In this document: positions 1-64,000 of the stretch, one piece after another | Numbering within the stretch: position 1 is the first letter of the stretch | How the letters are laid out: the number at the start of each line of letters is the position of its first letter | From: an uncultured Pseudomonadota bacterium | Lineage (GTDB): Bacteria; Pseudomonadota; Alphaproteobacteria; RF32; CAG-239 | Length of the DNA: 64,000 bases | Assembly (NCBI GenBank): GCA_902761535.1 | Contig: CACWKS010000002.1 | Span: 142,418-206,417 of the forward strand | Direction of reading: 5' to 3' | Translations under genes and position numbers: made by a program | The notes under the pieces: model-generated | Database searches by the model: none | What the model was told of the DNA's origin: nothing | The model's input: only the letters and a program-made list of their open reading frames with translations

Positions 1-636
1 GGCAAACTCATCCGGTAATTGATTTATACTTGGTTTAAGCCAGTAATCCCTGTACAATATTGCTTGAGCTCTTTGTGGCGTTATGTTTATAATATCTTCC
101 TTGGGATAATATTTTGAGCTAATACCATAGTTGGTAATTCCGCCTCTATCGTTAGGATGATTAGCAAACCCTCCTTCGTTAAATTTGGTGCGTTGCATAG
201 CATGCTGAAAACGAGTATCACCAAGCATATTATCAATAAACTCTTTAGAGAAATCATTGCCATAAAGAGAATAATCAATCATTTTGCTTGTTTGATTCAC
301 ATCATTTACTATATTTGGCAAAGTATTTTGTGCATACTGCATAGGTTGATTTAAGGTATTTTGCATATTCTCAATATTAGCTTCAATATTGAAGTTGCCA
401 AAACCGTAGTTGTTGGCAGAATTACCCCAAAAGTTTGTGCTATATTGCGGATAGTTTGAAGTTATGCCTTGAGCATTATAATTTTGCATCAGTTGTTTTT
501 CGCGTTGTTGCCGAGTGGCTTGATAGGCTAACTCATCACGCAACGAAAATCCGTTATGATTCACCCCATAACTGTCAATACCGTTATCACCGTTTTGATA
601 GCCTAACGGTGAGATATAATTTCCATACATTTGCAT
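1..636 (-). CDS. Partial gene running off the window edge. Q/N-rich N-terminus followed by a glycoside hydrolase family 108-like (predicted lysozyme / peptidoglycan hydrolase) domain.
   Basis: I translated the minus strand by hand from the ATG at 636 (preceded by aaaggaaaaataaa). The frame stays open to position 1. It reads ...FNEGGFANHPNDRGGITNYGISSKYYPKEDIINITPQRAQAILYRDYWLKP..., which matches the GH108 EGGY.NDP.D.GG.T.YGI signature. The ORF track omits it because it is truncated at the window edge. Confidence 0.6.
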   Translation of the reverse strand, partial: MQMYGNYISPLGYQNGDNGIDSYGVNHNGFSLRDELAYQATRQQREKQLMQNYNAQGITSNYPQYSTNFWGNSANNYGFGNFNIEANIENMQNTLNQPMQYAQNTLPNIVNDVNQTSKMIDYSLYGNDFSKEFIDNMLGDTRFQHAMQRTKFNEGGFANHPNDRGGITNYGISSKYYPKEDIINITPQRAQAILYRDYWLKPSINQLPDEFA

Positions 637-933
637 TTTATTTTTCCTTTCAGTTTACTTATAAAAAAAGAGCCTTGTTTTCAACAAAGCTCTTGGTTGA
701 TAAAAAAATATGGCGATAAAGCAGGCACAAAAAAATCCCGCCATTTTCATGACAGGACTTTTACCCACTCATCCACCATACCTATTTTTCTAACACCTAC
801 CGTCGCTAATGTCAATATACCATCTTGAAATATCCCCAAAAAGTTGAATATATATAACAATTAATTATTTTTTTGTTGTGTAATTAAATTTCATATTGTT
901 AAAGCATTATCTCGTTTTAGTTGTGCTATTTTT

Positions 934-3054
934 TTAAGCCTGATAATTTTGCACACTCTCATCTTTATCAAATAAATAGAGCAGGGTACGCAGAGCCTGT
1001 CCGCGTTTGCTTTGCAATAATTTATCTTTATTGATAATCAGTTGAGTATCTTTATGTGCCACCAATAACAAATGACGATGATAATCCATATTCGCCAAAT
1101 GAAAATCTTCCAACCCGCTTTGGCGTGTTCCCAATATCTCACCGCCGCCGCGTAACTCCAAATCTTTTTCGGCAATCACAAATCCGTCTTCGGTTTGTTT
1201 CATTATATTCAATCTTTCGTAAGCCGTCTCACTCAAATGTCCGCCATACATCAACAAACAAATCGCTTGTTGATTACCTCTTTTCACTCTTCCGCGCAAT
1301 TGGTGCAATTGTGCCAAACCGAAACGTTCGGCATGCTCGATTAGCATAAGAGTTGCCTGCGGTACATTAACACCCACTTCAATCACCGTCGTTGCCACCA
1401 ACAAACGAAGCTCGCCATTTTTGAAACGATTCATAACTTCATTTTTTTCCGCTTCTTTCATTTTGCCGTGAACTAAACCTATCTTATCGCCGAATATCTG
1501 CTGTAAATCGGCAAATCGTGCCTCTGCCGCGGCCAGATCGGATTTTTCGCTTTCTTCAACCAGCGGACAAACCCAGTATGCCATAATTCCGTCATTAATT
1601 TGTTTTTCCAGTCCGCGTATAACTTCAGATAGTTTAGTCAAAGGTATAACTCTGGTATCAACCGGTTTGCGTCCTTCCGGCAGTTTATCGATAACCGAAC
1701 AATCCATATCTCCGTAAGCACTCAAAACCAAAGTTCTGGGAATTGGCGTTGCCGTCATTACCAACACATCAACGTTAATTCCTTTTTGTGATAACTTCAG
1801 CCGTTGTTGCACCCCGAAACGATGTTGTTCGTCAACAATCGCCAAATTCAAATTGTGATAAATCACCTCATTTTGAAATAAAGCATGAGTGCCGATAATA
1901 ATATCAATCTTACCATCAGCCAAATCATTCAAAATTTGCTTGCGTTCTTTGGCTTTGGTTTTTCCGGTCAGTAAAGCAGTCTTTACTCCGATAGTCTCAG
2001 TCATCGGTGCAATAGTTTCATAATGTTGCTGTGCCAAAATTTCGGTCGGTGCCATCAATGCCGCTTGTCCTTTAACCTCTACGGTATTTAACATTGCCAA
2101 CAGAGCTACAATGGTTTTACCTGAACCCACATCGCCTTGTAACAAGCGCATCATTTTATATTCCGAAGCTTGATCTGTATAAATTTCCTGCAAAACTTTT
2201 TCTTGTGCTTCGGTCAATTTAAATGGCAGTTGTTCAACAATCTTTTGGCGCAGGCGACCATCTCCGGAGATCGATTTTCCTTTTATCTTTTTTCGCTCTT
2301 CACGCACAATTCCCAAAGTCAACTGATTAGCCAACAGTTCATCATAGGCCAGTCTGGCACGTTCTTTGGCAAAAGGTTGCAAATCATTTATGGTATTCGG
2401 ATGATGTGCTTTTAATAATGCGTTCTTAAAATTCGGCCATCCTTTTTCTTTTATAAATTGCTCATCAAGCCACTCCGGTAATTCAGGCACTTTTTTCAAA
2501 GCCTGTACCATAAATTTTTCCAGCATTTTATTGGTGATACCGGCAGTCAAAGGATACACCGGTTCGATTTCCGGTATTTCTGCGGCATCACTTTCGTTCA
2601 GTATAAAATCAGGATGCGCCATTTGCAGCTGGTTGTTAAATCTTTCCAATTTGCCGCTAATGATTTTGCTTGCACCGACCGGCAGGTTCTTGAGAATAGA
2701 ATCAGCATACACCTTAAAAAATATCAAAGTCAGTTGTTCGGTATCGTCTTCCACAATCACTCGATAAGGTTGTTGCCGTTTCTTTGGCGGGATATGTTCC
2801 ACAACTTTAACTTTGACAGTACAAATTTTTCCGGCAACGGCATTTTGCAACTTGGGCCGATAACTGCGGTCGATAATATTAGTCGGCAAATGAAATAACA
2901 AATCGATAATTCGTCTTCCGCCCAACAGATTTTCCATATATTTAAGTGTCTTCGGTCCCATACCTTTCAGCGAAGACAAATCAGCAAACAACGGATATAA
3001 AACTTCCGGACGCATCAAACAACCTTTCATTTTTTTTACAAAATAAACTTGCAA
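934..3054 (-). CDS. recG: ATP-dependent DNA helicase RecG
   Basis: 706-aa ORF with helicase motifs GDVGSGKT and DEQHRFGV and a C-terminal RecG-type region. The true start may be the internal Met at about 3015. Confidence 0.9.
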   Translation of the reverse strand: MQVYFVKKMKGCLMRPEVLYPLFADLSSLKGMGPKTLKYMENLLGGRRIIDLLFHLPTNIIDRSYRPKLQNAVAGKICTVKVKVVEHIPPKKRQQPYRVIVEDDTEQLTLIFFKVYADSILKNLPVGASKIISGKLERFNNQLQMAHPDFILNESDAAEIPEIEPVYPLTAGITNKMLEKFMVQALKKVPELPEWLDEQFIKEKGWPNFKNALLKAHHPNTINDLQPFAKERARLAYDELLANQLTLGIVREERKKIKGKSISGDGRLRQKIVEQLPFKLTEAQEKVLQEIYTDQASEYKMMRLLQGDVGSGKTIVALLAMLNTVEVKGQAALMAPTEILAQQHYETIAPMTETIGVKTALLTGKTKAKERKQILNDLADGKIDIIIGTHALFQNEVIYHNLNLAIVDEQHRFGVQQRLKLSQKGINVDVLVMTATPIPRTLVLSAYGDMDCSVIDKLPEGRKPVDTRVIPLTKLSEVIRGLEKQINDGIMAYWVCPLVEESEKSDLAAAEARFADLQQIFGDKIGLVHGKMKEAEKNEVMNRFKNGELRLLVATTVIEVGVNVPQATLMLIEHAERFGLAQLHQLRGRVKRGNQQAICLLMYGGHLSETAYERLNIMKQTEDGFVIAEKDLELRGGGEILGTRQSGLEDFHLANMDYHRHLLLVAHKDTQLIINKDKLLQSKRGQALRTLLYLFDKDESVQNYQA

Positions 3055-3110
3055 ACTTTTTTCTCATTGTATATAGTTTTTTCGCTCAAGTAAATAATAA
3101 GAAAACAATA

Positions 3111-6100
3111 ATGCAGTATAATATTGATAAATATCTCGGGCGTATTGCCGCTTCACTTCCCCAAGGTGCCGATGTTTGCCTTTTGGGGGAGTTTGCACGT
3201 ACCTGTGATTCTGATATCCTTTATATCGTACCAAGCGGAGTGGAATTAGCAAATGCCGCCGATTTGTTGCAATATATGTATCCTGATATCAGGGTATTGC
3301 GTTTTCCGGCTTGGGATACTACACCTTATGATCGTTCTTCTCCCAATAACGAGTTAATTGCCCAACGTGTGGCAACCTTGTCTGAACTTGCTATTAACCC
3401 GTCTGGCTCATCGTGTCGTGTAATTATCGCTTCGGTGGGAGCGATTATGCAAAAACTGCCGCCCAAAAAAGTTTTTATCAATGCCTTGCGTGAAATTAAA
3501 GTCGGCGATAAATTGGTATTTAATGATTTTATTCACTATGCCGCTATGAATGGTTATACACGGGTGGAACAGGTTTTCGAGGCCGGCGAATATGCCCTGC
3601 GTGGCGATATTATAGATATCTTTCCGGTTGGAACTTCCGAGCCTTTACGTATAGACCTGTTTGATGATGAGGTTGAACGTATTCGCACTTTTGATGTTAT
3701 GACTCAACGCACCACCGGTGAATTGACCTCTTATTTGTTTAAGGTAATGAGTGAAGTTGTGCTTGATGATAATACGATTGCCTCTTTTCGTTCGCAATAT
3801 CGTGAGGCTTTCGGTTCGGGCAGTATTGATGATGAAATTTACAATGCCGTTTCATCCAAAAACAAACATATCGGTATGGAAAACTGGTTACCGTTTTTTT
3901 ATGACAATCAGCTTATTACTTTGTTTGATTATTTACCCGCTGCCCAAATCATTTTATCTGATGAAGTTAATGAAGCGATAATTTCCAAAGAAAACAGTAT
4001 TGCTGATTATTATAAAGCACGTCTTGAGGCTTTGAGTATAAAAGCACCTGATGTTGCGGAAACTTATCGTCCGATTGCTCCGGAATTATTATATCTCCGG
4101 GCCAAACAGCTCAATCAAATATTTTCTCACCGTCGTGCCATAAAATTTACTTCGCATAATCTGCCGTCTTCAGGCGATGTTATTGATTGCGAAGCAACAC
4201 CGATGCGTTCTTTTATCGGGGTGCAAAAACAGGAAACCGCCGAACAAACTTATGATGAATTACGTAATTTTTTAAAAGATAATCGTCAATTATCTCGCAT
4301 TATTGCTTGTTATTCTTCCGGCAGTCGTGAAAGAATTTATAATTTATTGAATGAACATAACATAGCTGATTTAATATTGTGCGACACTTGGGCGGAATCT
4401 CTTGCCAATGCCGATAATCATATTGTTTTAACCGTAATGCCTTTACCTCATGGTTTTAAGGGATTTGGACTTTGCTTGCTTGCCGAGGCTGATATTTTGG
4501 GTGAGAAACTCACTCGCCGCAAACCTAAAAAAGCTTCATCTCAAGATTTTATTGCCGATATCTCATCTTTATCTCCCGGCGAATTGGTAGTTCATATCGA
4601 TCACGGTATCGGACGTTTCTTAGGTCTTGAAACTCTTTATGTTGATGGTGCTCCGCATGATTGCCTGAAGATTGAATATGCCGGCAATTCCAAACTGTTT
4701 GTGCCGGTAGAAAATTTAGATGTGTTGTCACGCTATGGCAGTGATGATGCTCTCGCTGAATTGGATACTTTAGGCGGTACTGCTTGGGCGATTAAAAAAG
4801 CTCGGGTTAAAAACAAAATTCGCGATATTGCCGAAAAACTTATCAAAATTGCCGCCGAACGTAAACTTAAAAAAGCCGAAGTTTTTATCCCTCCGGTCGG
4901 AATATATGATGATTTTTGCGCCCGTTTTCCTTATAACGAAACCGATGATCAACAAAATGCCATTGATGATGTAATCGGCGATTTATCAGCCGGAATACCT
5001 ATGGACAGATTAGTCTGCGGTGATGTCGGTTTCGGTAAAACCGAAGTTGCTATGCGTGCCGCTTTTACGGTTGCCGCATCAGGAGCTCAGGTTGCCATAA
5101 TTGTTCCCACTACTTTATTGGCTCGCCAGCATTATTTAAATTTTCAGCAAAGATTTGCCGGTTTTCCGATTAAAATAAAAATGCTGTCCCGTTTAGTATC
5201 CGCCAAAGAATCAGCCGAAGTTATCCAAGGTCTTAAAGATGGTGCGGTTGAAATTGTTATCGGTACTCACGCCTTGCTTTCGCAAAAAATTGAGTTTTGC
5301 AATCTCGGACTTTTGATAATTGATGAGGAGCAACATTTCGGTGTTGCCCATAAAGAAAAAATCAAACAGCTTAAAACCGGCGTTCATGTACTCACCTTAA
5401 CTGCCACCCCCATACCGCGTACTTTGCAGTTATCTTTAACCGGAGTTAAAAATTTGAGCATTATTGCTACTCCTCCGGTTGATCGCCTGGCGGCACGTTC
5501 TTTTGTGATGCCTTTTGATAAGGTAATGATAAAGGAAGCAATTTTGCGTGAAAAAAATCGTGGCGGACAAACCTTTTTCGTCTGTCCGAAAATTGCCGAT
5601 ATTCCTCAAGCCGAAGAAATTTTGCACGAAATTGTACCTCAAGCCAAAGTATTGATTGCTCACGGGCAAATACCGGTCAAACAGCTTGAAGATGTTATGA
5701 ATGATTTTGCCGCAGGGCAGGGTGATATATTGCTTTCCACCACCATTATCGAATCCGGTATTGATATGCCGCAGGTCAATACAATGATAATATATCGTTC
5801 CGATATGTTCGGGCTTGCTCAGCTTTATCAACTTAAAGGTCGTATCGGACGCAGCAAGGTCAGAGGTTATGCTTATTTCACCACTCAACCGAAACATAAG
5901 CTTTCTGAAATTGCCACCAAGCGATTAACCGTATTACAGTCATTAGATACTTTAGGTGCGGGATTTTCTTTGGCCAGTTATGATATGGATATTCGCGGTT
6001 CCGGCAATGTTTTGGGTGAGGAGCAGTCCGGTCATATCAAAGATGTCGGTATTTCCTTGTATCAACATTTGTTGGAAGAAGAGATTACTCGTTTACGTGC

Positions 6101-6584
6101 ATCTTCATCCGGCGAGCAGTCTAAACAAATTCGCGAATGGGCACCGCAAATTGCTATCGGTATCCCGATTATGATTCCTGATGACTATGTACCTGATTTA
6201 GGCTTGCGTTTGGGGTTATATAAGCGTATCGGTGATCTTGAAACCGCGGAAGATGTTGCCGACATGCGCGAGGAATTGATCGATCGTTTTGGTAATCTGC
6301 CTAAAGAAGTTGCCAATCTGTTAGCTGTGGTCGAGATAAAAATTTTGTGTTTAGCTTGCGGCATTGATCGAGTAAATGCCGGTGCCAAAGGTGCTTTAAT
6401 CGGCTTTCGTAACAATGTTTTTGCCGAGCCGGAAAAATTGATGAATATGGCTCTATCCTCTTTTGGCGTGCTCAAAGTTCGCCCTGATCAGCGTCTGTTT
6501 ATTGAAAAAGATTTATCATCTTACGAGATGCGAGTTCAAACCATCAAGCAAACTATCGCCCAAATAGCTGCATTACTCAAATAA
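3111..6584 (+). CDS. mfd: Transcription-repair coupling factor Mfd
   Basis: The ORF track opens this frame at 2946, inside recG, but the N-terminus is likely MQYNIDKYLGRI at 3111. It has UvrB-interaction, RNAP-interaction and superfamily-2 helicase motifs (GDVGFGKTEVA, DEEQHFGV) and a TRCF C-terminal domain. Confidence 0.9.
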   Translation: MQYNIDKYLGRIAASLPQGADVCLLGEFARTCDSDILYIVPSGVELANAADLLQYMYPDIRVLRFPAWDTTPYDRSSPNNELIAQRVATLSELAINPSGSSCRVIIASVGAIMQKLPPKKVFINALREIKVGDKLVFNDFIHYAAMNGYTRVEQVFEAGEYALRGDIIDIFPVGTSEPLRIDLFDDEVERIRTFDVMTQRTTGELTSYLFKVMSEVVLDDNTIASFRSQYREAFGSGSIDDEIYNAVSSKNKHIGMENWLPFFYDNQLITLFDYLPAAQIILSDEVNEAIISKENSIADYYKARLEALSIKAPDVAETYRPIAPELLYLRAKQLNQIFSHRRAIKFTSHNLPSSGDVIDCEATPMRSFIGVQKQETAEQTYDELRNFLKDNRQLSRIIACYSSGSRERIYNLLNEHNIADLILCDTWAESLANADNHIVLTVMPLPHGFKGFGLCLLAEADILGEKLTRRKPKKASSQDFIADISSLSPGELVVHIDHGIGRFLGLETLYVDGAPHDCLKIEYAGNSKLFVPVENLDVLSRYGSDDALAELDTLGGTAWAIKKARVKNKIRDIAEKLIKIAAERKLKKAEVFIPPVGIYDDFCARFPYNETDDQQNAIDDVIGDLSAGIPMDRLVCGDVGFGKTEVAMRAAFTVAASGAQVAIIVPTTLLARQHYLNFQQRFAGFPIKIKMLSRLVSAKESAEVIQGLKDGAVEIVIGTHALLSQKIEFCNLGLLIIDEEQHFGVAHKEKIKQLKTGVHVLTLTATPIPRTLQLSLTGVKNLSIIATPPVDRLAARSFVMPFDKVMIKEAILREKNRGGQTFFVCPKIADIPQAEEILHEIVPQAKVLIAHGQIPVKQLEDVMNDFAAGQGDILLSTTIIESGIDMPQVNTMIIYRSDMFGLAQLYQLKGRIGRSKVRGYAYFTTQPKHKLSEIATKRLTVLQSLDTLGAGFSLASYDMDIRGSGNVLGEEQSGHIKDVGISLYQHLLEEEITRLRASSSGEQSKQIREWAPQIAIGIPIMIPDDYVPDLGLRLGLYKRIGDLETAEDVADMREELIDRFGNLPKEVANLLAVVEIKILCLACGIDRVNAGAKGALIGFRNNVFAEPEKLMNMALSSFGVLKVRPDQRLFIEKDLSSYEMRVQTIKQTIAQIAALLK

Positions 6585-6591
6585 GTATAAA

Positions 6592-6626
6592 AAAACACCG
6601 AGGCTTGATGCTCGGCGTTTTTTTAC
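6592..6626. terminator. Bidirectional rho-independent terminator between mfd (+) and the convergent small gene (-)
   Basis: Hairpin caccgaggc-ttgat-gctcggcg flanked by an A-run upstream and a T-run downstream, so it works on both strands. Confidence 0.6.
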
Positions 6627-6978
6627 TTTTTGTTTTCAGCTCGGTATTTTTTTACCTTGCAGAAGAATAATTCCAAGGCAACACCATAGTTCTCAAGTAT
6701 TGCTACCTTTTGTTGCCACTTTTTAATTTCTGCTTTGCCGGTAGGCTTTTGCGCATAAAGCTGACGCAACTCGTCAATTTTGTGATCAACAAATCTTGAG
6801 TTGGCATCATTAATATCAACAGCCTCCTGCAATTTATACCGCAACAAAGAACAATTTTCCTGGCGGTTGACATTTTGATCCCCGGCAGCAACTTTCATTG
6901 CCAACTCGGTAACTTTTGCAGAATCAATCTTATCACTGCCGAAAACGTCATAAATCTCTTTTAGTGTTACTGTTTTCA
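6623..6978 (-). CDS. Small hypothetical protein, possibly DUF2853-like
   Basis: The ORF track gives 6623..7048. The probable start is MKTVTLKEIYDVFGSD at 6978. I recognise no motif with confidence. Confidence 0.45.
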
Positions 6979-7065
6979 TTTTTGTAATATTATTTATTAA
7001 TAATTTTTTTAGACAACATTTGATATAATACAAAAAGTTAAAAATCAATCAATTTTGTGTAAAAT

Positions 7066-7731
7066 ATGAGCTGGGAAAATAATAAATTTTATGATTTGAA
7101 AATCGGACTTTGGCAAAACGGTCGTGTTGTCTATGAACGTGCCGCCGTCCGTAGCATAAAGGAAAAAAAGGGTATTTATTATTTTGATATTTTTCTCTAT
7201 CGCTGGCAAAAATTATCAACTTATGATCAAGGTTTTATCCAAGATATTTATGATGAGTTGACCGGTAAAAAATATACCGAAATGCAGGATTTTCTCGATG
7301 ATTATATTGGTAAGACCGATTCGGGTAAAACATCTCAAGAAGATTTAACAAAACGTATTAATGATAGCCGCGACATTCTTAAACCTCTGTGGAACGAACT
7401 TTGCCTGATGTTGTTTATGGCTCGTCTGGATATTGATAACGAGCAGTTGAAAGAAAGCGTTATTTATGATTATCTCCAATCCCATCTTATCGAGCCGGAA
7501 AAGGTCACAATCGCTTATGTGCGTAAATATTTGAATAAGGTAAAATTAAGTGTTGATGACTTTTACCAGTCTTTAGCTTATCTTAAAGACCAGAATCCGG
7601 ATAAAATTGCCGAGATTTATCGCACCGTAATGCGTATCTGTTTGTCTGACGGACGTTTGCACTATATTGAAAGGCTTTATTTGGCGGAAATAGTTCAGTT
7701 TTTCCGCCTGCAAAATATCAATCTGCTCTAA
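7066..7731 (+). CDS. Hypothetical protein with a C-terminal TerB-like (tellurite-resistance / DjlA N-domain fold) region
   Basis: The C-terminus ...EIYRTVMRICLSDGRLHYIERLYLAEIVQFFRL resembles the TerB ADG..E..L consensus. Confidence 0.4.
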   Translation: MSWENNKFYDLKIGLWQNGRVVYERAAVRSIKEKKGIYYFDIFLYRWQKLSTYDQGFIQDIYDELTGKKYTEMQDFLDDYIGKTDSGKTSQEDLTKRINDSRDILKPLWNELCLMLFMARLDIDNEQLKESVIYDYLQSHLIEPEKVTIAYVRKYLNKVKLSVDDFYQSLAYLKDQNPDKIAEIYRTVMRICLSDGRLHYIERLYLAEIVQFFRLQNINLL

Positions 7732-7736
7732 AGGAA

Positions 7737-7768
7737 AAGGGCCGTCTCACGACAGCCCTTGTTTTTTC
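7737..7768 (+). terminator. Rho-independent terminator after the TerB-like gene
   Basis: aagggccgtctcacgacagccctt hairpin followed by a T-run. Confidence 0.6.
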
Positions 7769-7778
7769 TTCTCTTTCT

Positions 7779-8084
7779 TTAAAGGAGCTTAAGCAACATC
7801 AAGCGATATTTTTCAAGCTCCCTTGGGGAAACCGGTTCCATCAATAGAGCGAAAGCTTCGCTTAAAGATAAAAACGTCTTAGCCGCCAGCGTCGTGGCCA
7901 AGTCCGGCATCATTCTGAGGGTTGACACCTCATTAAATGCCGAAATTATTTCATTGTTTGTGGCCCTCTTTTTTCTAGCCAACTTAATCATTCTTTTTAG
8001 AAAAGTCGGCCGTTGCGGGCGGTTTTGTTGAAGAGCTCTGTCCCGCTCGCTTAGCGGGAGCTCTTCTGGAGATATGTTTCTCAT
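7779..8084 (-). CDS. Hypothetical protein, 101 aa, downstream member of a GC-rich two-gene pair
   Basis: The ORF overlaps its upstream partner by 4 nt (ATGA-type coupling). It has a basic stretch KRMIKLARKKRATNN. GC is visibly higher than the flanks. I recognise no family. Confidence 0.4.
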   Translation of the reverse strand: MRNISPEELPLSERDRALQQNRPQRPTFLKRMIKLARKKRATNNEIISAFNEVSTLRMMPDLATTLAAKTFLSLSEAFALLMEPVSPRELEKYRLMLLKLL

Positions 8085-8494
8085 CTCACACCTCCTTCCA
8101 CCGCAAGATATTGCGGGAAATTATACACCACCGCTGTCAAAAACAGTGGGTACAATTCGTGCCACTCTGTGGCATCTATATCTTTTGCGGCTTGGAAGAG
8201 CCGCACCGCGGGGGTTTCTTCGGCAATCCTTCTTGGATTTGAACGTTGTTGCCACTTGGTGGATGCAACTAAAAGCCTTGAGCGTTCATGTATTCTCTTT
8301 CTCTTCAAGGCACATTTAGCTGCATAAACTTTACTCCAAGCATCCGTTATGGTGTTGAGACCAAAACCACGGCGCTTTTCATCTCTCACCCAAGTGTCCA
8401 AGTGAAAAATAAGAGCTTGTTTTCTTACATCTTCCTCAGTCGGGAAGCAAAAATTTTTTTCTGCCATTTTTTTATTTGCACTGTTATTAAGCAT
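8081..8494 (-). CDS. Hypothetical protein, about 138 aa, upstream member of a GC-rich two-gene pair
   Basis: The ORF track gives 8081..8605. The probable start is MLNNSANKK at 8494, with an aggag RBS upstream. GC is about 45-57% in sampled 60-nt stretches, against roughly 30-35% in neighbouring genes. Confidence 0.45.
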   Translation of the reverse strand: MLNNSANKKMAEKNFCFPTEEDVRKQALIFHLDTWVRDEKRRGFGLNTITDAWSKVYAAKCALKRKRIHERSRLLVASTKWQQRSNPRRIAEETPAVRLFQAAKDIDATEWHELYPLFLTAVVYNFPQYLAVEGGVR

Positions 8495-8641
8495 CGGCTC
8501 CTCGCTTTTAATAATAAAACTAATAATAAAAATTGTCCTAATTTTAACATTTTTTGTCCAAACCGTCAACCCTAAAAAAACAAAAAAAAGCACTTTCAAC
8601 TCCATGAAAGTGCTTAATGGTTGATTTTTATAGCAATTTAT

Positions 8642-9280
8642 TTATTGCATATTCACCAATACAATTTCGACTCGGCGATTCTGTTCACGTCCTGCCGCAG
8701 TTGCATTGCTGGCAATCGGATTAGATGAGCCCAAACCGGTTGCTTTCAGGCGATTCGCAGCCACACCTTTCAAGCTCAGGAAATCAGCCACGGCATTAGC
8801 GCGTTTTTGCGACAACGGGTTGTTGATGGCATCACTTCCGGTGCTGTCGGTATAGCCGTTAACATAAACAAGCGTCTTATCATATTCGGTCAACACTTTG
8901 GCAATCGAGGTAACCACCGGTTGAAACGATTGTTTAATATAGGCTTCGTTAGTGTCAAAAGTGATGTTCCCCGGCATAACCAAATAAATCTGTCCGTTTT
9001 CTTCTCTGACTTGAACTCCGGTTCCAACCAATTCTTTACGCAATTTAGCCGCTTGATAATCCATATATCCTCCGGTTCCGGCTCCCGCCAAAGCGCCGAC
9101 ACCCGCACCGATTAAAGCACCTTTTTTACCGCCGGCCAAAGCACCGATTCCGGCACCAACTGCAGTTCCGATACCTGTTCCCCAAGTAGTTTTTGCCACT
9201 TTTGATTCGCCGGTATAAGGATCGGTGGCGCAAGCACTCAACATTGCCAAGGCAACCGCTGCACATATCAATTTTTTCAT
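8642..9280 (-). CDS. OmpA-family peptidoglycan-associated lipoprotein with a glycine-zipper region
   Basis: Lipoprotein signal peptide MKKLICAAVALAMLSAC. Gly-rich GxxxG repeats. C-terminal OmpA_C-like domain ending ...NRRVEIVLV. Confidence 0.8.
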   Translation of the reverse strand: MKKLICAAVALAMLSACATDPYTGESKVAKTTWGTGIGTAVGAGIGALAGGKKGALIGAGVGALAGAGTGGYMDYQAAKLRKELVGTGVQVREENGQIYLVMPGNITFDTNEAYIKQSFQPVVTSIAKVLTEYDKTLVYVNGYTDSTGSDAINNPLSQKRANAVADFLSLKGVAANRLKATGLGSSNPIASNATAAGREQNRRVEIVLVNMQ

Positions 9281-9284
9281 TATT

Positions 9285-10208
9285 TTACTCCTCTGGTTGT
9301 TTAATCATTTCATCTGCAGTCGTCACTTTTGCCTCCGGTGCAATCTTCTTTACCAAGCCTGACAACACATTCCCAAAACCGACTTCCGCAAATTCATTTA
9401 CATTGTTGTTAATAATATATTTTATACTCTCCTGCCACTTAACTGTATTGGTAATTTGTTCTTTAAGCAACTGTTTTATTTCATTTATTCCATCATAGGG
9501 GCGGGCGGTCATGTTGCTGATAACTTTGATTTGCGGCACACTGATTTTGGCTTGATTGATAATATCTTCCATCTTATCTGCCGCACTTTGCATCAAAGGC
9601 GAGTGAAAAGCTCCAGATACATTTAAGGCAATAGCTTTGCGAGCTCCTACTTTCAATGCTTCTTCTCCGGCATGAGCAATTTCTTCTTTCCCACCCGATA
9701 TCACAATTTGAGCCGGAGCATTGGAATTGCCTACATAACAGCCGTTCAAAGCCGCAATTTGATTAATCGCAGCATAATCCAAACCGATTATTGCCATCAT
9801 TCCGCCTTGCTGTTGCTCACAAGCCTCCATCATATATTTTCCGCGCAGTTGCAACAATTTTGCCACATCTTCCAAGTCAATTGCTTCAGCTGCACATAAT
9901 GCCGAGTATTCGCCCAAAGAATGTCCGGCCGCAAATTTTATGTTTTGCATGTCAAGCAGCCCCGTATCCTTAAACACTTCAAAATAAGCCATCGATACTG
10001 CCATAATTGCCGGTTGAGCGTTTTCGGTCAGATTGAGTTTTTCGGCATCACCTTCAAACATCAGCTTTGATAAGTTATAATGCAAAGCTTCGTCAACTCG
10101 CTCAAAAACATCTTGGGCAATCGCAAAATTTTCATATAAACTTTTGCCCATTCCGATCTTTTGGGAGCCTTGCCCCGGAAAAATCAATGCTTGTGATTTT
10201 ATTTCCAT
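9285..10208 (-). CDS. fabD: Malonyl-CoA:ACP transacylase
   Basis: GHSLGEYSAL active-site motif and FabD-typical length. Confidence 0.9.
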   Translation of the reverse strand: MEIKSQALIFPGQGSQKIGMGKSLYENFAIAQDVFERVDEALHYNLSKLMFEGDAEKLNLTENAQPAIMAVSMAYFEVFKDTGLLDMQNIKFAAGHSLGEYSALCAAEAIDLEDVAKLLQLRGKYMMEACEQQQGGMMAIIGLDYAAINQIAALNGCYVGNSNAPAQIVISGGKEEIAHAGEEALKVGARKAIALNVSGAFHSPLMQSAADKMEDIINQAKISVPQIKVISNMTARPYDGINEIKQLLKEQITNTVKWQESIKYIINNNVNEFAEVGFGNVLSGLVKKIAPEAKVTTADEMIKQPEE

Positions 10209-10217
10209 GATTTTCTC

Positions 10218-11474
10218 TTATATTTTTTTGAAAATAATTGAAGCGTTAGTTCCGCCAAAACCGAAAGAATTAGACATCGCAACTTTAACCGCACATTTTT
10301 TTGCCTGATTTGCCACTAAATCTATGCCTTGAGCCTCCTCAATCGGATCATCTAAATTCAAGGTCGGCGGAATAATTCCCTGTTCAATCACTTTGGCACA
10401 GAATATTGCTTCAACCGCACCGGCCGCACCTAACATATGTCCGATTGCCGACTTGGTTGACGACATTTTTAAGTTATCACAACCGCTAAACAATTCATTT
10501 ACCGCTTTGGCTTCCATGGCATCGCCGATTACGGTAGAAGTGCCGTGAGCATTGATATAGTCAACCTCATGCGGCTGCAAATCAGCTTTTCTCAAAGCCT
10601 CTTGCATGGCACGTTTTGCTCCGTTGCCGTCAGGTGCCGGTGAAGTAATGTGATAAGCATCACCCGAACAACCATATCCGCAAACCTCCGCATAAATTTT
10701 AGCTCCTCTGGCTACAGCATGTTCATATTCTTCCAATACCATCACTCCGGCTCCTTCGCTGATAACAAAACCGTCATGTCCTTTATCCCATGGGCGAGAA
10801 GCTTTTTCCGGAGTGTCATTGTAACTGTGCGACAAAGCGCGTGATTGCATAAAACCACCCACGGATAAAGGATAAACCGCGGATTCTGAACCTCCCGCAA
10901 CCACCACATCGGCATCATTCAATACAATGTTTTGATAAGCACTGATAATGGCATGAGCACCGGTAGCGCAAGCCGTAACCGTTGCCATATTAGGTCCCTT
11001 AAAACCGTAACGCATTGACACATGTCCCGATGCCATATTGATAATGCTTGAAGGAATAAAAAACGGATTAATTCGGCGTACTCCCGATTCGTTTAAAGTA
11101 AGAGATGTTGCATAAATAGTTTTAAGTCCGCCGATTCCCGAACCGATAATCACACCGGTACGATTTTTTTCACGCTCCTCTTCAGGGTGCCAATTCGCAT
11201 CTTTAACCGCCTCATCTGCAGCCGCCAACGCAAATAATATAAAATCATCAACTCGGCGTTGTTCTTTAGGCTCCATTATTTTATCGGGATTAAATTGTCC
11301 TTTTTCCGTTCCAAAAATTATTTGACCGGCAATTTGTGAAGTGCAATCCGAGGCATCAAATTTTTCAATTTTTTTAATGGCTGATTTATTTTCAATCAAA
11401 GAATTCCATGCCAAATCAACTCCCTCTCCGAAAGGTGTTAATGCCCCTAAACCTGTAATAACAACTCTTCTCAT
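10218..11474 (-). CDS. fabF: Beta-ketoacyl-ACP synthase II
   Basis: The ORF track gives 10218..11483; the likely start is MRRVVITGLG. KAS motifs include the active-site Cys in ATVTACATG, the His-His pair and the C-terminal NSFGFGGTN. Confidence 0.9.
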   Translation of the reverse strand: MRRVVITGLGALTPFGEGVDLAWNSLIENKSAIKKIEKFDASDCTSQIAGQIIFGTEKGQFNPDKIMEPKEQRRVDDFILFALAAADEAVKDANWHPEEEREKNRTGVIIGSGIGGLKTIYATSLTLNESGVRRINPFFIPSSIINMASGHVSMRYGFKGPNMATVTACATGAHAIISAYQNIVLNDADVVVAGGSESAVYPLSVGGFMQSRALSHSYNDTPEKASRPWDKGHDGFVISEGAGVMVLEEYEHAVARGAKIYAEVCGYGCSGDAYHITSPAPDGNGAKRAMQEALRKADLQPHEVDYINAHGTSTVIGDAMEAKAVNELFSGCDNLKMSSTKSAIGHMLGAAGAVEAIFCAKVIEQGIIPPTLNLDDPIEEAQGIDLVANQAKKCAVKVAMSNSFGFGGTNASIIFKKI

Positions 11475-11583
11475 AATTACCATCCGTAAATTTTAATTGC
11501 TGAAAAACAAGCGTAAGTTAACGGTAACAATTGCCAAAGTCAACCGTTCAAACTTAATATTACGGCTTTTTAACATTATGTGA

Positions 11584-13104
11584 TTAGCGCAGATATTCTT
11601 GCAAAATTTGCGGAGTTAAAATCGGTGGTAAAGTCAAATAATCATCGGATTTGCCATCATAATATATATATAACGGAACAGCAGCGCGATGATATTTTTT
11701 CATTCCCTCTGCCGCTTCGGGATTAAATTTGGTAATATCGGCTTTTAATAATAAAATATTATTTGCTTTAACCAAATCAATCATGGTATCCGAATATAAT
11801 GAAGTCTTTTTATTTACCAGACAGGTAATGCACCAATCAGCAGTAAAGTCAATAAATACCGGACGATTGTTTTGCAAAGCCTGTTCAACTTTTGCATTAG
11901 AATATTCCTGCCATTCGCTATGGCGTAAATTCAATTTTGTTCCCAACTGTGTACACAACAGCCATCCTAACCATAAACAAGTCAATAGCAAAGGTATTCC
12001 CAGAATAATTTTCACCGTCTTCATCCATTTTCCCGGATGCGGCATAATCTTCTGCATTGCCTTAGGATATACTGTCAACAGTGCAAAAGGCAGAGCATAA
12101 CCCAATCCCAAACTCAAAAACATCGGAAAATAAATATGTGCCGGTGCTACAATCGCATAGCCTATTACCGCTCCCATAAACGGTGCCGTACACGGACTGG
12201 CAATCAATACTGCCAAAATTCCCGAAATCAAAGCATCAACTTGGCAATTTTGAAAATGTAAATTTGTCAGTTTGCTCAACCAACCGCCATGCAAAGTAAT
12301 CAGATCAAACGCCATTAAGGTCAATAATATAAATATTATCAGCATTATCCCGACAAACCACGGACTTTGCATTTGAAATCCCCACCCCAAATGAGGATTT
12401 GTTTGTCTTAACAGCAGTAACAATCCCGCTAAAATCAACATAGATATAACTATTCCGCAGGTATAAAAAAAAGCCTCGCGCAAGCGATTTGCAGCAGTTG
12501 CTTTCAAACAAGCCATAATTTTTAATCCTAATACCGGCAACACGCAAGGCATCAAATTTAGCAATAAACCGGCAATGAATGCTAAACCTGCTATCTTTAG
12601 CCAATTTACTTCTTCAATATCTCCTCCAACAAAAGAACTTTCCGCTTCATTGATTTTTTGATTAAACATAGCTGAATCCGCAGCTTGAACAATCAGTTCC
12701 TTGCGTTGCGGTAAACACTCATCACCGGCACAAGCCTGCCAATCAATGATTGCTTTTGTCGTTCTGTCAGGATTATCGGTCATTATTGTAGTTTTATAAA
12801 AGAATTTATTTTCATATCCGTCATAGATAAATCCGTTATCATCAAATACTTTAGGTTTGCTGAAACTCTGTTCGACCAATGTTTCATTGTCGGCTAATTG
12901 CCAATTGATTTGCAAAGGACTGCCGAATTCTTGTTCATAAGGGGCAAAAATATGCCAGCCTTCTTTGATGTTAAATTCCAATAAAACTTCCCGATTTCCG
13001 TTTTCGTTAAGTCTGCTCCAGGCATCAACCTCAACTTGTGCTTTGGCGGAAAAAGCACTCAGGCAAAAAATACCGATAATTGCGGCTAACAACTTTATGT
13101 GCAT
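11584..13104 (-). CDS. dsbD: Thiol:disulfide interchange protein DsbD family (membrane electron transporter plus thioredoxin domain)
   Basis: Signal peptide, multiple transmembrane segments with the CVLPVL motif, and a C-terminal thioredoxin WCITC active site. Confidence 0.8.
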   Translation of the reverse strand: MHIKLLAAIIGIFCLSAFSAKAQVEVDAWSRLNENGNREVLLEFNIKEGWHIFAPYEQEFGSPLQINWQLADNETLVEQSFSKPKVFDDNGFIYDGYENKFFYKTTIMTDNPDRTTKAIIDWQACAGDECLPQRKELIVQAADSAMFNQKINEAESSFVGGDIEEVNWLKIAGLAFIAGLLLNLMPCVLPVLGLKIMACLKATAANRLREAFFYTCGIVISMLILAGLLLLLRQTNPHLGWGFQMQSPWFVGIMLIIFILLTLMAFDLITLHGGWLSKLTNLHFQNCQVDALISGILAVLIASPCTAPFMGAVIGYAIVAPAHIYFPMFLSLGLGYALPFALLTVYPKAMQKIMPHPGKWMKTVKIILGIPLLLTCLWLGWLLCTQLGTKLNLRHSEWQEYSNAKVEQALQNNRPVFIDFTADWCITCLVNKKTSLYSDTMIDLVKANNILLLKADITKFNPEAAEGMKKYHRAAVPLYIYYDGKSDDYLTLPPILTPQILQEYLR

Positions 13105-13106
13105 TA

Positions 13107-13778
13107 TTATTTACTTTTTTTGGCGATATTTAATTTGTAATAAGCTCGAGAAATTATGATTAATGCTTTTATTAAACACCAACATCCTAATAAAATAGCT
13201 ATCGGCATAAAGGCAAACGGCATAATGCACAAAATTACAAATGCGGTCAAAGTCTCGAACCCTTGTGCCAAACCGCCTAAGTAAAACGGTGATGCCTTAG
13301 TATCTGCCGATTTTTGATCAATTATACCGTAAGTCAGCATAGCGGTTGCCGATGCCATAAATGCAAAAAGTAAAAAACAAGCCGCTTGCGTATTGCTTTC
13401 ATCAGCCAAACCAAATCCGAAAATTACTCCTCCGTAAAATATGAAATCTAAAGTCGCATCAATAAATTTACCGAACTCGGTGACTCCTTTGGTGCGTGCA
13501 ACTGCTCCGTCAAGCATATCGCAAACTCTGTTAACCAATATACAAACTAAAGCTTCAAAATACATATTCATTGCCAAAAAATTAACCGCCATCATTCCGA
13601 TTATAAATCCGAATACGCTCAAATCGGTCGCGCTTATTTTAGTCTTGGCGATTTCTTTGCCCCAAGCATTGATTTTTTGTTGCCAGCGGTCTTGTAAACA
13701 TTTTGAAGTTTTGCAAAGTTCCGAATTTTTGAATTTAGACATCAGTTCATCGGCTTTTTTTGACATTTGTTTGTTCAT
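13107..13778 (-). CDS. CDP-alcohol phosphatidyltransferase family protein
   Basis: DMLDGAVARTKGVTEFGKFIDATLD matches the D-G-x2-A-R-x8-G-x3-D-x3-D signature. The protein has multiple transmembrane segments. Confidence 0.75.
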   Translation of the reverse strand: MNKQMSKKADELMSKFKNSELCKTSKCLQDRWQQKINAWGKEIAKTKISATDLSVFGFIIGMMAVNFLAMNMYFEALVCILVNRVCDMLDGAVARTKGVTEFGKFIDATLDFIFYGGVIFGFGLADESNTQAACFLLFAFMASATAMLTYGIIDQKSADTKASPFYLGGLAQGFETLTAFVILCIMPFAFMPIAILLGCWCLIKALIIISRAYYKLNIAKKSK

Positions 13779-13799
13779 GACAATCTTCTTTCTTAAATA

Positions 13800-13829
13800 T
13801 TGACATTAAAATTGATTATAATATAAAAC
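13800..13829 (+). promoter_or_regulatory. Candidate sigma70-type promoter for the apbE-rseC-rnf operon
   Basis: TTGACA at about 13800-13805 and a TATAAAA-like -10 roughly 17 nt downstream. The region is AT-rich, so the call is weak. Confidence 0.3.
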
Positions 13830-13877
13830 AAATTTTATAAAATGTAAAAATCAACTTAATATTTATGCAAGGTTAAT

Positions 13878-14873
13878 ATGCGAATTTTTCATTATATTTC
13901 AATATTAGTGTTTACAATACTGATTGGAGCACTTATTTATCTGTATTCGCCCCATTATCAAATTATTAAAGGAAAAATATTCGGCACTTATTATAATATA
14001 AAAATCAAAACTGATAACAAAGATTCTCAACTTAAAGATGAAATAAGCCACAGGCTTGCCGAGATTAATTCTTTGATGTCGGTATTTGAAAAAAACAGTG
14101 AGATATCTCTTATCAATGCCGCTTCTGCCAAACAAAAAATAGAATTATCCTCGGATATGAGCAAAGTAATTAAGGCATCAGACCTTGTTTATCGGCAAAC
14201 CGAAGGCTATTTTGATCCCTCATTGGGAAAATTGATTGATTTATGGGGATTCGGTTCATCAAAACCATCGGAACCTTCAGATGATGAAGTTAAACAAGCC
14301 CTTAAAAACAGCGGTTTCAATAAATTGAGGTTTAGTAAGAATTTTCGCTATCTTACCAAAAACAATTCGCAAATTATGCTCAATCTCTCAGCCATAGCCA
14401 AAGGTTGGGCCGTTGATGAAATAGCGTTACTATTAGATAAAAAAGGTTATAGTGATTATGTGATTGAAATCGGCGGAGAAGTCAAAACCAAAGGCTTTCG
14501 CGGAGAAAAAGGCGATCCGTGGACTATCGGTATAAATCGTCCCACTGCACATTCTTCCGATAATATCATGGTCATATCATTGAGTAATATGGCGGTTGCC
14601 ACTTCGGGAAATTATCGCAATTTTTATTCGCGTGACGGACAAATTTTAGGGCATACTATTTCTCACAAAACCGGCAAACCGGTTGAAAGTGACGTTGCTT
14701 CGGTCAGTGTATTTCACGATTCCTGTATGATGGCGGATGCTTATGCTACGGCAATAGTTGCCATGGGAATTGAACGAGGTTTACAATTTGCCAACCGGTA
14801 TAACATTAAAGTTATGATTTTTGACCAAGATTTAAAACGTTATCTGTCAAATGAAGCAGCACAAATTTTATAG
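13878..14873 (+). CDS. apbE: FAD:protein FMN transferase ApbE
   Basis: N-terminal transmembrane/signal segment and an ApbE-family fold (FGTYYNIKI..., SAIAKGWAVDE). It lies directly upstream of rnf, whose RnfG and RnfD subunits need flavinylation. Confidence 0.8.
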   Translation: MRIFHYISILVFTILIGALIYLYSPHYQIIKGKIFGTYYNIKIKTDNKDSQLKDEISHRLAEINSLMSVFEKNSEISLINAASAKQKIELSSDMSKVIKASDLVYRQTEGYFDPSLGKLIDLWGFGSSKPSEPSDDEVKQALKNSGFNKLRFSKNFRYLTKNNSQIMLNLSAIAKGWAVDEIALLLDKKGYSDYVIEIGGEVKTKGFRGEKGDPWTIGINRPTAHSSDNIMVISLSNMAVATSGNYRNFYSRDGQILGHTISHKTGKPVESDVASVSVFHDSCMMADAYATAIVAMGIERGLQFANRYNIKVMIFDQDLKRYLSNEAAQIL

Positions 14874-14882
14874 GAAAATTAA

Positions 14883-15299
14883 ATGAGTGAAATTACCAAG
14901 ACAGGGCAGGTAGTAGCCGTTGAAAAAGACTTTTTGCAGGTTGAATTGGTTACTTGTTCGGCTTGCGGTGATTGTGCTGTTAAATCATCTTGCGGCTTGC
15001 GGGAATATCGCAAAAATATTGTTAAAGTCAAAATTGATAATGCTTCATCTTATCATATCGGAGATAAAGTGGAAGTTTCTTTAAGTTCGCAAAAAGGAAT
15101 TGCCGCAGTTTTGTTGGCATTTGTGGTTCCATTGTTTGTTTTGCTCGCAACGTTGATAATTGGAGTTTTTTTAGGGTTTAGCGATATTCAAAATTGTATA
15201 TGTGCAATAATTATCTTGATTCCGTATTATTTTGCATTATTCTTAAGCAGACGTGTTTTGGAGAATAAATTTCGTTGTAAATTAAAAATCACCGATTAA
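14883..15299 (+). CDS. rseC: RseC/MucC-family positive regulator of sigma-E / Rnf-associated membrane protein
   Basis: N-terminal Cys cluster CSACGDCAVKSSCG followed by two transmembrane helices, as is typical of RseC. Confidence 0.7.
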   Translation: MSEITKTGQVVAVEKDFLQVELVTCSACGDCAVKSSCGLREYRKNIVKVKIDNASSYHIGDKVEVSLSSQKGIAAVLLAFVVPLFVLLATLIIGVFLGFSDIQNCICAIIILIPYYFALFLSRRVLENKFRCKLKITD

Positions 15300-15313
15300 A
15301 GGACTAAAAAGTC

Positions 15314-16144
15314 ATGGACAAATTGATATTGATAAACATTCTTATAATGGGAGGGGTAGCAGCTACAGCCGCTTTAGTGCTGTATTTTGTTTCTCGACGG
15401 TTTAGGGTGGAACCTGATGAAATTGCCGAAAAAATTGCTGCGGTTTTACCTCAAGCCAATTGCGGAGGCTGCGGTTGTGCCGGTTGTGCTGATTTTGCTT
15501 CAACCTGTTCTAAGGCCGATGAAGAAAGTTTTGCCAAACTTTATTGTCCGGTAGGCGGAGCTAAAGTAATGAGTAAAGTTGCCGCCATTAAAGGTTATGC
15601 TGCAGCTGATAAAAAACCTTCTGTTGCCGTATTGCGTTGTCAGGGAACGTGCACCAATGCTCCCGCCAAAATAGTTTACGATGCGGTTTCTTCATGTCGT
15701 ATTGCCAATCAAATTTCTGTCGGTTCCAGTGGTTGTCCGAATGGTTGCTTGCATTTGGGGGATTGTGTAAAAGTATGTCGTTTTGGCGCTCTGTCATTTG
15801 ATGAAAAAACACAAATGCCGGTTATCGATATTTCTAAATGCACTTCTTGCGGTGCCTGTGTAAAAGCCTGTCCGCGCGGGTTGTTTGAAATAAGGGAATT
15901 GAGTGCAAAAGGTTCTTTGCTGTATGTAGCTTGTCGTAATACTCAGAAAGGTGCGCTTGCCCGCAAAAATTGCTCAAAGGCATGTATCGGTTGCCAAAAA
16001 TGCGCTAAACTCAATCCGGAGATAACGGTAGAAAATAATCTTTCAGTCATTCCTCAAACCATAGATGCCAAAGAATGGGGAGCTCAATTATCAGAGAATT
16101 GTCCGTCCGGTGCAATTATTTATCGGGAGAAAATAAATGCCTAA
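15314..16144 (+). CDS. rnfB: Rnf electron transport complex subunit B (polyferredoxin)
   Basis: N-terminal transmembrane helix, CGGCGCAGC motif and several 4Fe-4S CxxCxxCxxxCP motifs. Confidence 0.9.
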   Translation: MDKLILINILIMGGVAATAALVLYFVSRRFRVEPDEIAEKIAAVLPQANCGGCGCAGCADFASTCSKADEESFAKLYCPVGGAKVMSKVAAIKGYAAADKKPSVAVLRCQGTCTNAPAKIVYDAVSSCRIANQISVGSSGCPNGCLHLGDCVKVCRFGALSFDEKTQMPVIDISKCTSCGACVKACPRGLFEIRELSAKGSLLYVACRNTQKGALARKNCSKACIGCQKCAKLNPEITVENNLSVIPQTIDAKEWGAQLSENCPSGAIIYREKINA

Positions 16145-17459
16145 AACTTATACCTTTCCGATGGGTGGAATTCATGTTGATAAACATAAAATCACTTCCG
16201 ATTCATCAATTGAATTTGCCGGATTACCCGAATTTGTTACCATACCTGTAAAACAGCATATCGGAGCTCCTTCGAAAATTATTGTCAATAAAGGTGATAA
16301 AGTTAAAGTAGGTACATTACTGGCTGATTTTGATGGAGTAGTTTCCTCCGATGTCCATTCTTCCGTTTCCGGTGAAATTGTCAAAATGGAAGCAACTCCT
16401 AATGCCAACGGTTACTATGAGACCATGATAACCATCAAGGTTGAAGGCGATGAGTGGGAAAAATCAATTGACCGCTCTCCCGAAGTTGTTCGTGATATTA
16501 ATTATACAGCGGAAGAGATTGTTCAAAAAATTCGTGAAAGCGGTATTGTCGGTATGGGCGGAGCAGGGTTTCCTACTCCGATAAAAACCACTATTCCCGA
16601 AGGCAAAAAGGCCGAAATATTGATTATTAACGGTATTGAATGTGAGCCGTTTTTGACTGCTGATGATCGTCTTATGCAAGAATGTGCCGAGCAGATTATA
16701 ATGGGGGCTCGAGTGCTCAACCGAGCTTTGGGAATTCAAAATGCTGTTATTGCCATCGATGAAAACAAACCTAAAGCCATTGCCGAATTGCAACGTTTAA
16801 GCAAGCTCTATGTCGGAGTTAATGTGCGGGTATGTCGCACCAAATATCCGCAAGGTGGTGAAAAGCAGCTTATTCGCGCTATTACCGGCAAAGAAATTCC
16901 TTCCGGAAAATTACCGATTGATGTAGGTTGTGTGGTACAAAATGCCGGTACGACTTTTGCCGTTTATGAAGCTGTCTTAAAGAACAAACCTTTGTTTGAG
17001 CGTATTATAACCGTGTCAGGCAATGCTTGCACTAATCCGGCTAACTATCGCGTCAGAGTAGGTACTCCGGTTTCTTATCTTATCGAAAAGACTAAGACGG
17101 ATATATCTGATGTGGAAAAAGTTGTTTTAGGCGGTCCGATGATGGGAACTTCCATTACCAATATTGACGCTCCGACGACTAAACTGACCTCAGGTGTACT
17201 GCTGTTAAAGGGCAAAGAGTTCGGTAAAAAATATCAGACCAATTGTATCCGTTGCGGTAAATGTGCTACCGTATGTCCGGCCGGGCTGCGTCCTTTTGCC
17301 ATCAAAGATGCTGTTTTATATAATGGAGGTGTTGCCGAATTGAAAGAATTGCATGCTATGGATTGCATCGAATGCGGATGTTGTGCATATAGTTGTCCGG
17401 CGCATTTACCATTGTTGGATTATTGTAAATTAGCTAAACAAGAACTACGAAAGAAATAA
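16137..17459 (+). CDS. rnfC: Rnf complex subunit C
   Basis: NADH/FMN-binding GMGGAGFPT motif and two C-terminal 4Fe-4S motifs (CIRCGKCATVCP and CIECGCCAYSCP). Confidence 0.9.
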   Translation: MPKTYTFPMGGIHVDKHKITSDSSIEFAGLPEFVTIPVKQHIGAPSKIIVNKGDKVKVGTLLADFDGVVSSDVHSSVSGEIVKMEATPNANGYYETMITIKVEGDEWEKSIDRSPEVVRDINYTAEEIVQKIRESGIVGMGGAGFPTPIKTTIPEGKKAEILIINGIECEPFLTADDRLMQECAEQIIMGARVLNRALGIQNAVIAIDENKPKAIAELQRLSKLYVGVNVRVCRTKYPQGGEKQLIRAITGKEIPSGKLPIDVGCVVQNAGTTFAVYEAVLKNKPLFERIITVSGNACTNPANYRVRVGTPVSYLIEKTKTDISDVEKVVLGGPMMGTSITNIDAPTTKLTSGVLLLKGKEFGKKYQTNCIRCGKCATVCPAGLRPFAIKDAVLYNGGVAELKELHAMDCIECGCCAYSCPAHLPLLDYCKLAKQELRKK

Positions 17460-17463
17460 GATC

Positions 17464-18453
17464 ATGTTAAAAGTTTCGACCAATCCTCATATTCAAACCA
17501 ATCGTGATACTAAATCACTAATGCTTGACGTCGTTATCGCTTTAATGCCTGCAGCTATAGCGGCAGTATTGTTTTTCGGCGTTGATGCTTTAAGGGTAAT
17601 ATTAACATCGGTTGCTGCCTGTGTTATGTTCGAATATTTGGCTTGTCGTTATTGGCTTAAATGCGGCAACACTACTTGTGATTATTCGGCCATTATTACT
17701 GGATTATTATTAGCTTATAATTTACCTTCTACAATGCCGTGTTGGATGATTTTAATTGGAGCTTTTGTGGCGATTATAATTACCAAAATTTGTTTCGGCG
17801 GATTGGGGTGTAATATATTTAATCCGGCCTTGGCGGGACGAGTATTTTTATTTATTTCATTTCCGGTACAAATGACTGTTTGGCCTAAGCCGTATTTTCT
17901 GCAGATGTTTTCTCCCGATGGTGAAACCGGAGCTACCACATTGCGTATGATAAAAAGCATTGGCAAAGCCGGCGAAACATCTCAGTCTATGTATCTTCTT
18001 AACGATTTGCCTGAGTATTGGGAAATGTTCTTAGGCAATACCGGAGGATGTATCGGTGAAGTTTCAGCTTTAGCAATATTGCTTGGGCTTGCGTTTATGC
18101 TTTATCGCAAGGTTATCAGTTGGCATATTCCCGTATATTACATCGGAACTGTTGTCTTGCTGACTTCACTTTTATATTGGCTGACCGGTAATGTTCGGTA
18201 TTTACCTTTGGCTCACTTACTTTCCGGAGGTTTGATGCTAGGTGCTGTGTTTATGGCAACTGATTATACCACATCTCCGATGACAATCAAAGGACGAATT
18301 ATATTTGCAATAATGTGCGGAATTTTGACGGTAATAATTCGTGCTTTCAGTGCTTACCCCGAAGGTGTTTCTTTTGCCATACTGGTTATGAACGCATTTG
18401 TTCCGTTGATTGATAAATATGCTGTTCAACGGTATTTTGGGGAGAAAAAATAA
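17464..18453 (+). CDS. rnfD: Rnf complex subunit D
   Basis: Polytopic membrane protein with the FMN-attachment motif SGGLMLGAVFMATDYTTSP. Confidence 0.9.
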   Translation: MLKVSTNPHIQTNRDTKSLMLDVVIALMPAAIAAVLFFGVDALRVILTSVAACVMFEYLACRYWLKCGNTTCDYSAIITGLLLAYNLPSTMPCWMILIGAFVAIIITKICFGGLGCNIFNPALAGRVFLFISFPVQMTVWPKPYFLQMFSPDGETGATTLRMIKSIGKAGETSQSMYLLNDLPEYWEMFLGNTGGCIGEVSALAILLGLAFMLYRKVISWHIPVYYIGTVVLLTSLLYWLTGNVRYLPLAHLLSGGLMLGAVFMATDYTTSPMTIKGRIIFAIMCGILTVIIRAFSAYPEGVSFAILVMNAFVPLIDKYAVQRYFGEKK

Positions 18454-19034
18454 TGAATAAAAATATATTAAAACCAGTAATTGCACTTACCGGCATAGCT
18501 GTTGTAATGGCTTTAATTTTAGGTAAAGTCCGTCAAATTACCCAAGAACCTATCAGTAATGCTAAAAACAATCAGGAGTTAGAAGCTATTGCAATGGTTA
18601 CCGGCGAATTTGACAATGATCCTTTTGCTGAAAAAACCGATATTTTCACTCCCGATAAAAAAGAAAAATTTACCATGTATCCGGCACGCAAAGAGGGAAA
18701 ACTTAATGCCGTAGCGATTAAGAGTTATACCAACACGGGATTTGGCGGTAAAATAGAAATTATGACCGGCTTTAATGCAGACGGCTCAATTAAAACTTTT
18801 AAGATAATTACTTCTAATGAAACTCCGGGTTTAGGTTCCAAAACCGATGAGCCTAAATTCAAAGAGCAGTTGAACGGATTTAATCCTGCAAAACAGGTAT
18901 TAAAAGTAAAACAAGATGGTGGGGATGTCGATGCAGTAACAGCCGCAACTATCAGTTCACGTGCGGTATTAAGAGCAATTGAGCGTGCTTTTGCTGCTTT
19001 CCAAAACTTTAACAAGAGGGATGAAAATGAGTAA
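18453..19034 (+). CDS. rnfG: Rnf complex subunit G
   Basis: N-terminal transmembrane helix and the FMN-binding motif [13 protein letters not shown]. Confidence 0.9.
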
Positions 19035-19620
19035 TAGTTTTAATAATCTTACCCGAGGCATAATCAGAGAAAATCCCGTTTTGGTGATGCTTTTGGGTAT
19101 GTGTCCTACTTTAGGTGTAACCACTTCGGCAATTAACGGACTGGGTATGGGTTTAGCGACAATGTTTGTATTGCTGATGTCAAATATGGCGATTTCCTGT
19201 GTTAAAAAAGTTATTCCTGATATAGTTCGTATACCTTCATTTATTATAATTATTGCTTCGTTTGTTACTGTTTTGGAAATGTTGATGCAGGCTTATACTC
19301 CTGAATTATATGCCGCTTTGGGAATTTATATTCCTTTAATAGTCGTAAATTGTATAATTTTAGGGCGTGCTGAGGCTTTTGCTTCAAAAAATACAGTCTT
19401 TCAATCCCTGTTAGATGCAATCGGTATGGGATTAGGCTTTACTTTGGCTTTGCTTTTGTTGGGCAGTCTGCGTGAAGTTTTAGGCAATGGCTCAATTTTT
19501 GGATATTCTTTCATTTCGGAAAATGCCAGTCCGATGTTATTATTTATTATGCCTCCCGGAGCATTTTTGGCTTTAGGCGGAATTATTGCGGTTGTTAACA
19601 AATTAAGAGGGGTAAACTAA
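19021..19620 (+). CDS. rnfE: Rnf complex subunit E
   Basis: The ORF track gives 18979; the likely start is the MKMSNSF ATG at about 19021, overlapping the rnfG stop. RnfE/NqrD-type membrane protein. Confidence 0.85.
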
Positions 19621-19621
19621 C

Positions 19622-20197
19622 ATGACATATTTAATGATTTTTATTACCGGAATTTTTGTTAATAACATTATTCTTTCGCAGTTTTTGGGAATTTGCCCTT
19701 TTTTAGGGGTGTCCAAAAAAATTTCTACAGCCTTAGGTATGGGAATGGCGGTTACTTTTGTCATGACTTTAGCCACGGTAGTTACTTATTTGTTATATTA
19801 CACATTTCTTCAACCTTATGGTTTAGAATTTATGAATACGGTAGCTTTTATATTGGTTATCGCCTCATTAGTTCAAATGGTCGAAATAATATTGAAAAAA
19901 ACTTCTCCCGCATTATATGGGGCTTTGGGGATATTTTTGCCTTTAATTACCACTAATTGTGCCGTTTTAGGGGTAGCTCTGTTAGTTATTCAAAAGAATT
20001 TTACCTTAATGGCCGGTATTTGCTACTGTTTAGCTGCAGCTTTAGGTTTTACCTTAGCCATAGTAATATTTGCCGGCATCAGAGAAAGACTTGAACGCAC
20101 CAATGTTCCGCCATTTATGCGCGGAACTCCGATTGTACTGATAACTGCAGCTCTTTTATCCATGGCATTTATGGGTTTTGCCGGAATGTCTTATTGA
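19622..20197 (+). CDS. rnfA: Rnf complex subunit A
   Basis: RnfA/NqrE-type six-transmembrane protein, placed last in the operon. Confidence 0.85.
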   Translation: MTYLMIFITGIFVNNIILSQFLGICPFLGVSKKISTALGMGMAVTFVMTLATVVTYLLYYTFLQPYGLEFMNTVAFILVIASLVQMVEIILKKTSPALYGALGIFLPLITTNCAVLGVALLVIQKNFTLMAGICYCLAAALGFTLAIVIFAGIRERLERTNVPPFMRGTPIVLITAALLSMAFMGFAGMSY

Positions 20198-20200
20198 TGC

Positions 20201-22000
20201 CTATTTTTGCTTTATAACTAAATCTTTAACTACAATCCCTATATATGTAGCATTTACTTTATCTATTTTATCAAGATACAAGTCGTTGGCGCTTTCTTTT
20301 GTCTCTTTCCGAATTTTTAATTTTATAGTATTATCTTTAGTAACTAAATTTTTATCAATTTCAAAAGTTATGTTGCGGAAATTTTTTTCAGAAATATCAC
20401 AAACAAATACATCACTACCATTGACATTAAATATGATTTTTATTTCTTCATCCGTCATTGTTTCAAATTTTAATTCCGCCCTTAAATTCGTTTGAGGTTT
20501 GGAAGCTAATTTGAAATTAAGCTCATCTACATAAATTTTATTAAGAACCTCCTCATAATAATCAGTCCAATTTAGAACATCTTTACCGGAAATTTTCTTT
20601 CCTAACGTATAGAGGTTATATTTCGTTTTATGCTCCGGTGGTGTTGTTAAAGATTCATAAAAGTCAGAATATGATATCAAATGATAATAAAAAGCGTTTC
20701 CCATTTTTTCAATCAATGTCTTACTTTCAGCAAAAATCGATCGTCCTAATCCGAAAGAGCGAGGAGATAATTTAATTTGTAATGCTTCTAAAATTGTCGG
20801 AGCTAAATCAAAAGTTGTAAACTGTTTATCTTGATTTATTGATAATCCTTGCGGCAGATTCAAAAAAACATTATAAATTCCGTGATTGGAATGATCTTTT
20901 TGGGATAATACTATAGGTATCTTATGATCCCCTAAAACAATAATAGTCGTATTTTCTGCAAAAGGTTGTTTTTTTAGCCAAGTTATAAAATCATAAACTG
21001 CTTTATCACTACACATAAAAGCATCACGTAAATCATTAAATTCAGCCTTACATGATTTATCTAAATGATAAAATCTTCCATGTGTATCAAGCGAAAATAA
21101 TGTCAACACAAAAGGTTTATTTTTAGCCATTTTTTGTAACTCTTTTTTTGCAGCTGTAAATAAAGCTCTATCATTCAAACCGTCAAAAGTTCCTTGATGT
21201 TGAGGCTGATTAAATTCCGGATATAATTTTTTTAACTCATCTTTTCCCAATACTTTTGTATAACCATGTGTTTTAGCAAAAATATCAGCATGGGTGTATT
21301 TAATATCAGCTGCCTTAATAATCTCGGTATGATAACCGTTGTGCTTTAATATTTCCGGAAAACATATCGCATTCGGCAAAAAATATTTTGAATATCTTAT
21401 ATCATTATTTTTACTCAAGCGATAGGGAATACCGCAATGCATAGCTGTCAAAGCGGTAATTGAAGCTGCGGTTAATCTTAGCTGATGATTATTTTTGCTG
21501 TGATTATTTTCATTTTGTAAAGATATTAAATTAGGTATAAGATTTTGCGAGTAATAGTTTTCATTGCTGAAATTTTGTTCAAAGCTTTCCATAATAATCA
21601 GAACCAAATTACGCTTTTTTTTCGGAAAGTTGAATTCAATCTCGGAGGGATTAACATACTCATCCTCATATAGCGTAGTTTTTTTAGTCATATAATATTG
21701 ATATTCGGCAAATCCTGAAAAATAAGCAATAAAAATCAAGTCAATTATAATAATCAAAACTTGTTGGTTAGAAGTTGTTTTCCATAAAATTAAAGGAAAT
21801 GCAATGGCAAAAAAAGATAACCCGATTATATAATCTTTTAATGAAATATTCTCTTCTATAACATCAGGAGTTAAACTGGTTATAACTTGTAAAATCTGTT
21901 CAAAAGAAACATAAGGATACAACCATTTAACATAAATCAGTATTGAGGTTAATAACAAACATATTCCAAGTAAAACAGCTAAAATCTTATCTGTTTTCAT
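20201..22000 (-). CDS. Sulfatase-family membrane phosphotransferase (LtaS/MdoB/OpgB-like)
   Basis: N-terminal transmembrane helices plus an extracytoplasmic alkaline-phosphatase-superfamily domain (MESFE, SLDTHGRF and VLGDH motifs). Confidence 0.7.
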   Translation of the reverse strand: MKTDKILAVLLGICLLLTSILIYVKWLYPYVSFEQILQVITSLTPDVIEENISLKDYIIGLSFFAIAFPLILWKTTSNQQVLIIIIDLIFIAYFSGFAEYQYYMTKKTTLYEDEYVNPSEIEFNFPKKKRNLVLIIMESFEQNFSNENYYSQNLIPNLISLQNENNHSKNNHQLRLTAASITALTAMHCGIPYRLSKNNDIRYSKYFLPNAICFPEILKHNGYHTEIIKAADIKYTHADIFAKTHGYTKVLGKDELKKLYPEFNQPQHQGTFDGLNDRALFTAAKKELQKMAKNKPFVLTLFSLDTHGRFYHLDKSCKAEFNDLRDAFMCSDKAVYDFITWLKKQPFAENTTIIVLGDHKIPIVLSQKDHSNHGIYNVFLNLPQGLSINQDKQFTTFDLAPTILEALQIKLSPRSFGLGRSIFAESKTLIEKMGNAFYYHLISYSDFYESLTTPPEHKTKYNLYTLGKKISGKDVLNWTDYYEEVLNKIYVDELNFKLASKPQTNLRAELKFETMTDEEIKIIFNVNGSDVFVCDISEKNFRNITFEIDKNLVTKDNTIKLKIRKETKESANDLYLDKIDKVNATYIGIVVKDLVIKQK

Positions 22001-22632
22001 AACAAAACCTCTTTAATTTTTTTAATTACCTCTGCAAACATTTCTTCGGTTAAAACTCCGGTATTAATATTATAGCGCGAAGTATGATAAGAATTAATCA
22101 TAATCAAATTATGTTTATCCAAATGATGTATGGCACCATGAGCAAATTTAAATGCTGATTTTTTATATCCCAAAACTCCCAACACCGCATTATGTGCAAC
22201 CGCACCCAAGGTCAAAATAACTTTGAGATTCGGCATTGCGGCAATTTCTTGAATTAAAAATTGTCCGCAGGTTTTAACTTCATCACCGGTAACTTTATTT
22301 TGCGGCGGCACGCAACGCACCGAGTTGGTGATTCTTACATTTATCAGCTTAAATCCGTCATCGGCTCTTTTGGCATAATTACCTTCGGCGAGTTTGAATT
22401 TTTTTAAAGCCGGATAAAGAATATCTCCTGCATAATCATTGGTGAAAGGCCTTCCGGTTTGATTAGCTCCGTGAAGTCCCGGTGCTAAACCTACTATCAA
22501 AACTTGTGCCGATAAATCCCCGAAAGAGGGTACTGGTGCATTGTAATAACTTGGAAATTTTTTCTTATTATCCGCACGAAATTCCAGCAAACGAGGACAA
22601 AGTGAACAATTTTTTTGTGGAGCACAATACAT
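21997..22632 (-). CDS. Uracil-DNA glycosylase family 4 (Fe-S type)
   Basis: N-terminal Cys motif CSLCPRL and the GLAPGLHGANQTGRPFTND motif. Confidence 0.8.
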   Translation of the reverse strand: MYCAPQKNCSLCPRLLEFRADNKKKFPSYYNAPVPSFGDLSAQVLIVGLAPGLHGANQTGRPFTNDYAGDILYPALKKFKLAEGNYAKRADDGFKLINVRITNSVRCVPPQNKVTGDEVKTCGQFLIQEIAAMPNLKVILTLGAVAHNAVLGVLGYKKSAFKFAHGAIHHLDKHNLIMINSYHTSRYNINTGVLTEEMFAEVIKKIKEVLL

Positions 22633-22818
22633 TGAGTTTCCAATCTTTCTGTAACAAATATCACTACATTAGCAAATTTATGTAAAAAAATATTTAATAA
22701 CCACTTTAAAATTCTTTTATGCGGATTATCTAAATTTTGCCAACCGAATTTACGGTTCGGTTCAGAATAGGACTTTTGTTAAAAATAAACCTATTTATAA
22801 ATGGAGTTTTAAATACAA

Positions 22819-23387
22819 TGAAAAAGACATTATTACTTGCAGGTGTAGCCTGTGCTTTATTATCAACTCAGGCTCATGCAGCCAACTGGTACAATACTAT
22901 GACTAAAAATACCAAAATCTATGTCGGAGCTGATTATGCTTTTGACAGTGTTGATTTCAAAGGTGCATTGCGCGAAGCCAAGGAAGATTATAATTCCGGT
23001 ATTTTTAACATCGGTGCCCGCATGGATTATATGGGCGTTGAGTTTTTCGGTCAATGGGGCTGGGGTGACAGCAAAGATACCCCCGATGGCAAGTTGAAAA
23101 CCAACTTAAATGCCTATGGTATGGATATGTATGGTTATATGCCGCTCGGTTGCGAGGGAAAATATGACATCATCGGAACCGTCGGTATTGCCGATTATTA
23201 TTATAAAGGCTTCATGGGCAACCAAAACGATACCAATAATCATGTCGGTTGGCGTATCGGCGGCGGTGCCATGTATAATATGACCGATCATATTTCCGCT
23301 CGTGTTGTCGGACGTTATGCATATATCGGGGCTTCGGATTTGAATCATGTTGCCGAAGTTACCGCCGGTATGCGTTATAATTTCTAA
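22819..23387 (+). CDS. Outer-membrane beta-barrel protein (Omp25/OmpA-like small porin family)
   Basis: The ORF track starts at 22737; the likely start is MKKTLLLAGVACALLSTQAHA (signal peptide). Alternating hydrophobic strands and a C-terminal ...MRYNF with aromatic final residue. Confidence 0.7.
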
Positions 23388-23410
23388 AACTTGAAGTTTA
23401 ATAACAGCAA

Positions 23411-23447
23411 AAAACCTTGTGCTTTTTTTCAAGCACAAGGTTTTTCG
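23411..23447 (+). terminator. Rho-independent terminator after the OMP gene
   Basis: ccttgtgc-tttttttcaa-gcacaagg hairpin followed by a T-run. Confidence 0.65.
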
Positions 23448-23461
23448 GCATGCTACAACAT

Positions 23462-24025
23462 TTATGCCGCAACATATTGCAATAATACCTCAATCGTTGC
23501 GGGTAATTCTTCTGCTGGTGTCGGGGTTATGTTTACCTTGGGGTTTCTTAAGATCCCCATGCGAAAACCTTTCATCGACATATAATGTCTGATTAGGCCT
23601 CGTTCTTCTTTGTTTAAGCCACACCCTTTCAGGTCAGCTTTGTTCATCATAAACAAATCCAACATCGTGGTTATATTATGATTCTTAAGATGGGAAGAGA
23701 AGGTTTCACCTATAACCCCGTTAATCGGGTACCGGCATTTTTCAGCCGTTTTCGGGGGAACAACTACCACCGACTGACCGAAATATACCGGATCATTGTC
23801 GAGGCTATAAGCTAAAACTTCTTTGGCAACATTGCGAGCCAATGTGGCTGTGTCAACATCCACATCGCCGCTAAAGAATTGCGTAGGACCCAACATATAC
23901 AAAGTATCACTGGTCCTCACAATGCCAGCCAAGGCAATTATTCGCTGTCCAGCCGGAACCGTTGCAGGCAAACCGAGCAGAAAATTTCTTATTTCCCGCT
24001 CGAAAATTTCTTGATTTTTCATCAT
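23462..24025 (-). CDS. Hypothetical protein with a C-terminal RNA polymerase alpha-CTD-like helix-hairpin-helix
   Basis: The C-terminus ADLKGCGLNKEERGLIRHYMSMKGFRMGI parallels the RpoA alpha-CTD sequence [24 protein letters not shown]. GC is moderately above the local average. Confidence 0.45.
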   Translation of the reverse strand: MMKNQEIFEREIRNFLLGLPATVPAGQRIIALAGIVRTSDTLYMLGPTQFFSGDVDVDTATLARNVAKEVLAYSLDNDPVYFGQSVVVVPPKTAEKCRYPINGVIGETFSSHLKNHNITTMLDLFMMNKADLKGCGLNKEERGLIRHYMSMKGFRMGILRNPKVNITPTPAEELPATIEVLLQYVAA

Positions 24026-24151
24026 ATTGAATTTTTTTTATTTATTAATAATTATTTATCAACCATAGAGATTATAGTATTTTGTCAATTTGTCAATAAA
24101 AAATAGCAAAAAATCCTCGCGGTCTTTATTCAAGACGGCGAGGAACAGTTC

Positions 24152-24751
24152 TCAACTTTTAATCACAACTACCAATTCAATAACACAGTCGTTGATGGGG
24201 ACATTAACTTCTGATGCAAACATTCCGAGCTTTGCCTCGTGATTTTTCAAGGCTTGCCTGATTTGTCCCAACAACTTATTGCCGATGTTGGTCAGTCGGT
24301 TCAAATTACCTTCTGAAAAACAAAGCAGTTCACCTATCTTATTGATGTTGCAGGAGTTTAACATTTTTTCTGCAATGACGGAAATATTCCTTTGGTTAAA
24401 ATCTTCTTTTTTGAGAAAATCGGCGATGTTAAGATTCAACAAATCGGAAACATTGTGGGAACATTTGACCGCATTGCAAACGAACATACAATCTCCGTTT
24501 GCTTTCTTTAGTTCGCTGATATCCAAAGCCAATTGTCCCGAAGCAGCCAAAACTGCCCCTAATGTGTTTTCACTTCGTTTGTAAACCATGTTATTGGCAA
24601 AACGACTTTTGTGAACAAGATCGGGAAAAGAAGGATTATGATGCAAAAGAATAACCCAACCTAACATTTGGTCAGATCCTACTTTAGCCTCCAAAAAACT
24701 GAAAATTCTCCGTTCCATTTGTGAAATGTCCTGAGAAACTTGAATTGTCAT
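24152..24751 (-). CDS. Hypothetical protein, paralogous to the upstream gene, with an alpha-CTD-like HhH tail
   Basis: The ORF track gives 24152..24769. The C-terminus ...GNLNRLTNIGNKLLGQIRQALKNHEAKLGM is alpha-CTD-like. Confidence 0.45.
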   Translation of the reverse strand: MTIQVSQDISQMERRIFSFLEAKVGSDQMLGWVILLHHNPSFPDLVHKSRFANNMVYKRSENTLGAVLAASGQLALDISELKKANGDCMFVCNAVKCSHNVSDLLNLNIADFLKKEDFNQRNISVIAEKMLNSCNINKIGELLCFSEGNLNRLTNIGNKLLGQIRQALKNHEAKLGMFASEVNVPINDCVIELVVVIKS

Positions 24752-24891
24752 AATAATAAAATTTATCAAATTAATAATATTAAAACGATGCTATACAAAC
24801 ACAATCTGATTTTTCTGTCAATTATAAACGCCTGATAATCACCAATTATCGGTTTAAATATTAAAACAGCAGATAATTAAATCGGCTTTTT

Positions 24892-26700
24892 TTACTCATC
24901 ACCAATTCGCAAAGCCTCAATAAATGCCGATTGCGGGACTTCCACCTTGCCGAATTGACGCATCCGCTGTTTGCCTTTCTTTTGTTTGTCCAGCAGTTTA
25001 CGTTTGCGGGTAACATCGCCGCCATAGCATTTTGCGGTAACATCTTTACGCAAAGCCGATATGGTCTCGCGTGCCACTACTCGTCCGCCGATACAGGCTT
25101 GCAACGGAATTTTGAACAAATGCCTCGGGATAAGGTCTTTCAATCTTTCGCAGATTTGTCGTCCGCGTGCTTCTGCTTCACTCTTATGGCAAAGAAAAGC
25201 CAAAGCATCAACCGGCTCTTCATTAATCAAAATCTGCACTTTTACCAAATCCGAGGTCTGATAGCTGGTCAATTCATAATCAAAACTTGCATAGCCGGAA
25301 GTTATTGACTTTAAGCGGTCATAAAAATCAAATACGATTTCATTTAACGGAATTTTATAAACCACCATTGCCCGTGAGCCGACATAAGTCAGTTCGACCT
25401 GTTCACCGCGACGCTCGGTGCAAAGTTTTATTACCGAGCCCAAATATTCATCCGGCGTCATAATCGTTGCTTTAACCATCGGCTCTTCAATCGAGGCTAT
25501 TTTCGTCGGATCTGGCATATCCGCCGGATTATGCAAAGTGATAACTTCGCCGTTGGTCATGTGAATTTTATAAGCCACTGACGGAGCTGTGGTAATTAAA
25601 TCAAGGTCAAATTCTCTTCCCAAACGTTCTTGGATAATCTCCATATGTAACAAACCCAAGAATCCGCAACGGAATCCTAATCCCAAAGCCGCCGAATTTT
25701 CATTTTGATAATCAACACTGGCATCATTGAGTTTAAGTTTGGCTAAAGCATCTTTTAGGGCACCGTATTGACTGGAATCCACCGGGAAAATCGAGCAGAA
25801 AACCACCGGCACCGAAGGCTTAAAGCCTTTTAACGGTTCGTCGCAAGGTGATTTGTCGTTAGTAATGGTATCGCCGACACTGCAGTCGCCCACACTTTTA
25901 ATGCTGGCGGTTATAAAACCGACCTCGCCGGGGTAAAGTGCCTCCACATCAGTCATCTTAGGCGAGAATACTCCCACTTTGTCCACCAAATAAGTCGCAT
26001 TGTTGGACATCATGCGAATAGGTGTTTTTTTGCGTAACACCCCATCATAAATACGTACCAAAATAACTACCCCGAGATAGCTGTCATACCAACTGTCAAT
26101 CAATAATGCTTTCAGCGGTTTGTTTTCATCTCCTTGCGGAGCCGGGAGTTTGGTTACGATTTCTTCCAACAAATTGTCAATACCCAATCCGGTTTTACCC
26201 GAAGTTTCAACCGCTTCGGAAGTATCAAGCCCGATAACATCTTCAATCTGTTGTTTAACTTTTTCAACATCAGCAGACGGCAGGTCCACTTTGTTTAAGG
26301 CCGGTATAATCTCGTGATTGTTGTCAATTGCCAAATAAACATTGGCTAAAGTCTGTGCCTCAACGCCTTGTGTTGCATCAACCACCAAAATCGAGCCTTC
26401 ACACGATGACAACGAACGCGATACTTCATAAGAAAAATCCACATGTCCCGGAGTATCAATCAAATTGAGTTGATAAGTTTTTCCGTTTTTTGCTGTATAA
26501 TTAAGCCGCACGGTTTGCGCTTTGATGGTAATACCGCGTTCGCGTTCAATATCCATATTGTCTAAGACTTGCTCCGTCATCTCACGCTTATCCAATCCGC
26601 CGCAACGTTCAATCAAACGATCGGCTATGGTTGATTTGCCGTGATCAATATGGGCAATAATTGCAAAATTGCGAATTAAATTTATATCATGATTACTCAA
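24892..26700 (-). CDS. lepA: Elongation factor 4
   Basis: [17 protein letters not shown] and NKVD GTPase motifs plus the LepA C-terminal domain; 602 aa. Confidence 0.95.
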
Positions 26701-26840
26701 TTTTTCCTAACTCCAAATCAAACAGTTACTTCAACATAAACCAAAATAAAATTTTCGCAAGCATTTTTAGTTTGACTAACCGTTTAAAAAGGCGCATAAT
26801 AAAAAATCATACCGTAATTATTAAGCAGAGGAGGTAACAG

Positions 26841-27278
26841 ATGAAAAAAATGATTGATATAGAGTTCGGCTCGCACCGTTATGATGAATTGGTCGAACTG
26901 CGTTATAAAGTTTTATTGGAACCTCTCGGCTTAAAATTTCTCGATTCTCACCGCTCGCAAGAAGCCGGGTATTTACATGTCGGTTGTATTGAAAATCTTG
27001 ATGATAAATTGGTCGGCGGTTTAATGATGGTGCCGCTTGATGATAAGACCATCCGCCTGATGCAGGTTGCGGTTGACGGCAAATATCAAGGCGAGGGTGT
27101 GGGAAGAAAAATGGTTGAATATGCACTTCTTCGAGCCAAAGAAGCCGGTTATGAGGTTGTAATTATGCATGCAATGCTTAATGTAGTCGGCTTTTATGAA
27201 AAACTCGGCTTTAAACAACAAGGCGATATTTTTGAAGAAGGCGGCGTAACTTTTGCCAAAATGCTGAAGAAAATTTAA
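26841..27278 (+). CDS. GNAT-family N-acetyltransferase
   Basis: Acetyl-CoA-binding motif QVAVDGKYQGEGVGRKMV. Confidence 0.7.
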   Translation: MKKMIDIEFGSHRYDELVELRYKVLLEPLGLKFLDSHRSQEAGYLHVGCIENLDDKLVGGLMMVPLDDKTIRLMQVAVDGKYQGEGVGRKMVEYALLRAKEAGYEVVIMHAMLNVVGFYEKLGFKQQGDIFEEGGVTFAKMLKKI

Positions 27279-27450
27279 ACTGGACAAATGAAATAAACCT
27301 TTTAATCTGTTCAGACCTGGTCGGAATTTTTTTTAAAACATAACATAATACTCATCAAATGATTAACAAAACATAAATATTTATTGCAAAATTTTATAAT
27401 GATTATATTATAAGGCAAATTATTGATAAAGCCACAGGAATTCTTTTGCA

Positions 27451-30400
27451 ATGAATAAAAATTTTTGGTTACTGTTGTTTTTTATTTTATGTTGCCCGGT
27501 ATTGACTTATGCCGGCATAAAAACGATTAATGATACGCCTTATGCCAGTGGCAATTCTGCGACGGTTTCATCCGGATCTTCCGATGATAATTCGTTATCT
27601 GCAAATTCCCCCAAGAGCCAAAATCTTCTTAATTCTTCCAATAACAGCAATGATTCGCAGTCTGATTCCCAAGCTGATGGGGACAGTGACGGAGATGGCG
27701 ATGGAAACGAAACTTATCCTGCCTGTTATTTTTCCGGTTGTGAAAATTATTCTTCTTGCCAATATTATGATATAAATAGTTTGTCTGTGGCAAGCAATTA
27801 TTGCAGTTGTGCCGCCAACAATACGAATATTGCCTTATGTGATTCGCAATTACATTATCACAGCACGGTAAATTACAGCGGCTATGCACGTGGTTTAGGG
27901 GTGAGTGCCGACAGTTCACTGACTTTAGTTTCTGGACAAAACAATTATTATTACCTTTCGAATGTAGATTATTTTTGTCCGGTTAAGTTAAATCTTGCAA
28001 CTTTGGGATATACTCTCAATCCTCTTTCCCAAACTTATTATACTGCAGCCCGTAGTCTGGATTGTGATTATGATTCATCAACCGGAGTAAATTTATTTAG
28101 TTACACAGGTATTAACTGCATTCGCCCCGGTTATGGCATCCGAGATGAACAAATAGTCAATCTTTGTATTTATGGGTGTGAAAACAATCCAAACCCTTAT
28201 GATGATATGTTAAATTATGAGAATCGCCCCAAAGGATTGCAGTTTTGTGACGCATTACGCAATCAACGAGATACATCATCTGCACGTAGTTTTTATTCAA
28301 TGGATAGTTATGATGATTTGCCCGCTGCCGCCTCAACCAAATATTATATGTATCGTCCCAATGTAGCCGCGGCTCCTGATGATTTTGATTATCAACTTGC
28401 TGAATGTGCTATCCGGTGCGGGGTGTCCGGAAATGCTGATATAACTCCTATTTGCCAAGGGTGGTATTATTTGCAAAATTGCAGTTCTTTCACTGCAGCG
28501 GAAGAAGCGGCCGGTTATTATATTTCTCCGCTATACAATTCCTATGCTGAAGCTGTTGCCGCGGCTTCACAAATTTCCTCATTTGACATTTGTTACAATT
28601 TTGATTACATATATCGCAAATCAACCTTTATTCGTTGCGGAATCAAACATAGTGCCGACGCAACCAACGGTGTTTATTCTGAAACCGAATGTCGTACCAA
28701 CAACGGCGTTTGTTCTGATACAGAAGGCGACAATTATACTTGCGGTGGCGAAACCTATTGCAAACGCTGTGTTTGTCAAAGCGGATTGTATACATTAGCC
28801 GAATGGTGTGCCGCCAATAATATCACCGAAGATTGCGATACCGAACATTATAAGGGGCAGGGGAACGGATGTAACTATGACGACACCAGCAGCGACTTGA
28901 GCGGTGTTAAATATGCCTCTTGGATATTAGATCCTGATAATCCCGATAATGTTTGTCAGCCGGAAGGGCAATATGTGGCATTAGAGGACATTTCCGCAGC
29001 GACTGTTGACGAGTTACACAACACTTATGGTCCTTCTGCCCAAATAAGCAAATGTATATCCGACAACACTATGAAATGGCAGATTACCTGCAGCAGCGAC
29101 TATGCATATATTTGCGGCATTGTTGATACTCCGAGCAATTGGTGCACCCATGGACATGATTCTTCCACCACCATGCGCAGTGAGGCGGCTTCTTCATCTC
29201 CTCACAAATATTGCACCAGCGGAACGCTCAGCGGCATTTGCGGAGAATCGATTATAATCTCAAACGGCTCGGGAAGCAGTTTAATCCCTGCCTCTTATGA
29301 TTTGAGAATTTACGAAACGGAATCGCCAGAGCAGTGTTATAACAGGTATGGACGTGCGGCCTCGGTTCAGCCCTGTATTTCTATTGATAATTACGGCTCC
29401 AAATACAATTGCTACTATGATTTGCGAGAATACATTTATTCCACAACCAATGATAACGGAGCGGTAGTCTGTCCGGTTCGCCATGATCTTACCGGAAATT
29501 ATATAGTTCTCAATGGGCAGAAGCGATGGGCGGAATGCAATTGTATGGGGCTTTACGATTACACCATTTACACATGTTCCGGCAACGCAACCGTTATGGG
29601 CAAGGCTTGCACTCAGAATTTATCAAATGTAAATTCATCAAATACGTTAATCAACAAATGGAAAGATAAAGTTCCATATGATCAGGTCAACAATCGCATT
29701 TTGGTAAATTCGGTTGACTTATATCCGTATTGCCAATGCGATGAACGCTTCAAATACACTTGTGATGATAATGAAAGAACGTCACCGCTACCTGACAGTG
29801 CTTATTGTCAAGTTGATGGACGCTATTATTATGAATCTTGTCAGTGTACCAAAGATAGCTTGCCGGATCATTGGTCGGATAATTATTTCAATTGCACTTC
29901 CGGCGCACAACCGACCGGTATCTGGAAAGAAGACGGATGCGGCGGCAAGATGTACCAGTGTTCCGATACCATAGTATGCACGTCCGAATATACTCAAACT
30001 TGCAACGGCACCGGACAAATTGGTGTCAGCGGTTATGGTTGCCAAGATGACGAGGGTGCGTATGTTAAATGGAAAAAGTGTCAGTGCGATACTGCCGGCG
30101 GATGGCATACTTGTTTAGAGGATAATCAAAGCGGTGTAGGTGATCCCTGCATTTCCGGAAATGTTAATTATTATCAGTCTTGCTCATGTCCGTCAGGTTG
30201 GGCAACTTGCGATGACGAGCATATACCGGATTCTTCGGTGCAATCATGTCAAACTGACGATGGGATAATTGTCTATGCCTCTTGCGGCTGTAATAGTAAT
30301 TACAGCGAGTGTAGCGGCAACGGACAGGTTGGAGACACCTCATCGGGCATGTGTACATTAAGCGGCGGCACTACTGTTTATGAAAATTGCATCTGCAAGA

Positions 30401-33102
30401 GTGAGTATGACAAAACCTGTCAAGCTGATTCCTCCAATCACATCCGCGGTGATGACAGCGACGTATGCACCATATCCGGTTCTTCCGGTGAAACCGAAAA
30501 TTATTACAAGAGTTGCCGGTGTGAAGATGGCTATATTTTGACCTGCAGCGCTTCAGATCATTTGGTACCGAAAGACTCGGCCGATTATTGCCAAACTGCC
30601 TCCGGTGAAACCATGTATTATAACGAGTGCGAATGTGCATCCGGATATGATAAAACTTGTGAAGGTCAAACTCCGGCGGATATTAATGATTATTGTTCGC
30701 TTAACGGTGTAAGTTATTATACGGCTTGCACCGGATGTGATGCAGCCAGCGGTTGGATTATCTGCAGCGGAGCCAATCAAATTGGTGACGGACAGACTTG
30801 CACCTTCGACGAAACCACATATTACCAGTCTTGTATATGTCCTTCCGGTTGGACGGTTTGTGACGAAGACCATCAGCCTGATTTATCGGCACAGTCTTGC
30901 CAAACCAGCAGCGGAACCACCTATTACGAAAGTTGCATTTGCAACAGCAGTTATACCGAGTGCGGCGGCAATGGTCAGGTTGGCGACACCTCATCGGGCA
31001 TGTGTGTTATTGATGATGACACCACGGTTTATGAAAGATGTATCTGCAACAGCGAGTATAATCTGACCTGTCAAGCTGATTCCGGCAATCATATCCACGG
31101 CGATGCCGATGACGTATGCTCCATATCCGGTTCTTCCGGTGAACCCGAAAATTATTACAAAACTTGCCAATGCGACGATGGCTATACTTTGAGTTGCAGT
31201 GCTTCAGAACACTTAATTCCGAAAGATGCGGCAGATTATTGTCAAATTGTTATGGATGGAGCAATCCTCTACAACGAATGTCAGTGTGCTTCCGGCTACA
31301 CTTTGACTTGCAGTGACACGGACCATTTAGCTCCGAAAGACGATAGTGATTATTGCCAAACCGCTTCAGGCGAGACCAAGTATTACAACGAGTGTGAATG
31401 TGCTTCCGGATATGACAAAACCTGTTCGGCTGCTGACGGCTTATCTCCGGTTGATAGCAGTGACTATTGCTCGCTTAACGACGTAAGTTATTACACGGCT
31501 TGTACTTGTGATACTTCCGAGGGGTGGGTTATTTGCGACAATAATCAAATCGGCAATGGACCTGTTTGCACCTCCGGCGGCACCGATTATTATCAGTCTT
31601 GCTCTTGTCCGGAAGGATGGGTTACTTGTAACGGCGACCACCAAAGCGGCAACGAACCGGCTTGTATTTCCGGCGGCACCAGCTATTATCAGTCTTGCTC
31701 TTGTCCGGCGGGGTGGGTTGCCTGCGGAACTAACCAAATCGGAAACGGAACGCCTTGCGTATTGGGCGAAACCGAGTATTACCAGTCTTGCTCTTGTCCT
31801 TCCGACTGGACAATCTGTACCGATAACAAGGTCGGCGATCCGTCGTTAGGTTCTTGCACCATTGGCGGCACCACTGTTTATGAAAATTGTATTTGCCCAT
31901 CTCACTGGATTACTTGCGAAACTAACCAAAACGGGGTAGGAGAGGTTTGCACCTCCGGAGGAATTGATTATTATTCGTCTTGTATATGCCCCATTGATTG
32001 GACGGCATGTTCCGGCAATCACATCATTGGTGATCCGTCATCCGGTGCTTGTGCCATCAACGGCTCCACTGTTTATGAAAGTTGTGCTTGCGATTCCGGC
32101 TATACCGAAAACTGCTTAAATCAAGCTCCGGTTGATGAAAATGATTATTGCTCGCTCAACGGTGTAAGTTATTATACCGCTTGCACCGATTGTGGTGATG
32201 TAGTTAAGAGGTACGATTGCGGAGAGCGCGACGCAGGTCCGATTAACTGTATTCAAAGTTATTGGGATGGAACTATACAGACAACTTACGCTTCTTGCGA
32301 TTGCTCAATACCGGAGATATATGATGGTCGTAGAAACACTGAGGCAATTATCAGAGAGACTCCCCGTGGTGAATTTGCAGCTGATGTCGCTTATCAATAT
32401 CATCCTTCAAATCTTTCTCTATTGGATAATAATTTCGGTATTGGCCGTTGGTATCTTCCTGCTTATGGAGAAATGTATCAAATGGTTAATGTTATAGATA
32501 CCGTTAATTCAGGAATTTCAGCCGTATCCGGCGAAGTGATGTATCCAGATATATCGTATTGGAGCTCATCTGAAGTCGATATGTGGTATAGTATCAAGGT
32601 TTCTAAACAAAATGTAACATATCATTATGTTGATGAACAAGAAAAAAGAATACCATGCATATTTCGCATAGTTACTCTCTTAGAAAACAAACTGCCGGCA
32701 ACTTCTTTATCTAATATTGCCGGTGCCGCCGTCGGCGATGTGGTCTATAGTGACCTGACTTATGACAGCTATACCAATCCTCATTCTGACAAAACTCCGG
32801 TCGGAGTGGTCTATTGGGTTTCCTCTGACAAATCTCGTGTGCGTATAGTTTCTCCTAATCAGCCCAAAATGCTGCCCTGGGGTTGGGGTGGATTTTATAC
32901 TTACGTGAAGCTGGAGGATGTACCCACTGAAGTAGGTGAATGGGAAATGGAAAGTCAAATGTGTTGGGACGATAATCAAAATGAATATGAGTGTTATGAG
33001 GTTGATGGTGGTATAGATATCACAGGTATTAAGAATTTAGGATCGAACATGTTTAACGACGGTATAGGTTGTACTTCTACGGAAATTCTTGACAATCTTT
33101 AG
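27451..33102 (+). CDS. Giant secreted cysteine-rich tandem-repeat protein (1883 aa) with more than 30 EGF-like 4-Cys modules and a distinct C-terminal domain
   Basis: Signal peptide MNKNFWLLLFFILCCPVLTYA. A S/N/D-rich linker including DGDSDGDGDG. About 1100 aa of repeats of the form C-x6-11-YY-x2-C-x-C-x2-G-[WY]-x2-3-C. A Cys-poor C-terminal domain of about 300 aa. Confidence 0.85.
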   Translation: MNKNFWLLLFFILCCPVLTYAGIKTINDTPYASGNSATVSSGSSDDNSLSANSPKSQNLLNSSNNSNDSQSDSQADGDSDGDGDGNETYPACYFSGCENYSSCQYYDINSLSVASNYCSCAANNTNIALCDSQLHYHSTVNYSGYARGLGVSADSSLTLVSGQNNYYYLSNVDYFCPVKLNLATLGYTLNPLSQTYYTAARSLDCDYDSSTGVNLFSYTGINCIRPGYGIRDEQIVNLCIYGCENNPNPYDDMLNYENRPKGLQFCDALRNQRDTSSARSFYSMDSYDDLPAAASTKYYMYRPNVAAAPDDFDYQLAECAIRCGVSGNADITPICQGWYYLQNCSSFTAAEEAAGYYISPLYNSYAEAVAAASQISSFDICYNFDYIYRKSTFIRCGIKHSADATNGVYSETECRTNNGVCSDTEGDNYTCGGETYCKRCVCQSGLYTLAEWCAANNITEDCDTEHYKGQGNGCNYDDTSSDLSGVKYASWILDPDNPDNVCQPEGQYVALEDISAATVDELHNTYGPSAQISKCISDNTMKWQITCSSDYAYICGIVDTPSNWCTHGHDSSTTMRSEAASSSPHKYCTSGTLSGICGESIIISNGSGSSLIPASYDLRIYETESPEQCYNRYGRAASVQPCISIDNYGSKYNCYYDLREYIYSTTNDNGAVVCPVRHDLTGNYIVLNGQKRWAECNCMGLYDYTIYTCSGNATVMGKACTQNLSNVNSSNTLINKWKDKVPYDQVNNRILVNSVDLYPYCQCDERFKYTCDDNERTSPLPDSAYCQVDGRYYYESCQCTKDSLPDHWSDNYFNCTSGAQPTGIWKEDGCGGKMYQCSDTIVCTSEYTQTCNGTGQIGVSGYGCQDDEGAYVKWKKCQCDTAGGWHTCLEDNQSGVGDPCISGNVNYYQSCSCPSGWATCDDEHIPDSSVQSCQTDDGIIVYASCGCNSNYSECSGNGQVGDTSSGMCTLSGGTTVYENCICKSEYDKTCQADSSNHIRGDDSDVCTISGSSGETENYYKSCRCEDGYILTCSASDHLVPKDSADYCQTASGETMYYNECECASGYDKTCEGQTPADINDYCSLNGVSYYTACTGCDAASGWIICSGANQIGDGQTCTFDETTYYQSCICPSGWTVCDEDHQPDLSAQSCQTSSGTTYYESCICNSSYTECGGNGQVGDTSSGMCVIDDDTTVYERCICNSEYNLTCQADSGNHIHGDADDVCSISGSSGEPENYYKTCQCDDGYTLSCSASEHLIPKDAADYCQIVMDGAILYNECQCASGYTLTCSDTDHLAPKDDSDYCQTASGETKYYNECECASGYDKTCSAADGLSPVDSSDYCSLNDVSYYTACTCDTSEGWVICDNNQIGNGPVCTSGGTDYYQSCSCPEGWVTCNGDHQSGNEPACISGGTSYYQSCSCPAGWVACGTNQIGNGTPCVLGETEYYQSCSCPSDWTICTDNKVGDPSLGSCTIGGTTVYENCICPSHWITCETNQNGVGEVCTSGGIDYYSSCICPIDWTACSGNHIIGDPSSGACAINGSTVYESCACDSGYTENCLNQAPVDENDYCSLNGVSYYTACTDCGDVVKRYDCGERDAGPINCIQSYWDGTIQTTYASCDCSIPEIYDGRRNTEAIIRETPRGEFAADVAYQYHPSNLSLLDNNFGIGRWYLPAYGEMYQMVNVIDTVNSGISAVSGEVMYPDISYWSSSEVDMWYSIKVSKQNVTYHYVDEQEKRIPCIFRIVTLLENKLPATSLSNIAGAAVGDVVYSDLTYDSYTNPHSDKTPVGVVYWVSSDKSRVRIVSPNQPKMLPWGWGGFYTYVKLEDVPTEVGEWEMESQMCWDDNQNEYECYEVDGGIDITGIKNLGSNMFNDGIGCTSTEILDNL

Positions 33103-33129
33103 TTAATGCCCTCTGCCCAAATTATTAAC

Positions 33130-34410
33130 CTGTCATGCCTGAGCAACTGAAAGTTGCGAATAAGGCATCTTCGAAAAAAAAACTGTCATGCCTCAATCGG
33201 CGAAAACAAAACGACCAAACCTGTCATGCCTCAATCGGCGCCAGTCCGATTGATAAGGCATCTTCGAATTTTTTAAAAATTCGTAGCCCCCTTATTCGCC
33301 TCATTTTATTCGGCTCAGGGGTGACATTTAAAAAAACTGTCATGCCTGAGCGGTTGCAAACCGCGAATAAGGCATCTTCGAAAAAAAAACTGTCATGCCT
33401 CAATCGGCGAAAACAAAACAAGTAAGGGGATAAGAGGGGATAAAATACTTCCTTTTTTGCTTTATTAAAAAAAATAATTCGAAGATGCCTTACTCCACTC
33501 ACTTCGTTCGTTTCGGGCATGACATTTTATATTTAAACTGTCATGCCTGAGCGGTTGCAAACCGCGAATAAGGCATCTTCGAATTTTCTCTTGTAAAAAC
33601 CTATTTTATGAAATATAATCAACTTTATGAAAGAAATGTATGTTTATATAATGACCAATAAAAATAATACCACATTATATATCGGTGTTACGTCTGATTT
33701 AGTCCGTCGGGTTTATGAACATAAAAACGGCATTTTTAAGGGCTTTACTTCTGAATATAATTTAAATAAGTTGGTGTACTATGAAATAATTGATGGTGAA
33801 ACTCAAGCCATTGAACGAGAAAAACAACTTAAAAAATTTTATAAAGATTATAAGAAACGTCTTATTACAGAAAAGAATCCTTCATGGCAAGACTTATATT
33901 CTGAAATTTGCAGTGAGTAGTAAAAATAATTCGAAGATGCCTAACTCCGAAATATAACTTGTCACCCCTGAGCAACTGAAAGTTGCGAATAAGGGGTCTA
34001 CGAATTTGCCCTTCCCCTTGCAAGCAAGGGGATAAGAGGGGATAAAATACTTCCTTATTTTTACTTTATTAAAAAATAATTCGAAGATGCCTAACTCCGT
34101 TCGCTAACGCTCACTACGGGCATGACATTAATATTTTTTCTCAGGGTTTGGGATTTATGAGTAAAGCGGAAAAAGCAAATATTAAATCGGCTGGCAGTAT
34201 TTCTTTATGCGGCTTACGTCGCGCGCTTTAGTGTGTAAGTTAAGCCGCAGCCTTATGCCGTTTTAATATTTGCCCGCTTTGCGAATATCCCAATGACTTT
34301 TGGTTACTTTTTGTTGCCAAAAAGTAACGCAAATATAAATATAAAAATAAAAATAATTCGAAGATGCCTTACTCCGTTCGCTCCGCTCTCTTAAGGGCAT
34401 GACATTAATA
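33130..34410. repeat. Dense cluster of at least 12 copies, in both orientations, of a 45-60-bp hairpin element family. The core is tgtcATGCC-[internal hairpin]-aataaGGCATcttcgaa, with variants.
   Basis: Copies sit at about 33130-33175, 33184-33214 (partial), 33221-33268, 33278-33328 (reverse variant), 33337-33382, 33389-33420 (partial), 33479-33526 (reverse), 33538-33584, 33925-33950 (reverse, partial), 33957-34003 (CCCC/GGGG variant), 34062-34133 (reverse) and 34340-34405 (reverse). Auxiliary motif aaggggataagaggggataaaatacttcc occurs twice. Confidence 0.85.
33627..33920 (+). CDS. GIY-YIG (URI-domain) nuclease family protein, COG2827-type small endonuclease
   Basis: YVYIMTNKNNTTLYIGVTSDLVRRVYEHKNG matches the GIY-x10-YIG signature, including the conserved R and the E of EHK. 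The likely start is the MYVYIM Met at about 33636. Confidence 0.75.
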   Translation: MKEMYVYIMTNKNNTTLYIGVTSDLVRRVYEHKNGIFKGFTSEYNLNKLVYYEIIDGETQAIEREKQLKKFYKDYKKRLITEKNPSWQDLYSEICSE

Positions 34411-34444
34411 TTTAACCTGTCCTTCCCAAAAACAAAAATAAAAC

Positions 34445-35365
34445 TTATCTGATAAATTCTTTAGGTCTGGTAAAACTCGGCATCTGTTCTTTATCATCAT
34501 TTTTTGCCGGAGCCGATATTGAAATATTACCGTTAAATACCGTTTCTGCCTGTTGTTTGCCGATTGCAATATAAATATCACTCATACCTGATGCCGGATA
34601 ATAATATTTATCCAAAGCCGGAATTTTTTCATTTTTTCCCAGTATCAAATAACCGCCTTGTGGTTGTCTTTCACTCAAACGTTTTAAAATTTCATCTTGA
34701 TGTTCTGTATCAAAATATTTTAATAAATTGCGGCAAAATACCACTTCAAACTTATTGGTTCCGGCAATGTCATCTAAAACATTATAATGACGGAAATCCA
34801 CTTTATGTCTTATTATATCTTTCGCCAGCCATTGCTCTCGGTTGATTTCAAAATATTCCAATATGTCATCAATACTTAAACCGGTCTGAATTTCAAAATT
34901 ATTATACAAGCCGCGTTGTGATTTATTGATCGCCACCACTGATATATCCGAACCTGAAATATTTATCTTCCAGTTTTGAAAATTCTTTTTGCATTTATCA
35001 AATATAATTGCAATACTGTAAGTCTCCTGTCCGCTTGAACATCCGACACTCCACACGTTTATTTCTTTGCGTGAACGACATTTGTCTTTTAGTTTTGGCA
35101 AAACTTTATTTTTAAAATCAGCAAAAACTTCAGCGTCACGAAAAAACATTGTATCCGAAAAAGCTATTGTTTCCACCACTTGATTTATCAGAGTGCGATT
35201 ACCTGTCCTCAGCTCGTTTATCAAATCTTCTTCCGAACCGTAATTTTTACCGCGGATAAAATTAGCAATTTTTTTCTCTATAACAAAATAATTTTTTTCA
35301 TCAAACTGCCATCCGGCATTTTCTTTCATCAGCTTCAATAAAAAATTAAAATCTTTTTTTAACAT
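34445..35365 (-). CDS. CheR-type protein-glutamate O-methyltransferase-like protein
   Basis: CheR N-terminal helical domain plus a SAM-binding methyltransferase fold (VWSVGCSSGQETYSIAI). Confidence 0.7.
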   Translation of the reverse strand: MLKKDFNFLLKLMKENAGWQFDEKNYFVIEKKIANFIRGKNYGSEEDLINELRTGNRTLINQVVETIAFSDTMFFRDAEVFADFKNKVLPKLKDKCRSRKEINVWSVGCSSGQETYSIAIIFDKCKKNFQNWKINISGSDISVVAINKSQRGLYNNFEIQTGLSIDDILEYFEINREQWLAKDIIRHKVDFRHYNVLDDIAGTNKFEVVFCRNLLKYFDTEHQDEILKRLSERQPQGGYLILGKNEKIPALDKYYYPASGMSDIYIAIGKQQAETVFNGNISISAPAKNDDKEQMPSFTRPKEFIR

Positions 35366-35742
35366 CAGATAATTCCTTCATTTTTTAATAATGCCAATTT
35401 TAATTTTGAAGCAATAATATCTTCATCAAACGGCCTGATAATAAAATCATCTGCTCCTCCATCCAAAGCCTTTTGTAAAATATCGGTATCTTTAACATAA
35501 GCACAAAACATAAATATCGGTTGTTTGACTTTTTTATCGTTGCGAATTGTATAAAGCACATCAAGACCGTCAACTATCGGCAACTCCCAATCGCAAATAA
35601 TCAAATCCGGTTGAATTTTCATATAGCTCTTTAACAGTTCTTCACCGTTTTCTGCTTCAATAGCGTTGTAGCCTAAATTCTTTACTATTTTTCCTATCAG
35701 CATACGCATAATTTTTGAATCGTCAGCTATAATGCAATTCAT
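35365..35742 (-). CDS. Single-domain response regulator (CheY-like receiver)
   Basis: Receiver domain with a DD acidic pocket, the phospho-acceptor Asp in LIICDWELP and the conserved Lys. Confidence 0.75.
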   Translation of the reverse strand: MNCIIADDSKIMRMLIGKIVKNLGYNAIEAENGEELLKSYMKIQPDLIICDWELPIVDGLDVLYTIRNDKKVKQPIFMFCAYVKDTDILQKALDGGADDFIIRPFDEDIIASKLKLALLKNEGII

Positions 35743-35743
35743 C

Positions 35744-36346
35744 TCAATTCTCCGTAATCTTCAAATAATAATTTTCTTCATCTTTCGCCAGAATAACCCT
35801 TTGGATGCCGTATTTTTCCAACAAAAGTGCCAGCGGTGCTGTGTTAGCCGTAACTGCCGTAACATCACCATCCATCATTTTTTGCAAATTTTGCCATTTA
35901 TCAGCTGATATTTTATTCTCACAATTTATTTGTACACGCAAAACATCACTTAAATTTTGCACTTTAACGGTTCCGCCTCTCACTAACAAATCAGCCATAA
36001 CCATAATCGCAACCATGGCTGTCTTAATTTGCTTAATACTTTCCCAATCCGCCTGTAACTTAATCGGATAATCGGAATTTCCCAAACTCGCTAAATAATT
36101 ATCACATGTGGTTTTAACCAAATTCAAATCACTGAGAGCGTTATTATCAAGCCCGAAAGCCATTCTGAAAAATTTCATTCTTGCAGTCAAATTAAAAGAA
36201 CTGGTTCGTAATATGCTTTTTATATCTTCCAAAAAATCCAAATCTCCTTCTTCCAACAGTTCGGAGGCGTTAGCTACAGCACCGATGTTTCCTATAATAT
36301 CATGACTTATACGAGTGCATATCAATTCAGAAACCAAATTTTTCAT
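35744..36346 (-). CDS. chpT: Histidine phosphotransferase ChpT-like protein
   Basis: The ORF track gives 35744..36415; the likely start is MKNLVSELI at 36346. The N-terminus LVSELICTRISHDIIGNIGAVANASELLEE matches the ChpT/DUF2328 signature around the phospho-His. Confidence 0.65.
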   Translation of the reverse strand: MKNLVSELICTRISHDIIGNIGAVANASELLEEGDLDFLEDIKSILRTSSFNLTARMKFFRMAFGLDNNALSDLNLVKTTCDNYLASLGNSDYPIKLQADWESIKQIKTAMVAIMVMADLLVRGGTVKVQNLSDVLRVQINCENKISADKWQNLQKMMDGDVTAVTANTAPLALLLEKYGIQRVILAKDEENYYLKITEN

Positions 36347-36356
36347 ACTTTCATCC

Positions 36357-37475
36357 TTAAAAATTATAAAAATCACTACTGACAAAACGCCGGTCTTCTT
36401 GAACCATCTTGTCATAATCTAATTCAATAAACATCGGATCTACCAATTCTAATTTTCCGGTAGTAGCTGTCAGATAAGGTTTATTACCGCCTAATCCCCA
36501 GGTAACCGTATTCTTATCATCGGGAACTCCGTACTTTCTGTTTATTTTTTTCCAAAAATCATATATTTTCAGATTGCGCAGATACGTAGCTTTGGGTGAA
36601 TTTCCGTTTATCGCTACAATATTCGAAGTATAATAAATTTTATGAACCCTGTTACCGGTAAAATTACTGGTAAAATAAACTTCAATTTCTTCTTTGGTTT
36701 CAAACTTGGCGAATTTTATATATTCTACATATTCAAAACCTTCCTTTTTAGCTTTCTTTAATACGCAAGCCTGCAACCTTTCATATCCGACAATTCCCGA
36801 GTTGCGACAAATTTCTTCGTTTCTCCATTTAATAAAATTCGGAACTTGATACCGAGCATTAATTTTTTTGAAACCATGCGTTAACAAAACATCTTCCGCT
36901 TGAGATACATTCATTCTCAACATAACTCCTGCAATATCAAAAATTGCCGCATTAGAGCGATTGTTTTTGGCATTTTTGCGAGAAATATTCATCATATTAT
37001 CAATATCGGCATCTTCTTCGGAAACTTCTGCTTCTTTATTATCAGATGATACTTTAGGGCTGTCATTGTCACCGCTCAACAATTTGCTGGGTGACAACTC
37101 GCTTATTTTTTCAATCCAGGTTCCGTCCAGAATGCTTTCGTTTTTATTTTTAGGATCACTTTGTAATCTCTCGGTAAGACTGTCTCCCTGAGGCGTGGTT
37201 GGTGATTTTTGCAGATCATCGCTAGCAATTTGATCTAAGCTTTTAATTGCAGGCCGCTCGGGAATAAACAGAGTTTCATTATCCTGAGTTGTTTCTTCGG
37301 CAGAAGGATTATCTATGCCGGAGGAAGATGGCACCTCATCTTTTGTTTCATTTTTGGGGTTATCCCAATCGGATATTTCATAATCGATTGCATCATCGTA
37401 AGCCTCACCGTCCTCACTGGCAAAAGCCGGTGAGACTAATAATAATGCTGTAATTAATATTTGTACCGTTTTCAT
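36357..37475 (-). CDS. Secreted hypothetical protein with an acidic low-complexity N-terminal region
   Basis: Signal peptide MKTVQILITALLLVSPAFA. The first 180 aa are D/E/S-rich, followed by a globular C-terminal domain with no recognised motif. Confidence 0.5.
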   Translation of the reverse strand: MKTVQILITALLLVSPAFASEDGEAYDDAIDYEISDWDNPKNETKDEVPSSSGIDNPSAEETTQDNETLFIPERPAIKSLDQIASDDLQKSPTTPQGDSLTERLQSDPKNKNESILDGTWIEKISELSPSKLLSGDNDSPKVSSDNKEAEVSEEDADIDNMMNISRKNAKNNRSNAAIFDIAGVMLRMNVSQAEDVLLTHGFKKINARYQVPNFIKWRNEEICRNSGIVGYERLQACVLKKAKKEGFEYVEYIKFAKFETKEEIEVYFTSNFTGNRVHKIYYTSNIVAINGNSPKATYLRNLKIYDFWKKINRKYGVPDDKNTVTWGLGGNKPYLTATTGKLELVDPMFIELDYDKMVQEDRRFVSSDFYNF

Positions 37476-37635
37476 TTTTTTATTTTAATTGCAATTACTC
37501 GGCGATTCTATAATTATTTATTGCGTTTGGCAAACATAATAGCATACTTATGAACGAAGTTTTTATTTACATTTCAAATTTAAGCGATTATAACCTCTTT
37601 CAAGCATATTTGATATTTTGAAAGGGTTAACATAA

Positions 37636-39000
37636 TTGTCGGTTAAAGAGGTTCATATAATAGGGGCGGGACTAAGCGGAGCCGAAGCAGCTTGGTTTTT
37701 GGCTCAAAGAGATATAAAAGTGATTATACACGAAATGCGTCCGCAACACTCCTCTCCGGCTCACAAGACAGCTAAAGCTGCAGAATTGGTCTGTTCAAAT
37801 TCCTTGCGCAGCGATGACGCTTCGTCAAGTGCCATCGGTTTACTTCATCAAGAGATGCGACAGCTAGATTCCTTGGTAATGCAGGCCGCAGATGTTGCTA
37901 AAGTTCCGGCAGGCGGAGCCTTAGCCGTTGACCGCGAAGGTTTTTCATCATTTATTGACGATAAATTGCATCAACACCCTCTAATTGAATTTTCAATTCA
38001 AGAAGTAGCCGAATTTCCCGCTGAAGAATATCCGACAATTATTGCCACCGGCCCGCTTACTTCACCGGCATTGATAAAAGCCGTCTTAGATGAAACCGGC
38101 GGAGAATGTCTCAATTTTTTTGATGCTATTGCTCCGGTTGTCTATAAAGAAAGTATTGATTTTGATAAATGTTGGTATCAGTCGCGCTATGACAAAGGTG
38201 ACAAGTTTGATTATATTAACTGTCCGCTCACCCAAGATGAATATTACGCTTTTGTTGATGCTTTACTGACAGCCGAAAAAACGGAATTTCATGATTTTGA
38301 AAAAGATATCGGCTATTTTGACGGCTGCCTTCCGATTGAGGTTATGGCAGAACGGGGCAGGGATACTTTGTTGTTCGGACCTATGAAACCGGTTGGCCTT
38401 ACCGATCCGCACAATCCCGATATCAAACCTTATGCCGTTGTTCAATTAAGGCAAGATAATCATGAGGATACTTTGCGTAATATGGTCGGTTTTCAGACAA
38501 AAATGAAATATGCCGAACAATTAAGAGTATTCAGAATGATACCGGCTTTGCAAAATGCTGAATTTGCCAGACTTGGGGGTATCCATAAAAATACATTTAT
38601 CAAAAGTCCGGTTGTTTTGGATGATTTACTGCGGCTTAAAACAAAACCGCATATCAGTTTTGCCGGTCAAATCACCGGCTGTGAAGGCTATTGCGAAAGT
38701 GCTGCCATGGGAATTTTAGCCGGTTTGTTTAAATTTTGCGAGTTAACCGGCAATTCTGTGCCTTTTCCACCGCAATCCACTGCAATCGGTGCAATGTATC
38801 AGCATTTGCGTGATGCTACCAATGTTCAAGATTACCAACCGATGAATGTTAATTTCGGGCTTTTTGCTCGGCTGCCGTCGATTATATCAACCCGAGGAAA
38901 AAAAATACACTTAAAAGGTGTACTGCGTAAAGAGGCTTATTGTCAAAGAGCCAAATCCGATATTATTCCGTGGCTTAATAAAATATCATCAATGTTATAG
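37636..39000 (+). CDS. trmFO: Methylenetetrahydrofolate--tRNA-(uracil54-C5)-methyltransferase
   Basis: FAD-binding IIGAGLSGAEAAW and TrmFO/Gid family features. TTG start. Confidence 0.9.
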   Translation: MSVKEVHIIGAGLSGAEAAWFLAQRDIKVIIHEMRPQHSSPAHKTAKAAELVCSNSLRSDDASSSAIGLLHQEMRQLDSLVMQAADVAKVPAGGALAVDREGFSSFIDDKLHQHPLIEFSIQEVAEFPAEEYPTIIATGPLTSPALIKAVLDETGGECLNFFDAIAPVVYKESIDFDKCWYQSRYDKGDKFDYINCPLTQDEYYAFVDALLTAEKTEFHDFEKDIGYFDGCLPIEVMAERGRDTLLFGPMKPVGLTDPHNPDIKPYAVVQLRQDNHEDTLRNMVGFQTKMKYAEQLRVFRMIPALQNAEFARLGGIHKNTFIKSPVVLDDLLRLKTKPHISFAGQITGCEGYCESAAMGILAGLFKFCELTGNSVPFPPQSTAIGAMYQHLRDATNVQDYQPMNVNFGLFARLPSIISTRGKKIHLKGVLRKEAYCQRAKSDIIPWLNKISSML

Positions 39001-39034
39001 GTTCGTTAATAATTTGCTGGTATAATATATAAAA

Positions 39035-39901
39035 TTGCTTTCATGTGTAGGACTTTTTATGAGCAAACTAATTGATAAAATGATTAAAAAATCTGATTGT
39101 ACAGCCTATTACTGCTTGCATGTTATGTCATCACGCCGGCGCAATGCCTTATATGCGATTTGTGCTTTTGCTAAATGCGTGATGGACATAGCTTCAAGTA
39201 CTGAGAAAACTTCTCGTAAAATCGATTTGCTTAATGCATGGCAGCAGGAATTGGATAATATTTATCAAAATAAAGCCCCGATATCTCAAATTGGACAAGA
39301 TATTTTTGCTGTTTTACAAAATTTCAATCTTCCCCAAAATGAGTTTATGATGTTGCTGAATAGTATTCGTAATGATTTAATTAATCCGCCGTGCGGGTTG
39401 AGTGAACAGGTTTACGGACAATATTGCGATGAGCGTGCCGGTGTGTTTATCAGACAGGCTTTGCGAGTTATGGGATGCGGTGATGAAGTTTACATCAACA
39501 ACCTTTCAAATTGTTTAGGCAAAGCCTTGCAAACAACTTTATTTTTGCGTGATATTAAAGAAGATGCACTGAGCGGAAGGGTTTATATGCCGATAAATTA
39601 CTTACATGAAGCCGGAATTAAATCAAATGATCCGACCGAAATTCTTATAAATAATAATTTAAGTAAAGCCCGCAGCAGTTTAAGTAAAATTGCCGAAACT
39701 AATTTTGTTAAAGCTTTCGAAATATTAAAACATAGCGATAAAAAAACGGCATTCAATTTGAAAACACTCATTTATCCTTATAAATATTGTTTTGATATAA
39801 TGAACAGTCGCGGATGGGAAGTAATTACTCCCAAACCTGATATCAGCGCTTTTACCAAAGTAATGCTGTTTATCAAGGCATATATGGAGAAAGTATTTTG
39901 A
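39035..39901 (+). CDS. Squalene/phytoene synthase family protein with a degenerate first Asp-rich motif
   Basis: Second motif RDIKEDALSGRVYMPINYL is present (DxxED). The first motif region YAICAFAKCVMDIASS lacks the canonical DDxxD. The real start may be the ATG at about 39059. Confidence 0.55.
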   Translation: MLSCVGLFMSKLIDKMIKKSDCTAYYCLHVMSSRRRNALYAICAFAKCVMDIASSTEKTSRKIDLLNAWQQELDNIYQNKAPISQIGQDIFAVLQNFNLPQNEFMMLLNSIRNDLINPPCGLSEQVYGQYCDERAGVFIRQALRVMGCGDEVYINNLSNCLGKALQTTLFLRDIKEDALSGRVYMPINYLHEAGIKSNDPTEILINNNLSKARSSLSKIAETNFVKAFEILKHSDKKTAFNLKTLIYPYKYCFDIMNSRGWEVITPKPDISAFTKVMLFIKAYMEKVF

Positions 39902-40971
39902 AAGAAGTTGCAATTTGTCATATCATCGGCGGAGGAATGAGCGGATTAGCAACAGCCTTTTTCCTGAAAAAATATTGTTCTGCAATGTATACGGTAATCT
40001 ATGAGGCAAATCAACATTTAGGGGGGAGAGCTTTTAGTCAATATGATGAGGCTTGGGATGCCAATCTTAATAATTCGCTTCATACAATTTTTAACACCGA
40101 CCGGTTTATGAGTAGTTTCGTTGATGAAAACGAATGGCGTCATAATATGTTTTTTATTAATATGCAAGATATGAGCGGAAGTTCATCAATCAAAGATAAT
40201 TTTGATATAATCTGCAAAAAAATTTGTCAGACTCCTAATGAAAAAATTGCTGTTTCTATAAAAAATAGTTTATCTCAATCATTTGAAAAAAAATCTTTTA
40301 ATACCTTAAAATTTTGCGCTTCTTGCAGTAATTTTACTCAAAAAGTCATTAATGTGTTGGCTCCTTATGCTGATGAAATTCACTGTAGTTGTAAATTAAA
40401 TAAAATAATTTCACGCAAACAGCATATTACTTCACTTTATTTCGGAAACCGAAAAGTTAAATTAGGAACAAATGATAAAGTTGTATTTGCTCTCAATAAT
40501 TTTTCAGCCGGTGAGTTTTTAGATATTAATAAATTGAAATATAATTGTTCCGTTAATATTTCTTATTATACCTCACAAACAATATTTTTGCCGCAAGGTG
40601 TATCATTTGTCGGTTTAAGAGAAGGCGTAGCTGATTGGCTTGTTGCCTCTCCTAATATATTGTCGGCTCAGGTTTATGATTATAATAAACAATTTACCAC
40701 TTCGGATAAGCTGGCTCTGCATGTATGGGATGAAATATCCCGTATTCGTGGTGTAAATTCGGCTTTTATGCCTTCATATAGGCTTGAAATTAACGAGCAA
40801 GCCTCGCTCAAAATGACCGAAAACAATAATTCGCTTCGTCCCGATAATGCGATAACGGAATATGACAATGCCTTTATATGCGGCGATTGGACAATGAAAA
40901 ATAGTCCTTGCACTCTCGAAGTTGCGGTTGCTTCAGGTAAACGAGCCGTAAAAACAATGCTGAAATCTTAA
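39898..40971 (+). CDS. Short FAD-dependent oxidoreductase (amine-oxidase / HpnE / CrtI-like)
   Basis: N-terminal GGGMSGLATAF dinucleotide-binding motif and C-terminal FICGDW...EVAVASGKRA flavin-amine-oxidase motif. It is only 357 aa long and overlaps the upstream gene by 4 nt. Confidence 0.55.
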   Translation: MKEVAICHIIGGGMSGLATAFFLKKYCSAMYTVIYEANQHLGGRAFSQYDEAWDANLNNSLHTIFNTDRFMSSFVDENEWRHNMFFINMQDMSGSSSIKDNFDIICKKICQTPNEKIAVSIKNSLSQSFEKKSFNTLKFCASCSNFTQKVINVLAPYADEIHCSCKLNKIISRKQHITSLYFGNRKVKLGTNDKVVFALNNFSAGEFLDINKLKYNCSVNISYYTSQTIFLPQGVSFVGLREGVADWLVASPNILSAQVYDYNKQFTTSDKLALHVWDEISRIRGVNSAFMPSYRLEINEQASLKMTENNNSLRPDNAITEYDNAFICGDWTMKNSPCTLEVAVASGKRAVKTMLKS

Positions 40972-40989
40972 TATAAAAGGATAAGAACT

Positions 40990-42249
40990 ATGGATACATC
41001 TATTTCAACTTTAACTAACGGATTAAGAATTATTACTCAAGAACGACCGAATTTGGAAACGGTATCTTTAGGAGTTTGGGTTAAAACCGGCTCTGCTTGT
41101 GAAAATTCCGGCAATAATGGCATATCTCATTTTCTTGAACATATGTCGTTTAAAGGAACCAATACCCGAACCGCTTTACAAATAACCGAGGAAATTGAAA
41201 ATGTCGGCGGCCAGTCTAATGCCTACACTTCGCGTGAATGTACGGCTTATTATGCCAAAATGATGAAAGAGGATGCCGAGTTAGCCGCAGATGTTTTAAT
41301 CGATTCGGTAAAAAATTCTACTTTTCCGCAAGAAGAATTGGTTAAAGAGCGCGATGTTGTCATTCAGGAGATAAAACAAACCATTGATACTCCCGATGAT
41401 ATAGTTTTTGATTATTTTCAGGAAACCGCTTTCCCCGATCAGGCTTTAGGTCGCTCTATTTTAGGTCCTCAAAAATTAGTCAGAAACTTTAGTCGTGAGG
41501 ATTTGTTCAGTTATATTAATTCCAATTATGCTGCCGAAAACATGGCTGTTTGTGCCGTAGGCAATATCAAACATGATGATTTTGTTAATATGGTGGCAGC
41601 TCGTATGTCTGATTACAAATCCAAAGTGTCTTTTACTCAAGATGAGCAAATTTATCACGGAGGCTTTTGCTCTCATAAGAAGGACATTGAGCAAACTCAT
41701 ATTTTATTAGGTTTTCCCAGCTGTTCTTATAAAGATAAAAGACATTGTGCCATGGTGTTGTTATCAGCTGTCTTGGGTGGAGGAATGTCATCGCGTCTTT
41801 TTCAGGAAATTCGTGAAAAACGCGGTTTGGTTTATTCGGTTTACAGTTTCAATTCCATGTTCAGCGGCAATGGTCTGTTTGGTATCTATGCCGGAACAGA
41901 GGCCAAAGACGTTCCTCAGTTGATGCCGGTAGTGATTGATGAAATCAAAAAAATATGTAATGAACGCATCACCGAAAAAGAATTTATCCGTGCCAAGACT
42001 CAAATTAAGGCCGGTCTGAAAATGGGTTTGGAAAGTTCATCTTCCACTGCCGAAGTATTGGCTCGTCAGCTTTTAATGTATGGGCGCACTTATTCGGTGT
42101 CGGAGTTGGTTGAGAAATATGAAGCCGTAACTTTTGAAGATATCAGAAATGCGGCGCAATCGATATTTTCTGCAACTCCTACTTATACATTATTGGGGGC
42201 GTTTGATAAATATATGGAATATGACGAATTACAAAAGGCATTAGCATAA
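40990..42249 (+). CDS. M16-family zinc peptidase (mitochondrial-processing-peptidase-like)
   Basis: Inverted zinc motif HFLEHMSFKGT and distal E residues; 419 aa. Confidence 0.85.
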   Translation: MDTSISTLTNGLRIITQERPNLETVSLGVWVKTGSACENSGNNGISHFLEHMSFKGTNTRTALQITEEIENVGGQSNAYTSRECTAYYAKMMKEDAELAADVLIDSVKNSTFPQEELVKERDVVIQEIKQTIDTPDDIVFDYFQETAFPDQALGRSILGPQKLVRNFSREDLFSYINSNYAAENMAVCAVGNIKHDDFVNMVAARMSDYKSKVSFTQDEQIYHGGFCSHKKDIEQTHILLGFPSCSYKDKRHCAMVLLSAVLGGGMSSRLFQEIREKRGLVYSVYSFNSMFSGNGLFGIYAGTEAKDVPQLMPVVIDEIKKICNERITEKEFIRAKTQIKAGLKMGLESSSSTAEVLARQLLMYGRTYSVSELVEKYEAVTFEDIRNAAQSIFSATPTYTLLGAFDKYMEYDELQKALA

Positions 42250-42295
42250 ATTTAAATATTACTCGCTATAATAAATTTGAATTATGGAGGAATAG

Positions 42296-43363
42296 ATGTC
42301 GCGTGCGGAAGATATTTTTCAAAAGTTGGTATATTTCGGTGAAGATGCCCTTGATGAGTTTATCATTAATCATCAAAGCGAAGAGCTTTTTCTCGATTTT
42401 AAGCAGGCAGCCTCTGACGGCAAAAATTATAACACACTTCATAAAGATGATCGTCGCAATTTAGCCAAAGCCATATCCGGATTCGGTAATTCCGAAGGCG
42501 GAGTTGTCATTTGGGGAATCGAATGTTCGCGTGATGTTGAAATCGGCGATGTTGCCAAAGCTAAGGTCAAAGTTAAAAATGTTCACCGGTTTTTGAGCTG
42601 GTTGGAAAATGCCATTTCCGGTTGCACAATTCCCAGTCACAACAAGGTTCGCAACCATGTTATCAGCGTTGACGAGGCCGGTGACGGTTATGTTGCTACC
42701 TATATTCCCAAAAGCGATGTTGCCCCCTTAATGACTTCGAGTAATCCTGCGATATATATTCGCTCCGGCTCAAATAATGTTCCGGCACCTTACGCGGTAA
42801 TTGCCGGAATGTTCGGGCGTTATCCTCAACCGAATATTGAAATAAAAGTTGTTGATAAAAAAATTGAAGCCTTATCAAATCAGGATGAAGATATTTTGTA
42901 TCCCAACAGTATTGATAATCCCCCCGAACAATATGTCAAAATTTCATTTTCAATCAACGGCGAAAATCACTCTAATGTTATTGCCCGAGAGATGTTTTTA
43001 TCTGCCAATGTTATTAATGATGGCGGCGAATATAATAAAGTGCGCTTTTCTAATTATAATCAAATGGAAGCAATCCCCGGTATTGAAGGGCAGTTAAACA
43101 TTATCACTCGCCCCGAGTTGAGGTTGCCTCCTCGTGGAACGATTCGTTTCTGCACCTGTGAGATTATTTTATCTCCTTATGCCGAAGATGATTTTCAGCT
43201 TGAGGGAGTTATCGGAGCTAATATGGCCATGCCGCGCGATTTTCGTATTTATATTCCTAAAAATCGTCTAAGGTCTTTTGTTGCTAAAGTTATTCGCGGG
43301 GAAGAAGATTATAATATGATTATGAACGAATTTTTCCAAGACTTTTTCCGTGGAGAGTTTTAA
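42296..43363 (+). CDS. Schlafen-like AlbA_2-domain protein with an unknown C-terminal half
   Basis: EELFLDFKQAAS...AISGFGNSEGGVVIWGIE matches the AlbA_2 (PF04326-type) core. The stop TAA directly abuts the rnhA ATG. Confidence 0.55.
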   Translation: MSRAEDIFQKLVYFGEDALDEFIINHQSEELFLDFKQAASDGKNYNTLHKDDRRNLAKAISGFGNSEGGVVIWGIECSRDVEIGDVAKAKVKVKNVHRFLSWLENAISGCTIPSHNKVRNHVISVDEAGDGYVATYIPKSDVAPLMTSSNPAIYIRSGSNNVPAPYAVIAGMFGRYPQPNIEIKVVDKKIEALSNQDEDILYPNSIDNPPEQYVKISFSINGENHSNVIAREMFLSANVINDGGEYNKVRFSNYNQMEAIPGIEGQLNIITRPELRLPPRGTIRFCTCEIILSPYAEDDFQLEGVIGANMAMPRDFRIYIPKNRLRSFVAKVIRGEEDYNMIMNEFFQDFFRGEF

Positions 43364-43807
43364 ATGCCTGAAGTTGAAATTTTTACCGATGGAGCTTGTT
43401 CGGACAATCCCGGAGCCGGAGGGTGGGGCGCTATTCTGCGTTGTAAAGGTGTCGAAAAAGAATTAAGCGGCGGAGCTGTTAATACCACCAATAATCGCAT
43501 GGAGTTGACCGCGGTTATTGAAGCACTTAAAGCCCTAAAAACATCTTGTAATGTTACCGTTTGTACCGATAGCCGTTATGTTATGGACGGCGTTACCAAA
43601 TGGTTGCCTAATTGGCTGAACAACGGTTGGCGTACAGCCAATAAAAAAACTCCGGTAAAAAATGTCGATTTATGGCAAGAACTCGAGTCGCAGCTTAAAA
43701 AACATAAGATTAGTTGGATTTGGGTTAAAGGACATAACGGTCATGCCGAAAATGAGCGGGTTGACGAGCTGGCGCGAATCCAAGCAAAATCTATGCTTGA
43801 GGACTGA
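43364..43807 (+). CDS. rnhA: Ribonuclease HI
   Basis: [18 protein letters not shown], the catalytic D/E/D residues, HxGxxxNExxD at the C-terminus; 147 aa. Confidence 0.9.
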
Positions 43808-43882
43808 TTGTAAAATTTAGCTTGATTTAGACAAAAAAACATGTTATGTTCAACATGGTTTTAACAGTTATTGTGATGTTAC

Positions 43883-44563
43883 ATGGTTAAACAACGAATA
43901 CAACTCGCATTTTCTGGATATAATAAAAAAAATGATAAACGAATATCCCTCAAAGGGGTGTGTGTCTTTGACACTAAAGAAGAATTTATTGCCCATTTAA
44001 TACGCACCGAACAAATCCAAAAAGATACCCATCCCTCTCCAGACGATGGGTTAATTCATTTAAAAGGTGTATTAAAAATTGATAGTCGTGTCAAATCAGG
44101 ACTTAATTGGAACGATGTTGTGGTTACTTCTGCCGTGGTGGAAGAGGGGAAAGTAAGTCGTTACCAATATCTGCCCTTGACTTATAAAGGTGTTACTACC
44201 GATCTTAAGGCCCCTGATTTACAACAATATATGCAACATAATAATTATGGAGCTGTTTTTAAGGATGACATGTGGCATGTTGAGGTTTTACGTATTCCCG
44301 AATCGGCAACTCACCTCAATTTTTCCAGCGTTAAATCACAGTTAACCTTGTTTTACGGTCAACAAATCAATTTATCTGATTTGCCTTATTCACGGAATTT
44401 ATTCGGGCTAAGTCCTCATCGTCTGGGAGTTGATTGTGTAAATGCCCGCAGAATAGCTCAACAGAAGGGGTGTGGCAAAGAAATATTAAAACTTCTTCCG
44501 CCGTCCAATTCTTGGTTAGGTTTTATCGATTTTGGCAGTATTTTCGGCTCCGGTAGGAGATGA
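43883..44563 (+). CDS. Hypothetical protein
   Basis: 226-aa ORF with no recognised motif. Confidence 0.4.
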   Translation: MVKQRIQLAFSGYNKKNDKRISLKGVCVFDTKEEFIAHLIRTEQIQKDTHPSPDDGLIHLKGVLKIDSRVKSGLNWNDVVVTSAVVEEGKVSRYQYLPLTYKGVTTDLKAPDLQQYMQHNNYGAVFKDDMWHVEVLRIPESATHLNFSSVKSQLTLFYGQQINLSDLPYSRNLFGLSPHRLGVDCVNARRIAQQKGCGKEILKLLPPSNSWLGFIDFGSIFGSGRR

Positions 44564-44662
44564 TAAAATATTTATTGTCAGTTTTTGTAAAAAAATAATT
44601 GCACCAAATTGTAAAAATTGCTAAAAAAGAATTGAAACTAATAATTATTAAATTATAAAACT

Positions 44663-45358
44663 ATGCCTACAAAAAGAAAACAAGAAATTCCCATGTTACG
44701 TAATGGTAAATGGGTCGGTCCGGGCGCAGAAGAGATGAACGGATACAATGAAATACCGGATCCGGTCAAAAGAATTCTGCAATCTGCCGCTACAGCCGCT
44801 ACAAGAAAAGCGGCAAAAGCCCGACAAAAGGCATCACAAAAAGCATCGTCGGAAGACGAAAGAAAGTTCCGGCGTCGTCTGAATGGTTGCGGATGCATTG
44901 GCTGCCAGTTTCCGTCTCAATACGTTTTTCATGAGCGTAGCGCTTTTGAAACTGTTTTGTGGGATGGAAAAATTAATGGCATGGCCACAGTTGTCTGCGA
45001 TTATTTCGGACACCCCAAGACGGCTTACGTGTTTCCCAAAAAATACAAGGGGAGATACGCTCTTGTTCCGTTAAAAAAGAGTGACTATATCTTTACTGCA
45101 AGGTATGTCAATCAACGGAGAAACAAGGCCATTCGGTATTGTGTATATCGAATGGTAGGTGAAAAAGACGGCATGATCATGTTACAATTGATCAATGTAT
45201 GCCTCAACACCGTTTGGGCATACACCGAAGGCCAGCTGGACGGGCGTATCGGAAAAGAGTGGAACGGAAAACTTCCGCCACGTTTCCAAGATGCTTTTGC
45301 AGCGGTTGCCGCTCATCTCAAAGGGTCTAAACTGCCTTTTGCAAAAAAAGAATTGTAA
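44663..45358 (+). CDS. Hypothetical basic protein
   Basis: 231-aa ORF, Lys/Arg-rich in its N-terminal third. GC is elevated relative to the flanks and two strong terminators follow it. Confidence 0.4.
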   Translation: MPTKRKQEIPMLRNGKWVGPGAEEMNGYNEIPDPVKRILQSAATAATRKAAKARQKASQKASSEDERKFRRRLNGCGCIGCQFPSQYVFHERSAFETVLWDGKINGMATVVCDYFGHPKTAYVFPKKYKGRYALVPLKKSDYIFTARYVNQRRNKAIRYCVYRMVGEKDGMIMLQLINVCLNTVWAYTEGQLDGRIGKEWNGKLPPRFQDAFAAVAAHLKGSKLPFAKKEL

Positions 45359-45371
45359 TTAACTCTATAAA

Positions 45372-45450
45372 GCGTCCCACTTAGGTGTGGGACGTTGTTT
45401 TTTTATACAAATAAAGAGCCTTTGAAACTTCAAAGGCTCCTCTTTATCTG
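45372..45450. terminator. Two tandem hairpin terminators between convergent genes
   Basis: The first hairpin is gtcccac-ttaggt-gtgggac followed by a T-run. The second is agagcctttgaa-act-tcaaaggctcct with flanking T/A runs. Confidence 0.6.
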
Positions 45451-45640
45451 TTGCAATATTTTTATAACCAAGACCTCGGAGGTTTATTTGGAGATGTGAC
45501 TATGGTCTTAAATTATAAAATATCTTGGTGACAGATAAAACTCTTGTTTAATCACATTCCGAATCTGTTTGACAAAATTCTGACACATTTAAAAAAAATG
45601 TCAATAGTAAATCATAATTATTTTATTTTTTGCATAAAAA

Positions 45641-46159
45641 TCAATGAGTTGAATGTTTTGCTGCTTCATGTTCATACTCACTGATAATATCATCTTGAAA
45701 ATCGGTAATTTCCTGTTCATGCTCCAGTTCGTCATGCAGAATTTTCACGGCCAATCGATGAGTTTCATAGTCTTTACCGAAAGTCATCTCACAAATTTTT
45801 TCATAACGTGCAATTGCGCAACGTTCCGAAATCAAATTTTGTTTTAAAAGCTCCGTAATATAAGGATTACTCGGTTCTTCATAGCGGCAAATAGCGGTTT
45901 CTCCCCATTTTTCCGGACTGAGAATCGGGGTTCCGCCTAACTCGATAATCCGATTCGCTAACCACCCCGCATGCTTTAACTCTTCATTGGCATGTTCAAC
46001 AAATTCTTTGGTAATTGAGGTGCGATGCGGTCCTACCGCCACCAAAGCCCCCAGCCAATATTGATAATAAGCCAGCCATTCTTCGGCAAAAGCGATGTTC
46101 AGCGTTTTAATCAGTTCATCATAATCGATTTTTGCGATTTTTTTAGCCATTTCACCCAT
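45641..46159 (-). CDS. Ferritin-like diiron-carboxylate protein (bacterioferritin/Dps-like family)
   Basis: Paired E..H motifs (ANEELKHAG and LHDELEHEQE) in a four-helix-bundle-like spacing. RBS aggag upstream of the start. Confidence 0.6.
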   Translation of the reverse strand: MGEMAKKIAKIDYDELIKTLNIAFAEEWLAYYQYWLGALVAVGPHRTSITKEFVEHANEELKHAGWLANRIIELGGTPILSPEKWGETAICRYEEPSNPYITELLKQNLISERCAIARYEKICEMTFGKDYETHRLAVKILHDELEHEQEITDFQDDIISEYEHEAAKHSTH

Positions 46160-46342
46160 TTTTTTATTCTCCTAAACTGTTAATCACTTTGTAAATAAGC
46201 ATTATTACTGACTGTTCAAGTTGCAGCGAATCGAATTTTATGTTTAACCTTTCTGCCAATTAACATTTATTAATATTATGAGTTGATTTAGTATTTATTT
46301 CGGTTTAATATAACCTTGGGTTGTAATTATTGGAGTTTAGCG

Positions 46343-46978
46343 ATGATTAAAATAGCCCCGTCTTTGTTGGCGGCCGATTTTTCAAAGTTAGGAGAACAGA
46401 TTATTCATCTTGAACAAGCTGAAGCTGATATGCTCCACTTGGATGTTATGGATGGTCATTTTGTGCCTAATCTGAGCTTTGGTGCCCCTTTAATTAAAGC
46501 ATTACGTCCGCATACCCATCTTCCTTTTGATGTTCATCTGATGGTTAATCAACCGGAAAAAATGATTGAGTGGTTTGCCGCTTCCGGTGCCGATTATATA
46601 ACCGTTCATGCCGAAGCGGTTGAGGATGTATCGACAGTTATTGATTTAATTCATTCCTTTAATATCAAAGCCGGTATTGCCTTAAAACCGCATACCGAAG
46701 CCGACGTTCTCAGTCGGGTTATCGATAAATTGGATTTGATATTGGTAATGACGGTCGAGCCCGGTTTCGGCGGGCAGAAATTTATGGAAAATCAACTTGC
46801 TAAAATAAGCAAAATTCGTAATATGATAAATGATTGCAATATTATTTTGAGTGTTGACGGCGGTATCAATGCTCAGACGGCACTTTTAGCCAAATCCGCC
46901 GGAGCCGATATGCTGGTTGCCGGAACTTATGTTTTTCAAAGTTCTGATTGGTCACAAGCTGTTGCCTCACTACGTTAA
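46343..46978 (+). CDS. rpe: Ribulose-phosphate 3-epimerase
   Basis: The ORF track starts at 46316; the likely start is MIKIAPSLLAADF, with a ggag RBS. Motifs HLDVMDGHFVPN and DGG. Confidence 0.9.
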   Translation: MIKIAPSLLAADFSKLGEQIIHLEQAEADMLHLDVMDGHFVPNLSFGAPLIKALRPHTHLPFDVHLMVNQPEKMIEWFAASGADYITVHAEAVEDVSTVIDLIHSFNIKAGIALKPHTEADVLSRVIDKLDLILVMTVEPGFGGQKFMENQLAKISKIRNMINDCNIILSVDGGINAQTALLAKSAGADMLVAGTYVFQSSDWSQAVASLR

Positions 46979-46988
46979 GGAGAGTTAA

Positions 46989-47705
46989 ATGAAACATTTG
47001 ATTATGATTGTTGAAGATGAAGAAGCCTTGTGCTTGGTATTAAAATATAATTTGGAAAAATCCGGTTATGATGTAGTGATAGTGAATAACGGTAACAAAG
47101 CGATTGCTGAGATTGAAGCTCATAATCCTTCGGTTGTTTTAATGGATTGGATGTTACCGGAGATTTCCGGTCTTGATTTGGTCAAACTTATCCGCTCCAA
47201 ACCTGATATTAAAGATACTCCGATTATCATGCTCACTGCCAAAGGAGAAGAAGAAGATAAAATTCGCGGACTTTTAGCCGGCTCCGATGACTATGTTACC
47301 AAACCTTTTTCTATTCCCGAATTATTAGCCAGAGTTAAGGCACAAATCAGGCGCGCTCCCGAAAAATCGGATGTTGCAGAGTTGAATTTTGAAGATATTC
47401 GTATGGATTTGGTTGAGAAAAAAGTTTTTCGCGGAGAAAATTACATCCATTTAGGACCGACGGAGTTTCGCTTGTTGAGATTATTGATGGAAACTCCCGG
47501 CAAAGTATTTTCACGCGAATATTTGCTCAAAAATGCTTGGGGTGATAATATTTATGTCGAATCTCGTACGGTAGATGTTCATATCCGTCGTTTGCGTAGG
47601 GCACTCAATGAATATGGAGCGGACTACATCCGCACGGTGCGTGCTAACGGCTATTCTTTGGACAGTTCAATAGGAAATAATGAAGATACGTTAACGGAAG
47701 AATAA
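46989..47705 (+). CDS. OmpR/PhoB-family two-component response regulator
   Basis: Receiver domain (phospho-acceptor Asp in VLMDWMLP) plus a C-terminal winged-helix domain (YVESRTVDVHIRRLR). Confidence 0.85.
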   Translation: MKHLIMIVEDEEALCLVLKYNLEKSGYDVVIVNNGNKAIAEIEAHNPSVVLMDWMLPEISGLDLVKLIRSKPDIKDTPIIMLTAKGEEEDKIRGLLAGSDDYVTKPFSIPELLARVKAQIRRAPEKSDVAELNFEDIRMDLVEKKVFRGENYIHLGPTEFRLLRLLMETPGKVFSREYLLKNAWGDNIYVESRTVDVHIRRLRRALNEYGADYIRTVRANGYSLDSSIGNNEDTLTEE

Positions 47706-47710
47706 AATAG

Positions 47711-48838
<1,128 letters not shown>

Positions 48839-48842
48839 AAAA

Positions 48843-49751
48843 ATGACAGATTGTGAAGTAAAAAAAGATAATTTACGCGTTTGTGTATCCTGCGGTCATT
48901 CTGCCGGTAATGATCCGATTTATGAAGAAGAATCCTATCAAATGGGCAGATTGATTGCTCAAATGGGATTTTGCCTTGATTATGGTTTTTCCAACAGTGG
49001 TATAATGGGAGCGGTTGCTCGCGGTGTTTTGGATGAATGGCAAAATCATAAAGAGCAATTTTATCAAAACATCAGTCCGATTGTCGGTATCACCACTCAG
49101 GAATATTACAGTCTTTATCAAAAAGACGAAGTTTTGGAAAAAGTCACCAATGTTGTTGTAACCGATACAATGGAAAATCGCAAGAAGAAGCTGTTTGACG
49201 CTGATATTATAGTTTTTGCTCCCGGCGGGGTGGGAACTTTGGACGAGCTCGCTTATGATTGCGTCGCCATGCAGGATGGGTTTATCAAAAACAAGCCCTT
49301 TATCTTTTACAATCTTAACGGCTTTTTCTACCATATTTTGGAATTTTTAAAAGAGATGGTAAATTCCGGATTTGCCGAGCCTATTCCTTATATTGTGGTT
49401 GACGATAAAGAGGAATTGGAGATTGTTTTCAGGTTATTGAAATTACGCTATAACGGTTGTGAGAGCTTTAAGGAAGCCTATTATCACGCTCGCAGATTAG
49501 CTTTTGAAATGCCTTATTTCATTAAAAACAAAACTCCTGATAAAAGCTTGGAGGATATGATTACCGAAATTGATAATATTGAATTATCCGGTGATGCCGA
49601 ACTCAAAAATAAACTAAATCATCAAGTAGAGCAGGCTTATCTGGAAAAAGAGATTGAACGTATGTATGAACGTTTAGCCAAGGCCGGTCGAGATACTGCA
49701 GTGGTCAGTGATAAATTGAGCGAGTTAAAAAAATCGCAACATAATAACTGA
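48843..49751 (+). CDS. LOG-family (TIGR00730 Rossmann-fold nucleotide-binding) protein with a roughly 120-aa C-terminal extension
   Basis: PGGVGTLDEL motif and LOG-like topology. The coiled-coil-like tail is not part of canonical LOG proteins. Confidence 0.55.
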   Translation: MTDCEVKKDNLRVCVSCGHSAGNDPIYEEESYQMGRLIAQMGFCLDYGFSNSGIMGAVARGVLDEWQNHKEQFYQNISPIVGITTQEYYSLYQKDEVLEKVTNVVVTDTMENRKKKLFDADIIVFAPGGVGTLDELAYDCVAMQDGFIKNKPFIFYNLNGFFYHILEFLKEMVNSGFAEPIPYIVVDDKEELEIVFRLLKLRYNGCESFKEAYYHARRLAFEMPYFIKNKTPDKSLEDMITEIDNIELSGDAELKNKLNHQVEQAYLEKEIERMYERLAKAGRDTAVVSDKLSELKKSQHNN

Positions 49752-49771
49752 TATTTTAAAGGACTTAATTT

Positions 49772-51001
49772 ATGTTAAATTGCATCTGGGCAGCTTTTTT
49801 TATTTTTGCTTTTATTGCCGCAATAATCCAAAGCCTAAATGGTAATAATGAAATATGGAAACAAATCGTGGACAGCTTGTTTTCAAGTGCCGACAGCGGT
49901 TTTCGCGTAGCTTTAGGCTTGACCGGAGTATTGTGTTTTTGGTTAGGCATATTAAAAATTGCCGAGAAATCCGGTTTAACCGAAGCTCTTGCCAAATTAT
50001 TAAAACCTTTTTTTCGTGCCGTTATGCCCGATCTCAAACCTAATTCTCCGGCATTCGGCTCAATCGTAATGAATGTTGCCGCCAATGTATTGGGTTTGGA
50101 TAATGCCGCTACTCCTATGGGAATTAAGGCTATGGAGCAAATGCAAAAAGAAAATCTTTATCAGGATAAGGCATCTAATTCTCAAATTCTATTTATGGTA
50201 TTAAATTCTTCATCGCTCACCTTATTGCCTGTTACCATATTGATGTATCGCTATCAGTTCGGTTCTGCTAATCCGGCTATGGTATTTATTCCGATATTAT
50301 TGGCTACTTCCGTTTCCACTTTAGCCGGCTTTTTAGCAACAGCTTTATGGTTGCGTATCAATATTTTCCGACCGGTAATTTTGGCTTATTTAGGGTTTGG
50401 CGGTTTGCTGATAGGTTTGATTGGTTATCTGTTTACCCGGCTTAATTTTGCCGATAAAACCACTGCAGCAATGATTATGAGCAATGCATTGTTGTTTGGT
50501 CTGGTAGCCTTTTTCATATTGTGGGGGTTGCTCAAAAAGCAAAATGTCTACGAAAACTTTATTGAAGGCGCCAAAGAAGGTTTCACCATCGCCGTGCAAA
50601 TTATTCCTTATCTGGTCGCAATGTTGGCTGCAATCGGTATCTTTCGCGCCGCCGGAGGAATAGACTTACTTTGTTCGGCTTTGGAAAAGTTATTAAGCCA
50701 TTGGGATGTTGATTACGAGTTTGTCAAAGCTGTTCCTACGGCCTTAATGAAACCTTTATCCGGTAGCGGTGCCAGAGCTATGATGCTTGATACATTCAAG
50801 ACTTACGGTGTTGACAGTTTTGCCTCCTTTGCCGCTTCGGTAGTGCAAGGTTCAACCGAAACCACTTTTTACGTTCTGGCTGTTTATTTCGGTGCCGTCA
50901 AAATCAGCAAAACCGGAGCAGCCTTACCTTTAGCTTTGTTTGCCGATATATGCGGAATTATTGCCGCAATTTCTTTGGCTTATGTTTTTTATCAGGAGTA
51001 A
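49772..51001 (+). CDS. Nucleoside-recognition (Gate) domain membrane protein, SpmA/SpmB-like fusion
   Basis: Two Gate-domain halves across about 10 transmembrane segments; 409 aa. Confidence 0.6.
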   Translation: MLNCIWAAFFIFAFIAAIIQSLNGNNEIWKQIVDSLFSSADSGFRVALGLTGVLCFWLGILKIAEKSGLTEALAKLLKPFFRAVMPDLKPNSPAFGSIVMNVAANVLGLDNAATPMGIKAMEQMQKENLYQDKASNSQILFMVLNSSSLTLLPVTILMYRYQFGSANPAMVFIPILLATSVSTLAGFLATALWLRINIFRPVILAYLGFGGLLIGLIGYLFTRLNFADKTTAAMIMSNALLFGLVAFFILWGLLKKQNVYENFIEGAKEGFTIAVQIIPYLVAMLAAIGIFRAAGGIDLLCSALEKLLSHWDVDYEFVKAVPTALMKPLSGSGARAMMLDTFKTYGVDSFASFAASVVQGSTETTFYVLAVYFGAVKISKTGAALPLALFADICGIIAAISLAYVFYQE

Positions 51002-51004
51002 TAA

Positions 51005-51658
51005 ATGAGCGAATTAGATAATAATCAAAGTGATAATATACCTTCTGCCGACGACCAAGTCGATGCTATAGCGGCTGCTTTGGATATCGGTGATCGAGCC
51101 AAAGCAGTTGAATTAAATAATATATTGTGGAGCAGCGGCGGAGCTTTATCACAGGATTATAAAAATTTTTATATTGAATGTCTGCTTGATATGGGCGAAA
51201 TAGAACAGGCATCTTCATTATTAAAACCGATAATGAACAATTTAATCATATATGTCGGTGATTATTGGCCGGTTTTGCTCAAATATGCATTTTTATCGGC
51301 TAATTTGTCTTTAGCGGTATCTATTGGCGAATATCCCGATATTCATCAACAAATGGAACCGATATTCAACTGGTTGAAAACTCATCAACAAGATTATACT
51401 CTGCGCCATTTTAATTATATCTTGCATATGGCAACGGAAGCTGTGCGCGGTAAAATGTGTGCCTTTGATTTGTTGGCACTTGATGACGGCAAGATTGAAT
51501 GTGTATTTTATTCAACGGATGACGATGAACAAAACCGTCAAACTGCCGCCGATATAATCGAACAAGCCACCGAATATCTGGATAATTTGGGAATCGCTTT
51601 GCCTGAGGATTGGATCTTAGCTTTCGATAATGTTGCCAATCGCAATTTATCGCTCTAA
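51005..51658 (+). CDS. Hypothetical protein
   Basis: 217-aa ORF tightly spaced after the Gate-domain gene. No recognised motif. Confidence 0.4.
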   Translation: MSELDNNQSDNIPSADDQVDAIAAALDIGDRAKAVELNNILWSSGGALSQDYKNFYIECLLDMGEIEQASSLLKPIMNNLIIYVGDYWPVLLKYAFLSANLSLAVSIGEYPDIHQQMEPIFNWLKTHQQDYTLRHFNYILHMATEAVRGKMCAFDLLALDDGKIECVFYSTDDDEQNRQTAADIIEQATEYLDNLGIALPEDWILAFDNVANRNLSL

Positions 51659-53041
51659 ACTTTGAGCCGGTAATTTTTGACTTTGTTGTGCCACCAATCG
51701 CCGCAAATTACGCTGAAGCAATGCATAATTTTCCGGATTCTGTTTCAATTCATTTAACGATAATTCCAGCTCCGAATTTATTTTTTGCGAATGACGTTTC
51801 AGTGTTTTGTACAAATTAGGTTTGTACACTTCAAGCCCTTTTTCCTCTTTTTGCATCCTTTCTGAGCTTATGGTATTATATTTTTCATGAAACATTCTGT
51901 CACTTTCAACATGTCTTTTGTACATCTCATCATATACATTATATACATCAGATATAGGTTTGTTATCTATAATATTCAATATAACTCCATTATATGCTTC
52001 ATCTTTATTTTCACTAAAAAATTCAATAATTTTATCAACATCTTTAGTTTTTAATATATCAACCAATCTGATAATATAATAACTCTCATGTTCTAAGTGA
52101 CCTTCTAAAGAACCATAATGGTCTGCATTATAACTTGTTGCATTGAATCCGGCTTTTTTGGCAGATTGTTCAACCAATTCAATTCCTCTATCAGGATATG
52201 TTAAATAAAATCCCATTTTGCCTGCAGCCTCCTTAACAACATAGTCGCGCAATAATTTATTTAGTATAATAAACCTGTTTTCTTCAAAAATTCCGCGCAT
52301 AAAAGCCTTTTTATCTTTTGACTTATTATAAACATCTATTAGCTTTTTATCATAACCTAATGCTGATTGTGCCTCAACTTCGCTGACATCACCGCTCAAT
52401 AACCTGTAAAATTTCTCTTTATCAGAAGAATCACATGATAAGATATATTCTTCCTCTTCTTTGGTGTAGTTATCGGTTTTATAAGTTGCACTATGTTCTC
52501 CGATTTCAAACAATTTACCGTTATTATCTCCTGGGCGGATGATATAAGTGCTTTCGGGTAACACCAATCCTTTGTCGGGATCCGGCTCAAAATAAGTATC
52601 TATCATGCAAACCATTTCAGGTTTGGAGTTTTTTTCAACAACATCATTAAAAGGTGCTAATACAACAATACCTGCATCATCCCAATTTCCATACGCGTGA
52701 CTGGCAACCACATGATTTAAGGTAAAATGAACTGTTGATCTGACTGACCTGTAATCAGTTGCCATAGCTGTCGTTTCAACATACATCTCGCCGTCAGAGT
52801 TCTTTTTCGGCTCATAACTGGTTGCATGAACACATAACCAATCATTGGGAGAACTCATATAGGGAGCATAACTTCTGGTCGGCTCATTGGACAACATCGG
52901 TTCCTTATCTGACGAAGATGTTTCACCAGTTTCTGAAACATTTGTTTCCTTAGGGTTTAATCTGTCTTTAATCCTTCTAATCCGCTCGATTAATTCTTTT
53001 AATCTCTTATTCATTAACAGCCTCGTTGGTCTTTGTTGCAT
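51647..53041 (-). CDS. Large hypothetical protein (464 aa), no signal peptide
   Basis: Long ORF with consistent coding character. No recognised family. Confidence 0.45.
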   Translation of the reverse strand: MQQRPTRLLMNKRLKELIERIRRIKDRLNPKETNVSETGETSSSDKEPMLSNEPTRSYAPYMSSPNDWLCVHATSYEPKKNSDGEMYVETTAMATDYRSVRSTVHFTLNHVVASHAYGNWDDAGIVVLAPFNDVVEKNSKPEMVCMIDTYFEPDPDKGLVLPESTYIIRPGDNNGKLFEIGEHSATYKTDNYTKEEEEYILSCDSSDKEKFYRLLSGDVSEVEAQSALGYDKKLIDVYNKSKDKKAFMRGIFEENRFIILNKLLRDYVVKEAAGKMGFYLTYPDRGIELVEQSAKKAGFNATSYNADHYGSLEGHLEHESYYIIRLVDILKTKDVDKIIEFFSENKDEAYNGVILNIIDNKPISDVYNVYDEMYKRHVESDRMFHEKYNTISSERMQKEEKGLEVYKPNLYKTLKRHSQKINSELELSLNELKQNPENYALLQRNLRRLVAQQSQKLPAQSLER

Positions 53042-53095
53042 ATATTATTGAACATAACATTATAATATCATAAATTACAAATTATGTCAAAATAT

Positions 53096-54049
53096 TTAAA
53101 ATGGTGCGGCAATCAGTCCGTTACCATTATCTAGCATCGGAACTTCAATATGTGATGAAATTTTTCCCATTCCGCTGGAAAATAGTTTTACTACCAGTGC
53201 TGATGCGATTTTTTGGGCATCATCTTCTGCCGCAAACAATATAAAGCGGTTTTGATGTTCGGTAATGCTTTCTCCGGTTTTGGTATCGGTCAAAGTCAAA
53301 GCTACCACAACTTGTAAACGATGGGTTGCTGCATTAAGTTTATCCACTTTTGCTTTTAACACTTTTGTCTTTAAGATATAATCAGGATTATCCTGCTTAT
53401 CGGTAACTTCTATTCCTTGAATTTTGGATAAATCTTTTTTCAAATAATCAAAAAATTTACCTGTAGATGTTCCGTCAAAAAACTCGGTTCGGTCAACAAA
53501 AATCTGTTTACTTCGTCCGCTTATTTTTATCTTTTTTTCTTTAGCCGGCTTTTCTGCATAAGCAATATCTTCATTAATGGTAATATTCGGCTTGGGCGGC
53601 AATTCCATTTCAAAATCATCTGGTTTGTTATCTTCGGTTGTTGAAGCAAGTACAACATTCGCAAAAGTTTGATTTATTGCCGATTCAGATAATAACGCAT
53701 TTACTTCCACGCATAATTCTTCAGCTGTTTGTTTTAAGGTTGTGATGCTCAAATCGTCAAGCTCATCAATTAACCGAAGTATTTTATTTTCGAATTGACT
53801 TTTATCCATATTATCTTGATATTTTTTCAATTCATCTAAATTGCGTAAAGCAACAAAAGCGGCCTTATCAGCCGCCTTCATTCTTGCTGCAGATTTACTC
53901 GAATCTTCGGCAATTTTCTCACAATATTTGCCGACAATCGTAAAACTGCCGTTTGATACATCATAATTTTCTTGAGCATAAACACTAGGAATCGTTAAAA
54001 ACAAAGTTCCTAAAATGCCCGTCAATAAACGCATATTTCCTACCACCAA
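53096..54049 (-). CDS. Secreted/periplasmic hypothetical protein, downstream member of a lipoprotein pair
   Basis: Signal peptide MRLLTGILGTLFLTIPSVYA. It overlaps the upstream lipoprotein gene. Confidence 0.5.
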   Translation of the reverse strand: MVVGNMRLLTGILGTLFLTIPSVYAQENYDVSNGSFTIVGKYCEKIAEDSSKSAARMKAADKAAFVALRNLDELKKYQDNMDKSQFENKILRLIDELDDLSITTLKQTAEELCVEVNALLSESAINQTFANVVLASTTEDNKPDDFEMELPPKPNITINEDIAYAEKPAKEKKIKISGRSKQIFVDRTEFFDGTSTGKFFDYLKKDLSKIQGIEVTDKQDNPDYILKTKVLKAKVDKLNAATHRLQVVVALTLTDTKTGESITEHQNRFILFAAEDDAQKIASALVVKLFSSGMGKISSHIEVPMLDNGNGLIAAPF

Positions 54050-54675
54050 CTTCCGTCATCGTTTTGAACTTGACGAACCGTATCCGACCAGCTGTTCAGC
54101 ATATTGCCGTTACGATCCATCAAACGCATCTCATAAGAAATGACCGGAACTTCAGGTGTATTTGAATTGGTAAGCGAGCTTTCAAATATATATTCAGCTG
54201 CATTAGGATCTTCTACAATATTAAACATTTTTGAGTTAACTAAAATATCGCGGGCTGTTTGACCTGCCGAGTTTGGTCCGTCCGGCAAATAGCGGTCAAT
54301 TTGTACCATGTCGGCAATATAAATCGGCGCATTGGGATAATTAACAAAAATAGCCGGAGAATCTTCCAAAACTTTACCTGCAACTCTTGATGCCAAAATA
54401 CTGTAAACTTCCGGAGTGATTACATAATCAGCCGAAGCATAACGTTCACCGCGTTTAGGCAATTGATAGCCCTCAACTTGTTGTTGAACACAAGTTGGTT
54501 GTCCGCAATTTGTTTCGGTATAATTGACCTTTTCCTCTGTCCTGACATCAATATATTTAACATCGGGTTTGGGATTACGGCACAACCCTGTCATGCTGCA
54601 CAAATCAGGACTTCTGACTTCGCTGCAGGCACACAAGGCTAATAAACTCATTCCGGCTAATAAAGACTTTTTCAT
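54040..54675 (-). CDS. Lipoprotein of unknown function
   Basis: Lipobox LLALCAC and a Cys-rich N-terminus. Confidence 0.5.
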   Translation of the reverse strand: MKKSLLAGMSLLALCACSEVRSPDLCSMTGLCRNPKPDVKYIDVRTEEKVNYTETNCGQPTCVQQQVEGYQLPKRGERYASADYVITPEVYSILASRVAGKVLEDSPAIFVNYPNAPIYIADMVQIDRYLPDGPNSAGQTARDILVNSKMFNIVEDPNAAEYIFESSLTNSNTPEVPVISYEMRLMDRNGNMLNSWSDTVRQVQNDDGSWW

Positions 54676-54825
54676 TGTTCAAACTCCATAACAAAAAAAC
54701 GATAAGGTTATTATAAAACATAATAAAAAAAATAAAACACATTTTTCAATTATTCACTATTTACTTTTTATGATAATTTATATTAAAATCACGTTAATTT
54801 TAATTTTAAAAGAAAGTTTTTCTGA

Positions 54826-55281
54826 ATGACAATAGCTTTTACTTTCATATTGATAGGTTTAGCGGCGGTAATATATCCGTTACGTTACAATCGTTTTTAC
54901 CTGTTGAACGCGGCTTTGGTCATAGGTTTGTCTTATTTTACCGAAAACTATGTTTTCAAAATAAACCCGCATCATTTCTTTTCGGTAAAAACTTTGTTGC
55001 TGTTTTTGGTATTTCACTTAGTATGTATCAATATTACTACTTTTATTGCTTACGGGGTTGATAAACATGCAGCAGTCCGCAAGCAGTGGCGCATTCCCGA
55101 AAATGATTTACATACATTGGAGTTCTTAGGCGGGTGGATAGGGGCTTTTATCGGCCAAAAATTCTTTCACCACAAAACCGCCAAAAAAAGCTTTCAGCGT
55201 ATGTATTTATTGATGATATTGCTGGAATTTTCAGCTGTATGGTTTTTAGTGTATTATTTGGGAATAAATCGTTATTTCTAG
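54826..55281 (+). CDS. DUF1294-family membrane protein
   Basis: YGVDKHAAVRKQWRIPENDLHTLEFLGGWIGAFIGQKFFHHKTAKKSF matches the DUF1294 core. Confidence 0.6.
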   Translation: MTIAFTFILIGLAAVIYPLRYNRFYLLNAALVIGLSYFTENYVFKINPHHFFSVKTLLLFLVFHLVCINITTFIAYGVDKHAAVRKQWRIPENDLHTLEFLGGWIGAFIGQKFFHHKTAKKSFQRMYLLMILLEFSAVWFLVYYLGINRYF

Positions 55282-55285
55282 CCGT

Positions 55286-55798
55286 TTAAGCTTTTTCTTT
55301 GCGTTGCTTTTCCAGTTTTTTCAGCAGCATCTGTCTTTTCAATCTGCTGATGTGGTCGATGTATAAAATGCCGTCTAAATGGTCAAGTTCATGTTGCACC
55401 GCTACAGCCAAAAAATCTTGAGCCGACAACTCTTTTTCTTCACCGTTATAATCAATATATTTTACCTTAACAGCTGCCGGACGTTCTACTTCAGCCCGCA
55501 TTCCCGGAACTGACAAACAGCCTTCTTCACAAACTTTTTTTTCATCTGAACTCCATACAATTTCCGGATTAACCATATACAAAGGATCGGGCTCTTCATC
55601 TTCTTTGGCTATATCAATTACCACAATGCGTTTGGATATTCCCACTTGCGGCGCAGCCAAACCGCAACCGTTGCACTCATACATCATCTCCAGCATATCA
55701 TCCAGCAATTGCCGTAATCCGTCATCAAAAACTTCTACTTTTTGTGCTTTTTGCTTTAATATCGGGTGAGGGTATTCATATAAAGTTAATCTGCTCAT
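55286..55798 (-). CDS. def: Peptide deformylase
   Basis: GLAAPQVG, EGCLS and HELDHL motifs. Confidence 0.9.
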   Translation of the reverse strand: MSRLTLYEYPHPILKQKAQKVEVFDDGLRQLLDDMLEMMYECNGCGLAAPQVGISKRIVVIDIAKEDEEPDPLYMVNPEIVWSSDEKKVCEEGCLSVPGMRAEVERPAAVKVKYIDYNGEEKELSAQDFLAVAVQHELDHLDGILYIDHISRLKRQMLLKKLEKQRKEKA

Positions 55799-55806
55799 GA
55801 TTGTGC

Positions 55807-56298
55807 CTATCTGATGCTTTTGGAAATGCTGTCTAACAAGGCATTGACCATTTTAGGTTCACCTTTGGAGAAAAAGGCATAAGCCAAATCAACATATTCC
55901 TTAACAATTACTGTTCCGTCAATATCGGTGGTATTAACCAATTCATAAGCCGCACAAAGCAATAATGCTCGTAAAGTTCCGTCAAAATGCTCAAAAGTCC
56001 ATCCTTCTTTCAGATATTGAGTTAAAGACTTTTCTAAAGCTTCTTTGTTTTTCTGCACACCTTTAACCAGTTTGGAAAAGTATTCATGATCCGGCTCTTC
56101 GATTTCAACCATTTCTTCCAATATTTCAAATCCGTCGCTTTGCTCTTCAATGGCATAACGTCCTATCTCTCCGTTAATAAAGTCTTTTATAACTTCATCA
56201 ACCGGCAATTGACCGAATTCAATCATATATGTAGCTTGCACGGCGGCCAAACGAGCCGCTGATTTCTTTTTAATTTTTTCTGAAATAAATTTTGCCAT
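55807..56298 (-). CDS. nusB: Transcription antitermination factor NusB
   Basis: NusB family fold and typical length (AARLAAVQATYM...). Confidence 0.8.
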   Translation of the reverse strand: MAKFISEKIKKKSAARLAAVQATYMIEFGQLPVDEVIKDFINGEIGRYAIEEQSDGFEILEEMVEIEEPDHEYFSKLVKGVQKNKEALEKSLTQYLKEGWTFEHFDGTLRALLLCAAYELVNTTDIDGTVIVKEYVDLAYAFFSKGEPKMVNALLDSISKSIR

Positions 56299-56302
56299 TT
56301 TA

Positions 56303-56773
56303 TTATTTCCCTTCAGGTTTTGCCATATGTTCCAAATCCGCTAAAAATTCTTCAAAATCTTTCGGTTCGCGAAAATCTTTATAAACCGAAGCAAATCTTA
56401 TATATGCCACATGGTCTAAAGCCGCCAGCGATTCCATAACCATTTCCCCGATTTGTGTTGATGGTATTTCTGCTTCTCCGGTGCTTTCCAACCGACGTTG
56501 AATTGAATTAACGATTTTTTCCACCTTTTCCGCACTTATTGGCCTTTTCCGCACAGCCAAATAAATTGACTTCGCCAATTTGTCGCGATCAAACATCACT
56601 CTTTCGCCGTTTTTCTTCACCACCGTCAAATCACGTAATTGCACATGTTCAAAGGTGGTAAATCGCTGTCCGCAATCCGGACATTCTCTGCGACGGCGAA
56701 TAGCCGTATCATCATCGGTATTACGCGAATCTTTAACTTGAGTGTCATTACATCCGCAAAACGGACATTTCAT
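56303..56773 (-). CDS. nrdR: Transcriptional repressor NrdR
   Basis: MKCPFCG...[12 protein letters not shown] zinc ribbon plus an ATP-cone domain. Confidence 0.9.
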
Positions 56774-56776
56774 CGG

Positions 56777-58099
56777 TTAACTCCCTTGTTTTATCAAACT
56801 TTCGGCTGTTTTATACATCAGCGAAGAATATCTTGCCCCCTTTATAAGAACAATATCGCCGTTTTGCAAGCATTTATTTAATAAAAAGTCATCTAACCCG
56901 ACATAAGAGTCAAAATAATGCTGTTCTTTCTCCGGTGGCAGTTGTGCCAACATATCGCGCATTTCTTCACAAACTCCGATTACCACGTCAATATCGGTTG
57001 CGGCTATTGCTTTTCCGATTTCTATATGCCGTGATTTTGAAGTGTCGCCCAATTCAGCCATCTTACCCAGCACCGCAACCTTACGCCCCGTTGTTTGCAT
57101 CTTGCCTAAATTGGCAATTGCTAACTTCATTGCTTCGGGTTGTCCGGAATAACTGTCATCAATCAAGGTAAAAGTTCCGCCTTTGGGCAATTTCAGCAGA
57201 TGTTTGGCACCGCGCCCCGCTAATGGAGTAAAATTATTCAAAGCGGGCAGGGCTTTTGCCTCGTCCAGTCCCAAAGCCTCAATGGTTTTCAATACGCACC
57301 AGGCATTATAAAGATTATGCTCTCCGCTATCCTGTAAATTCAGTTGAGCTTGCGAATGATGATTTTTGCCGAATTTGAAAATTTTTAATCCGTTTTCTAA
57401 AGCGCGTTTCTCTAAAATCTCGGCAAAATTGGTATCTTCATTGATAATTGCCGCACCGTTTGCTTTCACTCCCTTAAATATTTCCGCCTTCGCCTCGGCA
57501 ATACCTTCAAAACTGTCAAAAAATTCAATATGCATCGGATAAACATTGGTAACAATCGCCAAATCCGGCTGTGCCATCTTTACCAGATTTTCAATCTCGC
57601 CTTTGGCACTCATACCCATTTCCACCACCGCAAAATCCGCCGTCATGTCTAAATTGCATAAAGTATTCGGCACACCCACCTGATTGTTAAAGTTTCCTTG
57701 CGTGGCATAAACTTTGCCGTATTGCGATAAAGCCGCTTTCAGTTCCTCTTTGGTGGTGGTTTTGCCGGATGATCCGGTCAAACCGATTACGATTCCTTTG
57801 AATAATGAGCGGTTATAGGTCCCGATTCGCCCGTAAGCTTCCAAAGTGTCTTTCACTATAAACTGTCTGTTTTCCGCAATATCATCGATTCGTTTTTCAA
57901 CCACAACTGCAACCGCGCCGTCTTTAATTGCTTGGGCGGCAAAATTATGTCCGTCAAATTTTTCTCCGCGTAGAGCAATAAACAAATCGCCTTTTTGCAC
58001 TTGTCGTGAATCAGTTGTAACCCTGCAGATTTCCTCATTTTCATAATTTTTTTCTTGCGCTAAAATTTCGCTTAATTTGCTCAAACTTATCTTTTCCAT
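56777..58099 (-). CDS. murF: UDP-N-acetylmuramoyl-tripeptide--D-alanyl-D-alanine ligase
   Basis: The ORF track gives 56777..58228 from a TTG; the likely start is MEKISLSKL (about 58099, +/-1). Mur ligase GSSGKTTTKE P-loop. Confidence 0.85.
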   Translation of the reverse strand: MEKISLSKLSEILAQEKNYENEEICRVTTDSRQVQKGDLFIALRGEKFDGHNFAAQAIKDGAVAVVVEKRIDDIAENRQFIVKDTLEAYGRIGTYNRSLFKGIVIGLTGSSGKTTTKEELKAALSQYGKVYATQGNFNNQVGVPNTLCNLDMTADFAVVEMGMSAKGEIENLVKMAQPDLAIVTNVYPMHIEFFDSFEGIAEAKAEIFKGVKANGAAIINEDTNFAEILEKRALENGLKIFKFGKNHHSQAQLNLQDSGEHNLYNAWCVLKTIEALGLDEAKALPALNNFTPLAGRGAKHLLKLPKGGTFTLIDDSYSGQPEAMKLAIANLGKMQTTGRKVAVLGKMAELGDTSKSRHIEIGKAIAATDIDVVIGVCEEMRDMLAQLPPEKEQHYFDSYVGLDDFLLNKCLQNGDIVLIKGARYSSLMYKTAESLIKQGS

Positions 58100-58258
58100 A
58101 GTCAGCCTCTTGCCTTTTTTTGAAACATTTTTCTCATTATAAAAACAAAAGTTAAATAAATTATTTATCTTTTGTCGACGAATTTTCTTGCAAATTTTGT
58201 CTTTTTGATTATAGAATGACCGCAACAAACTTTATTATTAACCTTAATATTATTAATC

Positions 58259-58945
58259 ATGAAAAAATTTGTTTTTTGCGCTCTGTGCGCACTTGCCATT
58301 TTGGCAATTGTTGGCTGTAAAGGCCGTAATTACAAAAGCCAAGTTATGCTTGGCAATGAACCGACAAACTATTACCATTGGACATGGACGGCTCAAGACG
58401 CCCCCTGGGGTATCTGCGATAAGGACGGCAACACCATCATCCCGCGGGTTTACCCCAAGTCGGTAGCCTATTACGGCGATTACTTCATCGCCGACAGCTT
58501 AACTAAGCAGGTACTTTACTCAGTGGATGGAAAACGTCTCTATGAGGCCGATAAAATCGAGCGGAGCGGTTTCAAGTACTTTGTCATTGGAGTCAACAAT
58601 GGTAAACAGTCCGTGTTTGATTTACGTACCGGAAAGACGGTCGACGGTTTCGACCAGATGCAGGTTTTCGCTTGCGGAGGTGAGGTGTTTTACCTTGTAA
58701 CCGTGGCCGAGAAAAAAGGTGTTACCGATACTCAAGGTAACATTGTTATCGGCCCGCGTTACGACGAGGTCATCGCCATCACCGACATCATCAAAGGCAA
58801 GAAGAGCGGTTTCTTCCTCTGTTGCAATAGCGGCTTATGGGAGAAACGTGACCTTGCCGGCAAGCAGACCGGTAAGCCCACCGCCAAACAAGTTGCGGCG
58901 GAAAAGAAAAAGACGGCCAACAGCCGAACGGTGCAGGAGTTTTGA
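58259..58945 (+). CDS. WG-repeat lipoprotein, GC-rich, probably horizontally acquired
   Basis: Lipobox AIVGCKG and repeated aromatic/WG-like segments. A sampled 60-nt stretch is about 58% GC, against roughly 30-35% for neighbouring genes. Confidence 0.6.
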   Translation: MKKFVFCALCALAILAIVGCKGRNYKSQVMLGNEPTNYYHWTWTAQDAPWGICDKDGNTIIPRVYPKSVAYYGDYFIADSLTKQVLYSVDGKRLYEADKIERSGFKYFVIGVNNGKQSVFDLRTGKTVDGFDQMQVFACGGEVFYLVTVAEKKGVTDTQGNIVIGPRYDEVIAITDIIKGKKSGFFLCCNSGLWEKRDLAGKQTGKPTAKQVAAEKKKTANSRTVQEF

Positions 58946-58957
58946 ATCTCTAGCACC

Positions 58958-59000
58958 AAACCAAAACCGCAGTTCATGTCAGAACTGCGGTTTTGTTGTT
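58958..59000. terminator. Bidirectional terminator between the WG-lipoprotein gene (+) and glyA (-)
   Basis: aaccgcagtt-catgtcag-aactgcggtt hairpin followed by a T-run. Confidence 0.65.
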
Positions 59001-59001
59001 T

Positions 59002-60255
59002 TTAATAAATCGGGAAACGTTGACACAAAGCAACGACTTTTTGCGTCACTTCTTCAATCATTTTTTGCTCCTTATCGGTTCCGACTGCTTCAATCACATC
59101 GGCAATCCACTCGCCGACCAAAGCAAATTCGGTCTCCTTAAATCCGCGTGTCGTTCCGGCGGGAGTTCCGACTCTGATACCCGAGGTAATCTTGGGCGGC
59201 TGCGGATCAAACGGAATAGCGTTTTTATTTGCCGTTATATGTGCCTTATCCAATGCATCGGCCGCCTTATCGCCGGTAACTCCTTTAGCCCGCAAATCCA
59301 CCAACAGCAAATGCGTGTCGGTTCCGCCTGATACCAAATCCAGTCCGCGTTTTTTCAATGTTTCGCCCAAAACGACAGCATTTTTAACCACTTGCGCGGC
59401 ATATTGCTTGAACTCATCACTCAAATCCTCTTTGAAACATACTGCTTTGGCGGCAATAACGTGTTCCAAAGGTCCGCCTTGAATACCGGGGAATACTGCC
59501 GAATTTATCTTCTTGGCAATTTCTTCATTGTTGGTCAGAATCATTCCGCCGCGCGGTCCGCGCAAAGTTTTGTGGGTGGTAGTGGTAACCACATCGGCAA
59601 ATGTGAGCGGATTGGGATGCACTCCGCCGGCAACCAATCCGGCAAAATGCGCCATATCTACCATAAGGTAAGCTCCGACTTTATCGGCAATTGCTCTGAA
59701 TTTAGCAAAATCGATTATCCGCGGATAAGCCGAACCTCCGGCAATTATCAGTTTCGGTTTATATTCCGTTGCCAGTTGTTCCACTTGAGCATAATCAATC
59801 AAACCGCTGTCTTTTTCAACCCCGTAGCCAACCGAATTCAGCCATTTTCCCGAAAATGATACTTTTGCCCCATGGGTTAAGTGTCCTCCGGCATCAAGGC
59901 TCATTCCCATAATCGTATCATTAGGTTGGAGCAGGGCGACATAAACCGCCATATTAGCCTGTGATCCCGAATGCGGTTGCACATTGACAAATTGTGCATT
60001 GAATAATTTTTTGGCGCGTTCGATAGCCAAAGTCTCGATTCCGTCAACAAATTCACAACCGTGATAATAGCGTCGATTCGGATAACCCTCGGCATATTTA
60101 TTGGTCAAAATCGATCCTTGAGCTTCTAAAACTGCTTTAGATACAATATTTTCCGAAGCAATCAGCTCAATTTGATTTTGCTGGCGCCGTAATTCTTTAT
60201 TGATAAGTTCGGCAATTTCAACATCTTCCGTAACTAAATTTTGTTCAAAATCCAT
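59002..60255 (-). CDS. glyA: Serine hydroxymethyltransferase
   Basis: SHMT motifs including the PLP-Lys region [14 protein letters not shown]. Confidence 0.95.
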
Positions 60256-60256
60256 T

Positions 60257-60697
60257 TTATTCTCCTTGATTATCCAATTGTTTGATTCGCCTGATATGAC
60301 GTTCTCCGTTTGAAAAAGGTGTTGCTAAAAAGATATCCAGATACTTTAAAACTTCTTCCTTTGATTGAGTGCGACCGCCGAACACGGCAATATTGGCATT
60401 ATTATGTTCTTTTGCCAAAGCGGCAACTTGTTCATTATAAAGCAAAGCTGCCCGGATTCCTTTGTGACGATTAGCCGCAATTGATATTCCGATTCCGCTT
60501 CCGCAAACCAAAATACCTAAATCGGCTTTTTTATTCACAATATAATCAGCCATTTTATCGGCAATCAGCGGATAATCACAAGAATCGGTATTGTGGGTTC
60601 CCAAATCTTCCAAAACCAAACCTTTTTTGGCACAATGTTCAATAATCTCAGCCTTTCTCTCAAAACCGCCATGATCGGAAGCAATTGCAATTTTCAT
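60257..60697 (-). CDS. rpiB: Ribose-5-phosphate isomerase B
   Basis: RpiB/LacA/LacB family features, including [12 protein letters not shown]; 146 aa. Confidence 0.85.
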
Positions 60698-60782
60698 AAT
60701 ATCAACAACTCCTTTTTAATTTCTTTTGGCGCTATCATATAATAAATTTTGCAATAAAAAACAATTTTTTTAAAAAAATCTA

Positions 60783-60811
60783 TTGACTGCGGAAAAATTT
60801 AATGTATATAT
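60783..60811 (+). promoter_or_regulatory. Candidate sigma70 promoter for the tRNA-Cys/tRNA-Asn pair
   Basis: TTGACT, then a 16-17 nt spacer, then TATATAT. It lies about 35 nt upstream of tRNA-Cys. Confidence 0.45.
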
Positions 60812-60844
60812 GTCATTACCGATTGAGAGAACGGTAACCCGAAT

Positions 60845-60919
60845 GGCCGGTTGGCAGAGTGGCTCATGCAGAGGACTGCAAATCCTTGTACATCGGTTCA
60901 ATTCCGGTACCGGCCTCCA
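60845..60919 (+). tRNA. tRNA-Cys (anticodon GCA), CCA encoded
   Basis: Cloverleaf read by eye. Acceptor ggccggt/accggcc. Anticodon loop ct-GCA-aa. T-arm ggttcaattcc. Coordinates are +/-1. Confidence 0.8.
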
Positions 60920-60933
60920 GATTTTTACCGTAT

Positions 60934-61008
60934 TCCGGCTTAGCTCAGCGGTAGAGCAATCGGCTGTTAACCGATTGGTCGCCTGTTCGAATCAGGCAGC
61001 CGGAGCCA
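60934..61008 (+). tRNA. tRNA-Asn (anticodon GTT), CCA encoded
   Basis: Acceptor tccggct/agccgga. D-arm agctcagcggtagagc. Anticodon loop ct-GTT-aa. T-arm cctgttcgaatcagg. Confidence 0.8.
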
Positions 61009-61041
61009 ATAAAAAAATACTCACCCTTGTGGTGAGTATTT
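61009..61041 (+). terminator. Rho-independent terminator after tRNA-Asn
   Basis: tactcacc-cttg-tggtgagta hairpin followed by a T7 run. Confidence 0.7.
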
Positions 61042-61074
61042 TTTTATGTCCCGTCTATCTGATGCGGATAGGCG

Positions 61075-61195
61075 AGCAAAGGGAGCCTGTTTGACCGGAG
61101 GTCGGCTTTTGTATAAGTAAAAGCCGGACGAACGGCGGCTTTAGCCCATCAGGCAGCCGTCCTTATTTTACTCACCCTTGTGGTATTTTTTATGC
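61075..61195 (+). repeat. Degenerate second copy of the tRNA-Asn T-arm / 3' end / terminator, with a ~60-bp hairpin element inserted at the T-loop
   Basis: gcctgtt + [tgaccggaggtcggcttttgtataagtaaaagccggacgaacggcggctttagccc] + atcaggcagccg-tcc + ttattttactcacccttgtggtattttt. The element core is a hairpin (gtcggcttttg...aaaagccggac). Confidence 0.6.
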
Positions 61196-61558
61196 TATTT
61201 ACTTGCTTGTTTTATTGTAAAAACACAATTAACACACAGAATAAAGCTAGTCAATTTGATATTTTAATATTATTGTAATAATACAATATATGCATTCAAT
61301 TATTACCGCCAATATTGAGAATATCTTAAATCCCTTGAATAATACCTTAAATCAAGGTATGCAGTATGCTCAAAATACTTTAATCAATGTAAAAAACGAT
61401 GCCGTACAATTACCTTAGCGAAGGAGCCGGTGCTGTAAATAATTATCTTAATAATCTTGTAAAAAATCAAAATGGACGATACTATATCAATTACGATGGA
61501 ATATCCGATAATAGATTATCGGATATGTTTAAACGGATTGAAACAAGGTTGCGTAATT

Positions 61559-62191
61559 TTGAAAAATAAACTTTTTTTAATATTGTTTACAGTCTTTTCT
61601 TGCGGTAAAGTTTACGCTTTGCCGCAAGATTGGCCATGTAAGGATTTTGTGCTTAATGAGTACCAAAGAATAGAAAATGGTGAGTTTACCATAAATAGCA
61701 TATACCGCGGGCAAGATAATGACTATGCTTTGGAAGTAAATATGTATTGGCAAGCGGAAAAGGGAATTGCCGATTGTGGAACATCCGGTTGTTTAGGAAC
61801 GATTAAAAATACCAAAACCGGAAAAGTGGAAAGTTTAAGGTTCTTTTGCGAAATTTTAGAAGATAAAAAATATGACAAAGCTAAGTGTTATATCGGCGGT
61901 ATTTATGAATATATTTTTAATTCGGATGAAAAAGGAAATTATATTGTTCATTATTGTCCGGATGATATGCAAAAAACTTTGCGCTTTAATAAAAGCAATT
62001 GCGATAAATGCCATTGTACAATGTATAAGTATGATAGAAAGATAAAGGATAAAAACAGTCATTATGAAATGGCTTGTAAAAAAGAGGAAAACAAAGCACA
62101 TTGTTTTAATTATTACGAATATGAAGTTTGGCGTAATTTTGAAAATGCTGATAATGACTATCAAAATTGTGTAGGACTAGATTTTTATTAG
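61559..62191 (+). CDS. Secreted cysteine-rich hypothetical protein
   Basis: The ORF track starts at 61472; the likely start is a TTG at about 61559, giving signal peptide LKNKLFLILFTVFSCGKVYA. The mature part has 14 Cys, including CDKCHC. Confidence 0.5.
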   Translation: MKNKLFLILFTVFSCGKVYALPQDWPCKDFVLNEYQRIENGEFTINSIYRGQDNDYALEVNMYWQAEKGIADCGTSGCLGTIKNTKTGKVESLRFFCEILEDKKYDKAKCYIGGIYEYIFNSDEKGNYIVHYCPDDMQKTLRFNKSNCDKCHCTMYKYDRKIKDKNSHYEMACKKEENKAHCFNYYEYEVWRNFENADNDYQNCVGLDFY

Positions 62192-62262
62192 CTGAATATT
62201 CTAAGAGTGCTCAACATAAAGCAGCCCCGCAAATTGTAAACAAAAACGGTATAGACAGTTAA

Positions 62263-62395
62263 ACAATTGGTCGCCTGTTTGACTGGAGGTCGGCTTTTGC
62301 GGCTGTAAAAGCCGGACGAACGGCGGCTTTATCCCGTCCGGTAGCCGGAGCCAATAAAAAAATACTCACCCTTGTGGTGAGTATTTTTTTAGTCG
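62263..62395 (+). repeat. Third copy of the tRNA-Asn 3' half (intact acceptor end and terminator), interrupted at the same T-loop position by the same hairpin element
   Basis: ttggtcgcctgtt + [tgactggaggtcggcttttgcggctgtaaaagccggacgaacggcggctttatcccgtccggt] + agccggagccaataaaaaaatactcacccttgtggtgagtattttttt. The segment after the insertion is identical to the 3' end of the real tRNA-Asn plus its terminator. Confidence 0.65.
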
Positions 62396-62877
62396 TCGTA
62401 AGACGGAATGTGTTTTACCAGAAATTCCGGAGACCATACGCCGGTATACCAACCTTTTTTGTAATAAAAGGTAATCACCTTTAGATGACCTTCGTCGTCG
62501 TGGATTTTCTTATCCAACGATTTAAGGCTGAAATACACAGCCATATACCCAACAGCCGCGACAACACACATCGCAAGCAAGATCATGCAAGGAATCATGT
62601 TATCTTGCACCATCTGCAAAAAGGCGTAGATCAAACCCAAAACAACAAGAAACATCAAAATTATGGCACTTTCCCATGCCTTATGCATGCGGTCTTGGTG
62701 CTTGACATAGGCTTTTGCCGTCTCCTCATCTTCGGCAAAGATAACAAAAACCATTCGGCTGAAAAAACCGAATCTCGCCGTTATTACACCATTAAGTCCT
62801 GCCTCATCGGGGCTCACATTAAACTGACGAGAAAAGATACGTATTGCCTTCTCTCTTAATTCTTCATTATTTTTCAT
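62389..62877 (-). CDS. Hypothetical membrane protein (two central transmembrane helices)
   Basis: 162-aa ORF with two hydrophobic helices at residues 85-130. Its stop lies next to the bidirectional terminator in the repeat above. Confidence 0.45.
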   Translation of the reverse strand: MKNNEELREKAIRIFSRQFNVSPDEAGLNGVITARFGFFSRMVFVIFAEDEETAKAYVKHQDRMHKAWESAIILMFLVVLGLIYAFLQMVQDNMIPCMILLAMCVVAAVGYMAVYFSLKSLDKKIHDDEGHLKVITFYYKKGWYTGVWSPEFLVKHIPSYDD

Positions 62878-63029
62878 AGATAATAAATTTAATTGTTTAA
62901 CATAATAATTTTAATTGTGCGGCAAACTAACATAGAAATTAAATTTTTGCAAGTTTTTTATTGCTTTTAAATTTTACGCTTTTATACTTATTACTGTTGG
63001 AATAGCCCAAATTCTGACAGGGATGTGAC

Positions 63030-63197
63030 AGTCCTAATCGACGTGGGCAATAAAACTTTCGGTTTATTGAAAGTCTTTTGTTAATGGGCATCTGCCTATA
63101 CGGTGGATGTCAGCGATATAAGGCTTGCTCGAATAAGCTGGACTATTCATCATGTCGATTATAGTGTCAACATCCACCGCCCTCGTGCGGTGTTTTT
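63030..63197 (+). promoter_or_regulatory. Structured 5' leader / candidate riboregulator (attenuator-like, with mutually exclusive stems) upstream of the YoqJ-like gene
   Basis: 8-bp long-range pairing taatcgac (63034-41) with gtcgatta (63155-62). 10-bp pairing cggtggatgt (63101-10) with acatccaccg (63169-78). That second stem shares ccaccg with a terminator hairpin accgc-cctcgt-gcggt followed by tgttttt (63174-63196). An RBS gaaaggaagg follows. GC is locally elevated. Confidence 0.4.
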
Positions 63198-63662
63198 GTG
63201 TGGGCAGAAAGGAAGGTTGATTTGAGCAAAATTTGTGCCTTTTTCGGACACCGCGATACTCCTTATTCTGTTGAGCTTGAAAACCGACTTGAACAAACCG
63301 TTCGTCAACTTATTGCCGAAGGATATGATGAGTTTTGGTGTTGTGAACAGGGAACTTTTGACTGGATGGCGCGTAGTATTATGCTCAAATTAAAAAAAGA
63401 ATTTAATTATATAACAATATGTTATATTTGTGCTTACCGTTGTTCTGCAAGCAAGTTTAAATGGTTGGAAGAGCATTTTGATATAATATATCCTGACGAA
63501 GTCGCCCAATGCCCGCCTAAATCAGCCATTCTACGCCGTAATTGATATATTGCCGAAAATGTTGATGCTGTTATATGCTATATCACTCACAATTCCGGCG
63601 GTGCCTATCAAGCTATGCAATTTGCCACCCGAAAAGGCAAAATTATAATCAACCTGTACTAA
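63198..63662 (+). pseudogene. YoqJ/DUF1273 (SLOG-superfamily) gene interrupted by an in-frame TGA at 63543
   Basis: N-terminal part ...KICAFFGHRDTP...EGYDEFWCCEQGTFDWMARS... ends at TGA. The same frame then continues as YIAENVDAVICYITHNSGGAYQAMQFATRKGKIIINLY* to about 63662, which matches the conserved YoqJ C-terminus. The likely start is a TTG at about 63222 or a GTG at 63198. Confidence 0.55.
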
Positions 63663-63910
63663 ATTTTATTTTATTCGAAACTATTGTAAAATAGGTTTAC
63701 ATCCTTCCGATTCGTTTAAAAAAATACCAATTTTAAGTGTATTTAATGGTCATATGAGCTAAAATTCCCTTAAATTAGGGAAAAATATACACAAAAATGC
63801 ATTTTTATTCACATTTTATTTGACTCTTATATATTATATACTTCAAAATCAACTGCGAAGGCCACGCTTAATGCGCCTCCTTGTTAAAATAACCATGAAA
63901 GGAAAATTAA

Positions 63911-64000
63911 AATGAACAAAACAGAATATTTAGATGCAGTTGCTAAAGCTGCCGGTGTTTCTAAAGCTCAAGCTTCCAAAATTTTGGCTGCTGAAATTGC
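63911..64000 (+). CDS. hup: DNA-binding protein HU (N-terminal 30 aa; the gene continues past the window end)
   Basis: MNKTEYLDAVAKAAGVSKAQASKILAAEI is a canonical HU/IHF N-terminus. Confidence 0.8.

Follow-up and report, generated by a model that had tools for sequence, protein, structure and literature searches.

The intergenic repeats at the centre of this 64-kb stretch of DNA (the window) are probably SRM hairpins that an Ssn-family nuclease, encoded among them at 33627–33920, would recognize when they are single-stranded; we put the probability of this reading at roughly 80%. Ssn proteins are single-domain GIY-YIG nucleases of ~94 aa (family cd10448) that bind their NTS/SRM hairpins solely as single-stranded DNA, and not as double-stranded DNA, as RNA or as the reverse strand (Chenal et al., Nat Commun 2025, PMC11893778). 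The hairpin of Neisseria, NTS, is CGTCATTCCCGCGMAVGCGGGAATCYRG, SRM is the general name, and the typical gene arrangement is SRM–ssn–SRM (PMC11893778). Judged by sequence and arrangement, the window repeats are a longer, two-tier version of the SRM found in uncultured gut/rumen Alphaproteobacteria, and the system as a whole is a divergent, clade-specific example of Ssn/SRM rather than a new kind of element.

The repeats occupy the intergenic gap at 33103–34444 (1,342 nt), which lies between a giant secreted-protein gene (27451–33102, plus strand), whose product is a Cys-rich protein of 1,883 aa, and cheR (34445–35365, minus strand). The gap is a dense cluster of a single repeat, with nine full and three half copies (Table 1), and a covariance model run with filters off over the whole 64 kb matched exactly the nine full copies and nothing else. 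The repeat is ~45 nt long (45–48 nt for the full copies of the window, within the 20–50 nt given for SRM/NTS repeats). From its 5′ end, TGTCA is followed by a left arm of 5 nt, a T and an interior of variable sequence that can form an inner hairpin; then come three unpaired nt, an A, a right arm of 5 nt and CTTCGAA, usually with TTA next. Every copy in the window starts with TGTCAT or TGTCAC, in agreement with the HGTCWY 5′ flank of SRM/NTS repeats. The two tiers of the resulting hairpin add up to ~13 bp, and three nt (TCA, AAT or ATT) form a conserved bulge on its 3′ side. Folded as single-stranded DNA, four of the eight distinct window copies give z scores of −2.6 to −3.7, and the other four give values near zero or positive. 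The latter (33280–33326, 33478–33524, 34080–34127 and 34357–34404) fold no better than shuffled sequence beyond the 5-bp outer stem, and their interiors (GAACGAAGTGAG and GAGCG..AGCGAACGGAG) recur across genomes. The cluster also contains an 85-nt direct repeat, whose second copy (34021–34105, 84% identity) lies 602 nt from the first, so spaced that the two bracket the nuclease gene unit; this longer repeat was seen solely in contigs of the window's species.

Table 1. Repeat copies and the nuclease gene in the intergenic cluster of the window.
Feature	Position	Strand	Evidence
Full repeat, arms ATGCC/GGCAT, inner stem GCAACT/AGTTGC	33131..33175	+	Covariance model 56.3 bits; ssDNA fold −8.2 kcal/mol, z −3.2
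5′ half copy TGTCATGCCTCAATCGGCG, then AAAACAAAAC; right arm absent	33184..33202	+	Repeat family D7
Full repeat, arms ATGCC/GGCAT, inner stem CAATCGG/CCGATTG	33222..33268	+	Model match; z −3.7
Full repeat, variant arms ACCCC/GGGGG, tail CTACGAA, outermost pair lost	33280..33326	−	Model match; z −0.2
Full repeat, arms ATGCC/GGCAT, inner stem GCGGTT/AACCGC	33338..33382	+	Model match; z −2.9
5′ half copy, same sequence as 33184–33202	33391..33409	+	Repeat search
85-nt direct repeat, copy 1: G-rich AAGGGGATAAGAGGGG segment, A/T tract, start of reverse repeat	33419..33503	+	Repeat family D8
Full repeat, arms ATGCC/GGCAT, non-pairing interior (conserved GAACGAAGTGAG)	33478..33524	−	Model match; z +0.4
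Full repeat, sequence identical to 33338–33382; on the gene's strand, 43 nt before the nuclease ATG	33539..33583	+	Model match
ssn-like gene, 97-aa single-domain GIY-YIG nuclease (predicted)	33627..33920	+	Pfam PF01541, E=1e-17
3′ half copy (reverse complement CGGAGTTAGGCATCTTCGAA), 9 nt past the gene's stop codon, opposite to the gene	33930..33949	−	Repeat search
Full repeat, variant arms ACCCC/GGGGT, inner hairpin as in 33131–33175, tail CTACGAA	33960..34004	+	Model match; z −2.6
Full repeat, arms ATGCC/GGCAT, weakly pairing interior, opposite to the gene	34080..34127	−	Model match; z 0.05
Full repeat, arms ATGCC/GGCAT, non-pairing interior, 41 nt from the cheR 3′ end	34357..34404	−	Model match; z +1.4

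A sequence-only reading of the window had proposed that compensatory changes keep the outer stem intact, ATGCC/GGCAT becoming ACCCC/GGGGT in two variant copies. The forward variant, TGTCACCCCTGAGCAACTGAAAGTTGCGAATAAGGGGTCTACGAA at 33960–34004, is as described, with arms ACCCC/GGGGT. In the reverse variant, TGTCACCCCTGAGCCGAATAAAATGAGGCGAATAAGGGGGCTACGAA on the minus strand at 33280–33326, the left arm agrees with the proposal and the right arm does not, since it reads GGGGG-CTACGAA and not GGGGT-CTACGAA; this copy keeps four C-G pairs and has lost the outermost A-T pair. Seven of the nine full copies have ATGCC/GGCAT and two have ACCCC/GGGG(T/G), and there are no copies with mixed arms, in line with the statement that both arms changed together. 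The inner stem is compensated too: three pairs are swapped between GCAACT/AGTTGC (33131–33175) and GCGGTT/AACCGC (33338–33382). The window alone is nevertheless weak evidence for covariation, because the two arm types could each stem from one ancestor; a 2 × 2 table of its nine copies gives p ~0.03 if the copies are independent. Two arm types and three interior types surround the one nearby ssn-like gene, an arrangement of several arm sequences beside a single ssn gene that sits badly with a result for Neisseria SsnA, whose activity was abolished when the palindrome sequence was changed and the hairpin kept (PMC11893778).

Much stronger evidence for covariation comes from relatives of the repeat in other genomes. 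Species-representative genomes were scanned with a pattern that left the arm positions open, which returned at least 110 stretches; at least 40 of these are family loci, from at least 21 metagenome-assembled genomes (MAGs) labelled as uncultured gut/rumen ‘Alphaproteobacteria bacterium’, and the others are single chance matches without hairpins. Every genome count for the family is a lower bound. The same pattern scan in viral contigs gave only single chance matches without hairpins. Copies were then collected from the 40 loci and the window in two ways. The first was an anchor-only search (TGTCA...CT[AT]CGAA) that leaves stem and arms unconstrained, and it found 66 copies against 2.2 expected from shuffles. 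Together with copies from a strain-variant contig (L003), and with duplicates collapsed, these gave 59 distinct sequences, in which 86.8% of cells are paired, as compared with 60.9% for shuffled partners (none of 500 shuffles reached the observed value) and 30–45% when partners were slid by 1–3 columns; RNAalifold independently predicted the same two helices from this set. The second, a model-based search of the window, contig L003 and the 40 loci of 21 MAGs, found 123 copies (107 distinct), with 89.1% of cells paired versus 61.8% in shuffles and 28–47% in slid controls, in an alignment that was fitted to the structure and leans towards it.

Among the 107 distinct copies, the three variable pairs of the outer stem are distributed as U-A 82 and C-G 19; C-G 69, G-C 27, U-A 3 and A-U 1; and C-G 87 and G-C 17, with only 0–2 one-sided changes per pair. 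Covariation is seen in 11 of the 13 stem pairs, including all seven of the inner stem, and G-T pairs make up ~1% of cells in both alignments. The larger alignment therefore bears directly on whether the two arms vary independently, and they do not. The earlier argument that the structure is under selection or is copied in a structure-dependent way is upheld by the covariation in both helices, in the sense that the hairpin is maintained or that only hairpin-competent copies propagate, and the near absence of one-sided changes, together with covariation of every inner-stem pair, agrees with the view that these copies are not decayed junk.

The family has at least eight complementary arm types (ATGCC/GGCAT, ACCCC/GGGGT, ATCCC/GGGAT, ACACC/GGTGT, ACCGC/GCGGT, ATCGC/GCGAT, ATTCC/GGAAT and ATTCT/AGAAT). 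They coexist within many genomes, with up to six in one MAG. ATGCC and ACCCC arms are found side by side in several genomes, and each type is present in at least seven MAGs; by this distribution among sequences the two are old subfamilies, so that no fresh compensatory event is recorded in the window. A clean exchange of one pair is seen within a single MAG, in which copies that are otherwise identical carry either ACCCC/GGGGT (loci L028, L062 and L074) or ACACC/GGTGT (L071).

Around the covarying stems, a small set of unpaired positions hardly changes. GTC is present in all 103 model-found copies with a base at that place, preceded by T in 83, C in 13, A in 4 and G in 3, and C stands directly 3′ of the stem in 103 of 105. 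The 11 nt upstream (−11 to −1) are G-free and A/T-rich. All 66 anchor-found copies are intergenic except for two that overlap doubtful 100-aa ORFs. Copies lie on either strand relative to neighbouring genes, with no bias, and are often head to head a few nt apart; the 123 model-found copies come from selected loci totalling 331 kb and often form clusters of 3–9. Orphan 5′ half copies outnumber 3′ half copies by 42 to 20 in the family loci, and there is a weak excess of 37 to 30 in metagenome ssn loci. The tandem 5′ half copies that precede full ones could be footprints of repeat multiplication.

The gene inside the cluster provides the link to Ssn. Its 97-aa product is a bare GIY-YIG domain (PF01541 over residues 4–74, E=1e-17), with further domains absent. 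Y7, Y18-I-G, R28, H32, E65 and N84 are present in the window protein and are invariant or nearly so in 87 homologues, with Y7, Y18 and E65 conserved in 85–87 of the 87. From their positions, we infer that these last three are the equivalents of Y6, Y17 and E64, the catalytic residues of N. meningitidis SsnA (PMC11893778). The published survey defined Ssn homologues by tblastn at E<1e-10 (PMC11893778); the window protein would be tied to SsnA indirectly, through its homologues and through its architecture. A PDB sequence search with the protein gave 1ZG2 (UPF0213, E=0.004) as its sole match, NCBIfam offered no useful family and one sub-threshold match to a group I intron endonuclease model, and a literature search for GIY-YIG proteins with REP, COG2827, UPF0213 or YhbQ found nothing relevant.

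The architecture is that of a gene between inverted repeats: a full copy precedes it on its own strand (33539–33583), and a half copy (33930–33949) and then a full copy (34080–34127) follow on the opposite strand. When stretches of ~8 kb were examined, an ssn gene was found in three of the 40 family loci in addition to the window, namely in L063 (two genes, 77% and 61% identical to the window protein), L071 (66%) and L034 (54%), and the gene–repeat polarity in L063 and L071 is as in the window. Most copies of the repeat lie far from an ssn gene, as do NTS copies in Neisseria. A scan of metagenome proteins added 82 homologues with 49–62% identity from many environments; inspected by eye, nearly all are bracketed, with (C/T)GTCATTCCCGC-loop-GCGGGAATCCAG ahead of the gene and the reverse complement of this sequence behind it. 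The published SRM motif, HGTCWYN(0-2)YYVSBRHN(0-5)WNVSBRGN(0-2)RNCYNB, occurs within 250 nt of 51 of these 82 genes and on both sides of 24, against a background density of 0.06 per kb; upstream copies favour the same strand by 35:6 and downstream copies the opposite strand by 43:6. The exact Neisseria NTS consensus occurs at seven of the metagenome loci.

By contrast, that motif has no match in the 64-kb window, where the hairpin is too long for it, and its three matches in the 40 family loci are all of a different, canonical repeat type; our covariance model of the window-type repeat, in turn, found no canonical SRMs. The two forms of repeat follow the proteins. The extended form goes with Ssn proteins at least 66% identical to that of the window (the window itself, the first gene of L063, and L071), whereas homologues with at most 62% identity have canonical repeats, which suggests that enzyme and substrate form a co-evolved subclade.

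Previous biochemistry indicates how such a system could work. Ssn enzymes cleave a few nt upstream of the hairpin, the C just 3′ of the palindrome is crucial for binding, the three nt 5′ of the palindrome govern cutting, and activity survives when extra stem replaces or lengthens the loop (PMC11893778). By analogy with Ssn of Neisseria and Wolbachia, the strand 5′-TGTCA...CTTCGAA-3′ would fold when it becomes single-stranded, during replication, repair or DNA uptake; the nuclease would bind the hairpin along with two flanking elements, the unpaired GTC (5′) and the C (3′), and would cut in the upstream flank, as the published enzymology implies. A change in one arm would then survive or spread only if matched by its complement in the other arm, and covariation would follow from the need for paired arms in a substrate. 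The enzyme would not read the distal stem, consistent with the loop-replacement experiments, and this stem could drift freely while remaining paired. Together, an unread distal stem and the need for a hairpin would leave what is seen in the family, an invariant frame (GTC, the closing A-T, C-G, T-A, the 3-nt bulge, C and the TTCGAATTA tail) around covarying stems. A further suggestion is more tentative, and we consider it rather doubtful: the nuclease of this clade might read only the shape of the hairpin plus that small fixed frame, leaving the three outer pairs and the whole distal stem free, in contrast to Neisseria SsnA and its loss of activity on a hairpin-preserving change of the palindrome. 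If so, the natural covariation map would be a direct guide to the reprogrammable positions of an Ssn substrate.

Pairing may persist because copies are under selection, because competent copies spread preferentially or, in part, because one arm is corrected from the other. The strongest alternative to a functional origin of the covariation takes the last of these as the whole cause, in that template switching in an extruded hairpin, with the other arm as template, would mechanically correct a quasipalindrome. One-sided changes and G-T intermediates are almost absent (~1% of cells), transversion–transversion swaps are common (G-C to C-G, for example, or C-G to A-T), and the otherwise identical copies with ACCCC/GGGGT or ACACC/GGTGT in one MAG differ by one clean pair swap, all of which would fit such a process. 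Yet templated correction should erase the asymmetric bulge, which is conserved, and it leaves unexplained both the invariant unpaired frame (GTC, C, 3-nt bulge and tail) and the persistence of arm types across at least seven species. Conservation of the bulge and frame argues that correction alone is not enough, and we regard a purely mechanical origin as unlikely; the process is, however, compatible with recognition by Ssn and may contribute to the pattern.

A second alternative, which we judge improbable, is that the repeats are generic REP/BIME-like palindromes, moved by another agent such as a RAYT-type HUH transposase or serving as transcript-end stabilizers or terminators, and that the GIY-YIG gene merely shares a permissive region with them. 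The clustered, intergenic, mosaic arrangement, with half copies and both orientations, would fit such elements, as would the lack of an ssn gene within the 8-kb stretch around most copies. The conserved 5′ motif is nevertheless (T/C)GTCA and not the GTAG of REPs, and the GTC-A...T-C frame is what matters for Ssn in vitro (PMC11893778). In addition, the fixed polarity of gene and repeats recurs in the window, L063, L071 and the 82 distant homologues. We rejected an assignment to REP/RAYT for the cluster itself, as its repeats carry GTCA and flank a GIY-YIG gene instead of carrying GTAG and flanking an HUH (Y1) gene, and rejected a terminator or 3′-UTR hairpin because the copies show no orientation preference relative to upstream or other neighbouring genes.

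A structured RNA transcribed from the repeat, either a small RNA or a cis-regulatory hairpin, is very improbable: covariation this strong is typical of RNA families, but G-U pairs (~1% of cells) are far below the level usual for RNA helices, copies lie on either strand relative to flanking genes and often head to head, independently of transcription units, and RNA is not a ligand of the associated enzyme family (PMC11893778). Rfam at gathering thresholds identified two tRNAs and nothing else in the whole window, and at E≤1 its sole match in 33000–34500 was to the unrelated sRNA family VR-RNA, at chance level (17.5 bits against a gathering score of 100, E=0.55), which is no meaningful match. 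For these reasons DNA is favoured over RNA. The covariation most likely reflects the need for a single-stranded DNA hairpin, and the evidence points to DNA as the form in which the structure acts, rather than to RNA as the earlier proposal to examine RNA-seq data had assumed. Other candidates were set aside more simply: a tRNA-derived origin, because the region has no tRNA; a K-turn, to which the tandem G-A/A-G beside the bulge of the TGAGC...GCGAAT subtype had pointed, because the bulge is not on the side that a K-turn needs and Watson–Crick pairs occupy those positions in other subtypes; and integron attC sites or CRISPR arrays, because core sites, cassettes and regular spacing are absent.

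Recognition of these repeats as SRM hairpins has several implications. First, an anonymous structured repeat now has a name and a biochemical mechanism tested in the Ssn family described in 2025. Second, uncultured gut/rumen Alphaproteobacteria now join the range of that family, with a variant repeat that escapes the published motif, and present censuses of SRM repeats have therefore probably not counted them all. Finally, the covariation table is a cheap natural mutagenesis map, separating positions that never change from positions that change in pairs, and could guide studies of specificity in Ssn enzymes, which are under development as tools for single-stranded DNA.

More broadly, the window repeats share features with several known systems. 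Like integron attC sites, they would be recognized as a folded single strand in which a few unpaired or extrahelical bases are conserved and the stem sequence covaries; they are not members of that class, as the window lacks R″/R′ core sites, gene cassettes and an integrase. REP/BIME elements with RAYT proteins, including REPINs, likewise combine a short, imperfect palindrome with a 5′ motif that is conserved and stays unpaired; they are arranged in intergenic clusters in both orientations and flank the gene of an enzyme that recognizes them as single-stranded DNA hairpins, and compensatory changes between arms are known in REP/BIME families. RAYT enzymes are IS200/IS605-like HUH proteins, in contrast to the GIY-YIG enzyme of the window, which is not of the HUH/Y1 type and is associated with GTCA rather than GTAG; we know of no transposition chemistry for Ssn. 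In Neisseria, NTS is an oriented subset of dRS3 (ATTCCC-N8-GGGAAT), and the canonical NTS arm type, ATTCC/GGAAT, occurs in the family of the window repeat. Both dRS3/NIME and the window cluster are mosaic arrays with other repeats, although they differ in stem length, tail and host. Neisserial dRS3 also serves as an integration target for phage or IS110-type elements, and nothing of the kind was seen at the window cluster.

The closest likeness is to Ssn/SRM itself. In both cases a single-domain GIY-YIG protein of ~95 aa with the catalytic residues is encoded between inverted hairpin repeats that are multi-copy, intergenic, clustered and oriented, and in both the frame is (H)GTC, a stem opening with A and closing with T, and C, with a variable distal stem or loop. 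The cluster also adjoins a gene for a large secreted or surface protein, as is the case for NTS in Neisseria, where the Ssn system restricts incoming single-stranded DNA during transformation. By contrast, the window hairpin is two-tiered and longer (~13 bp as against ~7–9 bp) and has a conserved 3-nt bulge, its tail is CTTCGAATTA and not CYRG, several arm sequences stand beside one gene, and its hosts are uncultured Alphaproteobacteria of the gut and rumen.

Copies of the hairpin repeat within one cluster differ in their inner stem in a compensated manner. GCAACT-gaa-AGTTGC in one copy (window 33145-33161) becomes GCGGTT-gca-AACCGC in another (33352-33368, and again at 33553-33569), with three base pairs swapped. 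Across the family, 7/7 inner-stem pairs covary, each occurring as 3-4 Watson-Crick types. In a further subtype the interior remains unpaired, and the copies fold as single-stranded DNA with z scores of 0 to +1.4 relative to shuffled sequences. The interior sequence of this subtype, GAACGAAGTGAG or GAGCG..AGCGAACGGAG, is kept across genomes, and 3/3 of its copies in the window run opposite to the nuclease gene.

The cluster itself, which begins 29 nt past the stop codon of the preceding gene, contains direct duplications. Copies of an 85-nt direct repeat, spaced 602 nt apart, flank the nuclease gene unit; this repeat includes a G-rich hairpin, CCCTTCCCCTTGC-aag-CAAGGGGATAAGAGGGG (34008-34040), together with an A/T tract, and its matches lie in contigs of the window's species only. 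The cluster is also rearranged at the strain level. L003 is a metagenome contig encoding a nuclease identical to that of the window; when its positions 1-130 are compared with window 33278-33640, it is missing the 201 bp between the identical copies at 33338-82 and 33539-83, an absence consistent with recombination between repeats. Its downstream variant copy carries GGGGC-CTTCGAA where the window reads GGGGT-CTACGAA.

Duplicated features and repeat subtypes; L numbers are loci carrying relatives of the repeat
Feature	Position	Remarks
85-nt direct repeat	window 33419-33503, 34021-34105	84% identity
86-nt duplicated block	window 33127-33212, 33334-33419	full copy + half copy
Non-pairing-interior copies	window 33478-33524, 34080-34127, 34357-34404	all minus strand
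Non-pairing-interior copies elsewhere	L044 1286-1326; L077 5126-66; L071 7167-7204	
5' half copies	window 33184-33202, 33391-33409	
3' half copy	window 33930-33949	
Half copies in other loci	L034 4355-4456; L063 840-1020; L141, L161 flanks	
tRNA-Asn duplication + 75-nt element region	window 60934-61046, 61085-61159, 62262-62391	

The gene upstream of the cluster (27451-33102, + strand) encodes a protein of 1883 aa. Its N-terminus looks like a signal peptide, and Cys-rich repeats (YYQSCSCPxGW units) are numerous, with periodicities of 651 nt and ~96 nt in the DNA; a Pfam search with this protein returned no match. Elsewhere in the window, the 3' end of a tRNA-Asn gene and its terminator hairpin recur 1345 nt downstream at 96% identity. 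A G+C-rich 75-nt element occurs twice (87% identity), the second time within what looks like a duplicated tRNA-Asn T-arm. No integrase is visible between the tRNA-Asn copies, and the duplication may be a leftover of integration at the tRNA.

The flanks of the repeats are also distinctive. In the window and the family loci, G is nearly absent from the 11 nt upstream of TGTCA (0-3/65 at positions -8 to -1 and 2-8 at -11 to -9, versus 19.5% genome-wide), a stretch that tends toward wwTTAAm and in which the Ssn cut site would be expected; on the other side, the 3' tail continues TTA-n-TT-w-AAA. Half copies are frequent, with 5' halves (TGTCA, left arm and an 8-11-nt spacer) forming tandem runs ahead of a full copy both in this family and in clusters of canonical SRMs, the shorter published hairpins bound by Ssn nucleases. 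The family loci have more orphan 5' halves than 3' halves (42:20), an excess that shrinks to 37:30 in the metagenome loci. For split halves, cleavage has been shown (Chenal et al. 2025, PMC11893778). Half copies could be traces of repeat multiplication, or could offer one 3' half a choice of sequences to pair with.

L063 (1-1030) holds two ssn paralogues in a tail-to-tail arrangement, whose products are 77% and 61% identical to that of the window gene. The first is adjoined by the extended repeat type, TGTCATGCC...CTTCGAA, whereas canonical-like repeats, TGTCATTCTCGGGC-ttga-CCCGAGAATC and TGTCACCCTCGGG...CCCGAGGGTCAGACA, surround the second. Because each paralogue has its own repeat class, two enzyme-repeat pairs, one extended and one resembling the published form, appear to coexist in a single genome.

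Follow-up and report, generated by a model that had tools for sequence, protein, structure and literature searches.

A prokaryotic Schlafen gene joined to rnhA in a lineage of gut and rumen Alphaproteobacteria

A gene for a prokaryotic Schlafen (AlbA_2) protein with a C-terminal Ig-like domain, here called slfn, directly precedes the RNase HI gene rnhA in the window, that is, the whole stretch of 64,000 nucleotides analysed from an uncultured alphaproteobacterium (assembly GCA_902761535.1, contig CACWKS010000002.1, positions 142,418 to 206,417). The explanation we lean towards is that Slfn is a pSlfn ribonuclease with a pSlfn5-like architecture, which was captured once into an ispH/M16-rnhA unit and then inherited vertically. 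In the gut Alphaproteobacteria group slfn shows the pattern of an inherited core gene that shares an operon with the RNase HI gene. It is a lineage-specific, operon-locked variant of an already known kind of protein, as proteins combining Schlafen and Ig-like domains are already a published anti-phage class (PMC13056530).

Domain architecture of Slfn

The following features of slfn were located in the window:

42286..42290, + strand: GGAGG Shine-Dalgarno-like site, read from the sequence, 5 nt 5' of the slfn ATG and within the 46-nt gap between the M16 peptidase gene and slfn
42296..43363, + strand: slfn, ATG start, encoding the 355-aa Schlafen (AlbA_2) protein with a C-terminal Ig-like domain
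42380..42787, + strand: Schlafen/AlbA_2 nuclease core, residues 29-164
42380..42403, + strand: predicted catalytic motif E29-x4-D34-x-K36 (SEELFLDFK), from conservation and published motifs
42548..42550, + strand: invariant aspartate D85, which may be the third catalytic acid
42836..43255, + strand: C-terminal all-beta domain (Ig-like/MG-like sandwich), residues 181-320, a predicted sensor or ligand-binding module
43259..43342, + strand: two C-terminal helices, residues 322-349, in the AF2 model

Residues 29-164 of Slfn match PF04326 (SLFN_AlbA_2) with 34.6 bits against a cut-off of 25.3 (Pfam), covering profile positions 1-117 of 118, and the complete N-domain, including an N-terminal helical hairpin, extends over residues 1-172. 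The match spans 136 residues, above the 100 aa of PF04326 domain expected of a pSlfn, and E29-ELFL-D34-F-K36 conforms to the catalytic motif of prokaryotic Schlafens, Ex4(E/D)xK (PMC13056530), the equivalent residues of the CRISPR-associated Schlafen CbCash being E17/D22/K24 (PMC13462974). The Slfn motif begins at residue 29, rather than at 15 as in pSlfn5, because of the additional N-terminal hairpin. Among 129 aligned family members E29 and K36 never vary and D34 is kept in at least 90%, and all three residues are retained in 80/80 clade members (best 80 of 299 species). D85 is invariant in all four family alignments, that of the 129 members among them; judging from the alignment with SLFN5, its position past the GGxxxWG strand would roughly correspond to that of the third acid of mammalian SLFNs. 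Slfn also matches the nuclease C-lobe of SLFN proteins structurally, and its AF2 model has a mean pLDDT of 86.5. The Slfn sequence gave no match among PDB chains, and the best match of the family profile in the PDB, CbCash, was marginal (E = 0.012). Genes of this kind are annotated as 'ATP-binding protein', which is wrong: Slfn has no P-loop domain, an ATPase identity is thereby ruled out, and the correct name is Schlafen-family nuclease. The misleading name is presumably a leftover of the former Pfam label for PF04326.

For residues 165-355, no model in Pfam, NCBIfam or PADLOC matched, so that the description of this half as lacking a recognised family, given in an earlier note on this DNA, is correct at the sequence level. 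At the structural level, residues 181-320 are all-beta with high pLDDT in the AF2 model, and the sandwich resembles integrin alpha, complement C3/C5, TEP1, cohesin and adhesin Ig-like domains. A conserved GMFGR(R/Y)PQP linker joins it to the nuclease domain, giving the Ig-like beta-sandwich fused C-terminally to a Schlafen domain that characterizes the pSlfn5 class. An ordinary housekeeping enzyme, a match to which would have counted against the reading in the same note, is ruled out by the ligand-binding type of beta-sandwich and the lack of any match to a catalytic family.

The slfn-rnhA junction

The 3' end of slfn and the start of rnhA include:

43352..43355, + strand: GGAG Shine-Dalgarno-like site for rnhA, within the final slfn codons (G353-E354), 8 nt upstream of the rnhA start codon
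43361..43366, + strand: TAA/ATG junction with zero intergenic bases (TAA 43361-43363, ATG 43364-43366)
43364..43807, + strand: rnhA, ATG start, encoding a canonical RNase HI of 147 aa (Pfam and NCBIfam)

The product of rnhA matches PF00075 (RNase_H) with 169 bits (Pfam) and the ribonuclease HI equivalog NF001236 with 228 bits against a cut-off of 160 (NCBIfam). The junction reads ggagagttttaa followed directly by atgcct, and both reading frames, the Schlafen core and the TAA/ATG abutment are as the earlier note had described them. A stop codon touching a start codon is frequent in bacterial operons and unremarkable by itself; it is the conservation of the junction, not the abutment, that goes beyond chance. 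The rnhA gene lies immediately 3' of slfn in all 79 assessable species (best 80 of 299), at a distance of -4 to +13 nt, and a TAATG or TGATG overlap is present in 44/79 (same sample). GGAG or GGTG occurs in the final slfn codons at many, not all, of the orthologous junctions. Nothing above chance was found in a search for an internal promoter or terminator between the two genes. The location of the putative rnhA ribosome-binding site inside the 3' end of slfn suggests that the pair is arranged for co-transcription and coupled translation, which bears out the arrangement proposed earlier.

Synteny and genomic context

The genes flanking the pair in the window are:

40990..42249, + strand: M16-family peptidase gene (Pfam), upstream, probably heading the transcription unit here
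43883..44563, + strand: gene for a 226-aa protein with no assigned function, downstream, a frequent but inconstant neighbour of the pair

A search of the stretch between the M16 gene and slfn revealed no terminator-like site, and the 226-aa protein had no match in Pfam, NCBIfam, PADLOC or PHROGs. The locus sits amid housekeeping genes, which is atypical for defence genes: among 22 proteins within ~10 kb PADLOC gave no credible match, and none of its models fits Slfn, PADLOC-DB 2023 being older than the pSlfn papers. Of pSlfn genes, 69.6% lie within 10 kb of a known defence gene and 30.4% do not (PMC13056530); this association, absent from the window locus, is thus a statistical rather than an obligatory feature.

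Synteny was compared in one gut and rumen alphaproteobacterial lineage, the CAG:495 / Ca. Scatocola group (RF32 in GTDB), using the best 80 of 299 species-level genomes and a profile built from 18 sequences; the genomes were found via the slfn gene itself, so the sample is biased towards carriers. Slfn orthologues are 71-96% identical across the 80 species (best 80 of 299). Upstream of slfn, the M16 gene is the immediate neighbour in 36/80 species and ispH lies between M16 and slfn in 40/80, and downstream of rnhA a gene resembling that of the 226-aa protein occurs in about 34-35/78 species and a DsbD-like gene in 28 (all within the best 80 of 299). A 65%-identical relative is also linked to rnhA, with wholly different flanks (an RNase_T-family gene and CorA). 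The synteny with rnhA, which the earlier note had asked about, is therefore kept in every close relative examined, and chance adjacency is ruled out by the constant junction in 79 species (best 80 of 299) despite variable flanks.

Selection and divergence within the lineage

The rnhA-linked branch is under strong purifying selection, with dN/dS values of 0.066 for the N-half of Slfn, 0.169 for the C-half and 0.139 for RnhA. Mean protein distances are 0.15 for the Slfn N-domain, 0.32 for RnhA and 0.47 for the M16 peptidase, and the Slfn distances follow those of the M16 peptidase (r = 0.63-0.70), the pattern expected under vertical inheritance. The Ig-like domain evolves no faster than the neighbouring housekeeping peptidase, which argues against an ongoing arms race. 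One exact Slfn protein variant was present on at least 1000 metagenomic contigs.

Approximately 20-24 positions at which at least 85% of the wider family agree have been replaced and fixed in the rnhA-linked lineage, and the 65%-identical relative carries 19 of the 20 lineage substitutions checked. They include R37Q, with Q in 78/80 clade members (best 80 of 299), at a site whose equivalent in CbCash, R25, lines the active site. These replacements of family-conserved sites, R37Q included, indicate that substrate or regulation may have changed.

The wider family and known Schlafen systems

Outside the lineage, homologues are patchily distributed across phyla (Nitrospirota, Thermodesulfovibrionia, Pacearchaeota, Pseudomonadales, Psychromonas and Ca. 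Wunengus) and are stand-alone genes. The neighbours of the distant members include RM methyltransferases, HNH, SieB, IS66, a HEPN protein and a UvrD helicase, as well as phage antiterminator Q together with a YoeB/YefM pair, and an inovirus module. Among 83 loci of more distant members, none had an RNase HI gene in its flanks and no recurrent neighbour was common to them. Between subfamilies the N-halves are 51-58% identical and the C-halves at most 28%. Such behaviour is typical of a mobile single-gene system. A tblastn search of plasmids with two family members returned only hits from the Bacillus cereus group and Leptolyngbya, covering the N-half or the central part of the query, and a search of the phage collection yielded nothing.

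The closest described counterpart by architecture is pSlfn5, comprising RorSlfn5 of Raoultella ornithinolytica and its Pantoea and Serratia homologues, whose C-domain was reported to be Ig-like, with a likeness to integrin and complement C5, and which is activated by a phage tail assembly chaperone and has a phage-defence phenotype (Perez Taboada et al., Nat Microbiol 2026; PMC13056530). The likeness to Slfn was drawn from architecture and this published description. Both are single polypeptides with an N-terminal Ex4DxK Schlafen nuclease and a C-terminal Ig-like beta-sandwich resembling integrin and complement domains, and in both the nuclease half changes little across the family, unlike the far more divergent C-terminal half. 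However, the catalytic residues E15/D20 of RorSlfn5 lie 14 residues nearer the N-terminus than E29/D34 of Slfn, suggesting that Slfn belongs to another subfamily. Slfn differs further in the two helices after the sandwich, in the replacement of ~20 family-conserved positions, in its location in an rnhA-coupled housekeeping operon instead of a defence island, and in its apparently vertical inheritance in every lineage genome among the best 80 of 299.

Cash, the CRISPR-associated Schlafen (CbCash; PDB 9ylu; Nat Commun 2026), is a ligand-gated tRNase (PMC13462974) that shares the Schlafen nuclease with an E-D-K catalytic centre. Cash senses through a Csx15 Rossmann-like cA4-binding domain and belongs with type III CRISPR, whereas Slfn has an Ig-like sandwich, no CRISPR context and Q37 in place of the pocket residue R25. 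RorSlfn5 and Cash both form oligomers. Mammalian SLFN5/11/12/13/14 and SAMD9 are only 12-19% identical to Slfn, have two lobes, a linker and helicase domains, and respond to ssDNA, dsNA or PDE3A, and the AlbA_2 'RecG-related' and HisKinase-HTH proteins of bacteria (such as 2kyy and 3lmm) carry HATPase-like and wHTH domains after AlbA_2, neither of which occurs in Slfn. By analogy, the Slfn nuclease would most likely be inactive until the beta-sandwich binds a protein ligand, of phage or cellular origin, and would then cut tRNA or other structured RNA with a divalent metal. Its gene probably entered the ispH/M16-rnhA transcription unit once in the gut and rumen lineage, and would since have been passed on vertically as a constrained gene whose 3' end bears the rnhA ribosome-binding site.

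Alternative explanations

Whether the coupling reflects joint action with RNase HI was considered, since the earlier note had suggested a fixed partnership, possibly a defence or R-loop surveillance pair. The two proteins could interact physically, either because the Ig-like domain contacts RNase HI or because RNase HI holds the Schlafen nuclease in check like the antitoxin or guard of a two-component system, or they could act sequentially on RNA:DNA hybrids, although we regard such a pair as unlikely. On the one hand, 79 species (best 80 of 299) retain either the overlap or a gap no longer than 13 nt, rearrangements occur on both sides of the pair and never between its members, the pair is retained in the 65%-identical relative amid entirely different flanks, and the suite of lineage substitutions co-occurs with rnhA linkage. 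Tight translational coupling is also generally enriched among interacting proteins. On the other hand, rnhA linkage was confined to the branch of gut Alphaproteobacteria and the 65% relative (versus 0/83 other loci), and the partner does not recur across independent family lineages as it would in a two-gene module of Slfn and RNase HI. A Rosetta-stone search for a Schlafen-RNase H fusion gave no match that was long enough or carried PF00075, and the RnhA concerned is an ordinary RNase HI equivalog. In a mirror-tree analysis, a weak method that was applied to adjacent genes with a shared recombination history, the partial r of Slfn versus RnhA distances given M16 was 0.24, below the 0.56 of Slfn-C versus M16 given RnhA, and no co-variation of Slfn and RnhA beyond the species tree was detected. 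Overlapping genes are mechanically hard to separate regardless of function, and all occurrences may descend from one insertion, so that the 79 species (best 80 of 299) would amount to roughly one event. Among papers mentioning both 'rnhA' and 'Schlafen', none deals with a bacterial operon. The pairing is restricted to one lineage and is no general rule, and defence is plausible for the family, whereas the R-loop pair lacks direct support. The pairing most simply traces to a single ancestral insertion, and the coupling is better taken as a legacy of that event in the layout of the operon than as proof of joint nuclease action. More doubtful still is a version in which the rnhA-linked branch is a domesticated Schlafen rewired to RNase HI, the ~20 lineage-fixed substitutions marking the change of partner: its Ig-like domain would bind RNase HI or a hybrid-associated host factor in a guard or surveillance module, for example one that fires when a phage or plasmid inhibits or titrates RNase HI, or both enzymes would remove R-loop or primer RNAs together.

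A possibility that we take seriously, while thinking it on balance improbable, is that Slfn became a non-immune RNase after operon capture, with a cellular role independent of RNase HI (such as tRNA/rRNA processing, RNA quality control or a stress-induced translation brake) and an Ig-like domain that binds a host factor. This agrees with the position beside rnhA in 79/79 assessable species (best 80 of 299), the strong purifying selection on both halves (dN/dS 0.07 and 0.17), the N-domain being more conserved than RnhA or the M16 peptidase, the ~20 lineage-fixed substitutions shared at 19 of 20 checked sites with the rnhA-linked 65% relative, and the absence of defence genes nearby; moreover, the 30.4% of pSlfn genes that are not defence-associated may be non-immune (PMC13056530). 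Nevertheless, prokaryotic Schlafens have no known housekeeping function, the remaining family looks mobile and is often defence-adjacent, and the figures for presence in the lineage come from genomes found via slfn. Core-like retention is also possible for defence genes that are hard to delete, as slfn would be because the rnhA ribosome-binding site lies inside it. Very improbable is a non-catalytic Slfn, in which the AlbA_2 domain would do no more than bind DNA or RNA, as has been suggested for certain AlbA_2 proteins and for mammalian Schlafens that are catalytically dead, and the protein would serve as a regulator or scaffold. The replacement of the active-site-lining arginine equivalent by Q37 in 78/80 clade members (best 80 of 299) would suit this role, but the invariance or near-invariance of E29, D34, K36 and D85 in both family and clade is hard to explain without catalysis, Slfn has no HTH or other regulator domain (Pfam), and Schlafen-type immune effectors that target tRNA include SAMD9 (PMC13056530).

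Implications

Prokaryotic Schlafens were shown to be phage-triggered tRNases only in 2025-2026, and the tested examples all come from mobile defence contexts. About 30% of pSlfn genes are not defence-associated and could have other roles, no example of which was given (PMC13056530); the slfn locus is a well-defined candidate for such a gene, in a lineage that is abundant in gut and rumen and in which Slfn is present in 80/80 retrieved species (best 80 of 299), is more constrained than the neighbouring housekeeping genes and has a substitution signature of its own. If slfn is merely an operon-trapped defence gene, it illustrates a route by which an immune gene reaches core status. Should Slfn have a cellular role, or be tied to RNase HI, it would be the first domesticated bacterial Schlafen, paralleling the non-immune roles of some mammalian Schlafens.

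A Schlafen-family protein encoded directly upstream of RNase HI

The gene pair consists of two adjoining ORFs:
42296-43363, + strand: slfn, ATG start, 355-aa Schlafen/AlbA_2 protein (Slfn)
43364-43807: rnhA, 147 aa, RNase HI, directly after slfn

The slfn TAA touches the rnhA ATG (...ggagagttttaa followed by atgcct...), with a GGAG inside the final slfn codons, 8 nt 5′ of that ATG. The rnhA product matched RNase_H in Pfam (169 bits) and the RNase HI equivalog in NCBIfam (228 bits vs. a cut-off of 160), and PF04326 SLFN_AlbA_2 covered Slfn residues 29-164 (34.6 bits; Pfam cut-off 25.3). ORF reading, Pfam and NCBIfam show that the ORFs, the AlbA_2 domain and the TAA/ATG junction had been accurately described in the earlier note, and its C-terminal part of no recognised sequence family was borne out, as residues 165-355 had zero matches in Pfam, NCBIfam and PADLOC. 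A terminator and promoter scan of the window detected no terminator-like or above-chance promoter-like site between the upstream M16 peptidase gene, slfn and rnhA. The PHROGs match was restricted to the AlbA_2 part (residues 54-162), and the Slfn sequence matched no solved structure. The database name 'ATP-binding protein' was ruled out as misleading, because Slfn has no ATPase domain.

A whole-library HMMER search with Slfn retrieved 237 cluster representatives at E < 1e-30, mostly of 340-360 aa and many aligned near full length at 32-45% identity; further members were added by profile search. In the 129-sequence family alignment the N-half is strongly conserved, with the motifs SEELFLDFKRS, AISGFGNSEGGVIVWG, YYIRAGS and GMFGRRPQP. 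Its E-x4-D-x-K motif (E29 and K36 invariant, D34 in at least 90%) matches both Ex4(E/D)xK, the catalytic motif of prokaryotic Schlafen nucleases, in which E15A/D20A gives the nuclease-dead mutant of the anti-phage protein RorSlfn5 (PMC13056530), and the E17/D22/K24 centre in the cryo-EM structure of the CRISPR-associated Schlafen CbCash with tRNA (PMC13462974). D85 is likewise invariant and, judging from an alignment with SLFN5, probably corresponds in position to the third acidic residue in mammalian Schlafens.

An AlphaFold2 model built from the same alignment was confident (mean pLDDT 86.5) and comprised:
Slfn residues 1-172: alpha/beta N-domain
Slfn residues 181-320: all-beta domain
Slfn residues 322-349: two terminal helices

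The RorSlfn5 C-domain is an Ig-like beta-sandwich resembling integrin ectodomains and complement C5 (PMC13056530), and the modelled C-domain of Slfn could be described in the same terms. The motif, the predicted fold and this likeness together argue that Slfn is a prokaryotic Schlafen whose C-terminal domain is Ig-like, as in the published pSlfn5 class.

Linkage to rnhA in gut Alphaproteobacteria

Close slfn orthologues (71-96% identity) were present in the best 80 of 299 species-level genomes, all from uncultured gut, rumen or caecal Alphaproteobacteria, with labels including Proteobacteria bacterium CAG:495, Candidatus Scatocola (Rhodospirillales per NCBI) and 'uncultured Azospirillum sp.'. 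Among these best 80, rnhA lay directly 3′ of slfn at 79 of the 79 loci reaching beyond slfn, the distance from slfn stop to rnhA start being -4 to +13 nt, with a TAATG or TGATG overlap at 44 of the 79. The proposed synteny was thus kept in relatives, including one only 65% identical, in which rnhA overlaps the slfn 3′ end and the flanks differ (an RNase_T-family gene and CorA). The 5′ neighbour of slfn was ispH in 40 of the 80 species, the M16 peptidase gene in 36 and another gene in four, and rnhA was followed by a homologue of hyp226 (the window gene after rnhA) at 34 clade loci, a DsbD-like gene at 28 and others at 16.

Where present (40/80; L003-L010, L032 and others), ispH (LytB) sits between M16 and slfn. 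The M16-slfn interval of the window (42250-42295) lacks it, as in 35 other species, and the whole 64 kb contained no ispH homologue. In the 65%-identical relative (L096, 1338-2415), the RNase_T-family gene (202 aa) starts 10 nt after rnhA; judging from its size and family membership, it may encode a DnaQ-like exonuclease, an order that would presumably recall the E. coli rnhA-dnaQ neighbourhood. One exact 354-aa orthologue sequence (P0115, 73% identical) occurred on at least 1000 contigs from 4167 collection blocks, some belonging to genomes of 1.9-2.0 Mb, which indicates a very prevalent gut species in which the protein varies little.

Genomic surroundings

Further features of the window are:
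43883-44563, + strand: hyp226, 226 aa, 75 nt after rnhA
44663-45358, + strand: 231-aa ORF between hyp226 and the ferritin-like gene
45371-45396 and 45413-45442: terminator-like hairpins after the 231-aa ORF
27451-33102, + strand: very long ORF, 1883 aa, ~9 kb upstream of slfn

Within ~10 kb of slfn lie genes for CheR, a CheY-like receiver, TrmFO, the M16 peptidase, a ferritin-like protein, Rpe, an OmpR-type regulator, Tgt, a LOG-family protein, and two squalene/phytoene-synthase-type proteins with an amine-oxidase-like partner. PADLOC detected no credible defence gene in this range, its matches being weak and domain-level (the receiver domain to PD-T4-6, Tgt to DpdA). The GC content near slfn (0.39-0.42) equals that of its neighbours, and GC, gene content and PADLOC gave no signs of recent insertion or a defence island at the locus.

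Homologues of hyp226 (36-81% identity) likewise follow rnhA in ~34-35 of 78 related species, and the hyp226 protein had no match in Pfam, NCBIfam, PADLOC or PHROG. By eye, the rnhA-hyp226 gap contains an AT-rich imperfect hairpin and then a T run (~43838-43862), for which the terminator scan was negative. The 231-aa ORF has a GC content of ~0.46, above its surroundings, no family match (NCBIfam sub-threshold only), and homologues confined to the closest relatives (L001 98%, L011 76%, L012/L013 ~30%); it was apparently inserted recently between hyp226 and the ferritin-like gene. The 1883-aa ORF had no Pfam match at E <= 1e-5 and none in PADLOC.

The wider family

Distant members retrieved by the profile search came from Nitrospirota, Thermodesulfovibrionia, a Pacearchaeota MAG, Pseudomonadales, Psychromonas and Ca. 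Wunengus. No RNase HI gene occurred in the flanks of three long-contig contexts and 80 environmental loci. The fixed partnership suggested earlier is therefore not a general one, the pair being confined to the clade and the 65%-identical relative (0/83 distant loci). Near-duplicate contigs aside, no neighbour recurred; those seen included type I/II/IIG RM methyltransferases, HNH, SieB, IS66 transposase, DUF4365 and Xre-type HTH proteins, and individual loci had a HEPN protein with a UvrD helicase, a phage antiterminator Q with a YoeB/YefM pair close by, or an inovirus replication module (G2P, RstB, DUF2523). The Slfn family thus behaves as a mobile, stand-alone gene, frequently defence-adjacent, and its linkage to rnhA is derived and specific to one lineage.

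Among IMG/VR contigs, a family member occurred on just one (L180 = L106, 632-6698), a 6.9-kb inovirus-like element. This element encodes a replication protein of the G2P/Phage_CRI type together with DUF2523 and an RstB-like protein, and the Schlafen gene lies at its edge, oriented divergently to the phage genes. Plasmids of the Bacillus cereus group (L091, 6001-7018, on B. mycoides NZ_CP020745.1, and about 60 others) encode proteins homologous to the N-half alone (residues 1-183, 32-39% identity; 211 aa, annotated 'ATP-binding protein'). A small ORF overlaps the gene's end and follows on, an arrangement that may be a split or truncated form of the Slfn architecture; genes close by encode serine recombinases and an ETX/MTX2 toxin.

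Selection and residue signature

Across the 80 species, the N-half had the lowest dN/dS (0.066), followed by RnhA (0.139) and the C-half (0.169). Mean protein distances rose from 0.15 in the N-half through 0.32 in RnhA and 0.41 in the C-half to 0.47 in the M16 peptidase; even the 'sensor' half therefore does not outpace a housekeeping enzyme encoded next to it. Slfn and M16 distances were correlated (r = 0.63-0.70), as vertical inheritance predicts, and the Slfn-RnhA partial correlation with M16 controlled was low (0.24). Between subfamilies, the N-half is 51-58% identical and the C-half at most 28%, the same contrast of conserved nuclease and variable sensor as reported for pSlfn5 (PMC13056530).

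The clade retains 85 of the 109 positions that at least 85% of 120 distant members conserve, E29, D34, K36 and D85 among them. The other 24 are replaced, nearly all replacements being fixed, and include R37Q, S38A, H145L, Q146M, Y153I, F161N, H166Y, G226S, P227N, G228V, W257M and P285F. R37 corresponds to R25 of CbCash, which lines the catalytic pocket (PMC13462974). The rnhA-linked 65% relative carries 19 of 20 clade replacements checked; a 45% relative, with no rnhA seen on its contig, has the family-typical residues. This pattern points to a probable functional shift at or near the gene's entry into the rnhA operon, then long stasis.

Interpretation

By analogy with its characterised relatives, the best-supported reading is that Slfn would be an RNase of the Schlafen family whose activity is gated by an Ig-like domain that binds a ligand. 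A single capture into an ispH/M16-rnhA transcription unit probably occurred in a gut alphaproteobacterial ancestor, after which slfn has apparently been inherited vertically under constraint, also bearing the putative rnhA ribosome-binding site. As in RorSlfn5 and Cash, an engaged sensor could lead Slfn to cut tRNA or a similar RNA. Given the family, a phage protein would by default still be the trigger; the core-like retention of slfn, its slowly evolving sensor and the suite of substitutions point towards a host factor.

The one observation in favour of RNase HI taking part as a partner of Slfn, the invariant tight junction, may reflect one evolutionary event and the difficulty of separating overlapping genes. 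Against such a partnership, the pairing is absent elsewhere in the family, no Schlafen-RNase H fusion occurred among the hits, and Slfn and RnhA show no excess co-evolution.

Neither the domain architecture nor the likely chemistry is novel, because this kind of protein was published in 2025-2026. What is new is that slfn is locked into an operon with rnhA throughout the lineage, evolves like a housekeeping gene and has a derived residue signature, none of which was described in the literature searched on rnhA together with Schlafens. Prokaryotic Schlafens of a 'non-immune' kind have so far only been conjectured in the field, and slfn is a concrete candidate for one.

Follow-up and report, generated by a model that had tools for sequence, protein, structure and literature searches.

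An integrase-less island hotspot at a tRNA-Asn gene with T-loop-split copies of the tRNA 3′ half

The tRNA-Asn locus of the 64-kb window (the whole stretch of DNA that was analyzed) is an unannotated island hotspot without an integrase. This status follows from its arrangement, in which two units derived from the 3′ half of the tRNA, copies A and B, bracket the stump of a toxin-type islet. The units are neither decaying scars nor insertions of a dispersed jumping element. Our best reading of the sequence is that they are selected modules, structured as single strands, with a putative function in recombination or as RNAs. tRNA genes are classic landing sites for genomic islands, and many such hotspots have no integrase and operate by an unclear mechanism. 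At a hotspot of this kind, the locus provides a cis element that is concrete, conserved and structured, derives from the 3′ half of the tRNA itself, is found at three tRNAs and lies beside defense and toxin-type cargo.

The original prediction held that two extra copies of the tRNA-Asn 3′ half are present and that one hairpin insert replaces the center of the T-loop in each, and both repeat analysis and a covariance model bear this out. Specifically, each copy reads gcctgTT ... (A)ATcaggc around an insert of 56-57 nt that breaks the T-loop, with a core of the form GGTCGGCTTTTG-loop-TAAAAGCCGGAC. The copies have a 75-nt block in common (61085-61159 versus 62273-62347, identical at 65 of 75 positions), and the 64-kb window contains the 21-mer AAAAGCCGGACGAACGGCGGC at two places and no more, against a chance expectation of 0.01. 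When copy B is left out of training, a covariance model built from type-1 units (the type found in A and B) recovers it at 62234-62356 (E = 2.2e-13) and matches nothing else in the window. Neither copy is detected as a tRNA by ARAGORN or Rfam RF00005, which report only two tRNAs even at E <= 10.

Whereas the number of copies stands, copy B begins further 5′ than was supposed, with a relic of the D-loop and anticodon arm (62247-62272) that is a direct repeat, at 81%, of 60959-60990. Its 3′ end and terminator match the true tRNA at 53 of 55 positions (62337-62391 versus 60992-61046). The terminator had been said to recur in both copies; it is complete in B but truncated in A, and the truncated form of copy A also borders the islet in the related loci L004 and L007. 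Terminator T itself, downstream of the intact tRNA, is an inverted repeat with 17-nt arms that are 100% complementary. A small hairpin, GGC-ttta-GCC, follows the main hairpin in the insert of copy A. Upstream of tRNA-Cys, a promoter-like site (TTGACT-17-TATATA, at ~60775-60806) is conserved by eye in all relatives.

Table 1. Features of the tRNA-Asn locus (positions in the 64-kb window)
Feature	Position	Strand	Description
tRNA-Cys(GCA)	60845..60919	+	First gene of the tRNA operon; ARAGORN; Rfam RF00005, 56.8 bits
tRNA-Asn(GTT), intact	60934..61008	+	ARAGORN; Rfam, 69.6 bits
X			3′ 30 nt of tRNA-Asn, tcgcctgttcgaatcaggcagccggagcca
Intrinsic terminator T	61009..61047		A-tract, stem tactcacc/ggtgagta, T-tract
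Copy A, whole	61046-61191		Extra tRNA-Asn 3′-half copy
X′	61046..61075	+	Degenerate inverted copy of tRNA-Asn variable-loop, T-arm and acceptor 3′ part
Linker and X5′	61076..61091	+	Linker gcaaaggga; X5′, T-stem 5′ strand gcctg plus TT
Copy A type-1 insert	61092..61147	+	Main hairpin 61100-61129, GGTCGGCTTTTG / tataag / TAAAAGCCGGAC
Copy A X3′	61148..61191	+	AT, T-stem 3′ caggc, degenerate acceptor agccgtcc; truncated terminator tactcacccttgtggt-atttttt
Islet, 1.05 kb	61192..62246	+	Present in L004, L007; absent in L009, L018, L029, L037, L040
56-aa ORF	61399..61569	+	Predicted 3′ stump of MuF-family toxin-like gene (tblastn)
Cys-rich secreted all-beta protein gene (predicted)	61559..62191	+	TTG start, signal peptide
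Copy B, whole	62247-62391		Extra tRNA-Asn 3′-half copy
Copy B 5′ part	62247..62279	+	Relic of tRNA-Asn D-loop and anticodon arm (cggtatagacagttaaacaattggtc), then X5′ gcctgtt
Copy B type-1 insert	62280..62336	+	Hairpin 62288-62317, loop cggctg
Copy B X3′	62337..62391	+	tccggt plus perfect agccggagcca; complete terminator

Segment 61046-61075, the 30 nt behind the terminator, is no plain spacer; it is an inverted and degenerate copy of the tRNA 3′ part that we call X′. Its reverse complement aligns locally with the tRNA 3′ part at a score of 26, compared with 10.8 +/- 2.2 for shuffled sequences (p = 0.0002). Such a segment is significant in six of the six cases tested, and it is also present in outgroups without units. 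The 3′ end of X′ pairs with X5′ to form helix P2 (9 pairs, with 98.6% of cells paired), and its 5′ part pairs with X3′ to form helix P1, which is lost in L037. X′ was first spotted through a palindrome match. We also considered that the segment after the terminator might be a decayed 5′ half of a tRNA, D-arm included; this reading was rejected because the segment corresponds, in reverse complement, to the 3′ part.

About 12 related metagenome loci served for comparison, from a clade of uncultured rumen and gut bacteria labeled Alphaproteobacteria in the source records. We tentatively assign A and B to a clade-specific, strain-variable array of composite units that lies behind the tRNA-Cys/tRNA-Asn operon. 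A unit measures ~150 nt and consists, in order, of X′, the T-stem 5′ strand, a hairpin-rich insert, the T-stem 3′ plus acceptor strand, and its own terminator. The insert (56-79 nt) enters after T54-T55 of the T-loop, so that the att-like repeat is split there and does not match the tRNA as one contiguous block. Every unit points in the direction of the tRNA operon, and with few exceptions its last element is a stem and T-run terminator; in the relatives this terminator is of type T, and the L037 version carries compensatory stem changes. The acceptor strand is defective in most units.

At least three mutually unrelated insert types are found, and strains carry zero to three units. The window has the order A, islet, B. 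This compares with type 1, type 2, islet, B in L004; type 1, type 2, type 1′, islet in L007; and type 2, type 1, type 2′ in L009. A single type-1 unit is present in each of L029 and L040, and L037 has type 2 plus type 1″. In L018, three units are followed by a 9.2-kb island, a tRNA 3′ relic and a type-2 unit. The units are dispensable: only truncated relics are left in L025 and L035, and only a terminator plus X′ in L041 and L043. In types 1′ and 1″ the flanks are kept and the entire hairpin stem is swapped. L004 and the window are 99.7% identical to the left of the array and 95.7% to its right, and copy B evolves fast between conspecific strains. Many independent metagenome assemblies break at tRNA-Asn, and the array explains these breaks. 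Units are amplified, lost and shuffled at this locus. Islets enter between them, replace one another and become truncated, all with no local integrase. This traffic would be driven by homologous recombination, for which the tandem and inverted repeats and the constant tRNA would be the substrates, or by a recombinase acting in trans.

The same layout recurs at tRNA-Met in L046 and at tRNA-Phe in L029. The identical break point at tRNA-Asn, tRNA-Met and tRNA-Phe points to a site-directed process, and it is plausible that the split copies arose when recombination was directed to the T-loop of tRNA-Asn-like sequences.

The cargo between the units differs from strain to strain, being a 1-kb islet, a 9-kb defense island or nothing. 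In both cases the inserted DNA lies between direct repeats of the tRNA 3′ part, namely A and B for the 1.05-kb islet and further repeats for the L018 island. Comparison with related strains, as the original prediction had proposed, shows that the islet is polymorphic for presence and absence and that L018 has other cargo. Specifically, its island of ~9.2 kb sits between caggcagccgtc and aatcatgtatccggagcca and encodes UzuA (E = 1e-46), PDC-S26, a WYL regulator, a Cas4-like protein and an IetA-like ATPase.

The islet of the window is, by its sequence matches, a predicted 3′ stump of a MuF-family toxin-like gene together with a gene for a Cys-rich, putatively secreted partner. The 56-aa ORF is 43% identical over 47 aa to the C-terminus of a 336-aa PF04233 (Phage_Mu_F) protein of L046 (tblastn, E = 8e-9). 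Loci L045 and L046 have the full module, in which the PF04233 protein precedes a homologue of the Cys-rich protein, and the window retains about the last 47 codons of the upstream MuF gene and the partner gene. The partner had been described as a 14-Cys protein; from its most likely start, TTG 61559, it has 13 Cys, 12 of which lie in the mature part after the signal peptide. It has 32 unnamed homologue clusters and no match in Pfam or NCBIfam. Its AlphaFold2 model, of an all-beta protein, is confident (pLDDT 83) and finds no PDB fold match at E <= 0.001. The module may have toxin or immunity activity.

The inserts combine a conserved sequence with a structure specific to one strand. At four-fold degenerate sites of rpiB and glyA, L007 is only 39-51% identical to L037, L029 or L040. 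The type-2 inserts of L007 and L037 are nevertheless identical at 73 of 77 positions, and the type-1 inserts of L007 and L009 at 55 of 56. Inserts that are 95-98% identical between lineages with saturated four-fold sites are much more conserved than neutral sequence, a conservation that may in part reflect horizontal exchange rather than purifying selection because the type-1 alleles are incongruent with the host tree.

Among the eight aligned type-1 units, 95% of cells are paired, and seven pairs have changed on both sides in at least three independent events. The covariation score, for a structure derived from the very sequences used to test it, is 0.232, compared with 0.135 +/- 0.014 for shuffled alignments (0 of 500 reach 0.232) and a maximum of 0.087 for slid controls. 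The consensus folds more stably in the sense than in the antisense direction, both for type 1 (-33.6 versus -23.1 kcal/mol) and for type 2 (-35.5 versus -30.4 kcal/mol). Type 1 therefore has a conserved one-strand structure with compensatory changes, as is characteristic of structured non-coding elements. Covariation in type 2 is weak, with one pair changed on both sides, because the type-2 sequences are nearly invariant; substitutions in its canonical copies fall mostly in loops or are wobble-compatible. The type-1 covariance model matches type-2 units at full length, which indicates that the architecture is common to both types.

These observations bear on the earlier proposal of att-like footprints around an islet without an integrase. 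That proposal holds in so far as the locus is a strain-variable hotspot with islets between tRNA 3′-end repeats and no integrase. It fails in taking the repeats for passive excision scars, as the inserts show conservation beyond neutral and compensatory hairpin changes, and each unit has an X′ and its own terminator. Selection would instead keep the inserts as cis modules structured as single strands. They could be folded recombination sites of the islets, an assignment that we regard as possible but tentative. They could also be small RNAs made by read-through from the tRNA operon; that the inserts are host sRNA genes is somewhat doubtful, and such a role would be compatible with one in recombination.

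A Pfam scan of the 44 ORFs with 150 aa or more in the 64-kb window found no integrase, transposase or other recombinase domain, the L018 island holds no integrase or recombinase domain, and none is listed by precomputed Pfam annotation for the flanks in eight other lineages. An integrase of matching specificity, which the original prediction had proposed to look for elsewhere, was found neither in the window nor in the related loci. Searches of phages, plasmids and IMG/VR with the units and the tRNA 3′ end returned no carrier, yielding nothing or chance matches in coding DNA. The type-1 core is absent from IMG/VR, the full unit has no match in the phage and plasmid collections, and a contig that carries attP was sought without success in IMG/VR, phages and plasmids. 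A collection scan for exact matches, in which the genomes are MAGs, places the core once in each of two related GTDB representative genomes, both times at the tRNA-Asn locus, where the two type-1 copies of the window also lie. Three of the five matches in the genome-contig scan and 11 of the 12 in the metagenome-contig scan are chance matches in unrelated coding DNA. The type-1 insert was never observed without tRNA-like flanks, and the many copies at sites lacking such flanks that the original prediction had named as refuting it were not seen.

One alternative is that tRNA-Asn-specific integrative elements (prophages, ICEs or satellites), whose tyrosine integrase crosses over in the T-loop, integrated repeatedly and then suffered internal deletions. 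The units would be attL/attR remnants and the inserts former attP arm DNA, the integrase being elsewhere or lost, as in cis-mobilizable elements or tycheposon remnants. We consider this account unlikely, even though much of the locus fits it. The variable cargo is flanked by direct repeats of a tRNA 3′ end, the break point falls in the T-loop at three different tRNAs, and at tRNA-Phe an exact 21-nt direct repeat that starts in the T-loop flanks a segment of ~250 bp. Lineages differ in the terminator behind the real tRNA, which is either of the unit type or of an ancestral type, as expected if an element supplies the tRNA 3′ end, and homologues of the MuF and Cys-rich cargo adjoin the tRNA-Met unit. 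In Prochlorococcus islands, too, arrays of partial tRNAs occur together with degraded elements (bioRxiv 10.1101/2020.12.28.424599). However, a standard attR has an intact copy of the T-arm, whereas here the T-stem 5′ strand lies 55-80 nt from the 3′ strand. No integrase was seen across more than eight lineages, nothing in IMG/VR, phages or plasmids offers an attP to match, and X′ occurs even in outgroups without units. Finally, double-stranded att remnants are not expected to keep compensatory hairpins, a sense-strand bias or 95-98% identity at saturated divergence.

Alternatively, the units might be nothing but host genes for structured sRNAs that derive from tRNA-Asn, with a T-stem/acceptor scaffold and an expanded T-loop. 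They would be expressed by read-through from the tRNA promoter, end at their own terminators and be amplified in tandem, and islands would be present only because tRNA loci and repeats are recombination hotspots. This would account for the common orientation with the tRNA operon, for terminators that nearly every unit has and keeps by compensatory changes, and for a sense-strand-specific structure in which many G.U pairs do not vary. Indeed, the sense strand of unit A folds better than its shuffles (z = -2.7), sequence conservation is strong, and the type-2 substitutions described above fit an RNA. The patchy presence and frequent truncation of the units argue against it, as does a good terminator ahead of each unit; a promoter scan found nothing convincing in front of the units, and no Rfam family matches. 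Moreover, the unrelated inserts in the T-loops of copies of three tRNAs would be left unexplained, as would X′, and the homologous cargo beside the tRNA-Met unit would have to be a coincidence. We judge the explanation quite improbable in this form.

The units might also be neutral debris. Replication errors set off by the terminator hairpin, through fold-back or template switching, would together with tandem duplications have left nested palindromes of the tRNA 3′ region that are functionless and decaying. In favor of this, the units do nest copies of the tRNA 3′ part, both inverted and direct, about a terminator that is itself a palindrome. X′ co-varies with a lineage-specific T-stem in L041, as correction of a quasipalindrome would produce, and copy B evolves fast between conspecific strains. 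Debris of this kind should not yield 95-98% identical inserts despite saturated four-fold sites, nor hairpin changes that are compensatory or preserve wobble pairs, and in L025 and L035 damaged units are deleted rather than slowly eroded. We therefore disfavor this explanation as very unlikely.

A single MITE-like element that inserts specifically into the tRNA-Asn T-loop, the second reading of the original prediction, is largely refuted and now hardly credible: the type-1 insert does occupy one T-loop position in two contexts (the X′-preceded units, and copy B, whose source was a more complete tRNA copy) and never occurs without tRNA-like flanks, but the inserts of type 1, type 2 and tRNA-Met have no homology to each other (Smith-Waterman versus shuffles, p > 0.2), types 1′ and 1″ swap a whole hairpin stem between constant flanks, neither terminal inverted repeats nor a target duplication is visible at the insert ends (the hairpin is internal), no transposase was found, and exact copies of the core number one per related representative genome, none in IMG/VR and two in the window, all of them at this locus.

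Turning back to the preferred reading, in which the units are selected modules at an integrase-less hotspot, several known systems offer partial parallels. The tycheposon islands of Prochlorococcus are tRNA-gene hotspots with tandem partial-tRNA repeats (bioRxiv 10.1101/2020.12.28.424599). Further examples of tRNA- and tmRNA-gene hotspots are the ssrA islands of Dehalococcoides (PMC3146451) and the asn-tDNA islands of Klebsiella (PMC4891358). Like these, the present locus has variable cargo, here of defense and toxin type, beside a tRNA, with repeats of the tRNA 3′ part on either side. Also in common, each new event displaces older copies outward, and some elements are degraded and lack an integrase. 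Unlike them, the tRNA copy is split in its T-loop by conserved structured inserts, every unit has an X′ and its own terminator, no integrase is seen in any lineage examined here, and the repeats are constrained rather than decaying.

The CIMEs known from the Streptococcus thermophilus ICESt literature are integrase-less ‘hitcher’ islands with att-like flanking repeats. The islets resemble them in having att-like repeats and no recombination genes, such that they should be movable only by help in trans or by accretion. The repeats differ in being composite palindromic modules rather than simple att cores. MITEs, REP sequences and Rickettsia palindromic elements are short, hairpin-forming, non-coding inserts like those studied here, whereas our inserts occupy one locus per genome, comprise several unrelated sequences at one site and lack terminal inverted repeats and target duplications.

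Integron attC sites and the attP(+) hairpin of CTX-phi are folded single-strand recombination sites. The units are likewise imperfect palindromes that keep their stems, vary in their loops and are strand-specific, and pairing of X′ with X5′ and X3′ within one strand could imitate a duplex target from which the insert is extruded. The anatomy of the units thus suggests that they might act as folded sites. They differ from attC and CTX-phi attP in that no IntI, R″/R′ (RYYYAAC/GTTRRRY) boxes or dif-like sequence were seen by eye. Among RNAs, tmRNA, YrlA and the 3′-ETS sRNAs of tRNA operons are structured and either derived from or linked to tRNAs. As in these, a T-stem/acceptor 3′ end, sometimes with CCA, is joined to a structured domain that is not tRNA, lies in the trailer of a tRNA operon and ends in an intrinsic terminator. 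The differences are that the expansion is in the T-loop rather than at the anticodon-arm position and that most acceptor strands are defective.

A more speculative possibility, to which we give little credence, is that the units form a new class of tRNA-derived modules that fold as single strands. Within a single strand, X′ would pair with the T-stem and acceptor strands to rebuild a mimic of the T-arm duplex, with an interchangeable hairpin extruded from the T-loop. By analogy with attC and CTX-phi attP, such folded single-stranded DNA might serve as a docking or recombination site, or the transcript might be a guide-like RNA, and toxin or defense islets without an integrase could thereby be captured and exchanged at tRNA-Asn, tRNA-Met and tRNA-Phe in this clade.

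If the modules are recombination sites or RNAs, they would explain the exchange of small islets in uncultured gut Alphaproteobacteria and would add a family of unannotated RNA or DNA elements. If they are inert, the locus is still a clear case of palindrome-driven remodeling around a tRNA terminator.

Several other identities were considered for parts of the array and rejected. Rfam 15, at the gathering threshold and at E <= 10, finds only tRNAs in the window region and the L018 array, the remaining matches being at chance level or driven by palindromes. A permuted two-piece alphaproteobacterial tmRNA is not reported by ARAGORN, and neither the interrupted T-arm nor the acceptor, which belongs to tRNA-Asn, speaks for one. 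Each terminator is followed by an ATG, and the frames of the resulting small ORFs are not conserved by eye between L007 and L009. An internal promoter in type 1 (TTGACC-15-TATAAG) has its -10-like hexamer in the variable loop and is not conserved. For an integron attC array (CALIN), GTTTGAC and GTTCGGA deviate by eye from GTTRRRY, adjacent units have no ORFs between them, and no IntI was seen; an inspection by eye for dif, attC and hammerhead motifs gave nothing convincing.

Repeat alignment and a covariance model bear out the original prediction that two extra copies of the 3′ part of tRNA-Asn, here called copies A and B, lie downstream of the intact gene. The two are identical at 65 of 75 positions (61085-61159 versus 62273-62347), and the 3′ end and terminator of copy B (62337-62391) match the true tRNA end and its terminator (60992-61046) at 53 of 55 positions. 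A covariance model built with copy B left out recovers it at E = 2e-13 as the sole match in the window. Each copy is indeed split in the T-loop by a hairpin insert, with 56-57 nt separating the T-stem halves gcctgTT and (A)ATcaggc. Both insert cores are 12-bp hairpins (GGTCGGCTTTTG/TAAAAGCCGGAC) whose loops vary, and a 21-mer of this core occurs twice in the 64 kb, where 0.01 occurrences are expected by chance. The predicted boundaries need adjustment. The 3′ copy in B is real but starts further 5′, at 62247, with remnants of the D-loop and anticodon arm, and the terminator said to accompany each copy is near-identical to that of the tRNA in B but truncated in A. A tmRNA was also considered, and none was found by ARAGORN.

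Comparison of related metagenome loci, collected by a core-motif scan and through RpiB homologues, places A and B within an array built from composite units. Read in the direction of the tRNA, each unit consists of X′, a short linker, the T-stem 5′ strand X5′ (gcctgTT), the insert, X3′ and an intrinsic terminator. X3′ comprises AATcaggc and the acceptor 3′ strand, with CCA present or absent, and X′ (for example, atgtcccgtctatctgatgcggacaggcga) is a degenerate inverted copy of the variable-loop, T-arm and acceptor 3′ part of the tRNA. X′ was first flagged by a palindrome-driven Rfam match and accounts for the sequence after each terminator that was initially taken for a spacer; its match to the tRNA significantly exceeds that of shuffled sequences in all six tested cases (p ≤ 0.004). 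No Rfam family matches the units. Because X′ is inverted, each terminator centers an imperfect palindrome of ~110 nt; X′ and the X5′ after it give one more hairpin, P2. The inserts differ in kind, with no homology detected among type 1, type 2 and the insert found in a tRNA-Met copy.

Features of the tRNA-Asn array, its relatives, and similar arrangements at other tRNAs (L numbers denote metagenome loci or contigs)
Feature	Position	Description
tRNA-Cys(GCA)	window 60845-60919	ARAGORN and Rfam
tRNA-Asn(GTT)	window 60934-61008	ARAGORN and Rfam
Copy A	window 61046-61191	split tRNA-Asn 3′ copy
Islet	window 61192-62246	1.05 kb between A and B
Copy B	window 62247-62391	split tRNA-Asn 3′ copy
Type 1 insert		found in copies A and B
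Type 1′, 1″ inserts	L007, L018, L037	type-1 flanks kept; 12-bp stem exchanged for a wholly different same-length stem or other hairpin
Type 2 insert		~77 nt, unrelated sequence; sits cleanly at TTCG^AAT
Window array		after tRNA-Asn: A (type 1), islet, B
L004 array		after tRNA-Asn: type 1, type 2, islet, B
L007 array		after tRNA-Asn: type 1, type 2, type 1′, islet
L009 array		after tRNA-Asn: type 2, type 1, type 2′
L029, L040 arrays		after tRNA-Asn: single type-1 unit
L037 array		after tRNA-Asn: type 2 and type 1″
L025, L035 arrays		after tRNA-Asn: relics, truncated
L041, L043 (outgroups)		after tRNA-Asn: only terminator and X′
L018 island	L018:2557-11730	9.2 kb inside the tRNA-Asn array, flanked by a type-2 unit and a tRNA 3′ relic; replaces the window islet
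tRNA-Met(CAT) arrangement	L046:2987-3260 (also L045:1-90)	tRNA, then terminator, inverted copy, split 3′ copy; other organism
tRNA-Phe arrangement	L029:15150-15490 (-)	tRNA, terminator, 11-nt inverted copy, ~190 nt hairpin-rich DNA, exact 21-nt copy

Compared across related strains, array content is hypervariable in unit types, unit number and cargo. Copy A of the window is a deletion hybrid; the same truncated terminator and islet border are preceded in L004 and L007 by a type-2 or type-1′ unit. Left of the array, L004 and the window are 99.7% identical, but on the right identity falls to 95.7%, and thus the array is a recombination break point. Many independent assemblies break inside or shortly past tRNA-Asn, as expected for a repeat array that varies among co-existing strains. 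The island in the L018 strain, whose rpiB and glyA share ~95-96% nucleotide identity with those of the window, encodes UzuA (Uzume; E = 1e-46), a PDC-S26-like PD-(D/E)XK nuclease, a WYL/WCX regulator, a Cas4-like DUF2779 protein, an IetA-like AAA ATPase and an ankyrin protein, with no integrase among its 9.2 kb. The window islet was likewise said to lack an integrase, and neither the 44 window ORFs of at least 150 aa nor any fetched flank encodes an integrase or transposase domain.

Several minor features adjoin the array. A UDG-superfamily gene lies at the array end in L009, L029, L040 and L018; the sole such gene found in the window is at 21997-22632. The window array is bordered by a gene for a 162-aa membrane protein without family assignment (62389-62877, minus strand), of which the membrane-protein region of L018 (1-1700) apparently holds two diverged copies. 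RpiB of L007 (3222-3232) is three codons shorter than that of the window (…LDN* versus …LDNQGE*), a minor strain difference.

The secreted islet protein, credited originally with 14 cysteines, has 13 in all and 12 past its signal peptide when read from a probable TTG start at 61559. Its family, with 32 clusters, is small and unnamed, and the protein has no Pfam or NCBIfam match; its AlphaFold2 model is all-beta and confident (pLDDT 83), and has no PDB match at E ≤ 0.001. In contigs L045 and L046, a homologue (53% identity) directly follows a gene for a 336-aa Phage_Mu_F-domain protein, its start overlapping, and a 56-aa window ORF (61399-61569) is homologous to the 47 C-terminal residues of the 336-aa protein, at 43% identity (E = 8e-9). 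This homology and gene order identify the islet as the remaining 3′ end of a MuF-family toxin-like gene together with its partner. Another homologue shares its islet with a Tlde1-domain effector gene, and the Cys-rich protein would be an immunity-type partner.

In contigs L047 and L048 (2200-2360), islets with Tlde1-domain and Cys-rich genes are 99% identical from 2359 on and have different left flanks (BamE versus rpsI), so the islet or its surroundings have moved. An exact 15-nt repeat, GCGTAATTTTGAAAA, occurs at window positions 61551-61565 (toxin stump end, …RLRNFEK) and 62131-62145 (near the end of the Cys-rich gene, …WRNFEN…), and L046 holds a similar motif pair; the repeat could mark a site at which modules are swapped by recombination, or be coincidental. 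At L046:5800-5865, the first ~21 codons of the MuF-domain gene (MSKLEDDLHQRIHGFRTVKR) recur after the Cys-rich gene, in keeping with the partial tandem duplication that characterizes polymorphic-toxin loci.

The units can be modelled as four helices, P1-P4, and 95% of cells in the type-1 alignment are paired under this model, which was derived from the same few sequences on which it was tested. Seven type-1 pairs are changed on both sides, and these changes trace to no fewer than three independent events, namely the 1′ stem swap and two G-C to A-U changes, one in L040 and one in P4 of L018. Covariation exceeds that of all 500 shuffles and all slid controls, again for a structure derived from the tested sequences. 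Type-2 units fit the P1-P4 architecture and are too invariant for covariation. On the tRNA-sense strand, many G.U pairs do not vary, and the consensus folds are more stable in sense than antisense (-33.6 versus -23.1 kcal/mol for type 1; -35.5 versus -30.4 kcal/mol for type 2). Such strand-specific structure, with a terminator in every unit, is what host small RNAs made by tRNA-operon read-through could look like; we regard this reading as somewhat doubtful, albeit compatible with a role of the units in recombination.

The split copies had been described as attR-like footprints, but passive decay does not agree with the conservation of their inserts. Specifically, L007 is only 39-51% identical to the L037, L029 and L040 lineages at the four-fold degenerate sites of rpiB and glyA, which indicates saturation. 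Despite this, type-2 inserts of L007 and L037 are identical at 73 of 77 positions and type-1 inserts of L007 and L009 at 55 of 56, and the insert hairpins are kept by compensatory changes. The X′ 5′ half and the terminator have diverged within those same units, the L037 terminator by compensatory changes in its stem. Type-1 alleles are discordant with the host tree (that of L007 unit 1 is nearer to L009 unit 2 than to the conspecific window copy A), and thus horizontal exchange contributes to insert similarity. Copy B has changed far more rapidly than the units of the array and is possibly a member in decay. That the units are purely neutral palindromic debris is improbable when set against these conserved inserts.

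The arrangement recurs at other tRNAs. In L046, the inverted copy reproduces exactly 13 nt of the tRNA-Met variable-loop and T-stem region, the 3′ copy is split after the T-loop TT by an insert of ~83 nt, and a MuF and Cys-rich islet follows immediately downstream. The 21-nt tRNA-Phe copy in L029 spans the T-loop to CCA and has a second, different terminator. The tRNA-Met and tRNA-Pro genes of L047 lack this arrangement. That three tRNAs with unrelated inserts share a break point after T54-T55 suggests a process directed at this T-loop site, and not the activity of any single mobile sequence. The proposed small mobile element targeting the tRNA-Asn T-loop is therefore very unlikely, and its core is not dispersed: further copies amount to one per related representative genome, with only A and B in the window. 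A dispersed MITE was rejected on the same count and with no copy elsewhere in the window or in IMG/VR, phages or plasmids; the tRNA-Asn 3′ end is carried by no phage or plasmid searched. As a separate observation, a second copy of the tRNA-Met promoter and of the initial 24 nt of the gene lies ~230 nt upstream of the intact one (L046:2760-2985), the two copies being separated by a terminator-like hairpin and ~190 nt of GA-rich sequence.

We tentatively favor the possibility that the units are recombination modules of integrase-less islets. A T-loop-directed recombination process would make the split copies. Units and islets would then be gained, lost and exchanged, driven by the invariant tRNA and by the repeats in tandem and inverted orientation; this would rely either on homologous recombination or on a recombinase provided in trans. 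The inserts would persist through a role as single-strand-structured cis modules. By analogy with attC or the attP of CTX-phi, X′, X5′ and X3′ may fold on one strand to mimic a T-arm duplex from which the insert is extruded.

The nearest known systems are tRNA-anchored genomic-island hotspots with partial-tRNA repeats and degraded, integrase-less elements. Tycheposon islands are an example, and ssrA and asn-tDNA islands are others. In contrast to these hotspots, the units described here have a split T-loop, an inverted copy, a terminator per unit and evidence of constraint, and integrases are wholly absent in the sampled lineages. The locus supplies a concrete, testable cis element at an integrase-less hotspot.

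The setting is an ordinary chromosome, with genes for Rnf, FabD/F, Tgt, LepA, Mfd, RecG, MurF, NrdR, NusB and Def in the window and those for GlyA and RpiB directly preceding the tRNAs. Near-identical contigs derive from rumen metagenomes, and the nearest species-representative genomes are MAGs named "uncultured Alphaproteobacteria bacterium" (L007) and "uncultured proteobacterium RUG10873" (L009). Elsewhere in the window, a 1883-aa ORF (27451-33102, plus strand) has no Pfam match at E ≤ 1e-5, and a 355-aa protein (42296-43363, plus strand) contains a Schlafen AlbA_2 domain (E = 3e-8), which is common in defense-related or regulatory ATPase-associated proteins.

Follow-up and report, generated by a model that had tools for sequence, protein, structure and literature searches.

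The window analysed here is a 64-kb stretch of DNA from an alphaproteobacterium, whose + strand carries a YpsA/DprA-like SLOG gene (63222..63662) with a weak Pfam match to YpsA and an in-frame TGA at 63543-63545. Its TTG start codon (63222-63224) stands 5 nt downstream of a ribosome-binding site (RBS), AGGAAGG at 63210-63216; a strong RBS and a start codon had been noted in a preliminary description of this DNA. Further upstream, a putative sigma-70 promoter can be read from the sequence at 62961..62988 on the + strand, with the -35 box TTGCTT (62961-66) and the -10 box TATACT (62983-88) separated by a 16-nt spacer. The TTGC..TATAC boxes are held at the same distance in orthologous loci (alignment A4), and their position implies that transcription would begin at about 62994-62996. 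The DNA in front of the gene had been singled out as unusually structured and enriched in GC, and both observations hold. The + strand RNA of 63000-63200 has a minimum free energy (MFE) of -68.3 kcal/mol (z = -4.42, with none of 200 shuffles as good), the - strand of the same interval reaches -54.2 kcal/mol (z = -3.2), and the GC content of the element is 0.44 against about 0.37 in the flanking kilobases. The structured leader probably starts, however, near 62994 rather than at 63030 as originally proposed, and the P0 hairpin and further alternative pairings also form part of it.

Reading from its 5' end on the + strand, the leader opens with P0 (62994-63003/63011-63020), a hairpin with a 7-nt loop, L0 (AGCCCAA, 63004-63010), whose GCCC is complementary to three UGGGC motifs further along, termed G1, G2 and G4. 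The segment 63021..63034, which holds X1, the P1 5' strand and X2, can either close into a local hairpin, Pa (63021-23/63032-34), or supply the 5' strand of the long-range helix P1 (63021-63030). It is followed at 63035..63048 by the P2 5' strand (63035-63046), overlapping G1 (UGGGC, 63044-63048), and by the P3 hairpin (63055-60/63069-74), which varies in length and sequence between loci. G2 (UGGGC, 63085-89) and S1 (63087-96) occupy 63085..63096. S1 is the anti-antiterminator strand and pairs with S2 (63101..63111, cGGUGGAUGUC) to form P4. S2, which is nearly invariant among relatives, is a shared strand that can pair with S3 instead and so build the antiterminator. Next come the P5 hairpin (63110-14/63137-41), with a loop of about 22 nt that contains a conserved AAUAAGG...CGAAUAA, and the region 63142..63165, in which the arms of P6 (63142-46 and 63161-65) and the P2 3' strand (63150-61) compete with each other in the window sequence. 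The P1 3' strand (63165-75, with A63170 bulged) and S3 (63170-79) together span 63165..63179, and S3 acts as the hub of three competing pairings, namely P1, S2:S3 and the terminator. The intrinsic terminator (63175..63197) has its stem at 63175-80/63187-92, a CCUCGU loop and a run of five U at 63193-97. The last segment, 63201..63224, comprises G4 (UGGGC, 63201-05, a degenerate form of UUGGGCUGA), the RBS and the start codon.

All of the elements in the preliminary description are present in the sequence, with one-base corrections to their coordinates. The long-range helix given there as 8 bp (63034-41/63155-62) exists, but it continues inwards to a total of 12 bp as P2 (63035-63046/63150-63161), with C63034 and U63162 left unpaired, and a repeat search returned P2 within a longer inverted repeat, I2 (63035-63052/63144-63161). 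The 10-bp helix is perfect and corresponds to inverted repeat I1; its 5' arm is 63101-63110 and its 3' arm is 63170-63179 rather than 63169-78. The terminator hairpin reads CACCGC-CCTCGT-GCGGTG (63175-63192) followed by TTTTTGT, and its 5' arm does share 63175-63179 with the 3' arm of the 10-bp helix, as had been noted.

We next consider how widely this leader occurs. About 40 homologues of the window SLOG ORF were found, and the GTDB loci encoding them all belong to uncultured Alphaproteobacteria metagenome-assembled genomes (MAGs). In each of the seven MAG loci with upstream sequence, an alignable leader of about 230 nt lies behind the conserved TTGC..TATAC promoter. A DNA pattern that is independent of the gene (S2...P5/P6...S3), applied in a strict form to public collections, returned 22 metagenome loci of which 21 were genuine, and look-ups of homologous proteins contributed further copies (L037, L038 and L046). 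The leader RNA is represented by about 35 copies, found in Alphaproteobacteria MAGs and in gut or rumen metagenomes, with duplicated and partial copies at L003 and L038. Every full-length copy sits 25-60 nt 5' of an ORF and is co-oriented with it. A covariance model built from the relatives (R1; 190 positions, 46 pairs) scores 112-188 bits on 28 full-length copies, and in the window it gives 164.8 bits on the + strand versus 8.2 bits on the - strand. The same search revealed no second copy in the 64-kb window; a 14.4-bit match at 58232-58359 falls inside an ORF and was treated as chance.

Two checks proposed in the preliminary description, a scan against Rfam and a search for covariation in orthologous leaders, were carried out, and covariation was found for both folds of the RNA, as set out below, while no Rfam family was matched. 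At gathering thresholds, Rfam 15 returned two tRNAs and nothing else across the 64-kb window. At E<=10 there was no + strand match within 62850-63300 (451 nt), where a - strand match to narK (E = 0.29) was put down to chance, and at E<=1 the leaders of the seven orthologous loci (L003-L009) matched nothing. We found no description of a riboswitch or RNA motif in the literature on DUF1273 or YpsA. The element also goes unmentioned in Fremin & Bhatt 2021 (PMC8040213), a large screen of the human microbiome, and 200 of the 408 supplementary files of that paper contain no sequence match. By these searches the family matches no catalogued RNA and is new.

The first of its two folds, state A, is a rod made up of P1, P2, P3, P4 (S1:S2, 63087-96/63102-11) and P5, together with the terminator; in the window this rod is nearly continuous. 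Counted on A9, a model-based alignment of 27 distinct sequences fitted to this same fold, state A is 93.5% paired and 34 of its 46 pairs show double changes, a level that none of 500 shuffles attained, against 35-45% in slid controls. The MAFFT alignment A5 gives the same picture, with 92.0% paired and 19 pairs double-changed. Support is spread along the rod: the P1 core is 100% paired (double changes in four of five pairs), P2 98.6% (10 of 11 pairs), P3 83% of cells (all six pairs) and P4 97.2%, and P5, which is counted in both folds, shows double changes in four of its five pairs. P0 has compensatory changes in all eight modelled pairs and 94.4% of its cells paired. At L003, where the leader is duplicated in tandem, nearly all of the differences between the two copies are compensatory exchanges within P1 and P2.

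When RNAalifold was applied to A5, it returned not the rod but a three-way junction of S2:S3, P5 and P6, plus pairing between L0 (GCCC) and G1 (GGGC). This second fold, state B, consists of the S2:S3 antiterminator, P0, P5, P6 (63142-46/63161-65), Pa (63021-23/63032-34) and L0:G1. Although A9 was fitted to state A, state B counted on it reaches 96.7% pairing, and double changes occur in 22 of its 34 pairs; once more none of 500 shuffles was as good, and slid controls reached 30-44%. Within it, S2:S3 is 99.5% paired with three pairs double-changed, L0:G1 is 100% paired with two, Pa has double changes in all four of its pairs, and P6 is 99% paired with one pair occurring in three compensatory forms.

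The two folds draw upon the same strands. S1 and S3 are alternative partners for S2, X2 and the P1 3' strand for X1 and the Pa loop, and the P2 3' strand and L0 for G1. Where such a strand changes, both of its partners change with it. The core of S2 varies from GGUGGA to GGUGGG or GGCGGA, matched in both S1 and S3. In its longer form, GGUGGAUG becomes GGUGGGU in three loci (L004, L009 and L026) and GGCGGAUG in another (L037), with S1 and S3 altered to suit on each occasion. X1 occurs in two forms, GGAU and GGAC, and its changes are followed by X2 (AUCC or GUC[C/U]) as well as by X3, which lies within S3 (AUCC or GUCC). In L021, a G-to-A change turns G1 into AGGC and is compensated both in L0 (GCCU) and in the partner base in P2 (U). 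Three strands, S2, X1 and G1, each co-vary with two alternative partners, and it is because of this three-way covariation, the key evidence of our analysis, that we take both folds to be under selection. The mutually exclusive antiterminator and terminator pairings that had been proposed are likewise both preserved by compensatory changes in relatives. The sequences are clustered in few clades, and therefore there are fewer independent covariation events than the cell counts imply.

A further set of nucleotides shows conservation of 90% or more without being paired in either fold. These lie in the P5 loop (AAUAAGG...CGAAUAA) and at A63049, G63086-87 and A63170, and from their conservation in the alignments they are candidate ligand or tertiary contacts.

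The energetics of the two folds are unequal. In energies that count nested pairs and leave out the pseudoknot contributions of L0:G1 and L0:G2, state A with its terminator is the MFE structure in all 29 leaders tested, and forcing S2:S3 costs 5-26 kcal/mol across these leaders (10.4 in the window). Because state A is the MFE throughout, state B needs kinetic trapping, the energy of the pseudoknot or an effector in order to form. The helices of state B could instead be conserved folding intermediates, a point to which we return below.

The manner in which the leader meets its gene differs between lineages. Fourteen of the 24 distinct leaders carry a terminator hairpin with a U-run. Its 5' arm begins within the CACC segment of S3, and between lineages its stems co-vary (CACCGC/GCGGUG, CACCCACCU/AGGUGGGUG and ACCCGCC/GGCGGGU). 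A hairpin with a poor U-run is found in two more leaders, another two (L006 and L007) have a CCUUUAAU/AUUAAAGG hairpin that covers and sequesters the RBS, and the remaining six have neither a terminator nor an RBS hairpin. In each lineage that bears a terminator, S2:S3 overlaps its 5' arm. Since genuine riboswitches also vary their expression platform between lineages, this range backs a riboswitch-type reading. Directly 5' of the RBS in most relatives lies G4 (UUGGGCUGA), with a complementarity to L0 of up to 9 bp; in the window G4 is degenerate (UGUGGGCAGA). Covariation for L0:G4 and L0:G2 was no better than in shuffles, and we treat both contacts as hypotheses suggested by complementarity.

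Most copies of the leader, roughly 30 of 35, precede a YpsA/DprA-like SLOG gene, in some cases one from a divergent subfamily marked by TFFGH or CAFLGNDYDF motifs. The proteins encoded downstream score 20-26 bits against Pfam PF06908 (YpsA/DUF1273), for which the cut-off is 27.7 bits. An AlphaFold model of one homologue (pLDDT 96) finds its best match in YpsA from Bacillus subtilis (2nx2, E = 1e-7, TM 0.71), followed by DprA and ShosA. The leader is also found before genes that are not orthologous to these. It precedes endonuclease I (PF04231, E = 7e-33) in L027 and L046 and SNase (PF00565) in L031, and in L014 a SLOG gene behind the leader is followed by an endonuclease I homologue, so that the association with nucleases comprises four loci. 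Given the SLOG fold and the endonuclease I and SNase genes, the regulon looks like one of DNA processing and degradation. The chromosomal neighbours are housekeeping genes that vary between loci (HU in the window, bamE in L037, secE-nusG in L038), and therefore the leader and its gene appear to form a self-contained unit. The RNA is absent from distant SLOG homologues (34-42% identity) in relaxase- or integrase-bearing elements, which instead adjoin a divergently oriented XRE-type HTH gene, and from two endonuclease I homologues (L041, 75% identity; L042, 50%).

Taken together, we consider it likely that 62994-63221 forms the 5' leader on the mRNA of the gene that follows and represents an uncatalogued family of cis-regulatory switches with two folds, controlling a SLOG/endonuclease I/SNase regulon. 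Our best reading is of a new riboswitch-like attenuator, for which the effector may be either a small molecule or the SLOG protein itself, and which probably acts in uncultured Alphaproteobacteria of the gut and rumen as an on/off switch for a DprA/YpsA-like gene and for secreted DNases. Three of the features by which riboswitches are generally recognised are found here: a covarying 5' UTR domain, mutually exclusive structures coupled to a terminator or RBS, and varied platforms; a riboswitch in the strict sense would also bind a small-molecule ligand directly, with no protein involved. The preliminary description had likewise favoured a cis-acting leader of the attenuating riboswitch type, which gains support from the conservation of the leader 5' of both orthologous and non-orthologous genes.

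A mechanism can be envisaged on this basis. Transcription from about 62995 would first allow P0, Pa and P4 to form as local hairpins. As the P2 3' strand and then S3 emerge, the rod would zip up, P2 before P1, and displace Pa, giving the thermodynamically favoured state A in which P1 and P2 close a junction of P3, P4 and P5. In this state S1 would lock S2 within P4 and P1 would occupy the greater part of S3, leaving the CACC tail free to nucleate the terminator and turn the gene off, whilst the free L0 may pair with G4 beside the RBS. An effector would then bias the choice of fold during transcription. If it stabilised the 5' domain (P0, L0:G1 and Pa) or the S2:S3/P5/P6 junction, formation of P2 and P1 would be blocked. 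S3 would capture S2 and so remove the 5' arm of the terminator, with P5 and P6 stacking on the S2:S3 helix, X1 closing Pa and L0 pairing with G1; the terminator would be prevented, G4 and the RBS left open and the gene turned on. The opposite polarity, with a ligand that stabilises state A, would be equally compatible with the sequences. As a first guess, the effector may be a small metabolite tied to DNA or nucleotide turnover.

We would go further only tentatively, and with some doubt, to propose that this is either a riboswitch class not seen before or a feedback switch of RNA and protein, operated with the DprA/YpsA-like SLOG protein, that couples a DNA- or nucleotide-derived signal to a DNA-scavenging or uptake regulon. 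As part of this same tentative reading, and by an unusual design, the 230-nt RNA would toggle globally between its two folds by means of 'mimic' partners for S2, X1 and G1. A regulon of this kind would consist of the secreted endonuclease I, the SNase and the ssDNA-binding-like SLOG protein.

The alternative that survives best, though we regard it as unlikely, is that of a protein-dependent attenuator, in which the SLOG product, perhaps loaded with a nucleotide, binds its own leader and tips the two-state switch in the manner of PyrR. The repeated UGGGC motifs or the P5 loop would be candidate sites for such autoregulation, with the nuclease genes as possible further members of the regulon. 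One would then expect the leader to precede the SLOG gene itself, as roughly 30 of the 35 copies do. PyrR-type attenuators are built on three tiers, an anti-antiterminator, an antiterminator and a terminator, and the layout here matches; the protein has YpsA and the DprA domain that binds nucleic acids as its nearest neighbours in fold, and four UGGGC-type motifs recur in the leader. These motifs co-vary with L0, however, which speaks for base pairing rather than read-out by a protein. Moreover, YpsA-family proteins are not known to bind RNA, and in the window the protein is truncated whilst the leader is intact. Measured against the pyr attenuators themselves, in which a specific RNA-binding regulator stabilises the anti-antiterminator, the three-tier competition is alike, and the regulator may be encoded directly 3' of the leader as a DprA/YpsA-like fold predicted by modelling, which would be compatible with such a system. 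The leader nevertheless lacks the PyrR binding-loop motif, and its regulon concerns nucleases and the processing of DNA, not the synthesis of pyrimidines.

A second alternative, which we judge improbable, is a constitutive 5' UTR in which state A alone is functional and contributes to the stability or processing of the mRNA. On this view the alternative helices would be co-transcriptional intermediates, or by-products of the similarity of S1 to S3 and of X2 to X3. The greater stability of state A, by 5-26 kcal/mol, would sit well with this, and Pa, P4 and P6 are local hairpins of the kind that would form first during transcription. The same cannot be said of S2:S3, which is long-range, lies off any path to state A and is nonetheless kept by compensatory changes, overlapping the terminator 5' arm in all of the terminator-bearing lineages. 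In addition, a constitutive terminator in front of the sole downstream gene would simply silence that gene.

That the element might be a free-standing small RNA had been raised from the outset, and a trans-acting sRNA of about 200 nt (62994-63197), whose position before the ORF is incidental, appears similarly improbable to us. The window terminator is strong and ends 25 nt before the ORF, and as state A with the terminator is the MFE everywhere, a terminated transcript should accumulate. Set against this, all full-length copies are found 25-60 nt 5' of a co-oriented ORF, about 10 of the 24 distinct leaders are without a functional terminator, conservation runs past the hairpin through G4 (UUGGGCUGA) to the RBS, and the window holds one copy with no second locus.

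YoqJ/YpsA-like genes ride on mobile elements, and a DNA-level role may be imagined. That the long imperfect inverted repeat acts as an ssDNA promoter of the Frpo/ssi type, as in plasmid leading regions, or as a recombination site is scarcely credible, even with distant SLOG homologues lying in relaxase- or integrase-bearing elements and duplicated or partial copies in L003 and L038, given that G-U pairs of the sense strand are conserved (one pair of P2 is GU in 25 of the 27 sequences) where the template strand would have C-A mismatches, that the covariance model scores 164.8 bits on the + strand against 8.2 bits on the - strand, that a conserved double-stranded promoter lies upstream, that no similar DNA occurs in viral contigs, PLSDB plasmids or INPHARED phages, and that the chromosomal neighbours are housekeeping genes; an ssDNA promoter is rejected on its defining features, the strand asymmetry being strong.

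Amongst known systems, the new riboswitch-like attenuator that we favour resembles in its logic the terminating OFF riboswitches of the SAM-I/S-box type. These too have a conserved multi-helix 5' domain and platforms that vary between species, and in the same way one strand, here S2, serves both an aptamer helix (P4) and an antiterminator (S2:S3) that overlaps the terminator 5' arm. Unlike them, the present RNA has no sequence or structure match in Rfam, three sets of strands compete rather than one, and the loop of the 5' hairpin has several decoy partners. The purine riboswitches offer a different parallel. Riboswitches of the 2'-dG-II class are associated with endonuclease I genes, so that the DNase is governed by something released when DNA is degraded, and endonuclease I is among the genes putatively regulated here. 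Purine-type aptamers, however, measure about 70 nt and are built as three-way junctions whose junction residues are conserved, whereas this RNA is about 230 nt long, has no purine match in Rfam and forms a state-B junction with no unpaired residues between S2, P5 and P6.

Other known classes were considered and set aside. A T-box-like leader had been suggested, and the length of the leader, its terminator and antiterminator, and a superficial resemblance of S2 (GGGUGGAUGCC) to the T-box AGGGUGGNACCGCG are shared. S2:S3 is nevertheless a continuous helix of 8-10 bp that lacks the 7-nt UGGN bulge, the leader has neither the specifier of a Stem I nor a K-turn architecture, RF00230 is not matched, and the genes concerned, in an alphaproteobacterial host, are SLOG and nuclease genes rather than aminoacyl-tRNA synthetase or other amino-acid genes. 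Like 6S RNA, the element has a rod-like fold of about 190 nt ending at a terminator, but its rod has no large central bubble, neither RF00013 nor any 6S-like family is matched, and it is always the leader of an ORF and often lacks a terminator. A type III toxin-antitoxin (ToxI-like) RNA requires tandem direct repeats, and no tandem or direct repeats are present in 62900-63300.

If our interpretation is right, then these leaders constitute an orphan class of regulatory RNA from gut and rumen Alphaproteobacteria, a lineage with no cultured model, and connect sensing by RNA with DNases that act outside the cell and with a YpsA/DprA-like protein of obscure function. The identity of the effector would provide a functional handle on the YpsA/YoqJ family. 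The mimicry between several strands, with three-way covariation at three sites, would also make this RNA a natural case of global bistability that is clearer than most, which may be of use in studies of co-transcriptional folding and as a benchmark for methods that detect alternative RNA structures.

In the window copy the leader stands before a gene broken by a nonsense mutation. An exact-protein look-up of the truncated SLOG product returned no record. The TGA at 63543-45 falls at a codon where full-length homologues have Arg; this codon is CGA in a related MAG, and TGA is also found in another assembly. The leader is intact despite the broken gene, and its R1 score is as good as those of the other copies.

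The YpsA-like gene that follows the leader carries an in-frame TGA at window positions 63543-63545, where the aligned position is an arginine in all homologues and the codon is CGA in the related MAG L002. The same TGA is also present in an independent assembly (L001). The stop looks like a CGA to TGA nonsense mutation, and long ORFs elsewhere in the window speak against TGA recoding. Given this apparent mutation, the YpsA-like gene is probably a pseudogene in the lineage represented by the window.

Upstream of the leader, GC content drops to 33-37% beyond tRNA-Cys and tRNA-Asn (60845-61008). This lower-GC stretch contains a Cys-rich ORF of 239 aa (61472-62191) and, on the minus strand, a putative membrane protein of 162 aa (62389-62877), neither of which has a Pfam or NCBIfam match exceeding the curated cut-off. 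The stretch may be an island integrated beside the tRNAs; the leader-SLOG unit lies at the edge of this possible island.

The covariance model built from relatives (R1) weakly and partially matches 58232-58359 on the plus strand, where model positions 44-165 align with a score of 14.4 bits and an E of roughly 0.02. This match overlaps the start of an ORF (58259-58945) and is probably due to chance. A sub-threshold Rfam narK RNA match at 63187-63239 on the minus strand, with 18.8 bits (E = 0.29) against a gathering score of 43.2, was judged a chance hit.

Among the homologous proteins, several public gene calls (P0001, P0002, P0014 and P0023) have N-terminal extensions of 24-66 aa which are translated leader RNA, e.g. 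MSIIVSTSTALVRCF... The extended N termini are start-site annotation artefacts that arose because the RNA went unrecognised.

Duplicated or partial leader copies occur at some related loci. L003 (2355-3070) carries a tandem duplication that spans the promoter, the leader and the initial ~50 nt of the SLOG gene; L038 (5469-5574) and likewise L039 have a 3'-half copy downstream of the SLOG gene; and L040 (2629-3019) has two leader halves of different 'alleles' separated by a run of Ns. The copies are distinguished by compensatory variants in the long-range helices P1 and P2, a pattern suggesting that leader alleles have recombined or that repeats collapsed during assembly.

In L027 (~2330-2670), L031 (~630-970) and L046 (2122-2472), a conserved XRE-family HTH gene lies 3' of the leader-controlled nuclease genes, which encode endonuclease I in L027 and L046 and SNase in L031. 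The HTH gene is accompanied by DUF3768 in L046 and in L041, an endonuclease I locus without the leader, where an integrase is also found. Given such neighbours, the nuclease-bearing leader copies may be located in a mobile island.

Distant YpsA-like homologues in L032, L033 and L036 (~2500-3000) lie within relaxase- or integrase-bearing elements. The leader RNA is absent from the ~190 bp spacer preceding them, and a divergently oriented XRE/HTH_19 gene is found 5' of each, an arrangement that looks like a protein-repressor counterpart of control by the leader RNA.
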